From IMG/VR virus record IMGVR_UViG_3300035208_007487: a stretch of 64,000 nt of DNA; one strand, written 5' to 3'. Source of the stretch: a virus (taxonomy: Duplodnaviria > Caudoviricetes). The notes below the pieces were generated by a model that worked only from the letters and a program-made list of their open reading frames with translations, was not told the DNA's origin and did no database searches. This document shows, in pieces, positions 1 through 64,000 of this stretch. Position 1 is the first letter of the stretch. Every line of letters starts with the position of its first letter. The translations under genes were made by a program, and so were the position numbers.

Positions 1-150
1 AATTTATCAACTATGGATGATACTGCAAAAAAGCATTCATCTGAATCAGATATATCATCTGATTTATTAGATGTTATTGTTACTAATAATTTAGATGATG
101 ATTTAGCTTCAATAAAAGATCAATTAAGTATTTGGTTACCTATAAAATAA
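1..150 (+). CDS. 3' end of a gene, possibly deoxynucleoside monophosphate kinase (partial)
   Basis: Frame 1 is open to TAA at 148-150: ...KHSSESDISSDLLDVIVTNN..., resembling the HxSE...DxxIxN C-terminus of phage dNMP kinases. Confidence 0.4.
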   Translation, partial: NLSTMDDTAKKHSSESDISSDLLDVIVTNNLDDDLASIKDQLSIWLPIK

Positions 151-180
151 GTAGTATTTTTCCTATAAATATTCAGTATT

Positions 181-882
181 ATGAATATTGTTGGATGCGA
201 TTTATCTATAAATGGATCTGGTTTCACTGTATTAGAATGTAATGATAATTTAGATGTTACAAATGTTTTTTTCTTAGGATTTACTAAAATTAAAAAATTA
301 GTTAGGCATTTAAATAATCTACATATTGAATTATTGCCAAAAAATTATAGTGAATATCCGTATCATTGTCGTGGAAATATAATTTTTGATATTTTTGCGA
401 AATATTATAATCCAGGTAATTTAGATTTTATGGTAGTTGAAGATTATTCATTTGGATCAAAGGGTAACACTTTTGATATAGCTGAGGTAATTGGAGGAAT
501 TAAAAATAGATTTTATCAATTAAGAATTCCATATAAGAAATACTCCCCAAGCACGATTAAACTCTTTGCAACTGGTAAGGGGAGCGCTGATAAGGTTTTT
601 ATGGGATTGGCCTTTGAACAGCTTAAAAACGGCCTTATTGACGATTCTGTTGCATTGCCTAGCTATGAATCACCTAAAGCAGATCTAGTAGATTCATTTT
701 GGGCAGCTCAATTATATCGTCATGAATTACTATATCTTAAACACGGTGAACCATATTCCGATATATTAAAGCCATATGGTGAAAAATCAATAGCTGCTTT
801 AATTGGTGGAAACAAAAAAGTAAAAACCGCTCCAGCTATGGAACATGAAACTATTCTATATCATAATGAATATTTAAACTAA
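181..882 (+). CDS. RuvC-like Holliday junction resolvase
   Basis: IVGCDLSINGSG, VVEDYSF, IKLFATGKGSADK and DLVDSFW match the phage RuvC-like D/E/D motifs. Confidence 0.85.
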   Translation: MNIVGCDLSINGSGFTVLECNDNLDVTNVFFLGFTKIKKLVRHLNNLHIELLPKNYSEYPYHCRGNIIFDIFAKYYNPGNLDFMVVEDYSFGSKGNTFDIAEVIGGIKNRFYQLRIPYKKYSPSTIKLFATGKGSADKVFMGLAFEQLKNGLIDDSVALPSYESPKADLVDSFWAAQLYRHELLYLKHGEPYSDILKPYGEKSIAALIGGNKKVKTAPAMEHETILYHNEYLN

Positions 883-1477
883 AGACTCTACCTTCTCTTT
901 GGTAAGTCAATCCTTTTAATACTTCCAACTGTAATACTATATAATAATCACTGATAGCATTCTCAACTTCAGTAAATAGTAATTCACTTTTGCCTCCATT
1001 GAAAGTTAAAGGCACTTTAACTAAATTATTAAATTTATTATCATTTACATAGTAAGATTCTAAATTTTCTATTGCAATCGAGCTTAATGTATTAACTGGT
1101 TTAATATAATTTTGAGATAAACCAATTCTAATAACACTAGAATCATCAATTGTTGAATTTATCCATAATGCAATGTTTTTAACAACAGTGTACGTTCTGT
1201 TGTAGCAATAATTAGAACATTCATCTGTTATTGTTAATCCTCTAGAATTCAACGAATATTCAATATTTTTATTTAAGTTTAATTGTAATTTTATCCAATT
1301 TTCATAAGAAAATGAGCGGGATTTTAGATACGGGGCATATACTGGATAATTTAATGAATCAGCTACTTCACAGGTAGTTGCGCTATCAATTGATTTAAAC
1401 GCTAGACTAGATATTTCAAAAGAATAGCCGGATGATCCAGTTGATTTTAATAAAACAAAATTAATCAAGTCATTCAT
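851..1477 (-). CDS. Hypothetical protein, probably late/virion
   Basis: 208-aa ORF with TAAATA-N7-ATG upstream; beta-rich composition. Confidence 0.6.
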   Translation of the reverse strand: MNDLINFVLLKSTGSSGYSFEISSLAFKSIDSATTCEVADSLNYPVYAPYLKSRSFSYENWIKLQLNLNKNIEYSLNSRGLTITDECSNYCYNRTYTVVKNIALWINSTIDDSSVIRIGLSQNYIKPVNTLSSIAIENLESYYVNDNKFNNLVKVPLTFNGGKSELLFTEVENAISDYYIVLQLEVLKGLTYQREGRVFSLNIHYDIE

Positions 1478-1573
1478 TATTTAATATTTATTATTCTCAT
1501 ATAACTTACTATTTTAATTTAGTTATATACATTAAAGGGATTGGTCATTAATTTAAATTTTGAGGTGTAAACA

Positions 1574-2752
1574 TTGAGAGCTACAAATTCTACTTTACTT
1601 AAAACTTCTAGCATTAGATACTATGATAAAAAAATAAAGCAATGCTCTTTATTTACTAAAGAAGAAGAAATAAGTATTTTTACGTTAATGTTTAATATTA
1701 AAAAAAACATATGCAATATACTATTAAATGATATTAATATATTCAATAAATTTAAAAAAATAGCTAGCGAATATTTAGATAATGACAATTTAATGGATTT
1801 TATTTTATTTGATACTGATTTTTGTAAAACTTCAGATTTAGAGGAAATTGTTGATTTTTACGAAACAGCAACTAACTCAATTATATTATTAGAAAAATAC
1901 GAAGATACAAAAGATTATACTAATTTGATTTATTTTAGTAATGAAGCTTTTAATAGTTTAATTTGCTTATTATCAAATGAAGAAAGAGAAAAATATAACA
2001 TAGATAGCTTATTAAAAATAATTGATTCAATTAGGGATAGAATAATTGAACATAATTTAGCAATGGCAGTTGAACTAGCATTAAAATATAAAAACACTAT
2101 ACAAATCTCATTAGATGATGCAATACAGGGCGCAATGATTGGATTATCTATTGCTGTTGATAAGTTCAACCCTTTTATAAAAACTAAATTGTCAACCTCG
2201 GCTTATTCTTGGATATTCCAAGGTATTCAAAGACTAAATGATAATACTTGTGAATTAATACAAACTCCATGTAATATCATTGAACAAAGTAAGAAAAATA
2301 ATAAAATAATAAATGACTTATTAAAAAGCAAAGGATCGTTTCCTAGCGCAGATGAAATATGCGAAGCTGCCGGAAATGATTCATATCTAGTATCTATTAA
2401 AAGATATGATTCATTTGATTCAGTGGATGCAAATAATATTCAGTTATGCGATAAGATAAAAGATCCAAATATTGCAGATAATACTACTATTTTAGAATAT
2501 AATAAACTTAAAAATAAAATGAAAGATATTATTAATTCTTTGGATGATAAAGAAAAAGAAATAATTGAATTAATGTTTGGTTATAATAATAAAGAACCGT
2601 TAAGCAATAAAGCAATAATGGATAAATTAAGCATAGATAATTATTCTTTTAACAAATTAAGAACCATTGCTTTAAATAAAGTTAAAGATTTAGTTGAAGA
2701 AGAATTTGAATTCGACAATTGGAGAGAAATTTTTGAAAGCGAGGAGTTATAA
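1574..2752 (+). CDS. Divergent RpoD/sigma70-family RNA polymerase sigma factor
   Basis: Region 2 HNLAMAVELALKY...DAIQGAMIGLSIAVDKFNP...KLSTSAYSWIFQGIQR; region 4 LDDKEKEIIELMFG...ALNKVK; TTG start preceded by GAGGTG SD. Confidence 0.88.
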   Translation: MRATNSTLLKTSSIRYYDKKIKQCSLFTKEEEISIFTLMFNIKKNICNILLNDINIFNKFKKIASEYLDNDNLMDFILFDTDFCKTSDLEEIVDFYETATNSIILLEKYEDTKDYTNLIYFSNEAFNSLICLLSNEEREKYNIDSLLKIIDSIRDRIIEHNLAMAVELALKYKNTIQISLDDAIQGAMIGLSIAVDKFNPFIKTKLSTSAYSWIFQGIQRLNDNTCELIQTPCNIIEQSKKNNKIINDLLKSKGSFPSADEICEAAGNDSYLVSIKRYDSFDSVDANNIQLCDKIKDPNIADNTTILEYNKLKNKMKDIINSLDDKEKEIIELMFGYNNKEPLSNKAIMDKLSIDNYSFNKLRTIALNKVKDLVEEEFEFDNWREIFESEEL

Positions 2753-3093
2753 TGTCAATAAGTGATAACAAATACACTGGTAAAAAAACTAAAACTAAAT
2801 TAAAAAGATTGATTAGTTCTTCTAAATTATTAAAAGATGCTAAACATTGCAAAACTTTTACTAGTAAAATTACCTATAGTATTTTTAAAGATGAAAAGCT
2901 GATATATTCTAATAATTATATGAGCGCAATAAATTGTTCAGACCTAAATAGTTACTCGAAAATTATAATAAATACTATAAGACTCAATGGAGCTACTGAA
3001 ATAAATTCAGATAGAAACAGAATAACAATCACATCTAAAACTTGTGATAATTTGATGTTAAAATCTTCAATTGAGTTAATAGGAATAAAGTAA
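2752..3093 (+). CDS. Hypothetical protein
   Basis: 113-aa ORF coupled to the sigma gene by TAATG overlap. Confidence 0.6.
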   Translation: MSISDNKYTGKKTKTKLKRLISSSKLLKDAKHCKTFTSKITYSIFKDEKLIYSNNYMSAINCSDLNSYSKIIINTIRLNGATEINSDRNRITITSKTCDNLMLKSSIELIGIK

Positions 3094-3094
3094 T

Positions 3095-3412
3095 ATGTCA
3101 TTAAAAAATTTTGTAGACAATTGTGTATTAATTGCAAATTTTCATCCCAAATCAACTAGAATAAGTTTTGAAAATGATATTTGTATTAAAGCTGGAATAA
3201 ATTCATTTATGAATTCATTGGAGTATAGAGATAATTATATTATAATTTCTAATTCTTTAGATGACTCTGCGGTATTTATTGAAGCAATAACGCCAATAGC
3301 TAAGGTATTAGTTTTAATTGATGGAAGAGGTACATTAATTATCGGAGATAGTGACTATCAATATTTAACTAATTATGTTAATATATTGTTTTCACAAATA
3401 CCTAAAGATTAA
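3095..3412 (+). CDS. Hypothetical protein
   Basis: 105-aa ORF starting immediately after the previous stop. Confidence 0.6.
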   Translation: MSLKNFVDNCVLIANFHPKSTRISFENDICIKAGINSFMNSLEYRDNYIIISNSLDDSAVFIEAITPIAKVLVLIDGRGTLIIGDSDYQYLTNYVNILFSQIPKD

Positions 3413-4173
3413 TATATCCCTATCATAGGTTGAGCACTTTCGCCAATCAATTGCGCTTCATATTTTTCTCGATCTTTTACTCCCATGTCATAAACAAATT
3501 GACCATTTACCTTGCCCCCACCTGGAAGTGGTCTATCATATAAATTTAGCACAATTCCCCATATTTCTTTTAATCTAGCAACTGCTATTTCAACAAACAA
3601 AGGGTGGCCAAATACTTGTCCTAATTCTGCTCTTCTATAAACTCTACCTATTAAAAATCTTCCACCATATGAATTATCAAAAGTAGGAGGAGGTGGAGTT
3701 ATATGTAATTCTTTTTCTCCTTTGGAATTAAATATTAATTTTGAATAATATTGAGGGCCACAAGATCTATTAATTTCAGCTAGATTCATTTTAGCGGCGG
3801 TATATCCAGCCATATTCCAATCTTGATAATTAACACTCATGGTTAAAAAGCTTTCCATAGACCCAACATCTAGCATCATAAATGGATTAGCTAGCATTCC
3901 ATTAAATGATGCATATACCTCAATAACATCTTCTACCCAATATGGTACAGGATATATAGATTGTCCAGGTATAGCTGGAATAGTTATCCAACTCATGTAA
4001 GAAGATTCATTGGCATTATGTCTAAAAAAGAAATCTAAGGTTTGATTAATTGTATCATCTAGGTGATTTCTAGGTGATATTGAATCGGGAAATAATTTCA
4101 AATCAATATTATGCATAGGTGCTCCCAATTTTAGCATAATACTCTCCGACACTTGACTTCTAGTTAAAAACAT
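3409..4173 (-). CDS. gp13: Neck protein, T4 gp13-like
   Basis: TRSQVSESIMLKLGAPMHNIDL...LKEIWGIVL...LPGGGKVNGQFVYD...YEAQL, the gp13 pattern. Confidence 0.85.
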   Translation of the reverse strand: MFLTRSQVSESIMLKLGAPMHNIDLKLFPDSISPRNHLDDTINQTLDFFFRHNANESSYMSWITIPAIPGQSIYPVPYWVEDVIEVYASFNGMLANPFMMLDVGSMESFLTMSVNYQDWNMAGYTAAKMNLAEINRSCGPQYYSKLIFNSKGEKELHITPPPPTFDNSYGGRFLIGRVYRRAELGQVFGHPLFVEIAVARLKEIWGIVLNLYDRPLPGGGKVNGQFVYDMGVKDREKYEAQLIGESAQPMIGIY

Positions 4174-4190
4174 TTAGTACCTTCTACCTA

Positions 4191-4207
4191 TTATTTATAA
4201 ATAAATA
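4191..4207. promoter_or_regulatory. Back-to-back TAAATA late-promoter boxes for divergent genes
   Basis: Palindrome TTATTTATAAATAA (4191-4204) between gp13 (-) and ORF 4222 (+); contains TATAAATA on both strands. Confidence 0.65.
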
Positions 4208-4221
4208 CTAAGGACTATAAA

Positions 4222-5040
4222 ATGAATTCTGTAAAATACATTAATTTAAATAAAGCTAAAGTAACTCTATTAGAGACTTTAGTTGGAACTAGATATAAAT
4301 CTAAAAACAAATTCAAAAAAGCTTTTTTTGAATCAATTGAAAAAAGATTTATATTAACAGAGGGAATTAAAGAAAATTTATCTAAATTAGTTGATGATGT
4401 TATGTTCTTTTTCAAGAATACGGCTGAAAACAACAAAAGATTAGATTATTTAATAAATGTAGGTAAAAAAGCATTAAGTTTACATGGATTCACTAATGCA
4501 CCTGCATTAAATAGAACATTGCATGCATTTATTGGGAAAGAACCAACTGGAGATAGATTAAAACAATTTTTAAAATTATGGATGAATTATTTAGTTTATA
4601 GTTATGATGGCAAAAGTCCAATAATAACATTTAATATGGAATTAGGTGCATTAGAATCAGCACTTAAAGCTTTCAAAAATAATGGAGCTTTACAGGGATA
4701 TAATAACAATATTGATGAATTATTATCAGAAAATGGTTTAATATACATTTTGAAAAAACTTTCAAATAGATTAAATGATGGGGCTGAAGAATTAAAAAAT
4801 AATGCCGAATATAGAACTAATAATAAAGTTGAAGCTAAACCAAACATTTCGGATAAAATAAGTATTAAAAAGCAAGGTGAAAATAAATTAATTAAATTAG
4901 ATAATAACGAAGATTTAACAAATTTATTTACTTCATATCAAGAAAGAGAACAGTTCCCTAAAGATAAAAGATTTAAAACTTATGCATATGAATCAGTATA
5001 TAATGCTTTTATAATTGCTCTAGATACTCTGATAGGGTAA
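4222..5040 (+). CDS. Hypothetical protein, possible internal head protein
   Basis: 272 aa; N-terminal LLE/FFES/LTE motifs resemble gp21 cleavage sites; TAAATA box and AGGA SD upstream. Confidence 0.6.
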   Translation: MNSVKYINLNKAKVTLLETLVGTRYKSKNKFKKAFFESIEKRFILTEGIKENLSKLVDDVMFFFKNTAENNKRLDYLINVGKKALSLHGFTNAPALNRTLHAFIGKEPTGDRLKQFLKLWMNYLVYSYDGKSPIITFNMELGALESALKAFKNNGALQGYNNNIDELLSENGLIYILKKLSNRLNDGAEELKNNAEYRTNNKVEAKPNISDKISIKKQGENKLIKLDNNEDLTNLFTSYQEREQFPKDKRFKTYAYESVYNAFIIALDTLIG

Positions 5041-5374
5041 TAAGAGAATCTCCAAAATCTGTCACGCACAAGCCAATCTTAATAATGTTTAAATAGTCCT
5101 CATCAAATTTAATATTGGCTTCTTTACATACCCCTAATACATAATCTAACGATCCGATTCTAAATCCCTCCATATACAGGTATTCTTCAAAATATTCAAT
5201 TGAAGTAATTCTGCAATAATTATGCGCATCTAATTTTGAATTAATGGCATCCCGATATCCAATTACAAACAATTTAAGTAATTCATCACTAATCAGACTT
5301 TGATTCAATGGCTTTCCATATTCAAGTTCCAAAGTAGCTCGAATAAGAATATTCTTAGTGATCGTAACTGCCAT
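5009..5374 (-). CDS. Hypothetical protein (start revised to MAVTITK)
   Basis: ATG at 5374 has GAGGTG SD; the track's TTG start at 5392 has no SD. Confidence 0.6.
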   Translation of the reverse strand: MAVTITKNILIRATLELEYGKPLNQSLISDELLKLFVIGYRDAINSKLDAHNYCRITSIEYFEEYLYMEGFRIGSLDYVLGVCKEANIKFDEDYLNIIKIGLCVTDFGDSLITLSEYLEQL

Positions 5375-5396
5375 GATGCACCTCGCTTTCAAGTTG

Positions 5397-5424
5397 AATA
5401 TAAAAAAATTGCCCTTTTTGGCAA
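5397..5424 (-). promoter_or_regulatory. Host sigma70-type promoter candidate
   Basis: Minus strand TTGCCA-N16-TATATT just downstream of the capsid terminator. Confidence 0.4.
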
Positions 5425-5425
5425 C

Positions 5426-5454
5426 AAAAAAAGCGAAGTAGTTAAACTTCGCTT
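5426..5454 (-). terminator. Rho-independent terminator after gp23
   Basis: Stem AAGCGAAGT/ACTTCGCTT with 6-nt loop, followed by a U-run on the minus strand. Confidence 0.85.
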
Positions 5455-5482
5455 CATTTAAATACTGACGATTATGCTATTA

Positions 5483-6751
5483 TTAGTAGCTTAATCCTGG
5501 GAAGTAGTTGTTCAAGCCATTGAAATTCAATACTCTGTAGAATGTTCCTGATCCGAACATGTTATCAAGGATAGCATATCTGGTGCTCAAGATAATTCTT
5601 GGAGTAGCGTCTTCAGAGCCTAAAGTCTTCTGAACCATCAAAGGAATATAAGGCATATAGATGATACCGGATTGTCCAAGCTTTTCACCTTTAAATCCAA
5701 CTAAGGCGTAATCGCTAGTTGCGAATGTATCAACGTATACTTCAATCTGTGAACCAAGCAATGTTCCAACTTTAACACCCATCTGAGAACCGTTAACCGA
5801 AGTTTCGTTTCTAGTAAAGATGCCATTGTTTAAGGACTGTAATGCCGCTACTACACCTGGGCTAGCAACTACAAAGTTACCTTGTCCCTGACGAGTAGTG
5901 ATTCTCAATTTCTGAGATGCAGCTACAATTGCGTTAGCAATGGTTGCAAATCTTTCCTGTGAGAAACGTCCATCAGATACAACAGTGGTTCCACTAATAC
6001 CGGCTGTAAGATTTGGGCTTACGTCAATCGTATAAGCAGGAGCACCACCTAATGTTGGGTTAACAGCACAAGATTTCATTCTGATTAACAATTCACGATC
6101 CAACTCTTGCTGTAATTCATACTGAAGAGTTTCCATCATTAATTGCTCAATGTCCTGTCCATGAACATTAGCAATATCTTGCTGCATTTCTACAGTGTAT
6201 GATGTTTTGATTTTACGAGTTCCAGCTTCAATAGCTTTCTTCTCGATGGTTACTTTACCTTTAGCAATTTGGTTTTCTGGCTGGGTTAATCCACCTGCAC
6301 AGTTTTCCATATAGTTAGAAAGCAATTCACCCTCTGGAGTAGTCCAAGTTGATGGAGCAGATGAAACACCTTTACCAGTCCATTCAGGTTTAACGTAGTT
6401 ATAACCCATTTCAGTCTGGCTGAATGAATCAACTCCACACTCATCATAACGGAATCTCATAGCAAAAGCTAATCCGTAAGGCTGAGTTAATGGCTGAACG
6501 CTTGCGACATTCATAGCTAAAAGCTCAGGGAACATACGGCGAACTAGAGGCATAGCATAGTTCTGGTACTGTTGCATGTCTGAAGATACAGACTGTGATT
6601 CTGGTAAGAATCCTTTATTAAGTTTATACTGGTTCTCAAGCAAGGTAGCTACAGTATGAGCTTCTGATTGAGTCTTTAAAGCACGGCCAATTGGCATTTC
6701 CAAAGCGCCTTGCCATTTTTTGATTAATGATTGATTTACTACTGGTTTCAT
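5483..6751 (-). CDS. gp23: Major capsid protein, T4 gp23-like
   Basis: LIKKWQGALE, ATLLENQ, PLVRRMFPELLA...VQPLTQPYGLAFAMRFRY, AGTRKIK, YMPYIPL, STRYA. Confidence 0.97.
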   Translation of the reverse strand: MKPVVNQSLIKKWQGALEMPIGRALKTQSEAHTVATLLENQYKLNKGFLPESQSVSSDMQQYQNYAMPLVRRMFPELLAMNVASVQPLTQPYGLAFAMRFRYDECGVDSFSQTEMGYNYVKPEWTGKGVSSAPSTWTTPEGELLSNYMENCAGGLTQPENQIAKGKVTIEKKAIEAGTRKIKTSYTVEMQQDIANVHGQDIEQLMMETLQYELQQELDRELLIRMKSCAVNPTLGGAPAYTIDVSPNLTAGISGTTVVSDGRFSQERFATIANAIVAASQKLRITTRQGQGNFVVASPGVVAALQSLNNGIFTRNETSVNGSQMGVKVGTLLGSQIEVYVDTFATSDYALVGFKGEKLGQSGIIYMPYIPLMVQKTLGSEDATPRIILSTRYAILDNMFGSGTFYRVLNFNGLNNYFPGLSY

Positions 6752-6754
6752 ATT

Positions 6755-6805
6755 TTCTCCTAAATTAAGGACTATTCCTCATCCTTTAATTTATATTTAG
6801 GAGAA
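6755..6805 (-). promoter_or_regulatory. Capsid leader: TAAATA box (6794-6799) inside an inverted repeat that pairs with the SD
   Basis: Perfect 11-bp inverted repeat TTCTCCTAAAT/ATTTAGGAGAA; the 3' arm contains the AGGAG SD. Confidence 0.7.
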
Positions 6806-6848
6806 TGATTTTAAAATTATAAAAAGTGATCAAAAAAGTGTATAAGAA

Positions 6849-7646
6849 TTATCCCCAAGTTCTCATAAATTCATTAACAGGATCATTATCATCTACTTGA
6901 TTATCTTCTTCATTATTATGCATAGCATATGCTTCATCTAATACAGTCTTTTTAAGTTTAGGAATATTTATTTTAGTATTAGGTTTGAATTTTCCATCTA
7001 ATACTGTTTTATTAGTAGCAATAGTACTATTATCTGATTCTAATAAACTATTAGCTTCTGATAGTAGAGAATCAACATCTTTATCAGAACTTTCAAATTG
7101 AATAGATTTAGCAGATTTTTCATCTTTTAGTTTAGTAACATATAATGCAACTTCTTTTAAGAAATCATCTCTACTTAATTTATCATATCTAGGGTCATTT
7201 TTAAATCTATTAATAGCAGTATTGATTATATCTTTATTCATACCAGATAAGCTGGCTTCTATTGTTTCATGTATTTCTAACATATCTCTTAAGTCCTGTA
7301 TTGTTTTAACTGCTTCCATTAATGTTGATTGCATATCAATTAATGTGCTATTGGTTTCGGTGGTATTTTCTGAAATGCTCTCTGTTAAAGTATTTTTAAT
7401 ACCTTTACCATTAAGAACAGATACTATACTATCTACAATAGGTTTATAGTATATTTTATCACAACTTTTATCTATTGATTCTAATTGAACATTCTTTTTA
7501 ATTGCTTCTGATGCGAATTTTTTTAAAGTATCATATAATTCATCTTTTAATTTATTAAAATGATCCTTATACTGACTTTCCAATAATGATTCTTTTTTAG
7601 CTACTTCAGCTTCAATTAATGTTTGCATTTCAGGTGATATATTCAT
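6849..7646 (-). CDS. gp22: Prohead core scaffold protein, T4 gp22-like
   Basis: Between gp21 and gp23; helical, acidic, many L-x-E cleavage motifs. Confidence 0.75.
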   Translation of the reverse strand: MNISPEMQTLIEAEVAKKESLLESQYKDHFNKLKDELYDTLKKFASEAIKKNVQLESIDKSCDKIYYKPIVDSIVSVLNGKGIKNTLTESISENTTETNSTLIDMQSTLMEAVKTIQDLRDMLEIHETIEASLSGMNKDIINTAINRFKNDPRYDKLSRDDFLKEVALYVTKLKDEKSAKSIQFESSDKDVDSLLSEANSLLESDNSTIATNKTVLDGKFKPNTKINIPKLKKTVLDEAYAMHNNEEDNQVDDNDPVNEFMRTWG

Positions 7647-8386
7647 TATTTACCAATAGTATTTAGAAGTTTGTTAAGTGAATAATATTGAGTCTGCATT
7701 AATGTACCAGCCTTAACAGACATATCAACTTCATTTCTAAACTCTGCAATAGCTGATTCAACCAAAGGTCTATAATATCCATTAACTGATTCAGTTAGAA
7801 GTTTTTTACTAGGGGAAGTAGCTTCCATTACAGCTTGCATCATTGCATCTTTACCATAAGAAGGACGGCCAACTGCATCAATGGTTATTAATTCATAATC
7901 ATCAGATACTATATTTCTTCCACCATCTCTATAAACAGAGCCTAATCCTCTTAACGAAACTCCAATAGGAATTCCTTCATCTGCTAATATTTTTAAAATA
8001 GCCCCGCAAGGATGTTTTTCAATGACTCTGAATTTAATCATCATTCTATTGCCAACCATTTTTAACTCTTCTATAATATGGCTAACTTTTTCTAAATTAA
8101 TTTCAGTAACAGGTAATAGTTTAGGATTACCTTCATCATCTACAGGTGGATGGTTCAATTCACCTAATGCATTAAATGTTTTAATATAATTTTCATTATA
8201 ATTATTACACTCTCTCGACATTAATCTTGTAGGATATGTTCTGCCATTTATACCTGCTTCATCACATACAATAGCAGTGCCCTTCATTTTTAATCGTTTA
8301 ACTCCAGGCATTGTTCCAATAGATTCATATATTGGAGTGATTAGTGAAGTACCTTCATTACCGTCAACTAGTTTTAGTTTACCCAT
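7646..8386 (-). CDS. gp21: Prohead core protease, T4 gp21-like
   Basis: NGRTYP, ALGELNHP, KVSHII, IGVSLRGLGS, LITIDAVGRPS. Confidence 0.95.
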   Translation of the reverse strand: MGKLKLVDGNEGTSLITPIYESIGTMPGVKRLKMKGTAIVCDEAGINGRTYPTRLMSRECNNYNENYIKTFNALGELNHPPVDDEGNPKLLPVTEINLEKVSHIIEELKMVGNRMMIKFRVIEKHPCGAILKILADEGIPIGVSLRGLGSVYRDGGRNIVSDDYELITIDAVGRPSYGKDAMMQAVMEATSPSKKLLTESVNGYYRPLVESAIAEFRNEVDMSVKAGTLMQTQYYSLNKLLNTIGK

Positions 8387-8388
8387 TG

Positions 8389-8547
8389 TTATTTACCACT
8401 TTCAAGTTCATTAAATCTAGTCGAAACAATATTGTTATATTGCTCTTCTAATACTTCAGAAAAAAGTAACAAAAAAGAGTCTAGATCTTTATTGGAAATA
8501 GACTCTATCAATATTTTCTCTCTAATTTTATCTGAAGCTAAACTCAT
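8389..8547 (-). CDS. Prohead core protein, T4 gp67-like (52 aa, not in ORF track)
   Basis: MSLASDKIREKILIESISNKDLDSFLLLFSEVLEEQYNNIVSTRFNELESGK; syntenic between portal and protease; TATAAATA-N7-ATG upstream. Confidence 0.7.
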   Translation of the reverse strand: MSLASDKIREKILIESISNKDLDSFLLLFSEVLEEQYNNIVSTRFNELESGK

Positions 8548-8580
8548 AATAAATTATTTATATAATATTATTAAATTACA

Positions 8581-10419
8581 TTATTTTTCACTTGGTAGCT
8601 CTAAGTTAGGCGCTGAGTTCTCAGGTTCAGTTGCAGGAGCTTCTTCACCTCCGGGTTCTCCCATAGGTGCTTCTAAAGGGGCTGCGCCACCAATACCACC
8701 CAATTCACTTCCCCCTATTTCATCTCCACCAAACCCACTACCGCCACCTTCGGGTACATTTAAAGTTTGAGTTTCTTTATTTATTTCTTCTAGCCTTTCT
8801 TTTTCTCTTAAGCGTCTAACTAATTCTTTATCTCTTAATTGTAAATTCTTACTATATTGCTCATCGCTCATTTGACAGAAGTCTTTAAGAACTAATTCTT
8901 TAGCTAATATATCTTTTGGACCTCCACTAAAATCAGCGAGGAATTCAGAAGCTTTAGCTAATATATCTAATTTCATATTAATCATTTCTGATTCTTTAAT
9001 CATCTTAAATACATTAGACTGTTCAAATGTAACTTGGTATAATTTAGGATCTTTTATCTTATCATCATATTCAGGTCTAGTCTCTAAGTACATTATGAAT
9101 AAATCAATCAATACTTTACCAAAGCTAGCTTGCATGTTTTCAATAAAACGAGTTAAAATAACTTGTTCAACATCAATTTCCCCAGGTTTACCTATTGAAG
9201 CTGGTTGAGCTTGTTGAGTATTCATTCTTGAACGACTTCTAGGGTATTTTAATGCTTGATAGATTTTCTCTCTAAAATAATTCAATGGAGTTATTTCACC
9301 AATATTAGTACCGGCTGGGAGAACATCAATTTTAGAAGGGCTAGTTCCATCTGGAACTGGAACAAAGATAGATTCAGACATAGCCTGAATTCTTTCACTT
9401 CCTAATATAGTACCTTCATCTCCATTATAATAAACTTTTCTATTCAATACATTAGCTTGTCTTTGTAAATGCTCTTCTGCTTTAGGAGGCGGCATTTTAC
9501 CAGTTGAAATATAATAGACTAATTTTTCAGTACCTCTAGTTATAATGTATTTGGCATATGAATCTTCAAGATTGCCTAAAACATTTACGAATTTTTTAGC
9601 AGGTTCTAAATAAGATTGTCTATCGTTAATTCCACCCATTCCCCAACTTTGATAATCCCACCATAATATTTGATTTACTGAATAATCTTTGTAAGTATAG
9701 CGACCATTATTTGTTGCAGCTTTATCTATATTAATTCCACCATATTCATTATCAATAATCTGTCTAAATCCAACAATAACTCCATCATCTATAATTACTA
9801 ACATATTATATGAAGGTAAATGATTAACACCTGTTATTTTATTTTTTTCTTTATTATAACAAACTTCCCAAAATTGCGCTCCTTCAACTAAAAATTTAAT
9901 GAATACATTTTTTGCAACTTCATTAAAGTTAAATATTGTTTGCATGACATTACTAAAATCTTGCTGTAAATTATTTTTAGAAATATCTCCAATAGCAACT
10001 CCAGGGTATCTATCATTAATAGCTAATGATATTACTTGACCTCTTCCATTATCAGTAATAGCTTCATTAGCTATATTCTCTACAATCTCAGAAACTTCTG
10101 GATTTTTTAACATATTTCTGTATGAAATAACCCTTTGTCTTAATTTCTGATGGCTATCATCTACTATTTTATCAGCTATTAATTTTCTACGCTCAATTGG
10201 ATCTTTTTCTAATTGGGAATTTCGATATAATAAAACTGGACCTTCGGCTGTAGCTGAAATGGGCATTACTGCTCGTTCAGACTGCCCTACTTTATCTCTA
10301 TTAGCTTCAGCATCGCGTTTGGATTCAACTTTTCTAAAATCCTTAAAATCATCATATTTAGAATTATTTGTTAATTGAATTAACTTTTGTTTTCTTCTAT
10401 CTTCAGCAGACTGTATCAT
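8581..10419 (-). CDS. gp20: Portal vertex protein, T4 gp20-like
   Basis: YRNMLKNPEV..IANEA, SYLEPAKK, LEDSYAKYIITRGTEKLVYYISTGKMPPPKAEE, YFREKIYQALKYPRSR; Gly/Glu-rich tail. Confidence 0.96.
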   Translation of the reverse strand: MIQSAEDRRKQKLIQLTNNSKYDDFKDFRKVESKRDAEANRDKVGQSERAVMPISATAEGPVLLYRNSQLEKDPIERRKLIADKIVDDSHQKLRQRVISYRNMLKNPEVSEIVENIANEAITDNGRGQVISLAINDRYPGVAIGDISKNNLQQDFSNVMQTIFNFNEVAKNVFIKFLVEGAQFWEVCYNKEKNKITGVNHLPSYNMLVIIDDGVIVGFRQIIDNEYGGINIDKAATNNGRYTYKDYSVNQILWWDYQSWGMGGINDRQSYLEPAKKFVNVLGNLEDSYAKYIITRGTEKLVYYISTGKMPPPKAEEHLQRQANVLNRKVYYNGDEGTILGSERIQAMSESIFVPVPDGTSPSKIDVLPAGTNIGEITPLNYFREKIYQALKYPRSRSRMNTQQAQPASIGKPGEIDVEQVILTRFIENMQASFGKVLIDLFIMYLETRPEYDDKIKDPKLYQVTFEQSNVFKMIKESEMINMKLDILAKASEFLADFSGGPKDILAKELVLKDFCQMSDEQYSKNLQLRDKELVRRLREKERLEEINKETQTLNVPEGGGSGFGGDEIGGSELGGIGGAAPLEAPMGEPGGEEAPATEPENSAPNLELPSEK

Positions 10420-10435
10420 TTAAATTATTTAGTAA

Positions 10436-11170
10436 TTATTTAATACTTGAATATAGACTATCATATGCTTTAAGATATTTTTCAGCTAATAATTCATATA
10501 CTTTTTTAGCAATTGGCTTATTTCTTTTCTTAAATGATTGAGAATCTGGGTCGAATTTATATTCGCGTCTAATCTTAATTTCACTCTTTTTGTCTACTTT
10601 AGCTCCTTTAGTAGCTAAATCTAATAGTCTATTTCTTATTAAACTATTTTTCTTATTGAAATAACAAATATCTTGAATTAATTCAACATTATTCTCAACT
10701 CCAATAATTCTAGAGCTAAAGACTTCATTAAAATCTCTATAATTATCTATAGAAATTTCAACTAGCCCAACTGCTTCTAATATGTCAGTTCCTTGTAATA
10801 TTTTAGCTATATATTTAAAAATTCTCTCAGTTATATCTAAATCAAATGGAACATCATTAATATATTCAATTTCAGTCATATTAGGGATCAATGAACTGAA
10901 TGATTTAATTTTACTAGATTTCTTTAATTCAAGCACATCTGAATTATCTAAAACCAAAGAAGTCATTAATACCAATATTTTATTTTTTGTTTTTTCATCA
11001 ATGGTTTCACTAGAATTAACATGTTCAATTAATTTATTAATTGCATCTACATAGCCATTGGTTAATGATTCAATATATTCTCTATTGAATTTTCTATAAG
11101 GGGATTCTTTTGGAATCCCATTGACTGCTATTTCACCACTTGCTTCTCTAAATTGATATATATTAGACAT
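10436..11170 (-). CDS. Hypothetical protein (late)
   Basis: 244-aa ORF; TAAATA-N5-ATG. Confidence 0.65.
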   Translation of the reverse strand: MSNIYQFREASGEIAVNGIPKESPYRKFNREYIESLTNGYVDAINKLIEHVNSSETIDEKTKNKILVLMTSLVLDNSDVLELKKSSKIKSFSSLIPNMTEIEYINDVPFDLDITERIFKYIAKILQGTDILEAVGLVEISIDNYRDFNEVFSSRIIGVENNVELIQDICYFNKKNSLIRNRLLDLATKGAKVDKKSEIKIRREYKFDPDSQSFKKRNKPIAKKVYELLAEKYLKAYDSLYSSIK

Positions 11171-11195
11171 ACAATTATTTATCTTAATTATAGTT

Positions 11196-12335
11196 TTACT
11201 TAATTTTCTTGCTATATGCTGTGGCAGTTGCTACATTCTTTTTTTCTTTATCTAAATTATCAATATCTCTAAAATTGCTTTGCATTTTTCCATAATCAGA
11301 TGATGTTTGGTATGGTGTATTGATAGTTTTTAATTTATCCTTAATATCTTCTTTTCCAAAAGCTATTTCTGTTGCAGTTTTTTCAGTATTAGTTATTGCT
11401 TTTTTAATTAAATTAGGTTTTAAATCATCTAAATTAGATTCTATAGTGAAAACTATTTTATTAATTAATTCATTTATCTTTTTAATATTATTAGCTTCAT
11501 TTTTATTGTATAATATTCCAATATTAATTGTTTTAACTCTTCCATCAACCTTTGTATTAATATCAAATCCAAATTTATATAAATTAGTCAATTTTTCAAA
11601 GTTCCAATCTTGGTTGTTTGAAAATCCAGTAGATAATTGTCTTGTTATATCATTTAATTTATCATTCCATTCCCCAATATTTAATTCAGTGTTATTAAAA
11701 TCAGAAGATGAACTTGGATTTAAATATCCATTTTCCATATAAGTAATTTTAGGAGGATCATATAATGTGTCTAAATTAGATACAAATGATTTTTTAAATA
11801 ATTCACCTGATTCAACTTTAGAATTTAAATAATCTATTATATTTAAATTATATAAAGCTACAAAATAAAAATAATGTCTGTATATAGCTGTAATTTTTCT
11901 GTATTGGAAGTCATCAGTTGTTCTATAATTAGCTGTATCACTTTTACCACCTGATAGATTTCTATATTCTATGGCGATATTAGTTGCAACTTTTTCAATT
12001 AAAGTAATTACGTTTTTTTGCAATTCAGATAATACTGCTAAACTTGTTTTAGCCTTATTTGACATAGCATATTGAGAGAAATAATTAATGATTACATTCC
12101 ATAAATCCATATTAGATAATTTTGTGCCAGCTAATTTAATATTTTCATTAGCCCCCATATATGAAAATTCTTCATTAGATTTAGTATATTCATTTAATAT
12201 TCTTAATGCTTCATCTTGACTAGCTGTATTGATTTTAGGTAAATTGATTTTTTCAGGGGCTTTAGTAGTAGGCTCATCTACGGTAGATGTTTCTTCTAAT
12301 AAGTAATATCTCCCCTTATATATTAATTCATTCAT
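11196..12335 (-). CDS. Hypothetical protein, candidate internal head protein
   Basis: 379 aa; N-terminus LIYKGRYYLLEE resembles those of 62772 and 63402. Confidence 0.65.
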   Translation of the reverse strand: MNELIYKGRYYLLEETSTVDEPTTKAPEKINLPKINTASQDEALRILNEYTKSNEEFSYMGANENIKLAGTKLSNMDLWNVIINYFSQYAMSNKAKTSLAVLSELQKNVITLIEKVATNIAIEYRNLSGGKSDTANYRTTDDFQYRKITAIYRHYFYFVALYNLNIIDYLNSKVESGELFKKSFVSNLDTLYDPPKITYMENGYLNPSSSSDFNNTELNIGEWNDKLNDITRQLSTGFSNNQDWNFEKLTNLYKFGFDINTKVDGRVKTINIGILYNKNEANNIKKINELINKIVFTIESNLDDLKPNLIKKAITNTEKTATEIAFGKEDIKDKLKTINTPYQTSSDYGKMQSNFRDIDNLDKEKKNVATATAYSKKIK

Positions 12336-12343
12336 ATTATTAT

Positions 12344-13771
12344 TTATGGTTCAGGTGGAGTAATCATCTCATCGAACGATGTAGTATTAGTTGAATATTT
12401 TATTGCTTGAGAAATATCAATAACACCTCTAGTTGTTTTTACAAAATCTCTATTAGGGGGAGTAATCATTTCTTCAAATATTGTCATGCTATTTGCAATA
12501 GTTTTTGCAGTATCAATATCATTTATTAATTTAGTTGGATCAATTCCTAAATCGCCAATCAAACCATGCTCATTTATTTCAAATCGTATATCAGTATAAG
12601 CAGAAGAAGTTTTATTAATTTCTTCGGCTATTTTACTTTCAGAAATATTAGATAAAGTATTATTATATACACTATCACTAGAATCAGACATAGTTAATTC
12701 AACTAAATCAAAATCATCTTTAGTTGGCAAATAATCGGTTGGCATTATATATATCGTACTAGTAGAGATAGTAATCTTTTCTTCAAATTCATTATAGTAA
12801 TAGAAATAAGTATTACCAGAATCATCTTCATAAAATGTTAAACTTCCACTATTAACAATATTATTATTTTCATCAAATGTATAGCTATATGCTTCATCAT
12901 ATAATATTTGAAATAATTGTTTGTTATTATAATCGCCTAATATTGAATAATAAATAATAGCTTCTTTTAGTGAATATTTGTTATTTTGTGCCCACGTTAT
13001 TAATGAAATAATAGTGTATTGTTTTTTTAAATTAATTTCACATTTTAGCTTCCATAAACTTAAATAATCTTCTTCAACAATTTCTAGATCATCTGATAGA
13101 TAAGTATTTCCAGTATAGGGTATTTCATTATCTAAAACAGTAAGTATATCATAATTATCATAAATTGTATTAAGAAAATCATCTCTCATAGTAGATATTT
13201 CATTTGGAGCTAATCCAGGATGCCATTCCCAATGAGAAAAATTAGAATACCCCGAAAATAATCCACCCCAATATATAACATATGGATCATCAACATATTT
13301 TTTTAATAAATCATTAACATCTGCTTTTACATTATAGATTATACTAGGATATACTCCAAATATTTTTACAACATTGCCATCCAATAAGTTTGCACTAAAC
13401 CAATCCTGACAAGCTTTAATAAAAGTAGTAGCAGATCCATCATCAAAATTTAAAGATGTTTTTATATAATCATTAGTGGAACTTGCATCAATTATTTGGT
13501 CAGATGTTTTATTGTAAACATTTATAGATATTGCATTACCATATAAATACCAGCTTAATCCATTTTTTCTATCTTCAAATAATGTAGTAATTTTTTTCTC
13601 ACAATACCAAGATCGTTTAGTACGAACAATATCATATGCATAAGTTGGATTATTGGCAACCCAATAATCTAAAAATTTAATAAGATGATTAACAATAGGA
13701 ATAAAAGCGCGTTTTAATTCGCTTATTGCTACGCTAGTTTCATTATATATTTTAGGTAAAGAACTATCCAT
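12344..13771 (-). CDS. Protein with a degenerate M15-family (L-Ala-D-Glu type) peptidase domain
   Basis: IVRTKRS...SWYLYGNAISI...YWGGLFSGYSNFSHWEWHPG aligns to SxHxxGxAxD and WGGxW...DxxHFE with ligands substituted. Confidence 0.65.
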   Translation of the reverse strand: MDSSLPKIYNETSVAISELKRAFIPIVNHLIKFLDYWVANNPTYAYDIVRTKRSWYCEKKITTLFEDRKNGLSWYLYGNAISINVYNKTSDQIIDASSTNDYIKTSLNFDDGSATTFIKACQDWFSANLLDGNVVKIFGVYPSIIYNVKADVNDLLKKYVDDPYVIYWGGLFSGYSNFSHWEWHPGLAPNEISTMRDDFLNTIYDNYDILTVLDNEIPYTGNTYLSDDLEIVEEDYLSLWKLKCEINLKKQYTIISLITWAQNNKYSLKEAIIYYSILGDYNNKQLFQILYDEAYSYTFDENNNIVNSGSLTFYEDDSGNTYFYYYNEFEEKITISTSTIYIMPTDYLPTKDDFDLVELTMSDSSDSVYNNTLSNISESKIAEEINKTSSAYTDIRFEINEHGLIGDLGIDPTKLINDIDTAKTIANSMTIFEEMITPPNRDFVKTTRGVIDISQAIKYSTNTTSFDEMITPPEP

Positions 13772-14234
13772 TTAATTCGCTTATTTTGCCATGAACCCAA
13801 TTAACGAATTCAGCTAATGAGGTTTTAGGGTCGTCTTGTGAAATGCTGTCTAATTTAGTCCAAATGTCATCTGAAAACATTTTAAACTTATCTTCATCTA
13901 CATCATTTATGCCCAATCTTGTGAAAAATGAAGATACATATTCTTTAATATTATCTTGATCGAGCATATCAGCAGTCATTATTTCTATTAAATTATGAAT
14001 AGCTGGATCATTATCTATATAACTATTAAGTACTTTACCATTTAAAAATATATCAGAATTTTTAACAGTAGATTCTTCAGGAGGCGGCGCAATTTGAACA
14101 TTACTATTGTTTGGTTCATTAGTTGAATCATCGGTAGGTGCAGGCGTTTCATCAGGTGCATCATCTGCTTCAAATATTCCAGTGACAATATTCATAAAGT
14201 CATCATTTAAATTATTATTAGTAAAAATATCCAT
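13764..14234 (-). CDS. Hypothetical acidic protein
   Basis: 156 aa; IFEA motif; TAAATA-N6-ATG. Confidence 0.65.
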   Translation of the reverse strand: MDIFTNNNLNDDFMNIVTGIFEADDAPDETPAPTDDSTNEPNNSNVQIAPPPEESTVKNSDIFLNGKVLNSYIDNDPAIHNLIEIMTADMLDQDNIKEYVSSFFTRLGINDVDEDKFKMFSDDIWTKLDSISQDDPKTSLAEFVNWVHGKISELNG

Positions 14235-14254
14235 ATATGTTATTTAGATAAAAT

Positions 14255-14280
14255 AAAAAAGGAGTTGCTAACAACTCCTT
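14255..14280 (-). terminator. Rho-independent terminator
   Basis: Stem AAGGAGTTG/CAACTCCTT with U-run on the minus strand, after ORF 14308-15717. Confidence 0.8.
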
Positions 14281-14307
14281 TCTATTAACCAACTAATTAA
14301 TAATTAA

Positions 14308-15717
14308 TTATCTTCCTTCTCTAATTATTCTTTTAGCTTCCTCTAAAAAGCTTTTAGCTTTATTTTCTACTGATTCTCTAACTACAGCAGCTTTAACTTG
14401 TGGAGTTACTGCTTTCTGAGCAGGAGCTTTTTTAGGAGTAACTGGTTTAGGAATTCCAGACGTAACAGGAATGGTTTCTTGAGATTTTCCGACATCACGT
14501 TTATCTTTAGTGAAACCTGGATTTACTTTATTGACTTCTGTTTCATTTTCAGCTTGCTCTTTAGTCTGAGGAGATACTTTCTTAGGTGCTGAAGCTAATG
14601 CTCTTAATTCACCTAATTTATATCCTGGTTTTGAAGTCTTAGGAGTTGCTTTTAATTGAAAGTCTGGATGTTGAGCACCATCATTTGCTTTAGGATCTCC
14701 ACCTTCAACAAATTTATTATTGTACTCACCAAATAATCCAATTGATTCAAAAACAGCTTCATTTTTTCCAGCTAAAGATTTAACTAATTCTTTTAATTCA
14801 TCAATCTCAGATTTCAATCCTTCTAAAGTAGCTTCTCCGCCTTCTGGAGCGCCTAATGCTTCCGAAGGTATTTCCTCATCACCTGATCCACTAACAACCT
14901 CTACAGGCTCTACCTCGTCAGCAGTGACTACTTTAATAGTATCTTCATCGTCATCTACGTTAGGAATACCGTGTTCACCATGTTCTCCACATTCAGCGCA
15001 AACACCTTCATTAGTAGATTCTTCCTCTTCTTCAGGAACTTCGGATGTTTCAACTGGATTACCTTGGGTACCGTCTTCATCACCAGCTTCTTCCGAACTT
15101 GGATCTGAATCTTCAGTTAATTTTTCCTTCTCTTCTTCTGATTTTTCTTCAGCAGGAGTTTCGCTAGCTTCATGAGAGGCATCTTCTTCTGAATTTTCTT
15201 CAGGAGTGCCTTCATTATTCTCAGCATTCTCTTCTGGAATCTGCCCACCATTTTCAAGGCCAAGATCTAAGGATTGTTTACAATATTCAATTATTGCATT
15301 CTTTTTAGCTTTTAATAATTCATTCTCTTCAACAGGAGTTGATACACTATCTTGTTCAGCTTCGCTTAAATAAGCACTAGTATTAGCAACTTCTTCTAAA
15401 ATCATCTCTAAAGCTGGTTCAGAAATGGATTCACCACTAATTTCATCAAGCATATCTTGCAAATTGCGTCTAATAATTGCCTTATCTTCATCAGATAATT
15501 CAATATCCTTTGAATCATAGTGAACTGGACTTTCAATTCCATTCTCCTGATCATCTAGGTCAACAGTATTATTCAAATCCTCTATTGAGAAGGGATCTGA
15601 AGAAGCTCCTGCTGCTTCGGTTACTGCTGATTTAGCGTCTTGTTTTCTTTGCTGATCTATTGACTCAACAAGAGCTAAAATATTTTCAGTATCTTTCATT
15701 GTGTTTAAATATGACAT
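14308..15717 (-). CDS. Highly acidic low-complexity protein, probable prohead core/internal scaffold
   Basis: Glu-rich, many L/V/F-x-E motifs (LVES, VTEA, LSEA, VFES, VRES); AAGGAG SD, TAAATA boxes and own terminator. Confidence 0.65.
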   Translation of the reverse strand: MSYLNTMKDTENILALVESIDQQRKQDAKSAVTEAAGASSDPFSIEDLNNTVDLDDQENGIESPVHYDSKDIELSDEDKAIIRRNLQDMLDEISGESISEPALEMILEEVANTSAYLSEAEQDSVSTPVEENELLKAKKNAIIEYCKQSLDLGLENGGQIPEENAENNEGTPEENSEEDASHEASETPAEEKSEEEKEKLTEDSDPSSEEAGDEDGTQGNPVETSEVPEEEEESTNEGVCAECGEHGEHGIPNVDDDEDTIKVVTADEVEPVEVVSGSGDEEIPSEALGAPEGGEATLEGLKSEIDELKELVKSLAGKNEAVFESIGLFGEYNNKFVEGGDPKANDGAQHPDFQLKATPKTSKPGYKLGELRALASAPKKVSPQTKEQAENETEVNKVNPGFTKDKRDVGKSQETIPVTSGIPKPVTPKKAPAQKAVTPQVKAAVVRESVENKAKSFLEEAKRIIREGR

Positions 15718-15777
15718 ATCAATCTCCTTATTTCTATTTAGTTATTTATGAATTTTAAGTACATTTTTTATAATTAA

Positions 15778-16365
15778 TTAAATGTATTCCCCAATTATTT
15801 CGTTAATATTATCTGGCTTATTATAAATAAAGAATTCATCGAATTTAAAAGCTGCATCAAATGTAACAGGCTCATCAGAATTGAATACTTGATTAAGCTG
15901 TCCTAATGTTTCAATGAATACTCTTTTAAATCTAAAAATAGTTTTAACCTTATTGTTATTATTCATTAAACATATATCTGCATATGGGCAAAATGCTTGT
16001 TTAGCATCCCAATGTTTCATGTCTGGGGTATTTTTATCTGTACGATAAGTTGTTCTTTTATATACATCTAACCAATCATATAATAGTAAATAACTATCTA
16101 AATCTTCATCTGCAATAAAAGTAACTTGCAAAGATACTGAGCTAAAATCAGTAACTGCTGAAGTTGGTACAACAGTTGTTGCACCTAAGAATCTATCATA
16201 TTGCATTTCTGCTTCAATTTCAGGAACAGTATATTCTCTAATATTACATTGAATTGATGTTGTAGATAATGTATCATCTACAATTATTGGTAATTTAGAA
16301 AAAACTAATACTCCAGTACCTTGAACTAACGGATTAAATATTTTATTTGGTAAAGCACCTTGCAT
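15778..16365 (-). CDS. gp3: Tail tube terminator/completion protein, T4 gp3-like
   Basis: NPL...FSKLP...YTVPEI...LQVTFIADEDLDSYLLLYDWL...FKRVFIETLG, tube-fold gp3 pattern. Confidence 0.75.
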   Translation of the reverse strand: MQGALPNKIFNPLVQGTGVLVFSKLPIIVDDTLSTTSIQCNIREYTVPEIEAEMQYDRFLGATTVVPTSAVTDFSSVSLQVTFIADEDLDSYLLLYDWLDVYKRTTYRTDKNTPDMKHWDAKQAFCPYADICLMNNNNKVKTIFRFKRVFIETLGQLNQVFNSDEPVTFDAAFKFDEFFIYNKPDNINEIIGEYI

Positions 16366-16366
16366 A

Positions 16367-19300
16367 TTACCTATTTAGCGGTAATTGATAATAATTAAAT
16401 AGCTTCCAATTTGATTTGTTTATAGGAGAATCTTGATAAGTATCAATATAGTTTGAATCTAATTTACCTATATTCTTTAATGACATTTTATATTCAGATT
16501 TTTTAACAATTGAAGACACTTCAGTACTACTTAATGTTTTATACATTGTTTTTGTTCCAGTTATAGTTGATTTTGATCTACTGCCACCGATACTATATTT
16601 ATTATTATCAATTCTTAATAGTGACATATTTAATAAATTACTATCGTCTTTATATTTAATAATGTAACCATTTTTTACATATTTTAAATTAGATATTCCA
16701 ACAGTTCCTTCAAATACATTGCTTGAAGTTGCATAGAATGATTGGAAATATGACATAAGTCCAGTAATAATATTATATGCATATTTATAATTATTTGGAG
16801 GATCAGTGGATGAGCTTCCATCTGAATAAGTAGTAGTTGTTGGAAACAATTGAACATAATTTTTATCATAATAAACATAATCGTTAGTGAATCCAGAAGT
16901 ACCCCAATTAACCAAATCAGTTTTATTTATATTAGAATATTCACTTGTCATTGTATATGAGCTAATTTGAACAACATCTGCACTATTTGAACTAAAATCA
17001 ATATCATCAATAGATGCAAAACTTGATATTGGTTTTTTCAATAGATATAATATCTTTGGATTATTAATATATGGATTAATTGAATTTAGCCCACTTACTT
17101 TTCCACTAATATCGCCGTCAATTTGCATAGTATATATTGATAAATTTCTAGCATCAGCTATTGATAAATTAGTTAAATCATAGTCTTTTAATTTTAAATA
17201 TATTCCAACATCAGGTCTATAATATAGATAATCTTTAGAATTAGTACTATTATAATTATTAACAAATTCGTCAATATAATTAATATTATCACCAATAGAT
17301 TTATTAAAATAATTAGCTACTTTTGAATTTGGTACCGTTTTATCATAATTAAAGTAGGTATGAATTATTGTAGATTTCCCATTTGAATCATTTAAAATAT
17401 TTACAACTGCATTATCTGAATAATCATAATCATATGAATTTGAATCATCATCATAAGAAGCCGCACCTTTATTATTACTTATTTTTAGGGTAATTTGAGT
17501 ATTAGTTGTTACATTAAGTTCATATGGAATTTTACCACATGAGCCAAATGTTATAGATTTAGATATTCCATTTTGGTAAGTTTCTAATATTAAACTTAAT
17601 AAATCACTAAACACTGTATTATTTTGATAGTAAGATGTACCATTTTCTTCTATACCACTAGTAGCATATTCTATAGTTTCATTTATTAAAGCATCTGAAC
17701 AATCATTAGTGGTAACAGTATCAGTTGGTGATTTTTTAGAAAAACTTGAAGAAAATTCAGCATATCCTTTGTTTGGTTTATAGTAAAAAACTGATTTATT
17801 TTTATTGTATATAAATGAGCATCTAAATGATATATCATTTATTTTATCATTTTCACTACTAAGATTAGCCATAGTAAAAACTGATTTAGGATTTGAATCA
17901 ACTGTTAATAGGTATCCCTTAATATTTTTTACAGGAAATATTTTAGATTCTAAACTAATCCCATCATTATCATAATCTTCATATAAATTATATTTTATAG
18001 AATTAATATTTAATTCATTAGTAAATAATGAATCTAATTCAGTTTTAGTTAAATTATAATTTAATGCTATATTTTGTAATTTAACGATATCATAATCACT
18101 TGTATTAGTATTAGCTAATATATATGTTTCAAAATATGGATTCCAATTTGAAATAGCTGAAATATCTACTTCAGTCGAATAGTCACTTAATAAAGTATTG
18201 GTTATTAATGAATAAATTGCGCATCTTAATCTTATTTTATTTTTAACAAAATAATACCCACTGCTAATTCTAATTTTTGAAATATTTGCATCTGTTATAG
18301 TTTTGCTGTCAAGTAAAACCTCATTTACATATAATTGATATGTGCCATTATATTTTTTTACATAAGCAGTTAAATCACTATCTTGTATTCCAAATTTAAG
18401 TACAGTAGCATTGCTTGAAGTATTTCCAATAGTATAATCTACACTCAATTTCATATTACAGTCAATTGAAGTATATGGTGTGTTTTTATTAATACAAAAT
18501 TCAGGGGGGTATTCATTTATTAGATAATTGGTATCTATGACTGAATTACTGCAAGTATTAGTAAATAAAGTTGAATAATTATATGCAATTTTATTAGTAT
18601 TTTGGCCTAATACGCACGAATGTCCATTATTTGTTTTTAGAATTATTTCATCATTATCTACACATACTTTGCTATAACTTAAATCATCACTTTTTAATAA
18701 TAATAGTAAATCATTATTTTTATACATCTTTATTTTTTCATTATCAAATAGCCCATAGTTATCAAAATAAAGTTCATTTAAATTAGTTATATCTAATTTA
18801 GCACCCTTCCCATAGAATGTGTTGAATATTTGGGTTTTAGTATTTTTAGAGATTAAAAAATATTCATTAGCATAAGTTTTTGATATGAATTTAGTATTCA
18901 TATATGTTTGATAAGATAAAGGTAAATCAATTCTAGATATATATTCATAATCAATTCCATCAATTCTAGCATAATTACCATTATAACTTAAACATATGTT
19001 ACAATAAGTACCATCAATGAAAACAACTTGCGGATACTTATTAGTTGAAATTGATTTATCAACTGTAGAATCAGAGACAAAATTTATTTTAAATTCAAAT
19101 TGGCCCCCATCACTAAAAGTTTTATCCAATACTATGAATAAAACATTTGATAAAGTTGAAGCAGAATTTTTGATAGTTATATAATGATATGTTTCATTTT
19201 TTTCTTTATTTAATCTAATTAATGAATACTTGCCTTTATTATTAGTTAAATATTTTTGTGAAATTTGTTCATATTCTGATTTATTTTGGTCGTAATTAAT

Positions 19301-19564
19301 TGGATAATAATTATCAAAATCAAATGTCGGCCATACTTTTACAGAATTAATATCATTAGAAGTTGATAGACCTAGCTCACTAAATATTGAACTGCTATCT
19401 AATGTATACTCACTTCCATCACTAAAATAAAATTCAGTTTTTATTTTAGAAGTGCCTAATAATATATTTTTTAATATAGTATATGCCTTATTTACTGAAT
19501 CTGATCTTGTTTCAACATAATCAACTAAAGCTGCTGAAGAATTACTTTTAGGAAAAACGCCCAT
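16367..19564 (-). CDS. Large baseplate/tail-associated structural protein, paralogue of 19574-20302
   Basis: 1065 aa, N/S/T/Y-rich; shares VKxW, GKY...HYI and C-terminal W....YxL/IP motifs with its neighbour. Confidence 0.6.
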   Translation of the reverse strand: MGVFPKSNSSAALVDYVETRSDSVNKAYTILKNILLGTSKIKTEFYFSDGSEYTLDSSSIFSELGLSTSNDINSVKVWPTFDFDNYYPINYDQNKSEYEQISQKYLTNNKGKYSLIRLNKEKNETYHYITIKNSASTLSNVLFIVLDKTFSDGGQFEFKINFVSDSTVDKSISTNKYPQVVFIDGTYCNICLSYNGNYARIDGIDYEYISRIDLPLSYQTYMNTKFISKTYANEYFLISKNTKTQIFNTFYGKGAKLDITNLNELYFDNYGLFDNEKIKMYKNNDLLLLLKSDDLSYSKVCVDNDEIILKTNNGHSCVLGQNTNKIAYNYSTLFTNTCSNSVIDTNYLINEYPPEFCINKNTPYTSIDCNMKLSVDYTIGNTSSNATVLKFGIQDSDLTAYVKKYNGTYQLYVNEVLLDSKTITDANISKIRISSGYYFVKNKIRLRCAIYSLITNTLLSDYSTEVDISAISNWNPYFETYILANTNTSDYDIVKLQNIALNYNLTKTELDSLFTNELNINSIKYNLYEDYDNDGISLESKIFPVKNIKGYLLTVDSNPKSVFTMANLSSENDKINDISFRCSFIYNKNKSVFYYKPNKGYAEFSSSFSKKSPTDTVTTNDCSDALINETIEYATSGIEENGTSYYQNNTVFSDLLSLILETYQNGISKSITFGSCGKIPYELNVTTNTQITLKISNNKGAASYDDDSNSYDYDYSDNAVVNILNDSNGKSTIIHTYFNYDKTVPNSKVANYFNKSIGDNINYIDEFVNNYNSTNSKDYLYYRPDVGIYLKLKDYDLTNLSIADARNLSIYTMQIDGDISGKVSGLNSINPYINNPKILYLLKKPISSFASIDDIDFSSNSADVVQISSYTMTSEYSNINKTDLVNWGTSGFTNDYVYYDKNYVQLFPTTTTYSDGSSSTDPPNNYKYAYNIITGLMSYFQSFYATSSNVFEGTVGISNLKYVKNGYIIKYKDDSNLLNMSLLRIDNNKYSIGGSRSKSTITGTKTMYKTLSSTEVSSIVKKSEYKMSLKNIGKLDSNYIDTYQDSPINKSNWKLFNYYQLPLNR

Positions 19565-19573
19565 GCATAATAT

Positions 19574-20302
19574 TTATGATATAAATGGATCTGCAAAATT
19601 ACTTAAAGTCAATGAAGTAGTTGATATATTATATTCATTATCAGGTATTTCATATAAATCAAGAATAATCCATTTATACCCATTACTGGGAGTATTAACG
19701 TATTGAAGACTAACTTTAAATAATATTGGATATGTATTGTTGGCATTCAGCACCGGAGATTGTTCAATCAAATTGCTTAATCTATTTTTTCCAAGCATTA
19801 CAATATTACTTAAATTATTTAAATCATTTATATATACAAAATGAGTTCCTAATTTTCCTGTAGATGGATTTATTTTTATAATAAAATTAATAATATCTCC
19901 TTCATATTGTGCAGCATCTAAATTTATAGTTAAACCTTGCTCAATATCAAACTTATTATATTCAATATAATGAGTTGGAGGATAATTAGTATTATCTAAT
20001 GTTATTGTATATTTCCCATCATTATCTTTAACTGCACTATCAAAAATAGTAGATCCCCAATATTTAACACCTACTGGTCTATTTTTACTCCAATTACTAA
20101 TTTGCCCATATGTTTTTATATAATGCAAAGATGGAATTGTATAATTTTCAAAAAAAGGTTCATCTGCTACTTTTAAGACAATTTGTATATTATCACTAGT
20201 TGTCGTAGCCCAAACGGATAATTTACTTATTAGTTCTCTTGTATTAAATTGAACTATATTAAATTTATCAGCTAATCTCTCTAAGGGTGAAATAAAACTC
20301 AT
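19574..20302 (-). CDS. Virion structural protein
   Basis: 242 aa; N-terminus FNTRELISKLSVWATT resembles 20302-24147. Confidence 0.6.
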   Translation of the reverse strand: MSFISPLERLADKFNIVQFNTRELISKLSVWATTTSDNIQIVLKVADEPFFENYTIPSLHYIKTYGQISNWSKNRPVGVKYWGSTIFDSAVKDNDGKYTITLDNTNYPPTHYIEYNKFDIEQGLTINLDAAQYEGDIINFIIKINPSTGKLGTHFVYINDLNNLSNIVMLGKNRLSNLIEQSPVLNANNTYPILFKVSLQYVNTPSNGYKWIILDLYEIPDNEYNISTTSLTLSNFADPFIS

Positions 20303-23300
20303 TAGCAGCCAACCTCTTGATTATTTATCTCAGTGAATCCTAATATAATACTTGATTGATTTTCAGTTGTGGAAGCAATTACTGTATTTTGAGAGAATCC
20401 TTCAAAATAGTCACATCTGATACTAGTGACATTGCTTTTTTCATTTATTATTGACAAATAATTATTGAAATTGCTATCAGAAGGATTTAATAATGAAGAA
20501 TCAATCGAAACTACATTAAAACTTCCACCTTTACTGATAAGTAAATTATTTGCGTTAAAACTTATCAAATTATTATATAAAAATGTTTTATTTAATACTG
20601 TAGTAGGAGTACCATTAGTTGATACATTTGTTAATACATATGTTCTATTATATGTTTTGTCATATACTAAGATATAGTGCCCATATTTGTAATTATCATC
20701 AGTATATAGGCCATCATTAACTTGATAATTTGTTTCAAAATTACTATCTAATAAGAATTTTTCGCAATGCCCACTGTTTGCATATACTGTATTCCAATCA
20801 AATGTTGCAAATACAAAATTAGCAGAATTATCTACTGATATTCCAACTGATTCAAAGGTAATAGTAAAATCGTTTCTATTTATCAATGTAGTATTTGAAG
20901 CATAAGCTCTTTTAGTGAACAATGATAATGCTTCAATTGGTACACTAAATCTTCCTAAATATGAGTTGTTAATATTTGATAGATTATTAGGTGAAGTTAT
21001 CTTTATTAATGCTCCAGATTTTCTAGAAATATTAGCAACAGCATTTCCATTAAAGCATATCAAAGATATTGGAAGATTAGCTGCACTATTATCTACTACA
21101 TTATCCTCTAAGCATAGATTTAATGCCACTGTATTATCAGTTGAAATAGTATCATTACTAACCACAATTTGGCTAAAATCATTTCCATTACTATCAAGTA
21201 TTAATGCGCTAACTTCAACAATTTCTGAATCATTTCCAGTATTGACAGATATTGATTCGTCACTATTATTTGTTGTTAATTTATATGAGTTAATTTTGTA
21301 TGAATATTTAGTTGATACTTCATTAGATAATATAGCATTATAACTAGTATAACCTTGATTATCAAGTCCTATTACATCAATATATGATGCTGATATGTAA
21401 TCATTGTATTTGTTAATTATTGAATTAACTACTGTAACTACTTTTGTTGATGTCACCAATGAATTATAAGTAACAGATCCCGTTGCAGTAGAGCTATATG
21501 CTAATATTAATGTGCTATTATTAATTACTGCTATTGTTTGATTATTTAATACATAAGTATTAGTATAATTAGATACATTTAATCCAGTTATTGTTAAATT
21601 AATATTTGTAATCGTAGTATTAGTAATTAAAGTAAATATTTCAAATTCAGGGATACTAGTATTATCATTTAAATGTGCAACTCCAGTATTTGTCTTATAT
21701 AAGTAAGAGGTAGAACCTGAATCATATATAAATCCTGAATTTTCAGATACTACTGAATTAGATAATATTGAACCTAATGTGCCATACGTTGGAGTTATTG
21801 TACTAAAATCAGTAGTTGAATATAATGCAGATCCAAAGAAATAGTAAGCCTTAGTCTTTATATTGTATACATTAAAATATGTATAAATTTTAAATCCATT
21901 TGCACTGGAATATATAACATTTAATTTATTCGCATATGAATAATATTGGCTAGTTCCCCCGCCTTCAATTATTGCAAGTCCAGGGTCCGCATTATTCCAT
22001 ATTCTAGTTCCAGATGTTAAAATTAATGCATGGTTACTTATACTAATATTAAATAATAACCCAATATTATAATCATTGCTTTTACGCTGCATATGGGTAT
22101 TGGTGCTAATTAGCAATATTGATCCAAAGGTAGTTCCATTATAATATGCGCCTAGACTGGCAATTTCAGGTGGATTTGATATTTTTCTAGTAGTATAAGT
22201 ATATGAATAGCTACTTGTAGTGGCAAAGTAATTAGGTAGATCTATACTTAATATTTCATTTTCATATTCATCATAATTATAAATACTAATATCAACGCAT
22301 TGATTAAACTCTGGATCAACATTAGTAGTAGTTGATTCAATTTTTAACCAAATAGAATCTTTTATTCCGCATCCACTCAAATTTTCACTAGTAATACTAG
22401 TATTGATACTTATTACTTTATCTAAAGTTAAATTATTTTTATATTTAAATTTATTTAAAGTAACTGTGAAACTATTACCTCTATCATTAGATGAACATAC
22501 TGTAACACCTTGAACATCGGAAATAAAGAAATAAGTGTTTATTTGGCCTGAATCACTTGTAGCTTGAACATTAGTAATATCGGTATAAAATGTAGAAATA
22601 GTTGTTTTATATAATGGAGTTGCATAGTTAGGAGTTCTACCTATTAAATAAGAATAAGTTTCACATATTAAATTATACTCATTTGCTGTTGAAGTTGATT
22701 CAAAATAATATACATATTCATAAACAGTTGTAGTATCTGAATTAAAAGTAGTCCAAATATATTTTTCATGAGCTGCTAATACATTAAAATCATTTGTTAT
22801 TTTAGTGCAAACATCATTACCATTAAATGAAGTGCTATTATTTATTTTTGATAATCTAAATGCTTTAATTTGATTATTTACATCATAATATCTTTTTATA
22901 TCAGATAAATTAGTTTTAGTATAAATGGGTAATTCTAAATTAGGTATAGAGACTGCACCTTTTTTAACAACAATTTCACTACTAGAACCAATATTGAAAT
23001 CTATTTCATTTGCTGATTTTACTGTTAATAAATCTTCTCCATCTAGCGTAAGCGTTCCATTTGTTCCTATGTTTAAATAGTAGGGAATTGAACTACTTTG
23101 AGATTTTTTTAAATTATCTGGAATTGAAGTATTAAAATCTGAATAAGTATTAGTATCTCTAGTTGATACATAATATTTGTCAACTCCACCCTCAACCCAC
23201 ACATCAAAAAATTTATCAAATGCTGAGGTGTCATCAGTGCTACTATTTTTAACAAAAAAGCTAAATCCTTCTTTAACACTACTTCCTAATTTTTCAGAAT

Positions 23301-24147
23301 CATTACCTGCATATGCATATTTCCCACCATCAGCAAAATAAGAAGTTTCAGTGTCATTATCATATCCTAATAAATCAAATCCATTATCATCATTTTGAGA
23401 TAATAAAAATCCTTCTGCAAAATGAAAATTAATATCTTTAGCATTTAATATGAAATCTATTCCAATATTACCTAAAGTCAATAATGATGTGCTAAAATCT
23501 ATTAAGTTTGTTTTAATTCCATCTATTTTTGTATATAATAAATATTCACCTGCATAATTAGTAATTGTTCCTGTTGAAATAGAATTCCCAATACTTATCT
23601 TATTAGAATTAATACCAATTGCAGTTGTTCCAGTTAAATTAATATTATTTGCTTTTTCTAATATTAAATCTGAAGTTAAGTTGATATTAGTGGTTCCTTC
23701 CACATAGCTAAGGGTATTATGTCTAATTATTATTGAATTATCATTTCCACTAGACGATTTATCATATATACTACTAACATTTATATGTAATTTGGGGGTA
23801 GTTGTGCTTTTTGCTACATTTCCAGTAGTGGCTACATATTCATCAAAATACCAGCCAACTCCATTTGATACGAAATCAAAATTCCAATATATATCCCTAG
23901 TTGATGTAGTACCTAATGTACCAAATATTCCACTAGATATTGATGAAAAAGAAGGAACAGTTAATGGTTTTAAATATTCCCCATCTCCAGTTGTTCCATT
24001 ATTAGTATATGAAGGTAGTGCATCAAATAAATCAAATTCTACATCTGAATCAGAAGTAGAAGCCCAAATGCTAAATTTATTTAATACTTCTCTAGCATTA
24101 TAAGTCAATAAGTCAATTGATTTTAAAATTCTATCTTCATGTAGCAT
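20302..24147 (-). CDS. Putative tail fibre/receptor-binding protein
   Basis: 1281 aa, S/T/N-rich beta composition, BNR-like SSNDRGNSF motif; located in the tail/baseplate module. Confidence 0.55.
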   Translation of the reverse strand: MLHEDRILKSIDLLTYNAREVLNKFSIWASTSDSDVEFDLFDALPSYTNNGTTGDGEYLKPLTVPSFSSISSGIFGTLGTTSTRDIYWNFDFVSNGVGWYFDEYVATTGNVAKSTTTPKLHINVSSIYDKSSSGNDNSIIIRHNTLSYVEGTTNINLTSDLILEKANNINLTGTTAIGINSNKISIGNSISTGTITNYAGEYLLYTKIDGIKTNLIDFSTSLLTLGNIGIDFILNAKDINFHFAEGFLLSQNDDNGFDLLGYDNDTETSYFADGGKYAYAGNDSEKLGSSVKEGFSFFVKNSSTDDTSAFDKFFDVWVEGGVDKYYVSTRDTNTYSDFNTSIPDNLKKSQSSSIPYYLNIGTNGTLTLDGEDLLTVKSANEIDFNIGSSSEIVVKKGAVSIPNLELPIYTKTNLSDIKRYYDVNNQIKAFRLSKINNSTSFNGNDVCTKITNDFNVLAAHEKYIWTTFNSDTTTVYEYVYYFESTSTANEYNLICETYSYLIGRTPNYATPLYKTTISTFYTDITNVQATSDSGQINTYFFISDVQGVTVCSSNDRGNSFTVTLNKFKYKNNLTLDKVISINTSITSENLSGCGIKDSIWLKIESTTTNVDPEFNQCVDISIYNYDEYENEILSIDLPNYFATTSSYSYTYTTRKISNPPEIASLGAYYNGTTFGSILLISTNTHMQRKSNDYNIGLLFNISISNHALILTSGTRIWNNADPGLAIIEGGGTSQYYSYANKLNVIYSSANGFKIYTYFNVYNIKTKAYYFFGSALYSTTDFSTITPTYGTLGSILSNSVVSENSGFIYDSGSTSYLYKTNTGVAHLNDNTSIPEFEIFTLITNTTITNINLTITGLNVSNYTNTYVLNNQTIAVINNSTLILAYSSTATGSVTYNSLVTSTKVVTVVNSIINKYNDYISASYIDVIGLDNQGYTSYNAILSNEVSTKYSYKINSYKLTTNNSDESISVNTGNDSEIVEVSALILDSNGNDFSQIVVSNDTISTDNTVALNLCLEDNVVDNSAANLPISLICFNGNAVANISRKSGALIKITSPNNLSNINNSYLGRFSVPIEALSLFTKRAYASNTTLINRNDFTITFESVGISVDNSANFVFATFDWNTVYANSGHCEKFLLDSNFETNYQVNDGLYTDDNYKYGHYILVYDKTYNRTYVLTNVSTNGTPTTVLNKTFLYNNLISFNANNLLISKGGSFNVVSIDSSLLNPSDSNFNNYLSIINEKSNVTSIRCDYFEGFSQNTVIASTTENQSSIILGFTEINNQEVGC

Positions 24148-24168
24148 ATAACATATTTATCAATATTA

Positions 24169-25734
24169 TTACATTATATTTTTTTCATCAAAAACATTAA
24201 CTTCACTAACTATCCAGCTTGAATTAGTTGAACTATATACTAATTTAATGTTTACTTTAGCATAAGTTGCTCCATTTAACATTGATGAATCTAATATTAA
24301 TAATTTTTGTTTTAATTTTGATGTGTAATTAGTTACATATATTTTACCGCTCCAAAGATAAACAGTTGCTGAATTAGCAGTATAATATCTCCCATCTAAA
24401 TTATCTATTATTATATTTAATTCGTCTCCATCATTTATTGTAGAAGTTGATGCAGTCGCATTGTAAATATTAAATTGAACATTAGCATTATTAATTATTG
24501 TATTATCAGTATCACTTGCTCTAAAATAATCTCCTTTGAAATAATATACATTTTTACTAGTATTACCTAGATAATACTCACTATTCATTTGAAGAAGAGC
24601 TATTGAATTTATTCCTTGCTTAATTTCCACTATTGGATTAGTTCCACTTAATTTGTTTAAATATTTACCTATTTGAGCTATTTGTAACTGTAGTTGCATA
24701 ATAGCTTCAGTTGTATTTGCTGTAGCTTCTATTTGATTTAAATAAAAATTAGTAGCTTCATCTCTTACGGTATCTACATACATATAAGCATATCCAGCAA
24801 AGCAAGGATAGCTATTAACTGAGCTTAATGATACTTGTGCATCATAAGTAAAAGAAGCAAGCCCACTGTCATCTCTAGTTTTAAAAATATCTAAAACACT
24901 ATCACTGCATAAGTCACTGCTAGTACTTAAATCAATTATTGCAAATAAAACAGGTTCTTCGTCTGCAACAGGTGTTAATGCAGTTATTAATTTATCTATT
25001 GGATCAGGGTATGTACTTTTAGTTACATATAATCCAATTCTATTGAATTTAAAATTACCAATTGAATTTGCTATATTATATGCTTCATTAGCTATTTGAC
25101 TAGTGATAGCTGGTAATTCTAATTGGTAATTCATTAGTGATACTTTAGCATCAATAGTGTCATCGGTAGTTTCTACTGCACTAAAGGATTTTATTGGAAA
25201 ATATTTACTATATTTTTTACAAGCTAGAGTAGTTGCAGTAGCTGTATCATAATAAAGAGGTGCCGGTATGTTAGATAGTGTTAATTCACCGTAATGCCCT
25301 CCCGAATATTCTCCACTACTAGCTTCTTCAGATGCTCCATATAGAACAATTCCAGTAGTTTTAAAACCATATTCTAAGCCCGCTAAAGTAGAATCACTAT
25401 AATAAGCTTGCAAAGTATTTCTTTTTGAGCATTCATCATATTCGTATTTGAAATAATTACCAAACCCTTCTGACATGTTAGTTCCAACACCATAACTAGT
25501 TCCAGTACTATTCCAAACAAAGGGAGTTTGCCATATATTAAAAATATAGTCTCCATCACTCTCGCCATCTTCATGAGTTAATATTAATTCAGTTGCATTT
25601 TCATTTGCTGGGTTATTAGTGCGTTCAGTTGAATTTACCCAAGCTAAAGCAAAATGGGTAATTGAAAACCAAGCACCGCCAGTAGTATTTGTTGAAATAA
25701 ATTGTCTACCAATATTTGTTATAGCTGATTTCAT
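24169..25734 (-). CDS. Baseplate/tail-fibre attachment protein (P2 gpH N-terminal / DUF3751-like)
   Basis: AITNIGRQFI...ITHFALA...GNFKFNRIGLY...VLFAI pattern. Confidence 0.65.
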   Translation of the reverse strand: MKSAITNIGRQFISTNTTGGAWFSITHFALAWVNSTERTNNPANENATELILTHEDGESDGDYIFNIWQTPFVWNSTGTSYGVGTNMSEGFGNYFKYEYDECSKRNTLQAYYSDSTLAGLEYGFKTTGIVLYGASEEASSGEYSGGHYGELTLSNIPAPLYYDTATATTLACKKYSKYFPIKSFSAVETTDDTIDAKVSLMNYQLELPAITSQIANEAYNIANSIGNFKFNRIGLYVTKSTYPDPIDKLITALTPVADEEPVLFAIIDLSTSSDLCSDSVLDIFKTRDDSGLASFTYDAQVSLSSVNSYPCFAGYAYMYVDTVRDEATNFYLNQIEATANTTEAIMQLQLQIAQIGKYLNKLSGTNPIVEIKQGINSIALLQMNSEYYLGNTSKNVYYFKGDYFRASDTDNTIINNANVQFNIYNATASTSTINDGDELNIIIDNLDGRYYTANSATVYLWSGKIYVTNYTSKLKQKLLILDSSMLNGATYAKVNIKLVYSSTNSSWIVSEVNVFDEKNIM

Positions 25735-25749
25735 ACTAAATATTTATAG
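25735..25749. promoter_or_regulatory. Overlapping divergent TAAATA promoters in a 15-bp intergenic gap
   Basis: CAT-ACTAAATATTTATAG-ATG; the palindrome TAAATATTTA gives TAAATA-N6-ATG on (-) and TAAATA-N7-ATG on (+). Confidence 0.75.
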
Positions 25750-28068
25750 ATGTCAACTAAAACAAAAAATCCATTTAGTAATAAAATAGATGGTACTTAT
25801 TTTAATGAATTAGAAGTGAATATTAGATCTGTTACTGATAACTCAACTATATATTATACTATAAATGGAAATGATCCTAATGAATCATCATCATCATTTA
25901 AATCTGGATTAGTTCTTACTTTTAGTAACATTGGAATAATTATATTAAAGTGCGCAGCTAAGGGAGCAGATGTTATAAATTCAGATGGAAGTATTACTAC
26001 ATATTCCTTAAGTGATGTAATAACTTTTACATATACAATAAAAGACAATACCAATTTTAATATAACTGAAACAACAGATAATTATGTAGAAACTCAACCA
26101 AACATATTAGAACCAATTGATGACAAGGGGGCTCAGTTATATGTTGATTTAACTCAATTTATTGGCGAGCATTTAAAAAATCAAGATGGATTTATGGAAT
26201 TAATTTATACTTTTCAAGATTATCTTAATAATGGATTTAGGGAAATTCCAACATATTATAAAACAATAACTTATTCTACAACAAATGATTGTGGAATAGC
26301 TACTAATAATACCTATAAAGAATATTTACCTCCTTACAATCATAGCATTGATATGATTTTAGATTATGAAAATAATTCTCAAAATTTGAATAATAACAAG
26401 GATGATAATTATAATACATTAATAGAAAAATATGATAGAAATAGAGATATTAGTACTTTTGCAATTGATGATGATGCATTAACTATATATAAACAATTAC
26501 ATCCTACATTATTAACCGATGGTGTATATTATGGATCATATAGATATTATAATAACGTAGCTGAATTAATAAAAAAAGTTACTAGTCTATATACAATAAC
26601 GCAAACTTCATATATAAAATCAGATTTAGGCGAATACTTTATACTTGCAACTAAATCTTCATCTGGTACTTATTATAAAACAACTAGTGGATACACTAGT
26701 GATACTACTGATTCAACAATTGAAGATGATACAACTACTTATGAAATAACATATTCATTAGCTAGTACATTATATTCATTTTCAGTATTTTTATCAGTGT
26801 TTGATTCATATAAAGATAATAATTCTGATTTAGAAAATCAATTTGTATTAAAAAATTCATTAGCTGCATTTTTGAGCACTTTTAATGGCTCATTTACTGT
26901 TAATGTATATTTCTGTGGATTAACAGATTTTGCCAATCATTTTACTTATAATGGGGAATTTACTTTAGAATCTACTTTTTATCCAACCTTCTATAATAAA
27001 TTTGATTCATATAACATTGAAGATGATTATAATGCTTATTCAGGTATGTATACTAAAGAAACATTACTTAATTCAAATATATTATTAAATAGATTTAGAA
27101 TTTCAATTAAATTTGATTCATATAATGAATCTATTTTTGAATCAATAAGTAGTAATAATTCGCCAATGACTATTGAATTAAATATGGAATCATTAAATGA
27201 TTTAAATTGGCTCAATACTAATTATCCTAATTACCCGTTATTAGCTCCAAAATTTGAAGTAATATATGAATGGCAAAGTCCTGAAGTATTTTATAATTAT
27301 TTTTCAAGCGAGAATGAATATAGAGTAGATGACAAAAAATCAACTATTCTAGAAAAAATACATAAAATTGCTTACCTAAAAGATCCTGATGTAATTGATT
27401 TTGAATATATACAATTTGTTGCATCTCAAATGGGCTATAATTTGGATATAGATGAAGATGATATTAATGACAATAAATACTATAGCAGTTCAGATGATAA
27501 GCAAAATGCATTAAGATCAATATTAAGAAACTTGCCTAACTTTTATAAAATAAAATGCACAAAGAATGGATTAGAGGCATTATTATTAAGTTTTGGAATA
27601 GTTGGAGATATTGTGTATCTATATACAATAGGAAATAATACTCAGCAAGGTTATGTTGATTTTATTGATAGTAAATTATTAGAAGGTGATTTAAGCGGAA
27701 TGTATGATGATGCTGATCTAGTCGCTTTTAAAGCTGCTAAAATAAACAATGCTTCTTTAGCTTCATCTGTAGCTTCCGATTGGTTTCCATCTCCACATTT
27801 TAGAATAGAGATTGATTTATTGAAACAAGATTTAAGATTAAATGCTGAAAAAATGGGATTAAAATTAATAACTAAAGCAGTAAAAAGAACAAAGCCTATT
27901 AATACTGTTTTTCAAGGTTTCTATGGAAAAATGATGGGAAATTTTGGGTATATATTTGTTCATAAACCAAAGGGTATGATGAAAGGATATGCTAAAGCTG
28001 ATATTAATCCATTATGTGGAAGTGTTGATATTTGGGATAGCCGATGCTTCAATCTAAGGATTGCATAA
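25750..28068 (+). CDS. Baseplate wedge protein (P2 gpI/T4 gp7-like) with N-terminal CHB_HEX_C/Fn3-associated Ig-like domain
   Basis: TIYYTINGNDPNESS; DPDVIDFEYIQFVASQMGY...LPNFYKIKCTKNGLEALLLSFG...RTKPINTVF. Confidence 0.7.
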   Translation: MSTKTKNPFSNKIDGTYFNELEVNIRSVTDNSTIYYTINGNDPNESSSSFKSGLVLTFSNIGIIILKCAAKGADVINSDGSITTYSLSDVITFTYTIKDNTNFNITETTDNYVETQPNILEPIDDKGAQLYVDLTQFIGEHLKNQDGFMELIYTFQDYLNNGFREIPTYYKTITYSTTNDCGIATNNTYKEYLPPYNHSIDMILDYENNSQNLNNNKDDNYNTLIEKYDRNRDISTFAIDDDALTIYKQLHPTLLTDGVYYGSYRYYNNVAELIKKVTSLYTITQTSYIKSDLGEYFILATKSSSGTYYKTTSGYTSDTTDSTIEDDTTTYEITYSLASTLYSFSVFLSVFDSYKDNNSDLENQFVLKNSLAAFLSTFNGSFTVNVYFCGLTDFANHFTYNGEFTLESTFYPTFYNKFDSYNIEDDYNAYSGMYTKETLLNSNILLNRFRISIKFDSYNESIFESISSNNSPMTIELNMESLNDLNWLNTNYPNYPLLAPKFEVIYEWQSPEVFYNYFSSENEYRVDDKKSTILEKIHKIAYLKDPDVIDFEYIQFVASQMGYNLDIDEDDINDNKYYSSSDDKQNALRSILRNLPNFYKIKCTKNGLEALLLSFGIVGDIVYLYTIGNNTQQGYVDFIDSKLLEGDLSGMYDDADLVAFKAAKINNASLASSVASDWFPSPHFRIEIDLLKQDLRLNAEKMGLKLITKAVKRTKPINTVFQGFYGKMMGNFGYIFVHKPKGMMKGYAKADINPLCGSVDIWDSRCFNLRIA

Positions 28069-28078
28069 ATATTTTTAA

Positions 28079-30076
28079 ATGACCATTGTAGAAGCTTTAG
28101 CATTACTTAGAACATTTGGAGTATTTGCATATAACAGTTTTTCTAAAACTGATGCATCCGAATTAGTTATTCAGAAAAATTTAATCGGTGGTAATATCAA
28201 TTTAACAGGAGCTTCTACTGAAATTGGAAAAATTTATCAATATAATATGCCATACTCATTGTATGGAAAAACATTAAAATTAAAAAATACTAATACTTAT
28301 AATGGCAATGTATATTATTATACTTCAATAGATAGTGATAGCTCATTTGTAAATAATGATTTTTCAACCACTAAAAATACTACTGTTTTAGATATTGATT
28401 CAATTTATAATCAAGTAAATGCATATTTTAATTATTTACGAAATTTAGAACAAACTGGAACTAAGAGATATACCACTGCTAATACTACATATTCATTTAG
28501 TGGAACTAATTCAATTAATTACATTAATTTAAGTACAACGGCTGAAATAAGTAATTTTAATGCAGCCACCGTATTATCTTTTAATTTTGATTCAAGTAGT
28601 ATTGTGATTATTAATATAACTACTAGCTCAACTGTAATATTTAATAATAAAACATTTTCATTAACTAATATTAACTCAAGTAATATAATATTTAATATAT
28701 CTGCTCCAAATATAAACATAACTGGAGAAGTAGAAGGAACTGTAGTTGCATTAGATAGTTCAATAATTTCATTAAATGTTGCTAATATATATGGGCAAAT
28801 ATTTGCTTATGATATTTTATCAATAGGGGCCAATACATTATACAATTCACCTTTCGCTTATTTTGATGATTTATATATACCAATATTAAATGAAAATACC
28901 ATAGCATTAACATCTGAAATTGAATCATATTCTAAAAGCATTACTATAACTAATGATAATTCGTTAGCTACTATATTTTATAAAATAAATGATCAAAGTT
29001 ATATTAAATATAGTGATACGTTTGAATTAACAAATATTGGAATTAATTTAATATCATCATATTCAAGTTTATATGGATACACTGATTCAACAGTAGTTAC
29101 CTTGAATACTTCATTAGAATGTAAATGCGCAGCGCCTGACATTATAATAAATGATAATATTGTAACATTCGTATCTGATACATTTGATGCTTCAATTTAT
29201 TATACAATAGATGGAACGTATCCAACTATTGATTCACCTAAAATAGATAATAATGGAACATTTACAATAACCCACGATGGGAAATTTGACATACAAGCTA
29301 TTGCTATAAATGGTGTTTGCTATGATAGTAATATATCGGAATCAATAATATATTATGAATTTCCTGAAACAAGTTTAACTATTAATATATTAAATGACAA
29401 AGACATAGAAGGTAATTATATTGATAACACTGGACTTGGAGTCTTAGTACAAATAATAGATGATAATAATACGGGAACTAATATTTATTATACTGAAGAT
29501 GGCGCAAATCCAATGTATTATGGAACTAAATATACTACACTTTTTTACAGTAAATCTAATAAAATAAAAGCAGTTGCTTACGCAAGTGGAAAAGGTTATT
29601 CAAATATTTTTGAAAGTGAAATAATTGAAATAGGTCATCAATCGTATATAGAACCTTCTGATTTTGTAAAGAATTCAGAATCGAAATCAACAGATTTACA
29701 ATATACTCCACAATACGGTATTGATATGGGTTGGTATGGGCCAACAATATTAGTTGATGATAATACGATATATCAAGCATTAGTTAATATATTATCTACT
29801 TCATTTATGGAAATACCATTTAGATATGATTTTGGATGCTCAATTAAAAGTATGCTATTTGAACTAACAGGTGAGCTAGATTCCACAACTTTTATAGCTA
29901 ATTTAAAAAGTGAAATTGAATACAATGATCCTAGAATAGATATATCTACTACTAATTCTAGTGCATATTTTGATTATTCAAGCAATGCAGTGGTTATTCA
30001 ATTAGAATGGACTAATAAATTAACTGGAGAAACTGCTAGAATAAAATATGATTATTCTTTAGATGGTATTTTATAA
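28079..30076 (+). CDS. gp25: Baseplate gp25-like protein fused to choice-of-anchor-A-like and Ig-like domains
   Basis: C-terminus IYQALVNILSTSFMEIPFRYDFGCSIKSMLFE...IEYNDPRI; N-terminus IVIINIT...SNIIFNI...EGTVVA...IYGQIFA; IYYTIDGTYPT and IYYTEDGANP. Confidence 0.75.
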   Translation: MTIVEALALLRTFGVFAYNSFSKTDASELVIQKNLIGGNINLTGASTEIGKIYQYNMPYSLYGKTLKLKNTNTYNGNVYYYTSIDSDSSFVNNDFSTTKNTTVLDIDSIYNQVNAYFNYLRNLEQTGTKRYTTANTTYSFSGTNSINYINLSTTAEISNFNAATVLSFNFDSSSIVIINITTSSTVIFNNKTFSLTNINSSNIIFNISAPNINITGEVEGTVVALDSSIISLNVANIYGQIFAYDILSIGANTLYNSPFAYFDDLYIPILNENTIALTSEIESYSKSITITNDNSLATIFYKINDQSYIKYSDTFELTNIGINLISSYSSLYGYTDSTVVTLNTSLECKCAAPDIIINDNIVTFVSDTFDASIYYTIDGTYPTIDSPKIDNNGTFTITHDGKFDIQAIAINGVCYDSNISESIIYYEFPETSLTINILNDKDIEGNYIDNTGLGVLVQIIDDNNTGTNIYYTEDGANPMYYGTKYTTLFYSKSNKIKAVAYASGKGYSNIFESEIIEIGHQSYIEPSDFVKNSESKSTDLQYTPQYGIDMGWYGPTILVDDNTIYQALVNILSTSFMEIPFRYDFGCSIKSMLFELTGELDSTTFIANLKSEIEYNDPRIDISTTNSSAYFDYSSNAVVIQLEWTNKLTGETARIKYDYSLDGIL

Positions 30077-30088
30077 TAAATATCAGTA

Positions 30089-32647
30089 ATGGCTAGTACG
30101 ATTGTTAGTGAAAATTTTGCAGACTTAATAGATGAATTTGATATAAATACTGGGGTTTCAACTACTTCATCTGGAGCTAGCTGGAAAATTCTATTTAATG
30201 ATACTATAGGATCAGTAATAAATTCCTCGATTTATTCTACTCCAAACGTTTATGGTAATCATTTAACATACGATTCTTCATTAAAATTATATGGAAGCAA
30301 TGTAGCTGAGACTTATGAAGCATCTCCAATATATACAAACCCTGGATTAACATCTTTAAAATATAATGGATCGGTAACTAATTTAAGCTCTTTTAAAGTA
30401 ACAATAGATTCAATACCAAATAGTACTAATCAATATTACAGAAGCTATGACTTATTTGAAGAAATATCTAATGAATTTTTAGAAGATAATTATCAATTTG
30501 AAAACACTTTCATTGGTCTAAGTAATAGCACTATGAAAATTGGAGTTGTTATATTAAAACCACCTAGTAAATTAAAAATAAAAAATAAAAATCAATACAC
30601 TAATAACCTATTATCATTGGGGGCTATTGGTAAAACATCTGCATGTGATTTAGAAGATGTTTGCGAAGAATCATTAATATCTGAGAATGAAAGGATATTA
30701 GCTTTAGTGTATTGTAAGGATGGATTATATTACAATGCTAGTGGTGCTAGAATTAATTCATTTTCTGAACTAGCTGATGGATATGCTTTTAGATATTTTG
30801 GTAGTGGCACTATTACTGAATTAGATTTAAACAATATTGGTACCGATGGTAGAGTTATATTAGGAACTTTGCTTAGTAAATATACTAATACCAGATATTC
30901 TTCGCCCTTTATTAATACTAAATTAAATACAACTAATAATGTATTGAATACTTCATTTTATCCAACTAAGGATAAAAATTTAGTAATAAATTCATATTCA
31001 ATAAATTCAAATAATACTTTAATAATAAATGTTAGTCAAAAAATAATCAATAATAAATTACTATTATTATTCAACATAAGTAATGGCTTAAATGCTTATT
31101 CTTATTCATCGCTATTAATAACTTTAGATAACCCATCATTAGCATTAACACCTACTATAGAAGTAGTAGATTTTTCAGATAATCCAAGCTTAAGTATTTC
31201 TAGTGTTAATTTAACTTTTGATTCTTCAGCTACTTTAGACGATTCATATAATACTTATTTAAAAAAATATCCTGAGCCTATTGTTACTTTTTATATTAAT
31301 TCAATTCAAGTTGATTATACTGATATCATATTAACTTCATCAGAATCATTAACTGTTAAAATACAAAATATTGCAGTTAATTCAGCTATATATTATAATT
31401 TAACAGGCGCATCTACTCAAAATGGAGCTAGTGGAAATAATATTGTTACATTATCATTAAATACGCCGGGTTCATACACATTAAGTACATTAATTTCAGG
31501 TTGGACTTCTAGTATAACTAATTCAGAAACATTAGCATATAATTTTACAATATATGAGCAAGCACTTCCTCCAACTATTTCATATGTAATAAATGATTTA
31601 GGAAATAGTTTAACAAATACAACAGTTACTTTAAGTTCAACTGAAGATGTAGATATATATTTTAGTATTGATGGAAATATCCCAACTGATGATAATACAT
31701 TTAAATCTGTAAAATATAATAATGTGTGGCCTACTTTCACATTTGAGAGTGGAATTACTATCTATGCATATTCAAAAAATTCAACATATCTAACTAAAAG
31801 CACTGTAGTAAGTTTAGCTATACCAGTATCTAAAACCATTACAACAACTGAACCAATAATTACCGCAATAAAATCAAATGATAATTATTTAATAACTATT
31901 ACTGAATCAGACAGTAATACAATTGTTTATTATACACTAGATGGGTCAACTCCAACTAATAAATCAATAAAATATAATTCATCATTTGAAGTATGCCCTA
32001 TATTAGGTAAAACTTTAACAATTAAAGCTATTGCAATTAAGATAGGAGCTTTAGATTCAGCCATTGCCTCATTGTTATTAAATTTTGAATATTCATGTGC
32101 AAGTTGGATAAATGAAACTTCATCTAATCTAATAATAGAGAATGGGCAAATAAGTATTCCAAATAATTCATTATTAACTAAGCAGTTATCAACACTCAAA
32201 ACATATAAATTAAGTTTTAAAATATTAGATATAACTAATTTAATAAATCTAATAGTATGCCCAAGAGATTCATATGAAAATAAAAATAATTATACTGGAT
32301 CAATATTTACAAATATAACTCCTTATTTATCTGCAACATATACTGATGCAGATATTGCTATATTAAATTTAGGTGAATTATTTAATATGAATAATAAAGA
32401 TGATTATAAGAAATATGGAACATTTATTTGGAATAAAACAAATACCTTAACATTAACATATGAAATAGCTTATATTAATTCTACTTATACTCAAGTATTA
32501 ACAATATCTGATACTATTCATACATTAGCAAGTAATGTTTTATCAATATCTAAGGTATTAGATAATAGTCCATGCTTAATAGTTAATTCCATATTTGATA
32601 TTGATTCAACTATTACAATTGGTAATATTACTATGGAATGTAATTAA
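30089..32647 (+). CDS. Virion protein with repeated CHB_HEX_C/Fn3-associated Ig-like domains
   Basis: DIYFSIDGNIPT, IVYYTLDGSTPTNKSIKY...TIKAIAIK. Confidence 0.65.
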   Translation: MASTIVSENFADLIDEFDINTGVSTTSSGASWKILFNDTIGSVINSSIYSTPNVYGNHLTYDSSLKLYGSNVAETYEASPIYTNPGLTSLKYNGSVTNLSSFKVTIDSIPNSTNQYYRSYDLFEEISNEFLEDNYQFENTFIGLSNSTMKIGVVILKPPSKLKIKNKNQYTNNLLSLGAIGKTSACDLEDVCEESLISENERILALVYCKDGLYYNASGARINSFSELADGYAFRYFGSGTITELDLNNIGTDGRVILGTLLSKYTNTRYSSPFINTKLNTTNNVLNTSFYPTKDKNLVINSYSINSNNTLIINVSQKIINNKLLLLFNISNGLNAYSYSSLLITLDNPSLALTPTIEVVDFSDNPSLSISSVNLTFDSSATLDDSYNTYLKKYPEPIVTFYINSIQVDYTDIILTSSESLTVKIQNIAVNSAIYYNLTGASTQNGASGNNIVTLSLNTPGSYTLSTLISGWTSSITNSETLAYNFTIYEQALPPTISYVINDLGNSLTNTTVTLSSTEDVDIYFSIDGNIPTDDNTFKSVKYNNVWPTFTFESGITIYAYSKNSTYLTKSTVVSLAIPVSKTITTTEPIITAIKSNDNYLITITESDSNTIVYYTLDGSTPTNKSIKYNSSFEVCPILGKTLTIKAIAIKIGALDSAIASLLLNFEYSCASWINETSSNLIIENGQISIPNNSLLTKQLSTLKTYKLSFKILDITNLINLIVCPRDSYENKNNYTGSIFTNITPYLSATYTDADIAILNLGELFNMNNKDDYKKYGTFIWNKTNTLTLTYEIAYINSTYTQVLTISDTIHTLASNVLSISKVLDNSPCLIVNSIFDIDSTITIGNITMECN

Positions 32648-34935
32648 GTATTTTTACTAGTAATTGTTATATCATCTACTGATATATGAATTTGAGCAAT
32701 CTCATGAGGTATTGAGAAATTTGCAATATCTCCTTTATCTGTTATTAATTGCTTTGCACAATAATAATTTGTATCTTTTCTAAATTGAACAGCCCAATTA
32801 ACAAATGTAGTATATATATTTTCGGAAGTATCTGGGTTATTGAAATTAGAATTAAGTAGTATTTCTGTTAAATTACTAGGAGTATTGCTTAATTGAGTGT
32901 TTAATAATAATCTGCCCAAAGTTTCTTTAAATATATATTCAATAAAATTAGATACATTAGTTTCAGTCATTTTACTTGAATCAAATGTAGTGCTGCTGCC
33001 TTTGCAAAAATATTTTTGTAAATAATAAGAATAATTACTATAATCACTACCTAAACCAGAAAACAAAGTAGAATTACTTATTGGAGTATAGTAATTGCTT
33101 ACAATATTATCCATAGTTGGTATCATAATTCCATTAAAAATATCATAACTAGCGCTAGTTAAAGTTGAAATATAAACTGAATCATTAGGAATATCAGCGT
33201 ATGGTTCAAAATAAACGTGACACCCCACTATTCCCGTTTTTGCTTCAATTAATTTAACAATTTTTGAATTATATACTGAATCATTAAATTTAGAATTTTC
33301 TTTTAGATATGAATAAGCTTCTTGTTGTATTGTATTTGCTAAATTGGTTTTAGATACTATTGGAGTTGTATAAATTGTCATAGACATTTTATACTTATGA
33401 ACTTTAGGTGGTATATACAAATATCTACAAGTAAGTTGTCCTTTTTCTTTTAATACTTTATATACAGAATCTAATTCAGATCCACTTTCTACATCTTGAT
33501 TAGCCAATCTAAAACAAGATCCAAATGTTTCAACATAATAATTATATTTTTCTTGATCATCTAATTCATTTCCATTATATGTTAAATCAAATTGGCTAGC
33601 CACATCCAATTGAATGCTACTAGATTTATCTTGGATACTTCTTACCATATCAATAGTTTTAAGCCCACTAAACAAATAATCAACTGGTTCAGCGCAATAT
33701 AGGTCACTTGATGATGAATCAGATACATATATATTTTTTAAAACCGTATATAATATAACATTAGAATATCTAAAATCACCAATAGCAATAGAATCTTCAC
33801 CATATGCCATAGCGTATTTTACATTATCACAATCAGTCTTAAGACCTACAATATGATCATCATTATCAACATATCTTTTTCCAGATGCAATAGCCATCGG
33901 TGCATATGTTTTAACTGATTCAATTGACTCAATTTCATCACCACCTACCGGGCTATATTTTAAAAATAAATCAATATTATCTTTATTAATACTATCAGAT
34001 GGTTGAAATATTATGCTTTCAGACCCAGAATATTTTATTTCAGAATCTTTGGCATTATATACATTTCCTTTAGATCCCAATGTTGACAAATATCTAATAG
34101 TAATAGTTCCTCTAGGTATTTCGGATATAATTCCATCTCCGAATCTTATTTCAATATTACCATTATTAATAGTTCTTATTAAACATTTCTTATTTCTACT
34201 TTCAACCAATACTCCATTATCAATATAAGGAGAAGTATTACTATTTTCAGTATATAGAGTGTATTTACTTATTTCATAATATTCACCATCTACGCAAACT
34301 GTGGTTAATCTATTTTCTAAATTATCATCATCTATTAATAAATCATCTTCTCCAAAATAATTTGAAAAAGTAGGATCATTAAAGTTAAATGTTTGAAATT
34401 TCTTTTTTTCGTCAGCTAAAAATGTTCTAGTTTTGAAAGTACCTTGAACTAATTCTGCACCTGAATCTGGTTCAGTTACCGTTCCATTATAATCCCAAGT
34501 AAAAGTATAATCATCTAAGCTAACATAATTTATACCAGAATATTGAAAATCTCCAAACTTTGGAAAGATCATTGATCCATTATATGAAGAAACAGTTCCA
34601 TTAACTTCAACTCTAAATTCTGTTTTAGCTGAAGTTGGGCGTCTAATTGAATAACCTTGTGAATTAGCTCCTGATATAATTGAACTATAATTTTGAGCAG
34701 ATAATAAAAAAGCTTCTCTAAATTGTGCTTCTAAATATTTCCACTCAACATTTAAAGATGATGCAAATATTTCAGCTACTCGTCTACCTAATGATGATCT
34801 ATAAAAATCTTGAAGATTATTTGATTTTAATTTAATAATTCTGCCAAGTTCATATGTAATTTGCTCAAAAGATATTTTTGAATAATCAGTATAGTTATTA
34901 GTAAATGTTAATATTTCGCTAGAAAAAGTAGCCAT
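32644..34935 (-). CDS. gp6: Baseplate wedge subunit, T4 gp6-like
   Basis: SAQNYSSIISGANSQGYSIRR, IEIRFGDGIISEIP...IRYLSTLG, GGDEIESIESVKTYAP...RYVDNDD. Confidence 0.88.
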   Translation of the reverse strand: MATFSSEILTFTNNYTDYSKISFEQITYELGRIIKLKSNNLQDFYRSSLGRRVAEIFASSLNVEWKYLEAQFREAFLLSAQNYSSIISGANSQGYSIRRPTSAKTEFRVEVNGTVSSYNGSMIFPKFGDFQYSGINYVSLDDYTFTWDYNGTVTEPDSGAELVQGTFKTRTFLADEKKKFQTFNFNDPTFSNYFGEDDLLIDDDNLENRLTTVCVDGEYYEISKYTLYTENSNTSPYIDNGVLVESRNKKCLIRTINNGNIEIRFGDGIISEIPRGTITIRYLSTLGSKGNVYNAKDSEIKYSGSESIIFQPSDSINKDNIDLFLKYSPVGGDEIESIESVKTYAPMAIASGKRYVDNDDHIVGLKTDCDNVKYAMAYGEDSIAIGDFRYSNVILYTVLKNIYVSDSSSSDLYCAEPVDYLFSGLKTIDMVRSIQDKSSSIQLDVASQFDLTYNGNELDDQEKYNYYVETFGSCFRLANQDVESGSELDSVYKVLKEKGQLTCRYLYIPPKVHKYKMSMTIYTTPIVSKTNLANTIQQEAYSYLKENSKFNDSVYNSKIVKLIEAKTGIVGCHVYFEPYADIPNDSVYISTLTSASYDIFNGIMIPTMDNIVSNYYTPISNSTLFSGLGSDYSNYSYYLQKYFCKGSSTTFDSSKMTETNVSNFIEYIFKETLGRLLLNTQLSNTPSNLTEILLNSNFNNPDTSENIYTTFVNWAVQFRKDTNYYCAKQLITDKGDIANFSIPHEIAQIHISVDDITITSKNT

Positions 34936-34956
34936 AGATAATATTTAGTTAATATA

Positions 34957-36783
34957 CTAATTTGATTTAGTGAACCTAGTTAATTCTTTATTAAGCAATA
35001 CTAAATTAGCTTGTTCATTAGTTAATAGTGTATTTTTTTCAGTATGACTTGCAAATAATGCTTGAAGTATTAATAATGCAGCAGCCACTACTGGCATAGT
35101 GATTGCTAATACTGCTAATTGAGTGTTTGTTAAATTAAAATCAAAAATACCGTAAGAAGATACTTCACCCTCTATTTGATTTATTTCATATTCTAATTTT
35201 TTAATTCTATATTTTGCCCTATTTACCGCAGCTAATTTAATATCATAGAATAAGTCAGTACCGTATGGAATATATTCGTAAATTGAAGACAATAAATCTA
35301 CACTATCCCCATCTTCTTCTAACATAGTTTCTATTTTATAATATGTTTTATTATAGCTTCTAGTTTTACTGTTATATAAAGCTTTTACATCAGATCTTTT
35401 TACATATTCGCTATCTTCATCTGAATAAAAATTATCAGTAATTATTTGATGTAACTCTAATAATTGAGCAAAATTAGTAGCATCAGAGCTAGTTATACTT
35501 TCATAAACATCATCTGTTGATGAATAATCAATTGATGTAGAAGCCTTAATTGCTTTATAATTAGCATATGCGTATGCTACATCAGAATCTAATTGGCTTT
35601 GCTTATTTGCAAAAAAGGCATCTGGATCATTAGCGGCAGAAGTCTCATCTGTAGTATAATTAGGAGTATCTGAAGTTCTGTTTCTAATTAAAGTTGCTTC
35701 TTCTGTTCTTCTAGTTTTATATCTATCTAAATCAGTGGCTCCATCTGCTTCAATAGCTGTAGCTAATTCATTATATGACTTACTTTTAGCTAATTTAGCA
35801 ACAGGATCTACTTCATCCTTTAAAATATCCGCATCATTTAAATTCTTATCAAAAATAAACGACATTAATGCAGTATTTACTTCGATTGGATTATCTGATA
35901 ATTCAATACCATAGTTATTTTTTAATCTACTTTTCCCTTCATACAATATTTGAGTTAATAAATTATCACAATTATCTTGACTTAATGTAAAATTTGAATA
36001 TTTAGTTACATAATCATTAGCTGCACTATCATCTAAACCTAAAGCACCTAATAAAATATTACTTTGATCATCAGTTAATCCGGCTTTAGTAAATATTGAT
36101 TTGAAATAGGATTGGCTAGTTGAATTATTATCATATTCAGATAATATTATTTCGTTTCCAATTGCAATAGCTAATGCAGTGCTAGTAGCAGTTGTTGTTA
36201 CTTTCTTTGATGAATCTAATGAAGTAGTTGTTTGAGAAAAAGCTAAATTAGATAGTAAATTAATTAACTTGCTCTTTCTATCTGAACTTAAACTCGTAGT
36301 TTTTATATAAGCTATTAATCCATTAGCATTATTATTACAAATGTAAGTCATCCCATGTTGATAAAATACACTATAAATACCAAACATTGATAAATCAAAT
36401 GCAGCAGTTCTTAATGCATTAGGTAATGTTAAGAAACTAGAGCAATCTCCCTTAATAGTAGGATATACTGAATTATAATAATTATTCATAATTATTTTAT
36501 AATCAGTTACACTTAATCTACCAAAGGATGATTTATAAGTATTTACCCAAGCTCTTGCACTATTTCCAATCAATCCATCTGCACTCTTTAATAATGCTTG
36601 TTGTGCAGTATTAGTCATTCCTTTTAATTTTTCAGTTGAGCCTGATTTTACATCAATACCTGATGCAATAGTCACGCCACTTGTAGAACTTTTAGGAGGA
36701 ACATATGGGTATAATTCATATCCCTCGGTTCGTTTAATAAAAGCAGTATCAAAAATACCAGCATTAAAGAAATTAGTGCTCAT
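34957..36783 (-). CDS. Pesticin-type (T4-lysozyme-fold) muramidase with duplicated domain and C-terminal hydrophobic helix
   Basis: FIKRTEG...YVP...SGVTIASGID (E/T/D intact); second copy ends RRTEEATLI; C-terminal LAVLAITMPVVAAALLILQALFA. Confidence 0.75.
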   Translation of the reverse strand: MSTNFFNAGIFDTAFIKRTEGYELYPYVPPKSSTSGVTIASGIDVKSGSTEKLKGMTNTAQQALLKSADGLIGNSARAWVNTYKSSFGRLSVTDYKIIMNNYYNSVYPTIKGDCSSFLTLPNALRTAAFDLSMFGIYSVFYQHGMTYICNNNANGLIAYIKTTSLSSDRKSKLINLLSNLAFSQTTTSLDSSKKVTTTATSTALAIAIGNEIILSEYDNNSTSQSYFKSIFTKAGLTDDQSNILLGALGLDDSAANDYVTKYSNFTLSQDNCDNLLTQILYEGKSRLKNNYGIELSDNPIEVNTALMSFIFDKNLNDADILKDEVDPVAKLAKSKSYNELATAIEADGATDLDRYKTRRTEEATLIRNRTSDTPNYTTDETSAANDPDAFFANKQSQLDSDVAYAYANYKAIKASTSIDYSSTDDVYESITSSDATNFAQLLELHQIITDNFYSDEDSEYVKRSDVKALYNSKTRSYNKTYYKIETMLEEDGDSVDLLSSIYEYIPYGTDLFYDIKLAAVNRAKYRIKKLEYEINQIEGEVSSYGIFDFNLTNTQLAVLAITMPVVAAALLILQALFASHTEKNTLLTNEQANLVLLNKELTRFTKSN

Positions 36784-38141
36784 TAATATCCTTCCACTGT
36801 AAAGAATGTACCATTAAATGATCTAACATTTTTTATAAAACTAATATCAACATATTTTTCCATTTCAGCTTTATTTGTTAAAACTGAACTGAAAGCATTA
36901 CTATATGCTGTTTCAATTGCATCAGCAATTTTAGTTAAATAACTATTTGCATCTATTAAAGGATTCATCCACCAACAAGTTCTATTTAATTTCAATTCAT
37001 TAAATAATTCTTCAATTCTATTTTTTAAACCTCCACATAAATAGTCATTACAGTCGTTTAGAGAGTCACAAATAATTAGCACGTCAACTATAGAGTATTT
37101 TCTTCTACGTATTATATTGTCCTCATAGTTGTGTGCATAGCCCTTTGGTGGAAACAACCACCCTATTAAAGCATTAACAACTACTCCAAGATATCTAGAA
37201 CGAGTATGCAATAAGTTATTGTAGATAGAATTAAGCCTAATTAATGGTGATAATATTTTTTCAGTTACTGATGCAATAGCATATTGAGTATATGCTTTCA
37301 TTAATTTATATCCATATACTGCATTTTGAACAGGTGAACTATTATATATTTCATTTAATACTTTAGTTTTTTTATTGTTTATACTATCTGCTAAATTTAA
37401 GGCTACTTTTAAAAAAGCATTAACTTCTTGAATTGAATCAAAATGAATTACAGTATCCGTACTGTTTATTGAGCCTAAATCGTATAACATTTGCTTAATT
37501 GTAGAATTAGATACCATTAGATTAAACATAGAAACGATAGGTCCGGCTATTATCTCGCATCGTTCACTCCAAACAGTAACCCCTTTCATGAAATTTAAAA
37601 AATCAGGAGCTTTAATATTATCCAATAAACTTTTAAATTTTTCAATAGCAGCTTCAAAACATGAAAATAATTTATTAACTAAATTTTTAATAATTTCTAA
37701 TATTTTTGCAATATACATATAAATTAATGCTAATATTTTCTTAACAAGATATACTAAGCTTTCTATTAAATTAATTAATATATTAAACATTGGAGCTAAT
37801 ATTGTGCAATAATAACTCTGCCCAAATTTTTCTTTAACATTAGCTAATGATCCTGTTTTATTTTTAAGCATATCAACTGCTGAAGTAAATTTACTAATAT
37901 ATCTATTTGAAAATGCATTTTTAGTAAATCTACTTAAAGTATCTTGAATACTTGGATTACAATCACCTATTCCAACAAAATCTAAACCTTCATCTACGAA
38001 TTGAGTGCATCTTTGATATGTTAATGATTCACTAAATTTTTGAACATTTTCAATATATGAAGGCAATCCAGTTTTTGTACCATTTGCATTAGTACCAATA
38101 ATCCAATTAGCGCCCTTAGATACTAAATCAAATATAGCCAT
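36783..38141 (-). CDS. Hypothetical helical protein in the baseplate hub cluster
   Basis: 452 aa with amphipathic helices and several Cys; TATAAATA-N6-ATG. Confidence 0.6.
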   Translation of the reverse strand: MAIFDLVSKGANWIIGTNANGTKTGLPSYIENVQKFSESLTYQRCTQFVDEGLDFVGIGDCNPSIQDTLSRFTKNAFSNRYISKFTSAVDMLKNKTGSLANVKEKFGQSYYCTILAPMFNILINLIESLVYLVKKILALIYMYIAKILEIIKNLVNKLFSCFEAAIEKFKSLLDNIKAPDFLNFMKGVTVWSERCEIIAGPIVSMFNLMVSNSTIKQMLYDLGSINSTDTVIHFDSIQEVNAFLKVALNLADSINNKKTKVLNEIYNSSPVQNAVYGYKLMKAYTQYAIASVTEKILSPLIRLNSIYNNLLHTRSRYLGVVVNALIGWLFPPKGYAHNYEDNIIRRRKYSIVDVLIICDSLNDCNDYLCGGLKNRIEELFNELKLNRTCWWMNPLIDANSYLTKIADAIETAYSNAFSSVLTNKAEMEKYVDISFIKNVRSFNGTFFTVEGY

Positions 38142-38160
38142 TAATAGTATTTATAAGTAA

Positions 38161-38808
38161 TTATACTACTCTATCACCTACTAATAATACTGGACCTGCT
38201 CCAGTTGGATGAGCTACCGGCGTCCCTCCTCCTAATGATGTTAAATATGGGCAAAACGCGGCATCTGTTACACAACTATGCGGCATAGATAAAGTATCTC
38301 CATTTTTTACAATCGTAAAACTTCCATCCTTTTGAAACGTAATGGAAGTTCCACTTGAATGACTAAATGTGCATTCGCCGGATTTTGTATTATCTTTTAA
38401 TATAGTTCCATCGTTTGATTTATATAATATATTAGTGTGTGGATAATCGTCGTTAACTTCATGTGGATAAAATTTTCCACTGTTATCTATTCCTGGAGTA
38501 TGCCACACTGGACAATGCACATCACCATCTCTAAAAGTTACAAATACTTGAGTTCCAGCTTTAGGAATTTGTAAAGTTTGACTAGGAGCGGGTTCAGCCC
38601 AAGGTTGATCTTTTAATGGTAAATCATCAGTAATTCCAATTACACTAACCTTAATCCAACCTTTATTTTTTTTATCAATACATCTAGTTACAATAGCGTC
38701 ATAATATCCTTCTCCTAATGACATTAAAGATTTAGGATATATTTCATCTCTAAGTGAATTAATATTATCTGAATTAATCTTTTTTTGTGCATCTATTTGA
38801 TTACTCAT
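38161..38808 (-). CDS. gp5: Baseplate central spike, gp5/gpV-like (OB fold plus short beta-helix, no lysozyme)
   Basis: YDAIVTRCID..KGWIKVSVIG...PWAEP...IPKAGTQVFVTFRDGDVHCPVW; HSSGTSITFQKDG. Confidence 0.85.
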   Translation of the reverse strand: MSNQIDAQKKINSDNINSLRDEIYPKSLMSLGEGYYDAIVTRCIDKKNKGWIKVSVIGITDDLPLKDQPWAEPAPSQTLQIPKAGTQVFVTFRDGDVHCPVWHTPGIDNSGKFYPHEVNDDYPHTNILYKSNDGTILKDNTKSGECTFSHSSGTSITFQKDGSFTIVKNGDTLSMPHSCVTDAAFCPYLTSLGGGTPVAHPTGAGPVLLVGDRVV

Positions 38809-40061
38809 TTTATTCTATCCTTTGATATTCCAAATGCGGTTAAATAAGAATCTGCATTTTCTATGAAATTAGATGATTTAACTAATTCAATTGATGATTC
38901 AAATCTAGCTCCATTACCAAAGTAATAATTTTTTGCGGTAACAAAATATTTTCCAGATAGTGCTTTTGAAAAAGTAACTTGAGCTACATCTGCTGACATT
39001 GTTCCAATAGTTGGTACTAATACATTTACGGCATCTCCAATACTTATAACACTTTCTCCACATTCAAATAATTCTAATTTATGAGAATATTTTCCATATA
39101 CAGAACTTCTCACTTTAGGAGCTATTCCGTAATATTCATGAGTGTTTGGATTAGCCTTTGTTGTTACATCTATAGAAGGCAGAACACCATCAATCATACC
39201 TGTTTTTTGATGTGTATCTGTTTGCGATCCAGGTGTTACACCGGAAGTTGATGAAGTTTTTTTATTTTTTTTACCAGGAGGAGTAATTCCAGTAAATCCT
39301 TGTGTGCCTAATAATGAACCAATTGCTGCACTATTAGTAGTATTAAAATCATAATAACTTAATGTATTATAATTACCATCTTTACTTGTTTTATTTACGA
39401 TATCTTTTTTATTTTTTCCATACTCTAGTAAATATGAAGTTTGATTATTTAATTCATCACCAATAGCTCCTATTTTTATTGTACCATCTAATTTATAAGC
39501 TAAGTATAGCGCATCATCTGATGATACATATGAATGAGCTAATATTGAGTCAAGAGCAATTGCAAAATTCTTATTAACAATTAACCATTTCATAATATCG
39601 TTAGTGTTAACAGTATTGGTAGAAATATTTAAAGTTATTCCTAATCCGTCACATAATTTTTTTATTGTATGAATTGAATCATTATATATAGCTTGCCCTT
39701 TTAATAAAGCTAAATATGACATATTCTCTCCACAGGTAATAAATTCTATTACATAAGTAGAAAACATATTAGCTTCTTTATGTGAATTAAAATGTTTAAC
39801 AATAGTTCCATGTATTACTTTAGTAGTATCTTCAGTGAGATCACTACCATCTGATTTTTCAAATGAAGATATTGTTATTGTAATTTCTAAATTAGATGGT
39901 AAATTTAAAAAATCATCAATTGCAGTAGATGGGGTCTTAATCACTAGTCTACCATTTGGTAAATTACCTAAACTTTCTCTACAACTACATGCAAGAATAG
40001 CATTGCTAGTTAATGTTACACCTTTAGCAGTGCCTAATTTAGCAGTACAAGTTGATATCAT
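38805..40061 (-). CDS. Baseplate hub protein, gp27-like
   Basis: Between gp53-like and gp5-like genes; C-terminal ISIGDAVNV...LSGKYFVTAKNYYF...SSIELVK. Confidence 0.65.
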   Translation of the reverse strand: MISTCTAKLGTAKGVTLTSNAILACSCRESLGNLPNGRLVIKTPSTAIDDFLNLPSNLEITITISSFEKSDGSDLTEDTTKVIHGTIVKHFNSHKEANMFSTYVIEFITCGENMSYLALLKGQAIYNDSIHTIKKLCDGLGITLNISTNTVNTNDIMKWLIVNKNFAIALDSILAHSYVSSDDALYLAYKLDGTIKIGAIGDELNNQTSYLLEYGKNKKDIVNKTSKDGNYNTLSYYDFNTTNSAAIGSLLGTQGFTGITPPGKKNKKTSSTSGVTPGSQTDTHQKTGMIDGVLPSIDVTTKANPNTHEYYGIAPKVRSSVYGKYSHKLELFECGESVISIGDAVNVLVPTIGTMSADVAQVTFSKALSGKYFVTAKNYYFGNGARFESSIELVKSSNFIENADSYLTAFGISKDRIK

Positions 40062-40409
40062 TTAAGCTCCCTTTATTGTATTTAGATGAGTATTAATGTC
40101 ATCTAAAGTGGGGATTATTATACTTCTATCATAATAAAGATCGGTAACAATGTTTTTATCAAAGGCATCATATTTACTTCTTCTTAATGTTAAAGATGCT
40201 TTAAATGAATATCTTAAATTATTAGCTCTACAAATAGCCCACCAATATTCATCAGTTGCATAGAATAATAAAGACACTTTATCAGGTCTAGCTACATAAT
40301 CTTTAGTTATAGAAAATATAGCCATTGGCTCAGTAATTGAAAATTCAATTGAATCAGATAATAAGTCATATAACCCTTCATCTAGCATTGTTAAATATGT
40401 GGTATCCAT
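40062..40409 (-). CDS. gp53: Baseplate wedge LysM-like protein, gp53-like
   Basis: ARPDKVSLLFYATDEYWWAICRANNL...IIIP. Confidence 0.8.
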   Translation of the reverse strand: MDTTYLTMLDEGLYDLLSDSIEFSITEPMAIFSITKDYVARPDKVSLLFYATDEYWWAICRANNLRYSFKASLTLRRSKYDAFDKNIVTDLYYDRSIIIPTLDDINTHLNTIKGA

Positions 40410-41284
40410 TATTGATTAACCTGATTTGCTAATTTTTGTAAATCACCTAATGCAGAAACTCCAGCAATTTTAAAATCACCGTTTGCGTAACCATTATTAC
40501 CTTTAATTTGATAAAATTCAAATCCGACAGTAATTCCAATTACTACGGGTATTCCATTACATGTTTCTCTAGAAGTATTAAAAGAAATATTTGTTATAAC
40601 TAATGGATATAAATTAAATATATCGGTTCCAGCACTATTAGAAATATTTAAAGTAACTGGAGGTGGATTATATGATAATAAAGTAGACAAAGTATCTGTA
40701 ATATCGGTAAATACACTTTTTAAATCTGATACTCCTGGAATTTTGTCAATCCATCCAGAGTTAGAGCTTCCGGTACCTGATGCGCTAGTCGGCTCGGCTT
40801 TACGCTGAGAAGGAAATCCTAATATAAGTATTGCAGGAATTGCTATTTTATATGTATCATCCATTGGAGTATACCATTTCATTGATACTGACAATCCGCT
40901 TATAGAAGATCCATTATACATTCTAGTAGACGCTGCACCAGTTCCAACAATACTCATCCCACCCATATTTAACATAGTATTAGATACATCATAAGTAGCT
41001 TTAACTGCATTCAATGATACCCCAAATACAGTTTGTTTAGATAGAGCTTCTAAACCTTGATAAAGACCTTGATAAGCAGTTCCTGTCCAATTATTAGTGA
41101 AACTTAATGCAATATCATTTTGTAAAATACCTGAGCATCTAGTTCCTTTAATTATTTCTTTAGTGCTTTTCCCTCCAAAAATATTACCAACAGATGATGA
41201 TAATTTGTTTAATGATTTAGTGATACCTGTTACTTTATTAGTATCACTTAAATCAATGGAAGATATGTTTACTATTAATGACAT
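40409..41284 (-). CDS. Tail tube initiator/cap, gp48-like (start revised to MSLIVNI)
   Basis: TAAATA-N7-ATG at 41284; IALSFTNNW...YNGSS...NPPPVTL...LVITNISF...GIPVVIGITVGFE. Confidence 0.6.
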   Translation of the reverse strand: MSLIVNISSIDLSDTNKVTGITKSLNKLSSSVGNIFGGKSTKEIIKGTRCSGILQNDIALSFTNNWTGTAYQGLYQGLEALSKQTVFGVSLNAVKATYDVSNTMLNMGGMSIVGTGAASTRMYNGSSISGLSVSMKWYTPMDDTYKIAIPAILILGFPSQRKAEPTSASGTGSSNSGWIDKIPGVSDLKSVFTDITDTLSTLLSYNPPPVTLNISNSAGTDIFNLYPLVITNISFNTSRETCNGIPVVIGITVGFEFYQIKGNNGYANGDFKIAGVSALGDLQKLANQVNQ

Positions 41285-41294
41285 TAAATAATAT

Positions 41295-43349
41295 TTAGTC
41301 TGTTGAAGGGGGAGTTGTATTATAAGTCTTAGTAGCAGATGAACCTCCACTATTTCCACCGCTTATTTCAACTTTAAATATCTTTGAAGATATTTTTTCA
41401 GCTAATATTTCAGCAAATTTGCTACCATCTTCTCCATATATCTTTTTAAACAATTCATATTGTTTTTTAGAATATTCTAAGCCAGTAGCTATTGTATTAA
41501 CTCCATTAGGTCTATTACCTTCATCACTAGGATTTCTTTCAAAATCAGCTATAGTTTTTCTAGGAGCTAATCCTTCAATATTTTGTCCAGAAATTTCTTC
41601 ACTGATTGGAGCAACTGAAGATTGCAAAGGTATAGTTGGAGCGCCATTTGGCAAAGCTTCTTCTTTTTCAGCAGCTAATTTAACTCTATCAATTATTTCT
41701 TTAGATACGGCGGTTTCTTTTGGACTGACATTAGGTAATTTTACTTTAGCTGGCGAATATACTGTTGATGTTATAGTAGCATTAGAATGTCGTCTTTTTG
41801 GAATCTTTCCTGGTTCAACTCCAATTTTATTTTCTTTAAATATATCAGATAATGACAATAATTTATTTTTTAAATCTTTAGTATAATTTATTACACCAGA
41901 AAATCTATCAGAATTAACTTCAGCATTAGCTTCTTTATCACTTTTACCTAATTGTGTTAAATTTTCAGTTATTCTACCTTTATTATCACTATACATCGAA
42001 CGAAGTTCAGCTTCATTTATTCCAAATTTTTCTCTAACGTCTTTAGTAACACCTAATTGTAAATCTTTACGCAAAGCTTCAGTAGCATCTTTACTTAGAT
42101 TTCTACCTAATCCTTTCATTTTTTTATCAATATCGCTAAACTGGCCTTCCAATTCCTTCATCATTAATTTATCAATTTCTCTTCTATTTTTATTAGCTAC
42201 AATTAATGCTTCATTTTCTTTATTTAAATTAGAATTATATTCAGCCCTAGTTTGAGTGATTGTTTCATCAATTTCTTTTAAATCATTTACTCCAGAATGC
42301 ATTGCTTCATAAAAGCTATCCATACGTTTTACATCATCATCAGTTATAGTATCACCTAATGTTTTTTTCCAATCATTTAATATTGCGTTAATATCTCTAG
42401 TATTTAAAGTCCCTGCCTCAACTTTACCTTGTAAATTAGCTTTTTTCTTTTCACCAAATGAAGTTCTAGATAATATCTCTTTCATATTATTATTCATAGA
42501 ATTTGTTAATACATCTCTAGCTGCTTCACTTTCAGCTAATTTATCTCGTGCTGCTTCATTATTAGTTCTAAGTTCATTATATGATGCTTCAGAATACTTA
42601 GTTGCTTCTAATAATTGAGCATTTCGTGTTACATCGGCATCGCCTTTATTTTCTTTAACTTTAGTAAATACATCTTTCCAAGCAGTAAACATATTCATAA
42701 ATTTTCCAGGTAATTCACCAAACCCAGCATTTTCCATAATAACATCACCAGTTTTAGCAACAATTCCTGTAGCTAATCCTGCCAATAATCCTCCACCTTT
42801 TTTATCTTCTTTTACACTAATACCCTCTTTAATATTTTTTCTAATTTGTTCTAAGGCTAATACTTGTTTATTAGACGCATATTTGTAAAACTCAACAGCA
42901 TATTTACCATAGCCATTAGATGCGTATTCTTTTTGTCCTTTAGCTATAGCTTTACTTAATAATGATAAATTCTCTCTAGAATTCAATCCAATTGGTAGAT
43001 TCTTTATTTTAGTTAAAGCTTGAACTAAAGTTTTATGAAAAGATTCAGGAGTTAATAATTTTTCTAAAGTTCCATAATCAACTTTATCATCTTTAATTTC
43101 TTCAAAGGATCTAACGGCATTACCAACTTGAGAATTCCAGCCATCCATACTGATTAATAATTTTTTCATTAAAGATGAAAAATGACGTTGATCTAATCCA
43201 TTTTCTTTAACAGCTTGAGACAATACACTAACTATATCTTTATAATCTTTTGTATTAGTATTTTGTATTTTAACATTAGAATTATAATCTTGTAATATTT
43301 TTACAAGAAAATTTATATCTCTTCCTAAGTCTTGTTTAGAAATTGGCAT
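41295..43349 (-). CDS. Probable tape measure protein (gp29-like)
   Basis: 684 aa, helical/coiled-coil with GGGLLAGLATG segment; between tail chaperones and the gp48-like gene. Confidence 0.65.
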   Translation of the reverse strand: MPISKQDLGRDINFLVKILQDYNSNVKIQNTNTKDYKDIVSVLSQAVKENGLDQRHFSSLMKKLLISMDGWNSQVGNAVRSFEEIKDDKVDYGTLEKLLTPESFHKTLVQALTKIKNLPIGLNSRENLSLLSKAIAKGQKEYASNGYGKYAVEFYKYASNKQVLALEQIRKNIKEGISVKEDKKGGGLLAGLATGIVAKTGDVIMENAGFGELPGKFMNMFTAWKDVFTKVKENKGDADVTRNAQLLEATKYSEASYNELRTNNEAARDKLAESEAARDVLTNSMNNNMKEILSRTSFGEKKKANLQGKVEAGTLNTRDINAILNDWKKTLGDTITDDDVKRMDSFYEAMHSGVNDLKEIDETITQTRAEYNSNLNKENEALIVANKNRREIDKLMMKELEGQFSDIDKKMKGLGRNLSKDATEALRKDLQLGVTKDVREKFGINEAELRSMYSDNKGRITENLTQLGKSDKEANAEVNSDRFSGVINYTKDLKNKLLSLSDIFKENKIGVEPGKIPKRRHSNATITSTVYSPAKVKLPNVSPKETAVSKEIIDRVKLAAEKEEALPNGAPTIPLQSSVAPISEEISGQNIEGLAPRKTIADFERNPSDEGNRPNGVNTIATGLEYSKKQYELFKKIYGEDGSKFAEILAEKISSKIFKVEISGGNSGGSSATKTYNTTPPSTD

Positions 43350-43371
43350 TAAATATTATTTATTCTAATCA

Positions 43372-43572
43372 TTAAGAGCCAACTAATCCATATTTTTGTA
43401 ATTGCTCTTGACGTTCTTGTTCTCTAGTTTCTTCTAACTGTTTTATTAGAATATTAAATTCATGAAAAAACATATTATCAAAATCTATAATAGAAGTATT
43501 ATATTCTTTAGCTAATATTCCTTTAATCTTCGTAAGATAAGTCAGGTCCAATTTTGGGAAGAAAGTAGCCAT
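43372..43572 (-). CDS. gp51-like assembly catalyst / possible frameshift extension of the upstream chaperone
   Basis: LAKEYNTSIIDFDNMFFHEFNILIKQLEE resembles gp51-like SxxExENMxPWERxIY; overlaps the upstream gene by 50 nt in the +1 frame. Confidence 0.65.
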   Translation of the reverse strand: MATFFPKLDLTYLTKIKGILAKEYNTSIIDFDNMFFHEFNILIKQLEETREQERQEQLQKYGLVGS

Positions 43573-44398
43573 CTTGAAAGGGAATGGGTACGATAGATGT
43601 AAAACCGCACTCCTCCTTTTCGCATGTTAAGAAAGCACTCTTATTAAATCCAAAATTCATTTTAATGAAAAAATTATTTATTACTGCAAAATCAGTTGGA
43701 TCTAGATTTTCAAGCATTTCAATTCCATCAGTAATACCCATACCATGTAATACTGAAGCTATTTCTAATAATTTAGCATCATCTATTTTCAATTTTCTTA
43801 AGGCTAAGTTTTCATTAACAAAATTTTCAATTCTAACTTTATCCTTTCTTCTCATAAATCTTAATGCAATCTCATTTCCTGATATTGGTAGTTTACATGA
43901 CATTGGATCAGTTACACTAGCTGGAAGATAATATACCATTAATTTATCTAAAGGAACCAAAGCATCTTCATTCAAATGCCCACATTTACTACAAATAAAA
44001 CTCTTTCTTAGAGGAGTTTTAGTAAATGTTTGTTCTCTTAGCCAAGCTAATATATATAATTCATCTCCTATTAGAATATCTCCAGGTGATACTCCCTTAA
44101 TACGTCTTTTAAATATATCATCAATAACTTCACTATCATTTGAATTTTCCATAGCTTCTAATACTATAGAATCTCTTACTTTTAACGGTTGCCCTTTTAA
44201 TTTACAAGGAATACCTACTTGATTTTTATAATATCTTCCACCTGAAGGTAATCCTCCTATTTCAATATATGGATCTTTTTCTACTTCTTGAACACTTAAA
44301 ATTTCACTAGAAAATTCACTACCTTTAACTATTGCATCAATTTGAGCATCACTTAATCCAGCCGCTTTTAATTGAATAACTCTATTTTGAACATCCAT
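43523..44398 (-). CDS. Baseplate hub/tail assembly chaperone, gp26-like
   Basis: LPSGGRYY, ILIGDELYILAWLR, CSKC...CEKEEC zinc ligands, LPISG...RFMRRKD. Confidence 0.75.
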   Translation of the reverse strand: MDVQNRVIQLKAAGLSDAQIDAIVKGSEFSSEILSVQEVEKDPYIEIGGLPSGGRYYKNQVGIPCKLKGQPLKVRDSIVLEAMENSNDSEVIDDIFKRRIKGVSPGDILIGDELYILAWLREQTFTKTPLRKSFICSKCGHLNEDALVPLDKLMVYYLPASVTDPMSCKLPISGNEIALRFMRRKDKVRIENFVNENLALRKLKIDDAKLLEIASVLHGMGITDGIEMLENLDPTDFAVINNFFIKMNFGFNKSAFLTCEKEECGFTSIVPIPFQDGYFLPKIGPDLSYED

Positions 44399-44419
44399 AT
44401 TATATATTTATTGATATTT

Positions 44420-45403
44420 TTAATGTCTTAATACGTAGTTAGTTATACCAGTAGTATTTTTAATACCATTTGTAGCAGTGTTACTTACTACATCGCTTGC
44501 TGATTGAGTTAAGTTAAATCCAACTAAAGGAGCTTTAATATCGCTATTTTTAATTGTAGGATTATATGAACTAATTGCTCCAGTTATTCCAGTATTTACG
44601 CTTTTAGCCACATTATTTCCTACAGTATTAGCAATTGGTAATGAACTATTAACTCGTTCATAACTATCTAATGAAGTTTTTCCTGCATTAACAGAAATAG
44701 TAGTTTCAGTTGCCGTACCTAATGAACTACTTGGATTTTTTAAAGAAACACTTCCTTTAGTGTCCCCTACTAAATCTTTATATGATTCAGCCATTGAAGA
44801 TATTTCAAAAGTAATAATATACATCATAGGATTTATTTCATCATATGCATAAACTGGATCACTAATATTAGTTAATAAGCATCTATCAAACTTTATTACA
44901 TTATCTGCAAAAATATTTCTATTAGTATTTCCATTATCAGCAGCAATAGCATCATGTCTTTGTGTTTTAGTAGTTATTTCTATTGAATAATTTTGACCAA
45001 TTAGATTATTCCCACTAGATTCATATTGCCCATTAAATATTTCAGATTGGCATCTAATTAAGCTTCTATAAATGGCTAAATCACTTTTTTCTCTTACTGT
45101 TAATGTAAGCAATCCACTGGTTTCTATTTCTAAAATATAATTAGGACGTAATAATGAATTTTGGCTCATGTAAATATCATTAGCTTGTTTAAATTTAATT
45201 TGAGGTAATGTAATATTTTCAACAACCCAAGGCTCTTTATTAATTAAATATAACGGGTTAGTTCCAGTAGTATTATTTCCATTATATTGCTGAGTATCAG
45301 ATAATCCACGTTTTCTAATAAAAACATCAAATTGATTCGGAATATATGCTGATGCAATATTGAAATAGGTATTTATTTTTTTAATATCATTTGCGACTAT
45401 CAT
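44420..45403 (-). CDS. Tail tube-fold protein (gp54/gp48-like); start revised
   Basis: PNQFDVFI...VENITLPQI...LTLTVRE...KFDRCLLTNISDP; ATG at 45403 overlaps the upstream TGA (ATGA). Confidence 0.6.
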   Translation of the reverse strand: MIVANDIKKINTYFNIASAYIPNQFDVFIRKRGLSDTQQYNGNNTTGTNPLYLINKEPWVVENITLPQIKFKQANDIYMSQNSLLRPNYILEIETSGLLTLTVREKSDLAIYRSLIRCQSEIFNGQYESSGNNLIGQNYSIEITTKTQRHDAIAADNGNTNRNIFADNVIKFDRCLLTNISDPVYAYDEINPMMYIITFEISSMAESYKDLVGDTKGSVSLKNPSSSLGTATETTISVNAGKTSLDSYERVNSSLPIANTVGNNVAKSVNTGITGAISSYNPTIKNSDIKAPLVGFNLTQSASDVVSNTATNGIKNTTGITNYVLRH

Positions 45404-46155
45404 ACTGAAGTTGCTCCTGTACGGCCCCAAGTACTTCCAGATTCAGTTGTATAACTATTAGTGCTAGTTGTAGGATCTGGACTAGGTATTGCATAAACAA
45501 ATCTGCTGAATTTAAATTCAACAGTAAATTCATATAAATTAGAAGTGCTTTGTTCTAATTTAGGTTGACTAATTTTTACTGGATATATATTTACATATCT
45601 AACTCTCATAATTACTGCGCCTGTTGTATAATCATATACATCAGCATATACTGTATTATTGTTAACAAAAAAGTTTCCGTATACTTCATCATCTTTATTT
45701 TTATAAATTGGAGTGCCATAACCTAATATTGCATTATAATTACTACTATCAAAAATAGCAGAATCATTTCCAATTGAAGCTATACAATAAGAATAGTTAT
45801 ATATACAAAATTGCATCCATCTTAATATATTTTTATGACATATTAGATCACTAGTTTCTAACATGGTTACTACTAAAGTATCATCTTGTTTAATAGTAGT
45901 TGGAACTGATTTTTTACAACCTCCCATGTATGAAATAGTTGTACTATTCATTTCAATAGTTGGAGGCTGATAATCTTTAGTTACTAATGATAGTTTATCA
46001 CCTGTAAAAACATTATAATTTAATCCAATAATATTTTCGTAATTTATTAACTCATTAAAATTAAAATTAAGGCTCCAATGCGAAGTTCTAATTGGTCCAT
46101 TTAATTTTTCTAGTTGTGTTACAAAGTATCCACTACTTTTACTTAATGCAGTCAT
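45400..46155 (-). CDS. Tail tube paralogue (gp19/gp54-like)
   Basis: GYFVTQLE...PIRTSHW...YDYTTGAVIMRVRYVNIYP, clearly similar to 46207-46887. Confidence 0.75.
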   Translation of the reverse strand: MTALSKSSGYFVTQLEKLNGPIRTSHWSLNFNFNELINYENIIGLNYNVFTGDKLSLVTKDYQPPTIEMNSTTISYMGGCKKSVPTTIKQDDTLVVTMLETSDLICHKNILRWMQFCIYNYSYCIASIGNDSAIFDSSNYNAILGYGTPIYKNKDDEVYGNFFVNNNTVYADVYDYTTGAVIMRVRYVNIYPVKISQPKLEQSTSNLYEFTVEFKFSRFVYAIPSPDPTTSTNSYTTESGSTWGRTGATSV

Positions 46156-46179
46156 TATTTAATATTTATAATATAAAAT

Positions 46180-46203
46180 AAAAAGCCTCAAATGAGGCTT
46201 TTT
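46180..46203 (-). terminator. Rho-independent terminator after the tail tube gene
   Basis: AAAAAGCCTCA-AA-TGAGGCTTTTT inverted repeat. Confidence 0.8.
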
Positions 46204-46206
46204 AAA

Positions 46207-46887
46207 TTAGGTTATTGAACCCGTTCCACCTTTTGGAAGAACTATTCTGAATCTATCATGTTTGAACAATGCAGTATATCTTCCTAAATTAGCCTCTTCG
46301 TGCGATAAATTAAGTTCACCTATTGAAGCCGGGAATATATTAATGTATTCTACCCTTAGTATAACTTCTCCCAAGGTGTAATCATATAATTCTAAATAAA
46401 CCCATCCACTATTTCTAACAACTGATTTCCCGCTATCAAAAGTTGAAGTATATTTAGCCGAACCTAAGTTAATACCCCTTTCACTATTTGGATCAATTAC
46501 TGATGTTCCTAATGAACCATTTTGATATAAATCAGTATTATGAGCTAATTGATTCCATTTGCCTAAAAATCTAAAACCTCTTACATCGGCAGGCTCAAGA
46601 ATGTCAAAGCTAGATTCTTTTTCATATTCAGTATTAGTGGTAAATAATACGGATTGTCCCATAAACCATGCTTCAGCAGTATTAATTAATAATTTTGGTA
46701 TCTTAGCTGTTTTAATCATTACGCATATTTCATCGTCAGATTTTACATCTGGGCATATGTCGGTTCCTAATTGAGCTTTAATTAGTGGTACATTAAAACG
46801 TAGTCTCCAGTGAGTCGTTCTAATAGGATCTCTAACATTTTCAATTTGGGTTATGAAATATCCAGTTCTTTTATCTAGTGTGCTCAT
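46207..46887 (-). CDS. gp19: Major tail tube protein, T4 gp19-like
   Basis: DPIRTTHWRLRF...KTAKIP...YINIFPASIGELNLSHE; follows the sheath gene; own SD and terminator. Confidence 0.85.
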   Translation of the reverse strand: MSTLDKRTGYFITQIENVRDPIRTTHWRLRFNVPLIKAQLGTDICPDVKSDDEICVMIKTAKIPKLLINTAEAWFMGQSVLFTTNTEYEKESSFDILEPADVRGFRFLGKWNQLAHNTDLYQNGSLGTSVIDPNSERGINLGSAKYTSTFDSGKSVVRNSGWVYLELYDYTLGEVILRVEYINIFPASIGELNLSHEEANLGRYTALFKHDRFRIVLPKGGTGSIT

Positions 46888-46932
46888 ATCAGTTGTCCTT
46901 ATCTCTATATTTATCTAATTCACTATAAAAAC

Positions 46933-46961
46933 AAAAAATCCACTAATTGCTTAGTGGATTT
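46933..46961 (-). terminator. Rho-independent terminator after the sheath gene
   Basis: Stem AAATCCACTAA/TTAGTGGATTT with U-run on the minus strand. Confidence 0.8.
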
Positions 46962-46982
46962 GTCATTACATTTAATCTTTTA

Positions 46983-49079
46983 TTAGATTAATCCAGCTTC
47001 AATTAATCCATTAGTCTTGTATACTGTATTTCTAACAGTGATTCTTTCAGCACCCTTAGTAATCTCCATTCCAATATCTACGATTAATTGATTATTATCA
47101 ATAACTGTAGAAGTATTATTACTATCGTTACAGGTAACGACATAATTATATAATCCATCGTGTGTTTTAATAAAAGCTAATACAGTGGTTACTTCTTCTG
47201 TAATAGTTTTTCTTAAATCAGATGTATTTAACTCATATACATAAGGAGTTAATTTAGTTCTAAGAACTCCATATAAGTAAGCTAATAATGATACTGCATG
47301 TAATCTATTTAATGAAGTGTTTTTTATTTGAAGGGTTGCTTCTCCCCAAATAAATTGACCATTTAGACTTCTAGTAGTATTAATTCTTTCTTTACTTAAT
47401 GCTCCCACTTCATCTGGGTAATATCTAAGATATACATTTCCACTTGAAGGGTATCCAATTGAACCTCTATTAGTTCCTGCAACAATACTCCAAGGATATA
47501 AATTAGTCCATACATTAGTTATATTGCAAGCTACAAAAGAAGTCATAGCAACTTCAACATCTTTTTTATTGTATCTGTCATACATAACTTGACGGCCATC
47601 ATACATTGCACCCCAATAAGATTCATATGAAGCATTAGAGCCACCTGATTCATATCCCACTCCAGTTACATTTTGATTACATAAATCTATTAATTTATCT
47701 ACACTCTTTCTCTTAGGTAGATCAAATATAGCGATACAATCTTTTCTAATTGTGCAAACTTGAAGCATTGACACTATTACATTTGAATTAACTTGTTCAA
47801 CTAATTCAATTTTATCACCGAAGCCTGAAACGGTTGTTCCAGATGCACATAAAAGATTTACTTTTACATTTGAAATATCTTTGAATAACCCCCAACCATA
47901 ATCATAATTTGGTACAGTTAATGGAGCTACCGTAGTTCCACCTTTTAATAATATTTTATTTTGAGTAGTTGTATATTTGGTTACTGAGCTAGAAGTAGTA
48001 GCAGCTTTAGCCATAGTATAAGATTCTCTTCCAATCCAAGTTCCACGGAAATCTTCATTCATTTGGCCTAATACTAATGAATCACTGCTAGTAGCTTCAT
48101 CTAATTTTAATTGTAATCCAGTATTGGTTACATAATTAATACGAGCGAATGGAATAGTTTGTACTGGAGTAGTAGAAGTTTTGCTAGAATAAATTCTTAA
48201 CAATCCGATTACTTGAATTAATTTAGTCAAATCATCATTAATATCCCACACTAATAAATCAGAATCCCATCTTTTAAATACACCTTTAACAGTGATCTCT
48301 ACATCATTATCATCTAAAAAGGTATAGTCTTCATTTGGGAAGAATCTATCCTTAGAAGTATCATAATATCCTTCACCTGTGATATATTCAGATAATTCTA
48401 CATCATCATCAATTGAGCGAGAAGTTAAAGTATCAATATTTGATTCTCTTACTCCTGAAACAAACCCATTAGGATTTTCATCAGTTGAATTAAAATATGA
48501 ATAAGTTTGGATAGTTACATAATATCCACTTAATCCTGGATATTTAGTTGCTAAAGTAAATGGGCTATTTGAATCTGAATATTCAGTAATTACTACATTT
48601 TTTTCTAAATCATCTACTACTTTTGATATGCTATTAGAAATAGCACTATATATTGAAGCATCTCCGGGATCATATACTCCAGTGTAAGTATTAGTACCAG
48701 AAAATCCGCCACTAAATCCACCATCCAAAACAGTATCATAATCAAGAATACTAGAATTAAGATCTGGGAACATTATGGCAACTGCATCTAAATGTTCATC
48801 TGCTTCAACTTCTCTTACTATTTTTAATATTGCACCTGAATCCAATAGCATTTTAGCTGCATATAGTAATTGGTTATTTTTTGCAGTTTTAGTTGGAGTT
48901 CCAAATATTGAATATAAGTTAGTTGTATCACTTATTGATACAATTTGATTAGATGGACCTTGTGATGTCCAGCCCACTAATCCAACTTTAAAACTATTAT
49001 CATCACCTGTGCTATATGCACTAAGATCTTTAGTTATGAATTCTACGCCCGCTGCGCCTTTTAATTGGTCTATTGCCAT
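46983..49079 (-). CDS. gp18: Tail sheath protein, T4 gp18-like
   Basis: AGVEFITKDLS, GPSNQ...FGTP, RKDCIAIFD, PWSIVAGTNRG, IWGEATL, VTCNDSNNT..VIDNNQL. Confidence 0.95.
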   Translation of the reverse strand: MAIDQLKGAAGVEFITKDLSAYSTGDDNSFKVGLVGWTSQGPSNQIVSISDTTNLYSIFGTPTKTAKNNQLLYAAKMLLDSGAILKIVREVEADEHLDAVAIMFPDLNSSILDYDTVLDGGFSGGFSGTNTYTGVYDPGDASIYSAISNSISKVVDDLEKNVVITEYSDSNSPFTLATKYPGLSGYYVTIQTYSYFNSTDENPNGFVSGVRESNIDTLTSRSIDDDVELSEYITGEGYYDTSKDRFFPNEDYTFLDDNDVEITVKGVFKRWDSDLLVWDINDDLTKLIQVIGLLRIYSSKTSTTPVQTIPFARINYVTNTGLQLKLDEATSSDSLVLGQMNEDFRGTWIGRESYTMAKAATTSSSVTKYTTTQNKILLKGGTTVAPLTVPNYDYGWGLFKDISNVKVNLLCASGTTVSGFGDKIELVEQVNSNVIVSMLQVCTIRKDCIAIFDLPKRKSVDKLIDLCNQNVTGVGYESGGSNASYESYWGAMYDGRQVMYDRYNKKDVEVAMTSFVACNITNVWTNLYPWSIVAGTNRGSIGYPSSGNVYLRYYPDEVGALSKERINTTRSLNGQFIWGEATLQIKNTSLNRLHAVSLLAYLYGVLRTKLTPYVYELNTSDLRKTITEEVTTVLAFIKTHDGLYNYVVTCNDSNNTSTVIDNNQLIVDIGMEITKGAERITVRNTVYKTNGLIEAGLI

Positions 49080-49158
49080 GATTATTCTCCGTTAGATAAT
49101 ATTTAGCTAAAAATACTAAATAAAGTGCCTTTTTGATATTTTCATAAATAATTATAAT

Positions 49159-50085
49159 ATGGATGATAAAGAATGGGCTTTTTATACTCCTAGTATGCCC
49201 CAAGAACAATTAGCAGATATTAATAATAATGTAAAAGACCATTTTAGTCCTGCATTTAATACTCATAATAAATTTGCTGATCAATCTCTTTATAATAATT
49301 TAAGCGCTCAATATTTTGAACAAAATGGAGTTCAATGCATATACTATGTTTCAACGATCTCAACAACTAAAAAGGCTCCATTCGTAGGTAATCAAACCCA
49401 AGGAATTTATAGAAGTTTTCATACAAAGATTGTAGGGGATTCTATAATACAACCTGAGTTAATTAAATTTGCTAAATTTGGTGCAAGTGGATTAGACCAA
49501 ACATCCTTAGTATTACATAGAGAAGTATTTTTTAAGCATAATGCAAGAAATCTAAGAGAAAGAGGTATTAAACCTGATTTAGATCCAAATAAGCATAACC
49601 CTTGGATATCTCAAAGAGGCTATGCTGATTTTAATTATGAAGGATATAGTGCTGCACAAATTTTTCCAAAAGCGGGGGATTTAATAAAACCTGAATGGAT
49701 TGAAACTCTATATGTGATTGACAGTGTTAATACTAAATTAAGCGATCAATCTTTTATGCAAAGAAGTTATTATTTTAAAATTGCTATTAGAGAATATCAT
49801 GATGATCATAGAAATATTGATCCTAGCTTGGCAACTGAATCAACTAATACGGGTAATTATGTTGAAGAAAAATTTGATCAACCCGCTACATTAGATGTTG
49901 GGCCTTTGGTCGATAATGGGCCTATTGATAAGATCAATAACCCTGATTATGGAGATACTGATAAATTCTGGAAAGATATTGATACTAAAGATGATGTTCT
50001 TTATCGCCCACCTGAAGTACCAGATAGCGAAAAAAATATTTCAAATAGTAAGAAATATGGACAAACTCGTTTTGGTAAATGGTGA
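49159..50085 (+). CDS. gp14: Neck protein, T4 gp14-like
   Basis: DQSLYNNL..QYFEQNGVQCIYY, IKFAKFG...LD, PKAGDLIKP..TLYVI. Confidence 0.75.
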   Translation: MDDKEWAFYTPSMPQEQLADINNNVKDHFSPAFNTHNKFADQSLYNNLSAQYFEQNGVQCIYYVSTISTTKKAPFVGNQTQGIYRSFHTKIVGDSIIQPELIKFAKFGASGLDQTSLVLHREVFFKHNARNLRERGIKPDLDPNKHNPWISQRGYADFNYEGYSAAQIFPKAGDLIKPEWIETLYVIDSVNTKLSDQSFMQRSYYFKIAIREYHDDHRNIDPSLATESTNTGNYVEEKFDQPATLDVGPLVDNGPIDKINNPDYGDTDKFWKDIDTKDDVLYRPPEVPDSEKNISNSKKYGQTRFGKW

Positions 50086-50115
50086 TTATCTAAATATAAG
50101 TAAAGGGAAAATAAC

Positions 50116-50334
50116 ATGTTTACTACTTCAGAAGATTACAAAGCTATGATTGATTGCTCATATAAGATAGGCAACTCAACCGTTAATGAAAAAAGAACTA
50201 ATTTAAGTGAAAGTTCTGAAAAGAAACCAAATAATATATTTGAATCAATTGGTGATTCAGAAAAACCTAAAGAGCCTATAAAAATAAAATATATTGATGC
50301 AGTAAAGGCTAAGTATTCATTAGGAAAAAACTAA
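50116..50334 (+). CDS. Hypothetical small protein, possible head core protein
   Basis: 72 aa; LSES/IFES motifs; TAAATA box and AGGG SD. Confidence 0.55.
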   Translation: MFTTSEDYKAMIDCSYKIGNSTVNEKRTNLSESSEKKPNNIFESIGDSEKPKEPIKIKYIDAVKAKYSLGKN

Positions 50335-51665
50335 TGTTTAATAGATTAACTTTAACCGAAGCGTTAACCGTATTCGATAATGGGCATACTGTTGATTATG
50401 AGTTTGATACTAAAGAGTATATAAAATGCCTCATATATGCTATGAAAATTGGAACTAAGGCTTCGTATGAAGGTTCTAAGGGACAGCATGTTGGGCAAAA
50501 TGTTTCACCTTCTGCCTTAACTACAATCGTTAATCAATTAATGCTATTTAATCCTTATTCAATAAAAGGCGGAGCTAATTATAGTAAATTAGTAAATAAA
50601 CAAAATAAAAACAATATTCAATTATTGCCTAAGTTCCCAAATTTAGCTAAATATAAACCTGATTCAGCTAAATTAAAATATATTGAAAACAACCCATTTT
50701 TTTCAAAATATTTAAATGATTCAATAATGAAAAAATATATTGAAGACTATTATATTAGTTTTGATGAAGAGGAACATGTATATTTGCCTACTACTAAAGC
50801 TGAATCTAATATGTATATTAGATTTGTTAATTTTCTTAAAAAAGTTAAATTAGATAAATTATCAGATGAATTAAATGATTGGATACGAATAGTATCGGCT
50901 CCATATATTTCAGGAGATGATAGATATACAATAGCGCAAGCCATTGATTTTTTTGAAACAAATAATAAATCATTGTTTAATGCATATAGAGCTAATGAAT
51001 CAGTAGGTGAAGAATATGGCCCACTTGGGGCTGAAAACTTTAATGAAATATTAATTGCAGATGATAAACTAAGCTTTGGCATTAATAAAATAGATAATTT
51101 AGTCCCAAGCAATTACAAAAATAATGTTAAAAATGATATATCACACAATAGTTCATTTGATTTAGGGAATGGGCTGATTTCTTTATTATATGTTGGGTAT
51201 TTTACTATTGATAGAGTTAATGATGTTAATGCTGTAACATCTAGTAAAGGTGAAACTTCTAAAGCTAATGTTTTTTTTAAAATAGAACCAGATGAAAATG
51301 GCAAATATACTCAATACCCTGGGTCAATTAGATTAGTTATAAGTATTTCACATGGTAGTGAATTTAATGCTACTCCTAATCAAGTATTTGAAATAATGCT
51401 AGGATCTAATGATTATAAAGAATTATTTAATTTAAATGCTCATAGTAACAATGTATTAAGTGGGAAAACTTTTGGGCCTTCGGATAGTCATATATTTGGA
51501 TTTCAATTTCCAATTGATTTAATTAAAAGAATGTCGCCCGCTGGGAATCTAGTAATTGAACCTAAGAATTTTAATATTACTGCTAAGAAAACAGCTAAAC
51601 CAGTAGAAGAACCTATAAAAAAGCCAAATGCTTTTGAAGGTTTATTTGATTGGATAAAGGAATAG
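50334..51665 (+). CDS. Hypothetical protein, possibly internal virion protein
   Basis: 443 aa; TAATG coupling; N-terminal LTEA motif. Confidence 0.6.
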   Translation: MFNRLTLTEALTVFDNGHTVDYEFDTKEYIKCLIYAMKIGTKASYEGSKGQHVGQNVSPSALTTIVNQLMLFNPYSIKGGANYSKLVNKQNKNNIQLLPKFPNLAKYKPDSAKLKYIENNPFFSKYLNDSIMKKYIEDYYISFDEEEHVYLPTTKAESNMYIRFVNFLKKVKLDKLSDELNDWIRIVSAPYISGDDRYTIAQAIDFFETNNKSLFNAYRANESVGEEYGPLGAENFNEILIADDKLSFGINKIDNLVPSNYKNNVKNDISHNSSFDLGNGLISLLYVGYFTIDRVNDVNAVTSSKGETSKANVFFKIEPDENGKYTQYPGSIRLVISISHGSEFNATPNQVFEIMLGSNDYKELFNLNAHSNNVLSGKTFGPSDSHIFGFQFPIDLIKRMSPAGNLVIEPKNFNITAKKTAKPVEEPIKKPNAFEGLFDWIKE

Positions 51666-51666
51666 C

Positions 51667-53154
51667 GTGGTACCTTATTATTATCCTAGAGTAATTGAAA
51701 GAATCAATACTGCATTAATTGATGTATTTAATGATGTTCAAATTAATAGATTCAATGAAGATGGAACAATTTCTAAAATAATTGATGTTCCTATTATACC
51801 TCATTATAGTAAAAATTTTGCAGAATATATTATTAATACTAATAGAGTAAAAGAATCTAGATATCAAACTCCTATAATGGGATTAAGAATAACTGGATTA
51901 AATAGAGATGCAGCTAGAATAACTCAGCAAAAATATATCAGAAAAATATATAATGAAGCCAATGGGCAATACTTAAGAGATCGTAGACCCTCCCCTTGGA
52001 AAATAGGATTTACTTTAAGTATCTATACCGAAAATCTAGAAGATTTTTCTCAACTTATTGAAAATATAATAACCTATTTTGATCCAACATTAACTTTATC
52101 AATAAAAGAATTTGAAAAAGTTAATATTGAAAGAGATATAATAGTTACCTTAAATGATCCTAATTTAGAAATGAATGATGAAGTTGATAGAGAAGATCAT
52201 CAAAGCTATTCAATTGATTTACCATTAACAGCTTCTTGTGTATTTTACCCGCCATTATCAACTGCTGCTGTAGTTAAATTTATTAGTACTAATGTTAATA
52301 CTATTGAAGCAGGAAATTCAAATAATTTGTTATCTACTGTTTCATTGGGGCATGGATGGAGTGGTAATGTAAATACCGGATTTGCGCATACTGTTGGAAA
52401 TAATACAGCATTAGGTCAATTGGTATCTTGCATTGTAGGAAATACTTATAGCATTTCAATATTGATTACTTCTTATACTTCTGGATCAATAATATGCTCA
52501 GTAGGAGGATTTACTTCTGATAATATTAGCAGTACTTATAATAAAACATTTATAGCTAGTGCAAATAATTCACTAAGAATACTTCCAAGTTTAGATTTTG
52601 ATGGAACTGTTATTGTTTCATTAAGTGAGGGCATTAGAAAAATAAATTCAGTATCTACTATTCAAAATAATGGAACAGATATGAGTATAGGAGAATATAA
52701 TACATTAATGCCTCGATTATTAACTGATGCCCCTCAAGCATATGCAACAGCCCAATCAGCTAAACAACAATCAGTAGATATTAGCAGTTTGGATGAGAGC
52801 GTAATAGTGAGCGATATAACTAGATTATATGAAGATTATGCTACAACAATTGTAAAATACGATAGCTCGGCTGTTATTCCCATCTATTTAGCTAAGAAAA
52901 ATGAAACCATCGTATATGTAGAATTAATAGTTGGAGATAGTTTCAATAGTCCAAATACTACAATATCAATTGGCAGTGATGCAAATCCAGAATTAATAAT
53001 GAAAGCATCTGAGAACAGCCCTTATTATTCCACCAAATATGCCATTTCGTTTGAATATATTTTACCAGCAGACACTCAAATAAACTTATATTATCATAGT
53101 TCTAATTCAACAAAAGGCGAGGCTCAATTGACATTAGCTTGGAAACAGGTTTAA
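51667..53154 (+). CDS. gp15: Tail sheath stabiliser/terminator, T4 gp15-like, with C-terminal extension
   Basis: YYYPRVIERI...FNDVQINR...VPI...PIMG...PSPWKIGFTLSIYT...QLIENIITYFDP. Confidence 0.88.
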   Translation: MVPYYYPRVIERINTALIDVFNDVQINRFNEDGTISKIIDVPIIPHYSKNFAEYIINTNRVKESRYQTPIMGLRITGLNRDAARITQQKYIRKIYNEANGQYLRDRRPSPWKIGFTLSIYTENLEDFSQLIENIITYFDPTLTLSIKEFEKVNIERDIIVTLNDPNLEMNDEVDREDHQSYSIDLPLTASCVFYPPLSTAAVVKFISTNVNTIEAGNSNNLLSTVSLGHGWSGNVNTGFAHTVGNNTALGQLVSCIVGNTYSISILITSYTSGSIICSVGGFTSDNISSTYNKTFIASANNSLRILPSLDFDGTVIVSLSEGIRKINSVSTIQNNGTDMSIGEYNTLMPRLLTDAPQAYATAQSAKQQSVDISSLDESVIVSDITRLYEDYATTIVKYDSSAVIPIYLAKKNETIVYVELIVGDSFNSPNTTISIGSDANPELIMKASENSPYYSTKYAISFEYILPADTQINLYYHSSNSTKGEAQLTLAWKQV

Positions 53155-53184
53155 TCACCAATTATTTTTTGTTATATTTATTCA

Positions 53185-53517
53185 ATGGAAAATGAGAATA
53201 ACTTAAATCCAAAAAAATCTGAAGTATTTGTAATTGAAACCCCAGACGATTTTAGAAATCATTTTGCGACTTATTGCTTTTATCTTACTTATCTAAGTGA
53301 ATGTAGTATTGAAGATGTTAGAGATGTTGAAATTGCATCTACTGTAATATACACTAGGCTATTAACCTCATATTTAAGATTTAACAAGTTAGATATTAAT
53401 GAATTTAAAAAGCAATTGAATATTTCAGTAGTAGAATATATGTCAAGCCCTACTTATGAAGCTACATATAATACTTGGGTTGAAATGGATCATTTAATTA
53501 ATATAGACAAATTATAA
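53185..53517 (+). CDS. Hypothetical protein
   Basis: 110-aa ORF without a TAAATA box. Confidence 0.55.
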   Translation: MENENNLNPKKSEVFVIETPDDFRNHFATYCFYLTYLSECSIEDVRDVEIASTVIYTRLLTSYLRFNKLDINEFKKQLNISVVEYMSSPTYEATYNTWVEMDHLINIDKL

Positions 53518-53519
53518 TA

Positions 53520-56495
53520 TTAAGAATAAGCAATTGTTTCAAAATTTTCTCTATTAATTAATGAATAGTCACTTTTGCCTCTGAATATGATTGGAGTATT
53601 TTGTTCCAATTCATCAGGTGATTGGGTTAATTTATTAACTATTTCTCTCATGGTTGGATCAGTTATCTTATCTAATCCACTTAATTCATTAGTTATTAAT
53701 CTCTTTTTATAGATTGGTTCATCATCAATATTTCCATAATAATAAGGACTATTAGCATAATATAATACTGATAATATAGCAGTGACTAAATCATCATGTG
53801 CATCGCCCAAAGCAGCATATGAATTTCCTTTTTTACCAAAAGTGCATAGTTCAGTTATAGTATTAATATCACATATTTTAAGTAAGCCACGCTCAATATA
53901 TACTTGTAAATAGATGCAAGCTTCCATTTTTCTATTGTGGGATAAGTTAAAACCTAATCCATGCTCATTCATATGAATTAAATTAGGATAGTTTTTATCA
54001 TAATGCAATCCAGTTATAATAGCACCACCGGCTTGTTCCATCGTTTCAACTATAATACCAGCATCATAATAAATTTTAGCAAGATAATATATTTTTTCAA
54101 TATAATTTTTTGGAATAATATCATTAGATTCATAAACAGCAACTTGTTCTATATCAGTATTTGATTTAACTAACCATACTTGGCTAACGCTATAATCTTG
54201 TTTAGTACCCATAGCGGGATCAACAGTTACAACATATTCATATCCCTTATCCTTATATTCCTGATAATTCATTGGATATTTAAATATTCGTAATCTGTCA
54301 TCTTCCAATATAGCAATAGGTGAAGCTACTGGCAACTTCTTTAAGAATCCTGCATCAATTAATGTAGCAACAGATCCTTGGAATTCACATTCATATTCTT
54401 GTTTGAATCGAACAATACCTATTTTATCTATTTCTGTTTTCTTCCATTCTTCGGTTCTTCCAGGAACTTCATCCCAAGCTATTTCTATAGTCCTAAAATC
54501 TTTAGAATCCATAGGTAGGCCGCTTTTAGCTTTATTTTCCGCATCAGTCCACATTTTCCAGAAATGATTAAGACCACGAGGGGTTTGAAACCCTAGTATT
54601 CCACCATATACAACAGAATGAGCCCATTTATCATTTTCATTGTCATTTAATGAAAAATCATATACTCTTTCTACTCCGCTATCTATATTAGTTATTTTAT
54701 CCCAAATTAAATCCTCTTGAACATTTTCCATAAATTTATTATATTCATTATTATTAATAATTAATGATTTTTTAATACCAAGCATTTTTTCTCTAGAAAA
54801 ATGTTTTAGATCTCTATGAATTCCAATATGACTTATCTCTTTTATGCCTAATTGTTTAATAATATTGTTTGAATAAGGAATTACATCTGCATTACTGCCA
54901 ATATGCTTAGTTGTTATACAATTTGATATTCTAGCTTGTTTTCTATTAAATCTAAATCCCACAATATTATAAAATTTTAAAGCGAATGAATTGTTCGCAT
55001 CAATCTTATAATAATTTGAACTAACTTTAACTAATTTAGTAGGGGGGGTTATACCTTCACTCCACGAAGTTAATATTCCTAAATTAAGTAATAGCATTCT
55101 AACTTGAATAGTTAATTCTTTAGATGCAAATCCGATAGATATTCTTGCTTTAGTTTTATGTGCAGTGCCATCTCCATCAAATAATCCTTGTAACATTGCT
55201 ATTATATTATCTCTAGACATTTCTAATAATTTGCTAGGTATTATTTTATTTTTTGCTTTTAGATTAATATTAAATCCTAGATATTCTAATATGGTTACTA
55301 AAGATTTAGAATATATTACATAGTGAAATTTATCAACTTTACGATATCTAAGTGATAACGTATTCAAACAATCGCTAACATCATCTCCACAAGATATTAC
55401 TGTTGAATAGCTTGCATAAGGCCTCATTCCTTTTCTGCTATATCCTTCTGCAATATACAATCCTAAGAAATATGCAAAATCTTTAGAAATATGATTCATA
55501 TTAAATAAATTGCTACCTGTTAAATTAAGCTCACTTTGGCTAATATTATCATTATTGCCCCAAATATTCATTCCATATTTTATTGATATATAATCCCCAA
55601 CTTCTAATTCTTTAGCTCTAAATATTCCATATACTCCATTTTTACATGCATAATATTTATGTTCTAATGAACTTTCAATGAATGAATGAGCTGAACTTAT
55701 TTGTTTAGTTTCTTTTTCACCATCATTATGCATCACAATACCTGTATTAAGATCTTTATTAAACCCTTGCACCTTATATTCAGGCACATAATATCCATAT
55801 CCATCTGGTCTATTATCATCAATAAAATTACTTATTTGTTTTAATCCATTATTAGTAAATATCCAAGTATTTTTTACAACACATGATGTAATAATAACTT
55901 TAGCAGTTGTCATTGACGAAACAGTTGGTATAACTGACGAAATAAATTCATTAGCAATATATGGTTCAACGAAAGCAAATTCATCCAAATATAAAAAATT
56001 ATTGGTAAATCCACGACCAGAATCTTCTTTTGTAGCTGAACATTCCATTCTAGATCCATTAGCAAATTCAATACTGCCCTGATTCCATTTTAATACTGGA
56101 ACTTGCAGCCATAATGGAAGCTCAATTATCATAGCCTTAATTCTTCTTAATTGCTCAGAAGACATTGATTTTTTATGAGCTAAAATAAGAGCGCTTTTGT
56201 TTGGATTGAATAATACATACCATACCATATATGCAGCTACCGTAATTGACTTACCACTCTGTCTAGGGAATTTAGCAATTAGATATGAATTTTCGTGAAT
56301 TGCTTTAATAAATTTTAATGAATATTCTCTAGGTTGAAAATTAATTAAACCCAAATCTCCATCTACAATTTTTATATAATGTAAAATAAAGTAAATAGGA
56401 TCTCGTACAATTTTACGGATCTCTTCTATTTGCCAATCTTCATATTCAGTTTCACCATCGTCTATTCCACGTAGACGAGGATTATTTAGATACAT
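53520..56495 (-). CDS. gp17: Large terminase subunit, T4 gp17-like, intein-containing
   Basis: YLNNPRL, PRQSGKS (Walker A), LYLDEFAF (Walker B), IITS|TPRG, FKQEYECEF, nuclease VDPAMG..DYS and HDDLV. Confidence 0.96.
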   Translation of the reverse strand: MYLNNPRLRGIDDGETEYEDWQIEEIRKIVRDPIYFILHYIKIVDGDLGLINFQPREYSLKFIKAIHENSYLIAKFPRQSGKSITVAAYMVWYVLFNPNKSALILAHKKSMSSEQLRRIKAMIIELPLWLQVPVLKWNQGSIEFANGSRMECSATKEDSGRGFTNNFLYLDEFAFVEPYIANEFISSVIPTVSSMTTAKVIITSCVVKNTWIFTNNGLKQISNFIDDNRPDGYGYYVPEYKVQGFNKDLNTGIVMHNDGEKETKQISSAHSFIESSLEHKYYACKNGVYGIFRAKELEVGDYISIKYGMNIWGNNDNISQSELNLTGSNLFNMNHISKDFAYFLGLYIAEGYSRKGMRPYASYSTVISCGDDVSDCLNTLSLRYRKVDKFHYVIYSKSLVTILEYLGFNINLKAKNKIIPSKLLEMSRDNIIAMLQGLFDGDGTAHKTKARISIGFASKELTIQVRMLLLNLGILTSWSEGITPPTKLVKVSSNYYKIDANNSFALKFYNIVGFRFNRKQARISNCITTKHIGSNADVIPYSNNIIKQLGIKEISHIGIHRDLKHFSREKMLGIKKSLIINNNEYNKFMENVQEDLIWDKITNIDSGVERVYDFSLNDNENDKWAHSVVYGGILGFQTPRGLNHFWKMWTDAENKAKSGLPMDSKDFRTIEIAWDEVPGRTEEWKKTEIDKIGIVRFKQEYECEFQGSVATLIDAGFLKKLPVASPIAILEDDRLRIFKYPMNYQEYKDKGYEYVVTVDPAMGTKQDYSVSQVWLVKSNTDIEQVAVYESNDIIPKNYIEKIYYLAKIYYDAGIIVETMEQAGGAIITGLHYDKNYPNLIHMNEHGLGFNLSHNRKMEACIYLQVYIERGLLKICDINTITELCTFGKKGNSYAALGDAHDDLVTAILSVLYYANSPYYYGNIDDEPIYKKRLITNELSGLDKITDPTMREIVNKLTQSPDELEQNTPIIFRGKSDYSLINRENFETIAYS
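54585..55883 (-). mobile_element. Intein with LAGLIDADG homing endonuclease (433 aa)
   Basis: Starts CVVKNTWI, block B SSLEH, LGLYIAEG and LQGLFDGDG, block F VYDFSL, ends ILGFQ followed by extein Thr; removing it restores IITSTPRG. Confidence 0.92.
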
Positions 56496-56504
56496 AATTA
56501 TTAT

Positions 56505-57293
56505 TTAGTTGAATTTACATTCATATTCTTTTTTAAATCTATTAATTCCTATCTTATTAATAGTTTTAGCTTTCCAACTATCATCTCTACCAGGAACATC
56601 GTTCCAATTTATACTTAATAGTTTAAATTTTCTATTAGAAACTTTATATCTATTATTACATAATTTCCAAAAATCATTAAATTTATTGGGAGTGGAATTT
56701 ATGATAACTTTTGCATTATGATTATAAGGTAAATATTCTGATAAAAATGTTTCACAATCAAAATTATCCCAATAAGCAAATTCATTTAAATAAAATATGT
56801 TAGGACTTAATCCCCTTAATGAAGTTAGATTTGCCGCAGTGACGATAGAAATAGATCCATTAGATAATTTAATGCTTTGCTCATTCCAAGTTAAAATGGG
56901 CGATTGCAACCATAATGGTAATTTCGATATCATGCTTTTAATTCTTCTTAGCTGTTCTTTTACTAATATTTTTTTAGAATCTATCAATACTATATTACTA
57001 TTATAATGAAACATTAAATACCATATTAAATAAGCATCACATATAAGTGATTTACCACTTTGTCTGGGGAATTTTAATATAGTGCTTAAATTATTATGAA
57101 TATGGTTTATTGCATCTAAAATATATTCTCTAGGCTGAATATTAATTAATCCCATATCACAATCTTCTATTTTAATATAATTTAATATAAAGTATGCAGG
57201 GGATTCTATACATTTTATTAATTCACCAATTTGCCATGAATCTAGTTTAACGTCATCTTTGTTGCCTCTAAGCAAAGGATTATTCAAATACAT
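56505..57293 (-). CDS. Terminase ATPase-domain-only paralogue (start revised to ATG 57293)
   Basis: MYLNNPLL, PRQSGKS, FYLNEFAY, INSTPNK, FKKEYECKFN-stop; collinear with the TerL N-terminal domain; TAAATA-N6-ATG. Confidence 0.88.
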   Translation of the reverse strand: MYLNNPLLRGNKDDVKLDSWQIGELIKCIESPAYFILNYIKIEDCDMGLINIQPREYILDAINHIHNNLSTILKFPRQSGKSLICDAYLIWYLMFHYNSNIVLIDSKKILVKEQLRRIKSMISKLPLWLQSPILTWNEQSIKLSNGSISIVTAANLTSLRGLSPNIFYLNEFAYWDNFDCETFLSEYLPYNHNAKVIINSTPNKFNDFWKLCNNRYKVSNRKFKLLSINWNDVPGRDDSWKAKTINKIGINRFKKEYECKFN

Positions 57294-57321
57294 ATCCAAT
57301 ATTTAGTCAAAAGATATTATA

Positions 57322-59313
57322 TTAAATTCCTAATCCGCTTCTAACTGAATTTGTTTTTGTTGTATTTAACTCTTTTAATTTATCTTTAAATGAATATCCA
57401 TACTTTTGGGTAAACAATTCTTCAATTTTAGCATATCTTTGAGCATATGGAATTTTCTTTAGGATAGATTCATTTTCTTTCATAATATCAGTCCATTTGT
57501 TTTTTAAGTCAACATATTGACTATCTATTCTAAAAGGTATTCCAGCAAAAGGTTTTTTGTCAGTAGATGTTCCTTTAGTAACTGGAGTATTCAAAGCATG
57601 CCCCCCATTTTTATTATTTCTAGCGGCCATTTGACTATTATAATATTCAAATTCTTCAATTAATGACTTATATAGCTGATCATTATTTGGAATACTCTCA
57701 AGATATGGTATTACTGTATTATTCAATTCATACCATATTACTCTAAGTTTATCACCATCATAATGATCTTTAACATATTCTAATAGCTTTTTAGTATTTG
57801 ATTTATTTTCTGTTTCATTATTTTGATTACTTTGCTCTTTAGGTAATTGTTTAAAACCATTAGCAACTGCTTTGATAAATGCTACATCAGATCCTTCATC
57901 AGATGAATTATCAATTACATCTAAGTAATCATTATTAATATCTGGAGAAGGGTTAGTGTCTAATTCTGGATCAGCCGGATTATATCCACTGATTTCTTTA
58001 GCTTTCCCAAATCCTAATGAATTATAAAAATAATCAGAAGTATGATTTAACATTTTAATAGTAGATTGATAAGGTCTTTTAATTTTTAATTTATCAGATG
58101 CTTTTAATAATTGCTTAGAAGTAACAACGGTTTCGCCATCATTACTAACAAATTTATCTAAGAATATTTCTAATTCAGAATATTCCTCCGAAGTCCCAAC
58201 TCTATTTGAATTATCTTCTGGGCTGAAATCTGGATTAAATCCAAACACTATATAAAAGCTTTTATCAGATAATACTTGAGGTTCGCTTAATACTGCTTCT
58301 AATAAAGCCTTATCAATTTCTTTACCTATCTTTTTAAGAATATTTTCTATTGGTTCAAATGTTGATTCATAGCTAGCACTTAACCCAATTAATTGTAAAG
58401 TTTTTTCTTTATTTAATACCTTATAAGTATCTTCAATTGATATATCACTATCCTCATTATCTGTATCGAATTCATTTATTGCATTAGATATTTCACTTAA
58501 TCTTTGTTGGGCTTCTTTACTATTATCAAATGAACTATCTATAAATTCTCTTGAAGTATTTACAACATAAAATGGTTTGATGTTATATGGTTTCCAATCA
58601 ATTGTAGTTGGATCACCTACTATTGAAAATAACTTAGTAGAATATTTTTGAACACTATAATTTTCTGCACCATATTCTTCGATTGAATTTAATCTATTCT
58701 TTGCAGATTCTTCATCTTTCCATCCACTATCTATTGATTTTTCTTCTATATTAATTACATAATATTTGTATTGTTCATTTGGATCATAATCTTCAGATTC
58801 AGCATCTTGAATTGCAGCCAATTCATCAGGTAAATATTTTTTATTAATATCTAATTCATTTAGATCTTCATTAGAAATTAAGCTATTAATTATATCATCA
58901 ATAGTTTCTTCTTTTTCTGGCTCGGCTTCTGGAGTATCTTCATTAGACAGAGGCTCACTTGGGGCTTGAGTTTTTTCAATTTCAGTATTTGGATTAGATT
59001 CATCCGAAGTATTAGCAGGAGATTCTAAAATTTTCTCATAATCTTTAGTTACAAATCCTAAAAATTTTGAAGCAATTCCATCCGGCTTATTTTCGCTACC
59101 ATCAATATATTCAAAGATTTTTTTAAAATCAATAATTTCTTTACGTTTAGATAATGTATCATCTACCCAATTAGCTTTTATATATACCTCAGTTTTACCT
59201 CTAGCCATCTCAATTGGAGCAATAGAGTTACTTAAATTAGCAGTAATAGATGGGTCTACTTCTTTCCAAGCTAGGTGCTCAAAATCAACTTCTAGCAATG
59301 ATTTTTTATTCAT
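57322..59313 (-). CDS. Hypothetical acidic protein with an internal repeat, candidate internal head protein
   Basis: 663 aa; LLE motifs; repeat YYVIN...IDSGW...AKNRL / FYVVN...IDSSF...AQQRL. Confidence 0.65.
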   Translation of the reverse strand: MNKKSLLEVDFEHLAWKEVDPSITANLSNSIAPIEMARGKTEVYIKANWVDDTLSKRKEIIDFKKIFEYIDGSENKPDGIASKFLGFVTKDYEKILESPANTSDESNPNTEIEKTQAPSEPLSNEDTPEAEPEKEETIDDIINSLISNEDLNELDINKKYLPDELAAIQDAESEDYDPNEQYKYYVINIEEKSIDSGWKDEESAKNRLNSIEEYGAENYSVQKYSTKLFSIVGDPTTIDWKPYNIKPFYVVNTSREFIDSSFDNSKEAQQRLSEISNAINEFDTDNEDSDISIEDTYKVLNKEKTLQLIGLSASYESTFEPIENILKKIGKEIDKALLEAVLSEPQVLSDKSFYIVFGFNPDFSPEDNSNRVGTSEEYSELEIFLDKFVSNDGETVVTSKQLLKASDKLKIKRPYQSTIKMLNHTSDYFYNSLGFGKAKEISGYNPADPELDTNPSPDINNDYLDVIDNSSDEGSDVAFIKAVANGFKQLPKEQSNQNNETENKSNTKKLLEYVKDHYDGDKLRVIWYELNNTVIPYLESIPNNDQLYKSLIEEFEYYNSQMAARNNKNGGHALNTPVTKGTSTDKKPFAGIPFRIDSQYVDLKNKWTDIMKENESILKKIPYAQRYAKIEELFTQKYGYSFKDKLKELNTTKTNSVRSGLGI

Positions 59314-59323
59314 GTGAATACCC

Positions 59324-59344
59324 TTAATAAATATTTATTAAATA
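59324..59344. promoter_or_regulatory. Divergent TAAATA promoters within an 18-bp palindrome
   Basis: TTAATAAATATTTATTAA (59324-59341) between ORFs 59313(-) and 59351(+). Confidence 0.6.
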
Positions 59345-59350
59345 TTAACT

Positions 59351-60337
59351 ATGGCGATAATATTTAAGCCTGGATTCTTTTATTACATTAAAGCTGAGTT
59401 ACCAATTACCGGCAAACTGATTGCTATTGCTAAAGTAACTAAGCGAGATGAATGGAATGCTTATTGCGATAGATATAAACGATTTTTTAAATCAATTATA
59501 TTAATGGAATATAATTCTATTAAGCCAATTAATGAAAGAATTCGTCAGGTAAGTAAATTAACTAATAACAATTTTAGAAAAATCATTAGAATTCCTAGAA
59601 TTAAAAAAGATAAGAAAAAGCCAATCAAAGGCAATTTATTAGTTAAGATAGATGGAGATACTGCATATATTCAAGTTAGCCATTTCAAAAAAAGAAAAAT
59701 AATTAAAATTGATTTAGAAGATTTGCAACCATTGCTAGATGTTACTAAAAAAAGTTTTTATTTTATTGGCAGATATAATAAGCAATCTAAAACAGTAAAT
59801 TATATATTAAGTAAAAAGAAATATAGACCTAATTCATTATATTCATATATATTAAAACAAAAAATATTTACAAAAGTAATACATAAAGATGGAGATATAT
59901 TTAATTATAAGAAAGATAATTTAATAGTAACTACTCAAAAATCAGTGATAGCAATTGCTCCAAATAATTACTCAGAAGTATTTGTTGAAAAAAAGATTAA
60001 TGAATTAGTTGGAGTAATAAAATCTGATAGAATTAGTTATAATTATATTGCTGAGATTCATGTGCATGGAGTTTTAATTAAATTAGGTAGATTTATTAAT
60101 GCAATAGATGCAGCAATGGCTTATGATATTGCTAGAATGTATTATTATGGTAGAGATAAAACTGCTAATTATCCAGCCAACTACTATTTCATTTTAAAAC
60201 AAGACCTTGTTCTAAAATGGTACATTAATTTAAAAAAACGTAAATATCAGAATGAATCTAATTTGGCACGAGAATTGATGAGTAATATGTTGGCAGAAAG
60301 CCAGAAAGAAAAGGACACACATGGAAACGAGAATTAA
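59351..60337 (+). CDS. HNH-AP2 family protein (degenerate HNH, AP2 DNA-binding domain)
   Basis: VIHKDGDIFNYKKDNL (HNH_3-like); GVI...YIAEIHVHGVLIKLGRFINAIDAAMAYDIARMYYYG...NYP (AP2). Confidence 0.8.
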   Translation: MAIIFKPGFFYYIKAELPITGKLIAIAKVTKRDEWNAYCDRYKRFFKSIILMEYNSIKPINERIRQVSKLTNNNFRKIIRIPRIKKDKKKPIKGNLLVKIDGDTAYIQVSHFKKRKIIKIDLEDLQPLLDVTKKSFYFIGRYNKQSKTVNYILSKKKYRPNSLYSYILKQKIFTKVIHKDGDIFNYKKDNLIVTTQKSVIAIAPNNYSEVFVEKKINELVGVIKSDRISYNYIAEIHVHGVLIKLGRFINAIDAAMAYDIARMYYYGRDKTANYPANYYFILKQDLVLKWYINLKKRKYQNESNLARELMSNMLAESQKEKDTHGNEN

Positions 60338-60662
60338 CGAGCTATTTAATTGGTGGGACTCATATATTTCAACAGAGGCATCTTCAATTAATAAAAATGA
60401 AATAATTGATGGAGAATCAATTAAATTAGATTTATTAGGTGCTAAAAAAGAGAATATATCCGTAGATGTTAGTGGGCAAATAATAACAGTAAAATCTACT
60501 AAGAAAAATATATATGGGCAAAATACTAAATTTGAAAGAACATATCAACTAGACGAAAAATATGATACTAAATCCCTTAAAGCCAAATATGAAGATGGAA
60601 TATTAACTATTTCAGCCGATGTAAAAGAATCGCGAAAACCTAGAAAAATAGAAATAGATTAA
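60321..60662 (+). CDS. Small heat shock protein (Hsp20/alpha-crystallin)
   Basis: LDLLGAKKENISVDV...FERTYQL...LKAKYEDGILTI...RKIEI. Confidence 0.92.
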   Translation: METRINELFNWWDSYISTEASSINKNEIIDGESIKLDLLGAKKENISVDVSGQIITVKSTKKNIYGQNTKFERTYQLDEKYDTKSLKAKYEDGILTISADVKESRKPRKIEID

Positions 60663-60667
60663 ATTTT

Positions 60668-60693
60668 AAAAGGCCCAATTAATGGGCCTTTTT
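60668..60693. terminator. Bidirectional rho-independent terminator
   Basis: AAAAGGCCCA-ATTAA-TGGGCCTTTT between convergent genes. Confidence 0.85.
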
Positions 60694-60694
60694 G

Positions 60695-62029
60695 TTATAC
60701 TATATTATTCTGTTTAACTTTGCCATCACCTTTAATATTAAATATTTCATTAGTTAATCCAACTAAATGTTTACATAAAGCTGGGATATAATTTGGATTT
60801 GTTTGATCTGATGGTAATGTATAATTAATTGGATATCCATCTTTAGTTCCTCGTCTAGTTACTGCACCGGCCAATGATTTATTTCTCATATTAGCAAAAG
60901 CCAAGTAATAGATAAATGACTTGCAATCGCATCTAACTTCACATGGAAGATCTACACTCCATTCTTGAGTTAATCTTTGTCTTCTTAATTGAATCCATTG
61001 TGAATAATAGTCATGTTTGGTTGGATCTTCAGATGTACACATTGAAGTAATAGATGCTTGTAAATATTTTAAGTCTGGGTGCAATGAATTAGCTTTAATT
61101 GAATTAAAAGTTACTGCTACATTAGTTGAAGTACCTCTACTAGGAAATACTTTAAAGAAATTATTATATAATGTTCTTAAATGTTTTTCTTTTTTCCAAT
61201 CATAGCTTACTTGAGGTTCTTCCTTTTTTTCAGAAGCAGGTAAAGTTTTACTAGATGGCAAAGTTGGTGCAATTGGTTTAGGTTGTTTAGCTGGAACAGG
61301 CTCTTCAATTGGAGAGGAAGGTACTTTAGGGGCGTTTAGAGGGGAAGTAATTGGTTGTTCGGTTGGTTCTTCAATAGGTTGTTCCGGCTCGTTTAAATCG
61401 TCCAGAGACGGGGGCTCTTCATTATTTGTTACATTAAATTCAGGCGGAATTTCAGCATCAGGCTCATTTAAATCATCTAGATTCTTATCATCATCATCAT
61501 TTGGATTTTTTCTATTGGTTGCTTCTAGCATAATATTACGTCTAAAAGCAGATTCTAATAATGCATTAACTTCTTCAATAGTTTCTGCACCTAAATCATT
61601 GCAAACTTCTTGTAAATCTTCTTCACTGAAAGTATGATCAATATTTGTTGGCTTATTTTCTTCAAAAAATTTCCATTTTGTTTCATAAAATTTAGGCCAA
61701 TCTCCATCAGCAATAACAATATTATATTTTTTGCATAATTCACTTAATTCAGGTGAAGCAAAATATGCAAAAATAGAATAATCTTTTAGTTTAATCATTT
61801 TTTTAATATATAAATTATTAGCATTACCTTTTCCGTAATACTTATTAGCTTCATCTAATTTAGAAACTTCAGATTCAGGTATTGAATATAATTCACCAAT
61901 AACTGTTCCAGACTCTTCAGTTATAGCTGGATCACCATATGGAGATTGATATAATTTATATGGTAATTTAATTTTTTTACCAGATAAACTTTCTAAAGGT
62001 TTATATAAAAAAAACAATACATTGTTCAT
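60695..62029 (-). CDS. GGCT/AIG2-like domain, Pro/Glu-rich linker and SWIM zinc finger protein
   Basis: KLYQSPYGDPAI...VIGELYSI...LDEAN...IADGDW; CEVRCDCKSFIYY...LCKHL. Confidence 0.65.
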   Translation of the reverse strand: MNNVLFFLYKPLESLSGKKIKLPYKLYQSPYGDPAITEESGTVIGELYSIPESEVSKLDEANKYYGKGNANNLYIKKMIKLKDYSIFAYFASPELSELCKKYNIVIADGDWPKFYETKWKFFEENKPTNIDHTFSEEDLQEVCNDLGAETIEEVNALLESAFRRNIMLEATNRKNPNDDDDKNLDDLNEPDAEIPPEFNVTNNEEPPSLDDLNEPEQPIEEPTEQPITSPLNAPKVPSSPIEEPVPAKQPKPIAPTLPSSKTLPASEKKEEPQVSYDWKKEKHLRTLYNNFFKVFPSRGTSTNVAVTFNSIKANSLHPDLKYLQASITSMCTSEDPTKHDYYSQWIQLRRQRLTQEWSVDLPCEVRCDCKSFIYYLAFANMRNKSLAGAVTRRGTKDGYPINYTLPSDQTNPNYIPALCKHLVGLTNEIFNIKGDGKVKQNNIV

Positions 62030-62054
62030 ATGTATTATTTAGATATAAATTTTA

Positions 62055-62522
62055 TTACCACTTCTTAGCAAATGCGGTGACAATAGTATTAATCATCTGA
62101 AAATTACCTGAAATAAATATCAAAATTATTATGACTAATATAACAGCGGTATCTATTTTTGTGAACTTTTTAAAAAGTGAAGAAGTGCTATTATTGTTAC
62201 TATTATTATCTATATTTTTTGATAATAATTCCATCATTTTGTTATTAGTTTCTTTATTAGAAGCTTCAACTCCTCTTAAACGATATTCATGATCACTAAT
62301 TTTATCTTTAATACTATCAAAATTCTTAGCACTATTCTCTACATACTCATTAATCTTTTTTTCTAAAGTATTATAATTATTATCCATCATATCTACTAAT
62401 CTATTATAATTAATATCAGTGCGCTCTTCTAATTTAGTATAACTAGCATCAAATTTGCCTTCTAATCTTTTCATCCACTCTATTAGCATGTCTTCCTGGA
62501 TATTGCTATTATTTGGTGCCAT
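62055..62522 (-). CDS. Coiled-coil protein with C-terminal TM helix (holin/lysis-accessory candidate)
   Basis: DHEYRLRGVE coiled coil followed by TAVILVIIILIFISG. Confidence 0.55.
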   Translation of the reverse strand: MAPNNSNIQEDMLIEWMKRLEGKFDASYTKLEERTDINYNRLVDMMDNNYNTLEKKINEYVENSAKNFDSIKDKISDHEYRLRGVEASNKETNNKMMELLSKNIDNNSNNNSTSSLFKKFTKIDTAVILVIIILIFISGNFQMINTIVTAFAKKW

Positions 62523-62573
62523 ATTTTATATTTATAAAGTAGAGCTAATAATTAAAAAAATTAATTATTCAGA

Positions 62574-62759
62574 TTAACTTATTTTCCCATCTTGTATCCA
62601 ACGAGAGATCGCACCAAAAAATCCTAAGATATCTATTGATCCAAATAACATAATAATAGTTCGTAATTGGCTATTTTCCCAAGCTGAAGTCCAAATAGAT
62701 ATTACTATGAATATTAAAAAGATTATTCCAGTTATTAATGCTATTTTTGGATTATTCAT
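62574..62759 (-). CDS. Small two-TM membrane protein
   Basis: IALITGIIFLIFIVISIW and IIMLFGSIDILGFFGAI; TAAATA-N6-ATG. Confidence 0.6.
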   Translation of the reverse strand: MNNPKIALITGIIFLIFIVISIWTSAWENSQLRTIIMLFGSIDILGFFGAISRWIQDGKIS

Positions 62760-62771
62760 AGCAACTATTTA

Positions 62772-63392
62772 TTATCCAAGCACTTTTTTCTTGAACATTT
62801 CAAATGGAATTTTAAACATAGTCGGAATATCTATTTTAGCAATTCCACTTTCTAATAACCATTTATAATAACTTTTATTAGCAAAAAAATATTTAATTGC
62901 ATCTCCAGTGTCATTATATTGAAACTTAACACCGCCATCTGATTGTATTTCCATAGGAATCCCTCCAAATACAGATGGATCAATTGTTTTAAACATTAAT
63001 TTAACTAAGAAAGCGGGAGGTGTAATGAATTTGAAATTACTCATTTTAGCTACGATATTTTTAGAAGCCATGCCCCATATTGGTTTATGCTCAGAATCTA
63101 TTAATTCTTGCATACCTCTCATAGCTGAAATTGGAGATCCCGCAACTCCAGTTAATTTAATTGGGCCACTTCTTTGTGGTCTAGTTGCAACGAATCCTTT
63201 ATTCTTATCGCCATAAAATTCCCATAGTTTAGCTCTATCGAAAAACTTAGATTCAGTCCAAGATGAACCAGTTGATCTTTCATAAGATGTTTTAAAGATC
63301 TCAAACACCTTATTAAGTTCATTTTGATCTAAATCGTTTACTGTAAATCGCTCTTCGTATAAAAAACCATTATATTCAATTAAAGCGCTCAT
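62772..63392 (-). CDS. Hypothetical protein, candidate internal virion protein
   Basis: 206 aa; N-terminus LIEYNGFLYEE; TATAAATA-N6-ATG. Confidence 0.65.
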   Translation of the reverse strand: MSALIEYNGFLYEERFTVNDLDQNELNKVFEIFKTSYERSTGSSWTESKFFDRAKLWEFYGDKNKGFVATRPQRSGPIKLTGVAGSPISAMRGMQELIDSEHKPIWGMASKNIVAKMSNFKFITPPAFLVKLMFKTIDPSVFGGIPMEIQSDGGVKFQYNDTGDAIKYFFANKSYYKWLLESGIAKIDIPTMFKIPFEMFKKKVLG

Positions 63393-63401
63393 ATTTATTA
63401 T

Positions 63402-63854
63402 TTATAAATTAGCAATATAATCTCTAATTAATTGGATACTCTTTTCAAACCCTGGATGCAATGGTCGTGGGAATTTCCCAAATGGATTAATCCAAATAAA
63501 ATCATCATTTTCCCAATTTAAAATAGGAGTAAACTCATGATCTACAATAGCCAAATAGGTAGTATATTTAAAGGAATTCTCTTTATATTCACATATTTTA
63601 TCTAACTCATATTTTTCATCATATTGAAGTTCCTCTGAGACTTCGCGTCTAAGAGCCTCTTCAAGCTCTTCTCCATCTTCTACCTTCCCACCAACGCTAC
63701 TCCAGCAATGAGGCTTTCTAACCCGCTGTGAGCGGTAAACAAGGCATATTTTACCACTATCCTTAGCATAGAAAATACACCCAACTGCATTTAATCCATA
63801 ATTTAATAATTCTTCATAAATTGCATTATTATATAATAGCTTATACCGATTCAT
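63402..63854 (-). CDS. Nudix hydrolase
   Basis: Nudix box GKVEDGEELEEALRREVSEEL; LNWENDDFIW; PLHPG. Confidence 0.92.
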   Translation of the reverse strand: MNRYKLLYNNAIYEELLNYGLNAVGCIFYAKDSGKICLVYRSQRVRKPHCWSSVGGKVEDGEELEEALRREVSEELQYDEKYELDKICEYKENSFKYTTYLAIVDHEFTPILNWENDDFIWINPFGKFPRPLHPGFEKSIQLIRDYIANL

Positions 63855-64000
63855 TAAACTCCTTAATATATTTACTTTGAAGTTTAAATTCTTGTTTCAG
63901 CGACGAGCACTGCTCCGTTAAGAACTGTAATCTCTCATCTCCGCAAGCGTAACTTTGCGTGGAACTCACGCTAGACTCACCTCTTGCGAGGCTTGTAATA
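63841..64000 (-). mobile_element. 3' end of a TnpB-like gene (IS607/IS605 family) with overlapping structured omegaRNA-like region (partial)
   Basis: Minus frame ...SVSSTQSYACGDERLQFLTEQCSSLKQE... resembles TnpB C-terminal tails; GC higher than the rest of the window; hairpins CCTC-GCAA-GAGG, CGCAA/TTGCG, GAGC/GCTC. Confidence 0.6.

What the first reader, a model, noticed from the sequence alone, without database searches (positions are those of the whole stretch)
56505..57305. Nuclease-less, Walker-B-mutant terminase ATPase paralogue next to the real TerL
Seen: a 262-aa ORF with its own TAAATA promoter, collinear with the TerL ATPase domain from MYLNNP to EYECxF and stopping exactly at the ATPase/nuclease boundary. 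Walker A (PRQSGKS) is intact, Walker B is LNEFAY versus LDEFAF, and the STP motif has no intein. It is well diverged yet uninterrupted, which argues for selection rather than decay. Inference, as alternatives: (a) a regulatory or dominant-negative subunit of the packaging motor; (b) a decoy or antagonist of host sensors that recognise the TerL ATPase domain (Avs/STAND NTPases are established terminase sensors); (c) a partner compensating for slow intein splicing.
Basis: partly seen in the sequence, partly recalled or inferred. Interest (0 to 1): 0.75.

Follow-up and report, generated by a model that had tools for sequence, protein, structure and literature searches.

The report
Hypervariable inactive terminase ATPase copy
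Just upstream of its DNA-packaging enzyme gene, an uncultured T4-like phage keeps a second gene that copies only the enzyme's ATP-binding half, with a crippled catalytic site. Selection preserves this copy, yet it differs at a third of its residues between otherwise identical phage genomes, which points to a binding or mimicry role in some evolutionary conflict rather than DNA pumping.

Summary
Window 56505-57293 (-) encodes a 262-aa protein collinear with the complete ATPase domain of the adjacent intein-bearing TerL. It is 48% identical and ends at the ATPase/nuclease hinge. Walker A is intact, Walker B has Asp->Asn, and there is no intein.

New here:
1. It folds as a T4 gp17 ATPase domain (pLDDT 92; TM 0.86).
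2. It is intact in all 15 copies examined (window plus 14 contigs). All alleles keep Walker A and the Walker B Asn. dN/dS is 0.2-0.33.
3. It is a hot spot of polymorphism. Two alleles only 65% identical sit in genomes whose flanks are about 100% identical, and they co-occur in the same samples. dS peaks inside the gene, while the TerL N-extein shows only synonymous change.
4. Within one allele class, changes cluster in two small patches and are mostly amino-acid-changing.
5. The copy arose inside its own TerL's clade and evolves about 5x faster.
6. Other marine T4-like lineages carry similar ATPase-only copies, often fully dead and some fused to an RHH domain.

Best reading: a non-catalytic TerL mimic under conflict-type selection. 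Its target is unknown. Compensation for slow intein splicing is disfavoured. Earlier notes of this scan record similar terL-adjacent copies in other phages.

The parts
56505..57293 (-). CDS of the ATPase-only TerL paralogue (262 aa, P0001; stop codon at 56505-57507 region is 56505-56507)
   Evidence: AF2 model with pLDDT 92.3, best PDB matches T4 gp17 ATPase domain 2O0J/2O0H
57300..57306 (-). CTAAATA late-type motif, six bases upstream of the paralogue ATG; conserved in all three haplotype classes although the surrounding bases differ
57048..57068 (-). Walker A / P-loop, residues 76-82; intact in all alleles
56781..56798 (-). Walker B strand, residues 166-171. Asn170 (56784-56786) replaces the family-invariant Asp; the catalytic Glu171 is kept
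56682..56699 (-). Coupling (C) motif region, residues 199-204. It carries no intein. The first Thr is replaced by Asn and the near-invariant Gly204 by Lys in all alleles. 31 of 48 nt match the spliced TerL homing site
57126..57137 (-). Variable patch 1, codons 53-56 (loop before the adenine-binding helix); polymorphic within allele class A
57000..57020 (-). Variable patch 2, codons 92-98 (end of the P-loop helix and the following loop); five different versions among seven haplotypes
56502..56508 (-). CTAAATA motif of TerL. The paralogue's TAA stop (56505-56507) lies inside it. Nine in-frame bases separate this stop from the TerL ATG
53520..56495 (-). Cognate large terminase (991 aa, P0002) with a LAGLIDADG intein in the coupling motif (intein 54585-55883)
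55200..57400 (.). Tract of raised between-genome divergence centred on the paralogue. Identity falls to 60-65% at 56800-57200, is 92-97% over the TerL N-extein and first part of the intein, and is about 100% outside the tract
57322..59313 (-). Upstream 663-aa acidic ORF (P0003) with no family match. It is syntenic in relatives and directly precedes terL in the relative that lacks the paralogue

Best explanation
The gene is real and maintained by selection. It arose by tandem duplication of the terL late motif plus the first ~270 intein-free codons. It encodes a complete gp17-type ATPase domain that still has its P-loop, so it probably still binds nucleotide. It cannot act as a packaging motor because it has no nuclease/translocation domain, has Asn at the Walker B Asp, and has two further changes in the coupling motif. 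It is made from the same late-type motif as TerL.

It most likely works by binding, as a non-catalytic mimic of the TerL ATPase domain. The population data point to a partner that itself varies, meaning an evolutionary conflict. My ranking of candidate partners, by inference only:
- A host factor that recognises the TerL ATPase domain, such as an Avs-type sensor (about 0.2 absolute).
- A rival phage's or satellite's packaging machinery (about 0.1).
- An unknown partner (the remainder).

Shown here: fold, motifs, origin, purifying selection, hyper-polymorphism, patchy amino-acid polymorphism. Inferred: nucleotide binding without hydrolysis, action by binding, conflict as the driver.
For: Homology, fold and domain boundary.

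Catalytic changes fixed in all alleles: D170N, G204K and T199N, with Walker A kept. The Walker B Asp is intolerant of even conservative change in T4 gp17 (PMC3012670).

Selection:
- The ORF is intact in the window and in all 14 related contigs examined (L001-L005, L008-L011, L015-L018).
- dN/dS is 0.33 for allele A vs B and 0.21 for A vs A'.

Polymorphism:
- Flanking genes are 97.5-100% identical at the protein level, while the paralogue is 64.5% identical.
- Flanking DNA is about 100% identical, while the gene centre is 60-65% identical.
- dS is 0.72 across the paralogue, reaching 1.7-2.2 at codons 100-160. It is 0.31 in the TerL N-extein, where all 33 differences are synonymous. It is 0.085 in the intein, 0.012 in the nuclease domain and 0.005 in the upstream gene.
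- Alleles A and B occur in the same samples.

Within class A:
- There are 6 nonsynonymous and 2 synonymous polymorphic codons, all in codons 53-56 and 87-98.
- The two patches reassort in all four combinations.
- The TerL N-extein of the same genomes has 0 nonsynonymous and 11 synonymous polymorphic codons (Fisher p = 0.001).

Origin and rate: the paralogue clade (100/100 support) sits inside a 100/98 clade with its own TerL. Its stem is 0.89 changes per site against 0.16 for TerL.

The TerL ATPase domain has zero amino-acid differences in its N-extein between A- and B-bearing genomes. The variation therefore does not track TerL.
Against: - No binding partner was identified.
- The host is unknown, and no TerL-sensing system is known for it.
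- No TerL-mimic decoy has been described. Literature searches found none.
- Only three allele classes were found in 5.8 billion protein clusters, so site-level selection tests are weak.
- The divergence is asymmetric. At 90 sites where A and B differ, A matches the TerL clade at 38 and B at 10. Relaxed constraint in B, or import from an unsampled lineage, could explain part of the signal.
- The locus lies next to an intein homing endonuclease. Nuclease genes are known to mark recombination boundaries in phages (PMC10448857, listed, abstract only).
- Related lineages fuse such copies to an RHH DNA-binding domain, which fits a packaging role better than a decoy role.
Confidence: 0.5

Rival explanations
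1. Packaging accessory. The copy is a regulatory, assembly or initiation subunit of the terminase, with a TerS-like or dominant-negative, timing role. It would dock on TerL, the portal or DNA through the conserved C-terminal third. ATP binding without hydrolysis would serve as a switch.
For: - The copy sits in the slot immediately upstream of terL, is co-oriented with it and has the same late motif.
- No gp16-type TerS lies next to terL or anywhere on contig C18.
- In the L020 clade, an ATPase-only TerL copy with a dead P-loop carries an N-terminal RHH DNA-binding domain. It is kept in 4 of 4 close relatives.
- The most conserved parts between alleles are residues 1-40 and 181-262 (75-76% identity, against 55% in the core).
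- In L039 the second copy is reduced to a 95-aa ORF that keeps only the N-terminal tip and the C-terminal third.
- From memory, the T4 gp17 portal-contact helix-turn-helix (residues 333-352) maps to this C-terminal third.
Against: - The closest relative with the same synteny has no copy at all: a 700-aa ORF is followed directly by terL. The copy is therefore not a core requirement.
- A gp16-like TerS candidate (phrog_445, E = 1.5e-7) exists on contig C172. It occurs in the same samples, and in the one shared sample checked it has similar coverage to the paralogue contig (6.3 vs 6.7). The TerS role is therefore probably already filled.
- A subunit that works with an invariant TerL and portal is not expected to be the most polymorphic gene of the region.
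- The window protein has no DNA-binding domain.
Confidence: 0.28
2. Largely functionless by-product. The copy is a leftover of a partial duplication, or of a formerly fractured (split-intein) terL. Its deep alleles would reflect a recombination hot spot next to the intein homing endonuclease, or imports from unsampled relatives, rather than selection on the protein.
For: - Many relatives have terL broken at exactly this domain boundary by a split intein plus a homing endonuclease gene (P0006/L006, P0012/L024 and many short hits).
- The paralogue's stop codon is simply supplied by TerL's promoter motif.
- The raised divergence extends into TerL and the first part of the intein, and shows mosaic breakpoints.
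- Copies are gained, shortened or lost among relatives.
Against: - dN/dS is 0.2-0.33, not about 1.
- An open frame of 262 codons at 27% GC is intact in all 15 copies examined (window plus 14 related contigs).
- Walker A and the Asn are invariant across alleles that have diverged to dS of 0.7 or more.
- The late motif upstream is conserved although neighbouring bases differ.
- Such copies have been retained independently in at least three lineages.
Confidence: 0.12
3. Back-up ATPase that compensates for slow or incomplete splicing of the TerL intein.
For: Three of four lineages with such a copy (window, L021, L022) have the same intein in the TerL coupling motif. The copy itself is intein-free.
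Against: - Walker B Asp->Asn and the coupling-motif changes make hydrolysis and force transmission unlikely.
- There is no nuclease or translocation domain to couple to.
- L020 and L038 have copies beside an intein-less TerL.
- L020's copies have lost the P-loop lysine altogether.
Confidence: 0.03

Closest known systems
N-terminal ATPase domain of T4-type large terminase (gp17 N360; Pfam Terminase_6N; PDB 2O0H/2O0J/3CPE)
   Same: It has the same fold (TM 0.86-0.87, rmsd 2.6 A) and the same order of motifs. The P-loop, with its Arg and Gln, and the catalytic Glu are present. It ends at the same hinge.
   Different: - It is a stand-alone gene with no nuclease domain.
- Walker B Asp is Asn, the first Thr of the coupling motif is Asn, and a near-invariant Gly is Lys.
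- It evolves about 5x faster than the cognate TerL.
- It is hyper-polymorphic within a population.
N-terminal halves of 'fractured' terL genes (split intein plus homing endonuclease; Dassa et al. 2009, PMC2677866, listed, title and abstract only)
   Same: Both are ATPase-only ORFs of about 300 aa that end at the same domain boundary in marine T4-like phages.
   Different: The fractured halves end in a split-intein N-fragment. They are followed by an endonuclease gene and the nuclease half, and they keep the Walker B Asp-Glu. They are the only terL of their phage. The window gene has no intein fragment and sits beside a complete terL.
ATPase-only or pseudo-ATPase TerL copies beside terL in other uncultured T4-like phages found here (L020/L038/L039/L055 RHH-fused copies; L020 P0156; L021 P0148; L022 P0161)
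   Same: They occupy the same slot upstream of terL, have the same end point and also evolve fast.
   Different: - They have independent or unresolved origins on the tree.
- Their motif status varies from intact (L021, L022) to fully dead (L020).
- Some carry an RHH domain.
- The window family alone has the Asp->Asn state.
- Only the window family has enough related contigs to examine within-population polymorphism.
'Truncated large terminase' or nuclease-less TerL copies noted by earlier agents of this scan in other phage groups
   Same: The general arrangement is the same and the function is likewise unknown.
   Different: Those are unchecked AI notes on other genomes. I could not find the arrangement discussed in the 2015 Pseudomonas phage paper I read (PMC4309531) or elsewhere in the held literature.
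Small terminase gp16 (Pfam DNA_Packaging PF11053; phrog_445/735)
   Same: It occupies the usual position directly upstream of terL.
   Different: There is no sequence similarity. A separate gp16-like candidate exists elsewhere in the bin.

Membership tests
T4-type large terminase ATPase domain (Terminase_6N) | Profile match above the curated cut-off | tested here: met
   PF03237: 40.8 bits against a cut-off of 22. phrog_5989: E = 1.6e-41.
T4-type large terminase ATPase domain (Terminase_6N) | gp17 N-domain fold | tested here: met
   AF2 pLDDT 92.3. Foldseek match to 2O0J/2O0H with TM 0.86-0.87.
T4-type large terminase ATPase domain (Terminase_6N) | Walker A P-loop with Lys | tested here: met
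   Residues 76-82 are present in all alleles.
Functional large terminase (packaging motor) | Walker B Asp followed by the catalytic Glu | tested here: not met
   Asn170-Glu171 in all seven haplotypes. Asp is 100% conserved in 58 TerL rows.
Functional large terminase (packaging motor) | C-terminal RNase H-like nuclease/translocation domain | tested here: not met
   The ORF stops at the position of gp17 residue ~356-360, and the next gene is the complete terL.
Functional large terminase (packaging motor) | ATP hydrolysis and DNA translocation | not testable with these tools
   Requires biochemistry.
Fractured terL N-half (split intein) | Split-intein N-fragment after the last extein Glu, followed by an endonuclease gene and an intein-C/nuclease half | tested here: not met
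   The window ORF ends four residues past that point with no intein fragment. Compare P0006, P0012 and P0023.
Small terminase gp16 | Match to PF11053 / phrog_445 / phrog_735 | tested here: not met
   No such match for P0001. The only match in the bin is on C172.
Diversity-generating retroelement target | A template repeat matching the variable region, adenine-specific differences, and a nearby reverse transcriptase | tested here: not met
   The substitution spectrum is not A-specific. The only copy of the gene's DNA in the bin is terL itself. The one RT, with its own repeat pair, is on another contig.
Anti-defence decoy of TerL sensors (Avs-type) | Binds or blocks a host TerL sensor | not testable with these tools
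   The host and any sensor are unknown. No precedent was found in the papers searched.

The most novel reading that the evidence does not exclude
The copy is a phage-encoded molecular mimic of the TerL ATPase domain. It would soak up or jam a host pattern-recognition receptor, or a rival element's factor, that targets terminase. Frequency-dependent selection would maintain its deep, co-occurring alleles. This would be a first example of terminase mimicry as counter-defence, and a population-genetic handle on terminase sensing in the sea.
Probability: 0.2. Interest if true: 0.85.

Novelty: new variant of a known kind. Interest (0 to 1): 0.62.

Why it matters
Large terminases are among the most conserved phage proteins, and bacterial immune sensors are known to recognise them. 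Here, a stand-alone copy of the motor domain is disabled at its catalytic site and kept by selection. It is also by far the most polymorphic gene in an otherwise clonal stretch of a wild phage population. That pattern suggests something in nature interacts specifically with the terminase ATPase fold and drives diversification.

Similar copies arose repeatedly in other marine T4-like phages and, according to this scan's earlier notes, in unrelated phage groups. Working out one case would therefore explain a recurrent, unannotated class of 'extra terminase' genes. It would also stop such genes being mis-annotated as terL.

Tried and rejected
- **Complex prediction.** I submitted the paralogue with the TerL N-extein and C-extein as separate chains. 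The result was 'no answer' (score 0.23 against a mark of 0.32). This gives no information either way.
- **DGR-type targeted mutagenesis.** Rejected: the substitution spectrum is not A-specific and no template repeat exists. The bin's only RT and repeat pair are on another contig.
- **Gene conversion from terL into allele A as the source of the patches.** There are no long identical runs. The best case is a 12-nt run in patch 1. Unresolved, but not the main signal.
- **TerS similarity of the upstream 663-aa ORF.** None found.
- **More alleles.** Two word-index protein searches, an exhaustive HMMER search of 1.84 billion representatives, and scans of IMG/VR and JGI metagenome contigs gave only classes A, A' and B.
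- **Cultured relatives.** None found. The best isolate TerL is 46.6% identical (cyanomyoviruses), and no isolate showed the paralogue.
- **Literature.** I found no paper describing a function for nuclease-less terL-adjacent copies or a terminase decoy.
- **Assignment of contig C172 (TerS candidate) to the same phage.** Only circumstantial: same samples and similar coverage. The bin holds at least two T4-like phages.
- **Mapping the variable patches on the model in 3D.** Not possible, because model coordinates are not exposed to the script box.

Full report
**1. What is there**

The window is part of a 212.8-kb, 29% GC contig (C18) of a T4-like phage. It was binned with 43% GC bacterial contigs. 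On the minus strand three genes follow each other:
- a 663-aa acidic ORF of no known family (57322-59313)
- the 262-aa ORF of the finding (56505-57293)
- a 991-aa large terminase (53520-56495) carrying a LAGLIDADG intein

The 262-aa protein is 48% identical to TerL residues 1-217 and 44% identical to the stretch that follows the intein, so it is collinear with the spliced ATPase domain. It matches Terminase_6N and the PHROG terL families.

Alignment to gp17 shows an intact P-loop, Asn in place of the Walker B Asp with the catalytic Glu kept, and an uninterrupted coupling motif. The protein ends at gp17 residue ~356, the ATPase/nuclease hinge.

An AlphaFold2 model built on a 66-row alignment has pLDDT 92.3. 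Its best PDB matches are the T4 gp17 ATPase domain structures (TM 0.86-0.87, rmsd 2.6 A).

A CTAAATA box sits six bases before the ATG. The same box and spacing precede terL and 15 other ORFs of the window (17 in all at N6 spacing). The paralogue's TAA stop lies inside terL's own box, with nine in-frame bases to the terL ATG.

**2. Is it a live gene?**

Exact and near copies occur on 14 further contigs from independent metagenomes. All are 262 codons long and none is interrupted. There are seven nucleotide haplotypes in three classes:
- A: the window and four close variants
- A': 89% amino-acid identity to A
- B: 65% amino-acid identity to A

All classes keep the P-loop and the Walker B Asn. 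dN/dS is 0.33 for A vs B and 0.21 for A vs A'.

Against 58 TerL sequences, the window family has fixed changes at three positions that are 97-100% conserved in real terminases: Asp170Asn, Gly204Lys and the first Thr of the coupling motif. Allele B additionally has Lys at the conserved Arg160, ten residues before Walker B. From memory, this Arg corresponds to the trans-acting arginine finger of P74-26 TerL.

In T4 gp17 even Asp/Glu exchanges in Walker B abolish packaging (PMC3012670). The protein is thus under purifying selection, but not for motor activity.

**3. The unexpected part: a polymorphism hot spot**

Contig L001 carries allele B and has the same gene order as the window.
- Over 20 kb, every other shared protein is 97.5-100% identical. 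The paralogue is 64.5% identical.
- At the DNA level the upstream 2 kb has essentially no differences. Identity then falls to 60-65% in the middle of the paralogue, recovers to 92-97% across the TerL N-extein and the first part of the intein, and returns to about 100% beyond 55200.

Synonymous divergence by region:

| Region | dS |
|---|---|
| Paralogue, whole | 0.72 |
| Paralogue, codons 100-160 | 1.7-2.2 |
| TerL N-extein (33 differences, all synonymous) | 0.31 |
| Intein | 0.085 |
| Nuclease domain | 0.012 |
| Upstream 663-aa gene | 0.005 |

Other contigs show different breakpoints, which indicates ongoing recombination. Alleles A and B occur in the same samples (ERZ15232962; ERZ28614596).

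Within class A, the only variable codons lie in two patches, 53-56 and 87-98. Six of eight are amino-acid changing, and the two patches occur in all four combinations. The TerL N-extein of the same genomes has 11 synonymous and no nonsynonymous polymorphic codons (Fisher p = 0.001). Patch 2 has five versions among seven haplotypes.

The spectrum is not adenine-specific and there is no template repeat, so a retroelement is not the cause.

The divergence is asymmetric. At 90 sites where A and B differ, A agrees with the TerL clade at 38 and B at 10.

I read this as old alleles kept in a recombining population, with diversifying pressure on the nucleotide-binding core. Amino-acid identity between alleles is 55% for residues 41-180, against 75-76% for the two ends.

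Import of allele B from an unsampled lineage cannot be excluded. However, no other carrier exists in 5.8 billion protein clusters, 1.84 billion representatives or the contig collections.

**4. Origin and relatives**

In a maximum-likelihood tree of ATPase domains, the three allele classes form a clade (100/100). It lies inside a 100/98 clade with their own TerL and the TerLs P0012, P0013 and P0018. The paralogue stem is 0.89 changes per site, against 0.16 for TerL.

The layout fits a tandem duplication of the promoter plus the intein-free ATPase-coding part: both genes have the same motif, the same first six residues, and the stop sits in terL's promoter box.

- The phage of P0013 (TerL 60% identical, same intein) has a 239-aa ATPase-only copy in the same slot. 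It is only 26% identical to the window's, with Walker A and B intact.
- The phage of P0012 has the same synteny but no copy. Its terL is instead fractured at the domain boundary by a split intein and an endonuclease gene.

Further away:
- L021 has a 264-aa copy with intact motifs, nine bases before an intein-bearing terL.
- L020 has two copies before an intein-less terL. One (270 aa) has lost both the P-loop Lys and the Walker B Asp-Glu. The other (320 aa) has a dead P-loop, a dead catalytic Glu and an N-terminal RHH domain.
- Among 80 IMG/VR loci around T4-like terL genes, only the three closest to L020 have such copies, and all three have the RHH type. The second copy there is 234 aa in L038. 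In L039 it is reduced to a 95-aa ORF that keeps the N-terminal tip and the C-terminal third.

L020's second copy groups (98/98) with its own TerL clade, and the RHH copies form a separate clade. ATPase-only copies next to terL are therefore rare overall but recurrent, fast-evolving, often catalytically dead and evolutionarily labile. Earlier agents of this scan noted comparable copies in other phage groups. I found no functional study in the literature.

**5. How it probably works**

Shown: a complete gp17-type ATPase fold; a preserved P-loop; catalytic and coupling residues changed and fixed; a late-type expression motif; purifying selection; extreme polymorphism next to an invariant TerL.

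Inferred: the protein binds nucleotide but does not hydrolyse it usefully, and acts by protein contacts as a mimic of the TerL ATPase domain.

The TerL N-extein has no amino-acid differences between genomes carrying alleles that differ at a third of their residues. The variation is therefore unlikely to track TerL, and I favour an external, variable partner. A host sensor of the terminase fold is the most concrete candidate. Avs proteins bind TerL, and an ATPase-domain contact is predicted and supported for Avs2 (PMC13581612, PMC11564622). A rival phage or satellite is the next candidate.

The main rival is a packaging accessory or regulator. The gene's position, the RHH-fused relatives and the better conservation of the C-terminal third support it. 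Three points weaken it: the copy is absent from the nearest syntenic relative, a separate gp16-like gene probably exists, and the polymorphism is hard to reconcile with a core motor subunit.

A functionless relic next to a homing-endonuclease recombination hot spot is made unlikely by dN/dS, by the intact frames and by the recurrence in other lineages.

Compensation for slow intein splicing is the least likely reading.

**6. Verdict**

The object is a new, well-documented variant of a little-known class of terL-adjacent, nuclease-less terminase copies. Its population-genetic signature is the new and most interesting element.

Noticed in passing
window-wide, e.g. 57300-57305, 56502-56507, 62036-62041, 59339-59344: A TAAATA box, often CTAAATA or ATAAATA, lies at a strict 6-base distance from the ATG of 17 ORFs of 50 aa or more (35 ORFs at 4-9 bases). 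With so short a spacing, the late transcripts may be leaderless, or the box may double as a translation signal.
   Followed up: partly
L121:2402-2692 (= G000:C189, about 19.4-19.7 kb), RT at C189:18530-19126: This looks like a genuine diversity-generating retroelement on another low-GC contig of the bin. A 331-aa reverse transcriptase sits next to two 121-nt repeats that are 79% identical. 24 of the 26 differences fall at T (A on the other strand) of one copy.
   Followed up: partly
L027:8659-9177 (= G000:C172, about 88.7-89.2 kb): A gp16-like small terminase candidate (172 aa, phrog_445, E = 1.5e-7) is not linked to terL. It lies among T4-like RNA ligase, polynucleotide kinase and CCA-adding enzyme genes. 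It occurs in the same samples as the paralogue contigs.
   Followed up: partly
G000 as a whole: The bin is chimeric. Most contigs are about 43% GC, but about 1.07 Mb of contigs are 24-31% GC. These include at least two T4-like phages (portal hits on C18 and on C143/C36).
   Followed up: partly
L006:3189-5995; L024:92-3312: Relatives have 'fractured' terL genes. The ATPase half ends in a split-intein N-fragment, followed by a homing endonuclease gene (GIY-YIG or DUF7487) and then the nuclease half. The break is at the same domain boundary where the window paralogue ends.
   Followed up: partly
L020:7049-8011; L038:3352-4314; L039:3974-4933; L055:3871-4983: A conserved family of RHH-domain plus pseudo-ATPase TerL copies (dead P-loop) lies directly upstream of terL in one clade of uncultured T4-like phages. 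It is a possible TerL-derived substitute for a small terminase.
   Followed up: partly
L039:4926-5215: A 95-aa mini-ORF is a second TerL copy with an in-frame deletion of the whole nucleotide-binding core. It keeps only about 14 N-terminal residues and the C-terminal third.
   Followed up: partly
window 55200-55600 (first part of the TerL intein): Two intein haplotypes about 5% apart reassort independently of the paralogue alleles among contigs (L008/L009, L016 and L001 differ in their breakpoints).
   Followed up: no
window 57322-59313: A 663-aa highly acidic ORF has no Pfam or PHROG match. It is conserved (629-700 aa) in the slot upstream of terL in all relatives of this clade, including the one without the paralogue.
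   Followed up: partly
L022:1895-1953: In the L022 relative, the paralogue is preceded by a terminator-like hairpin and a TATAAT-like box instead of the late TAAATA motif. Its timing of expression may therefore differ between lineages.
   Followed up: no
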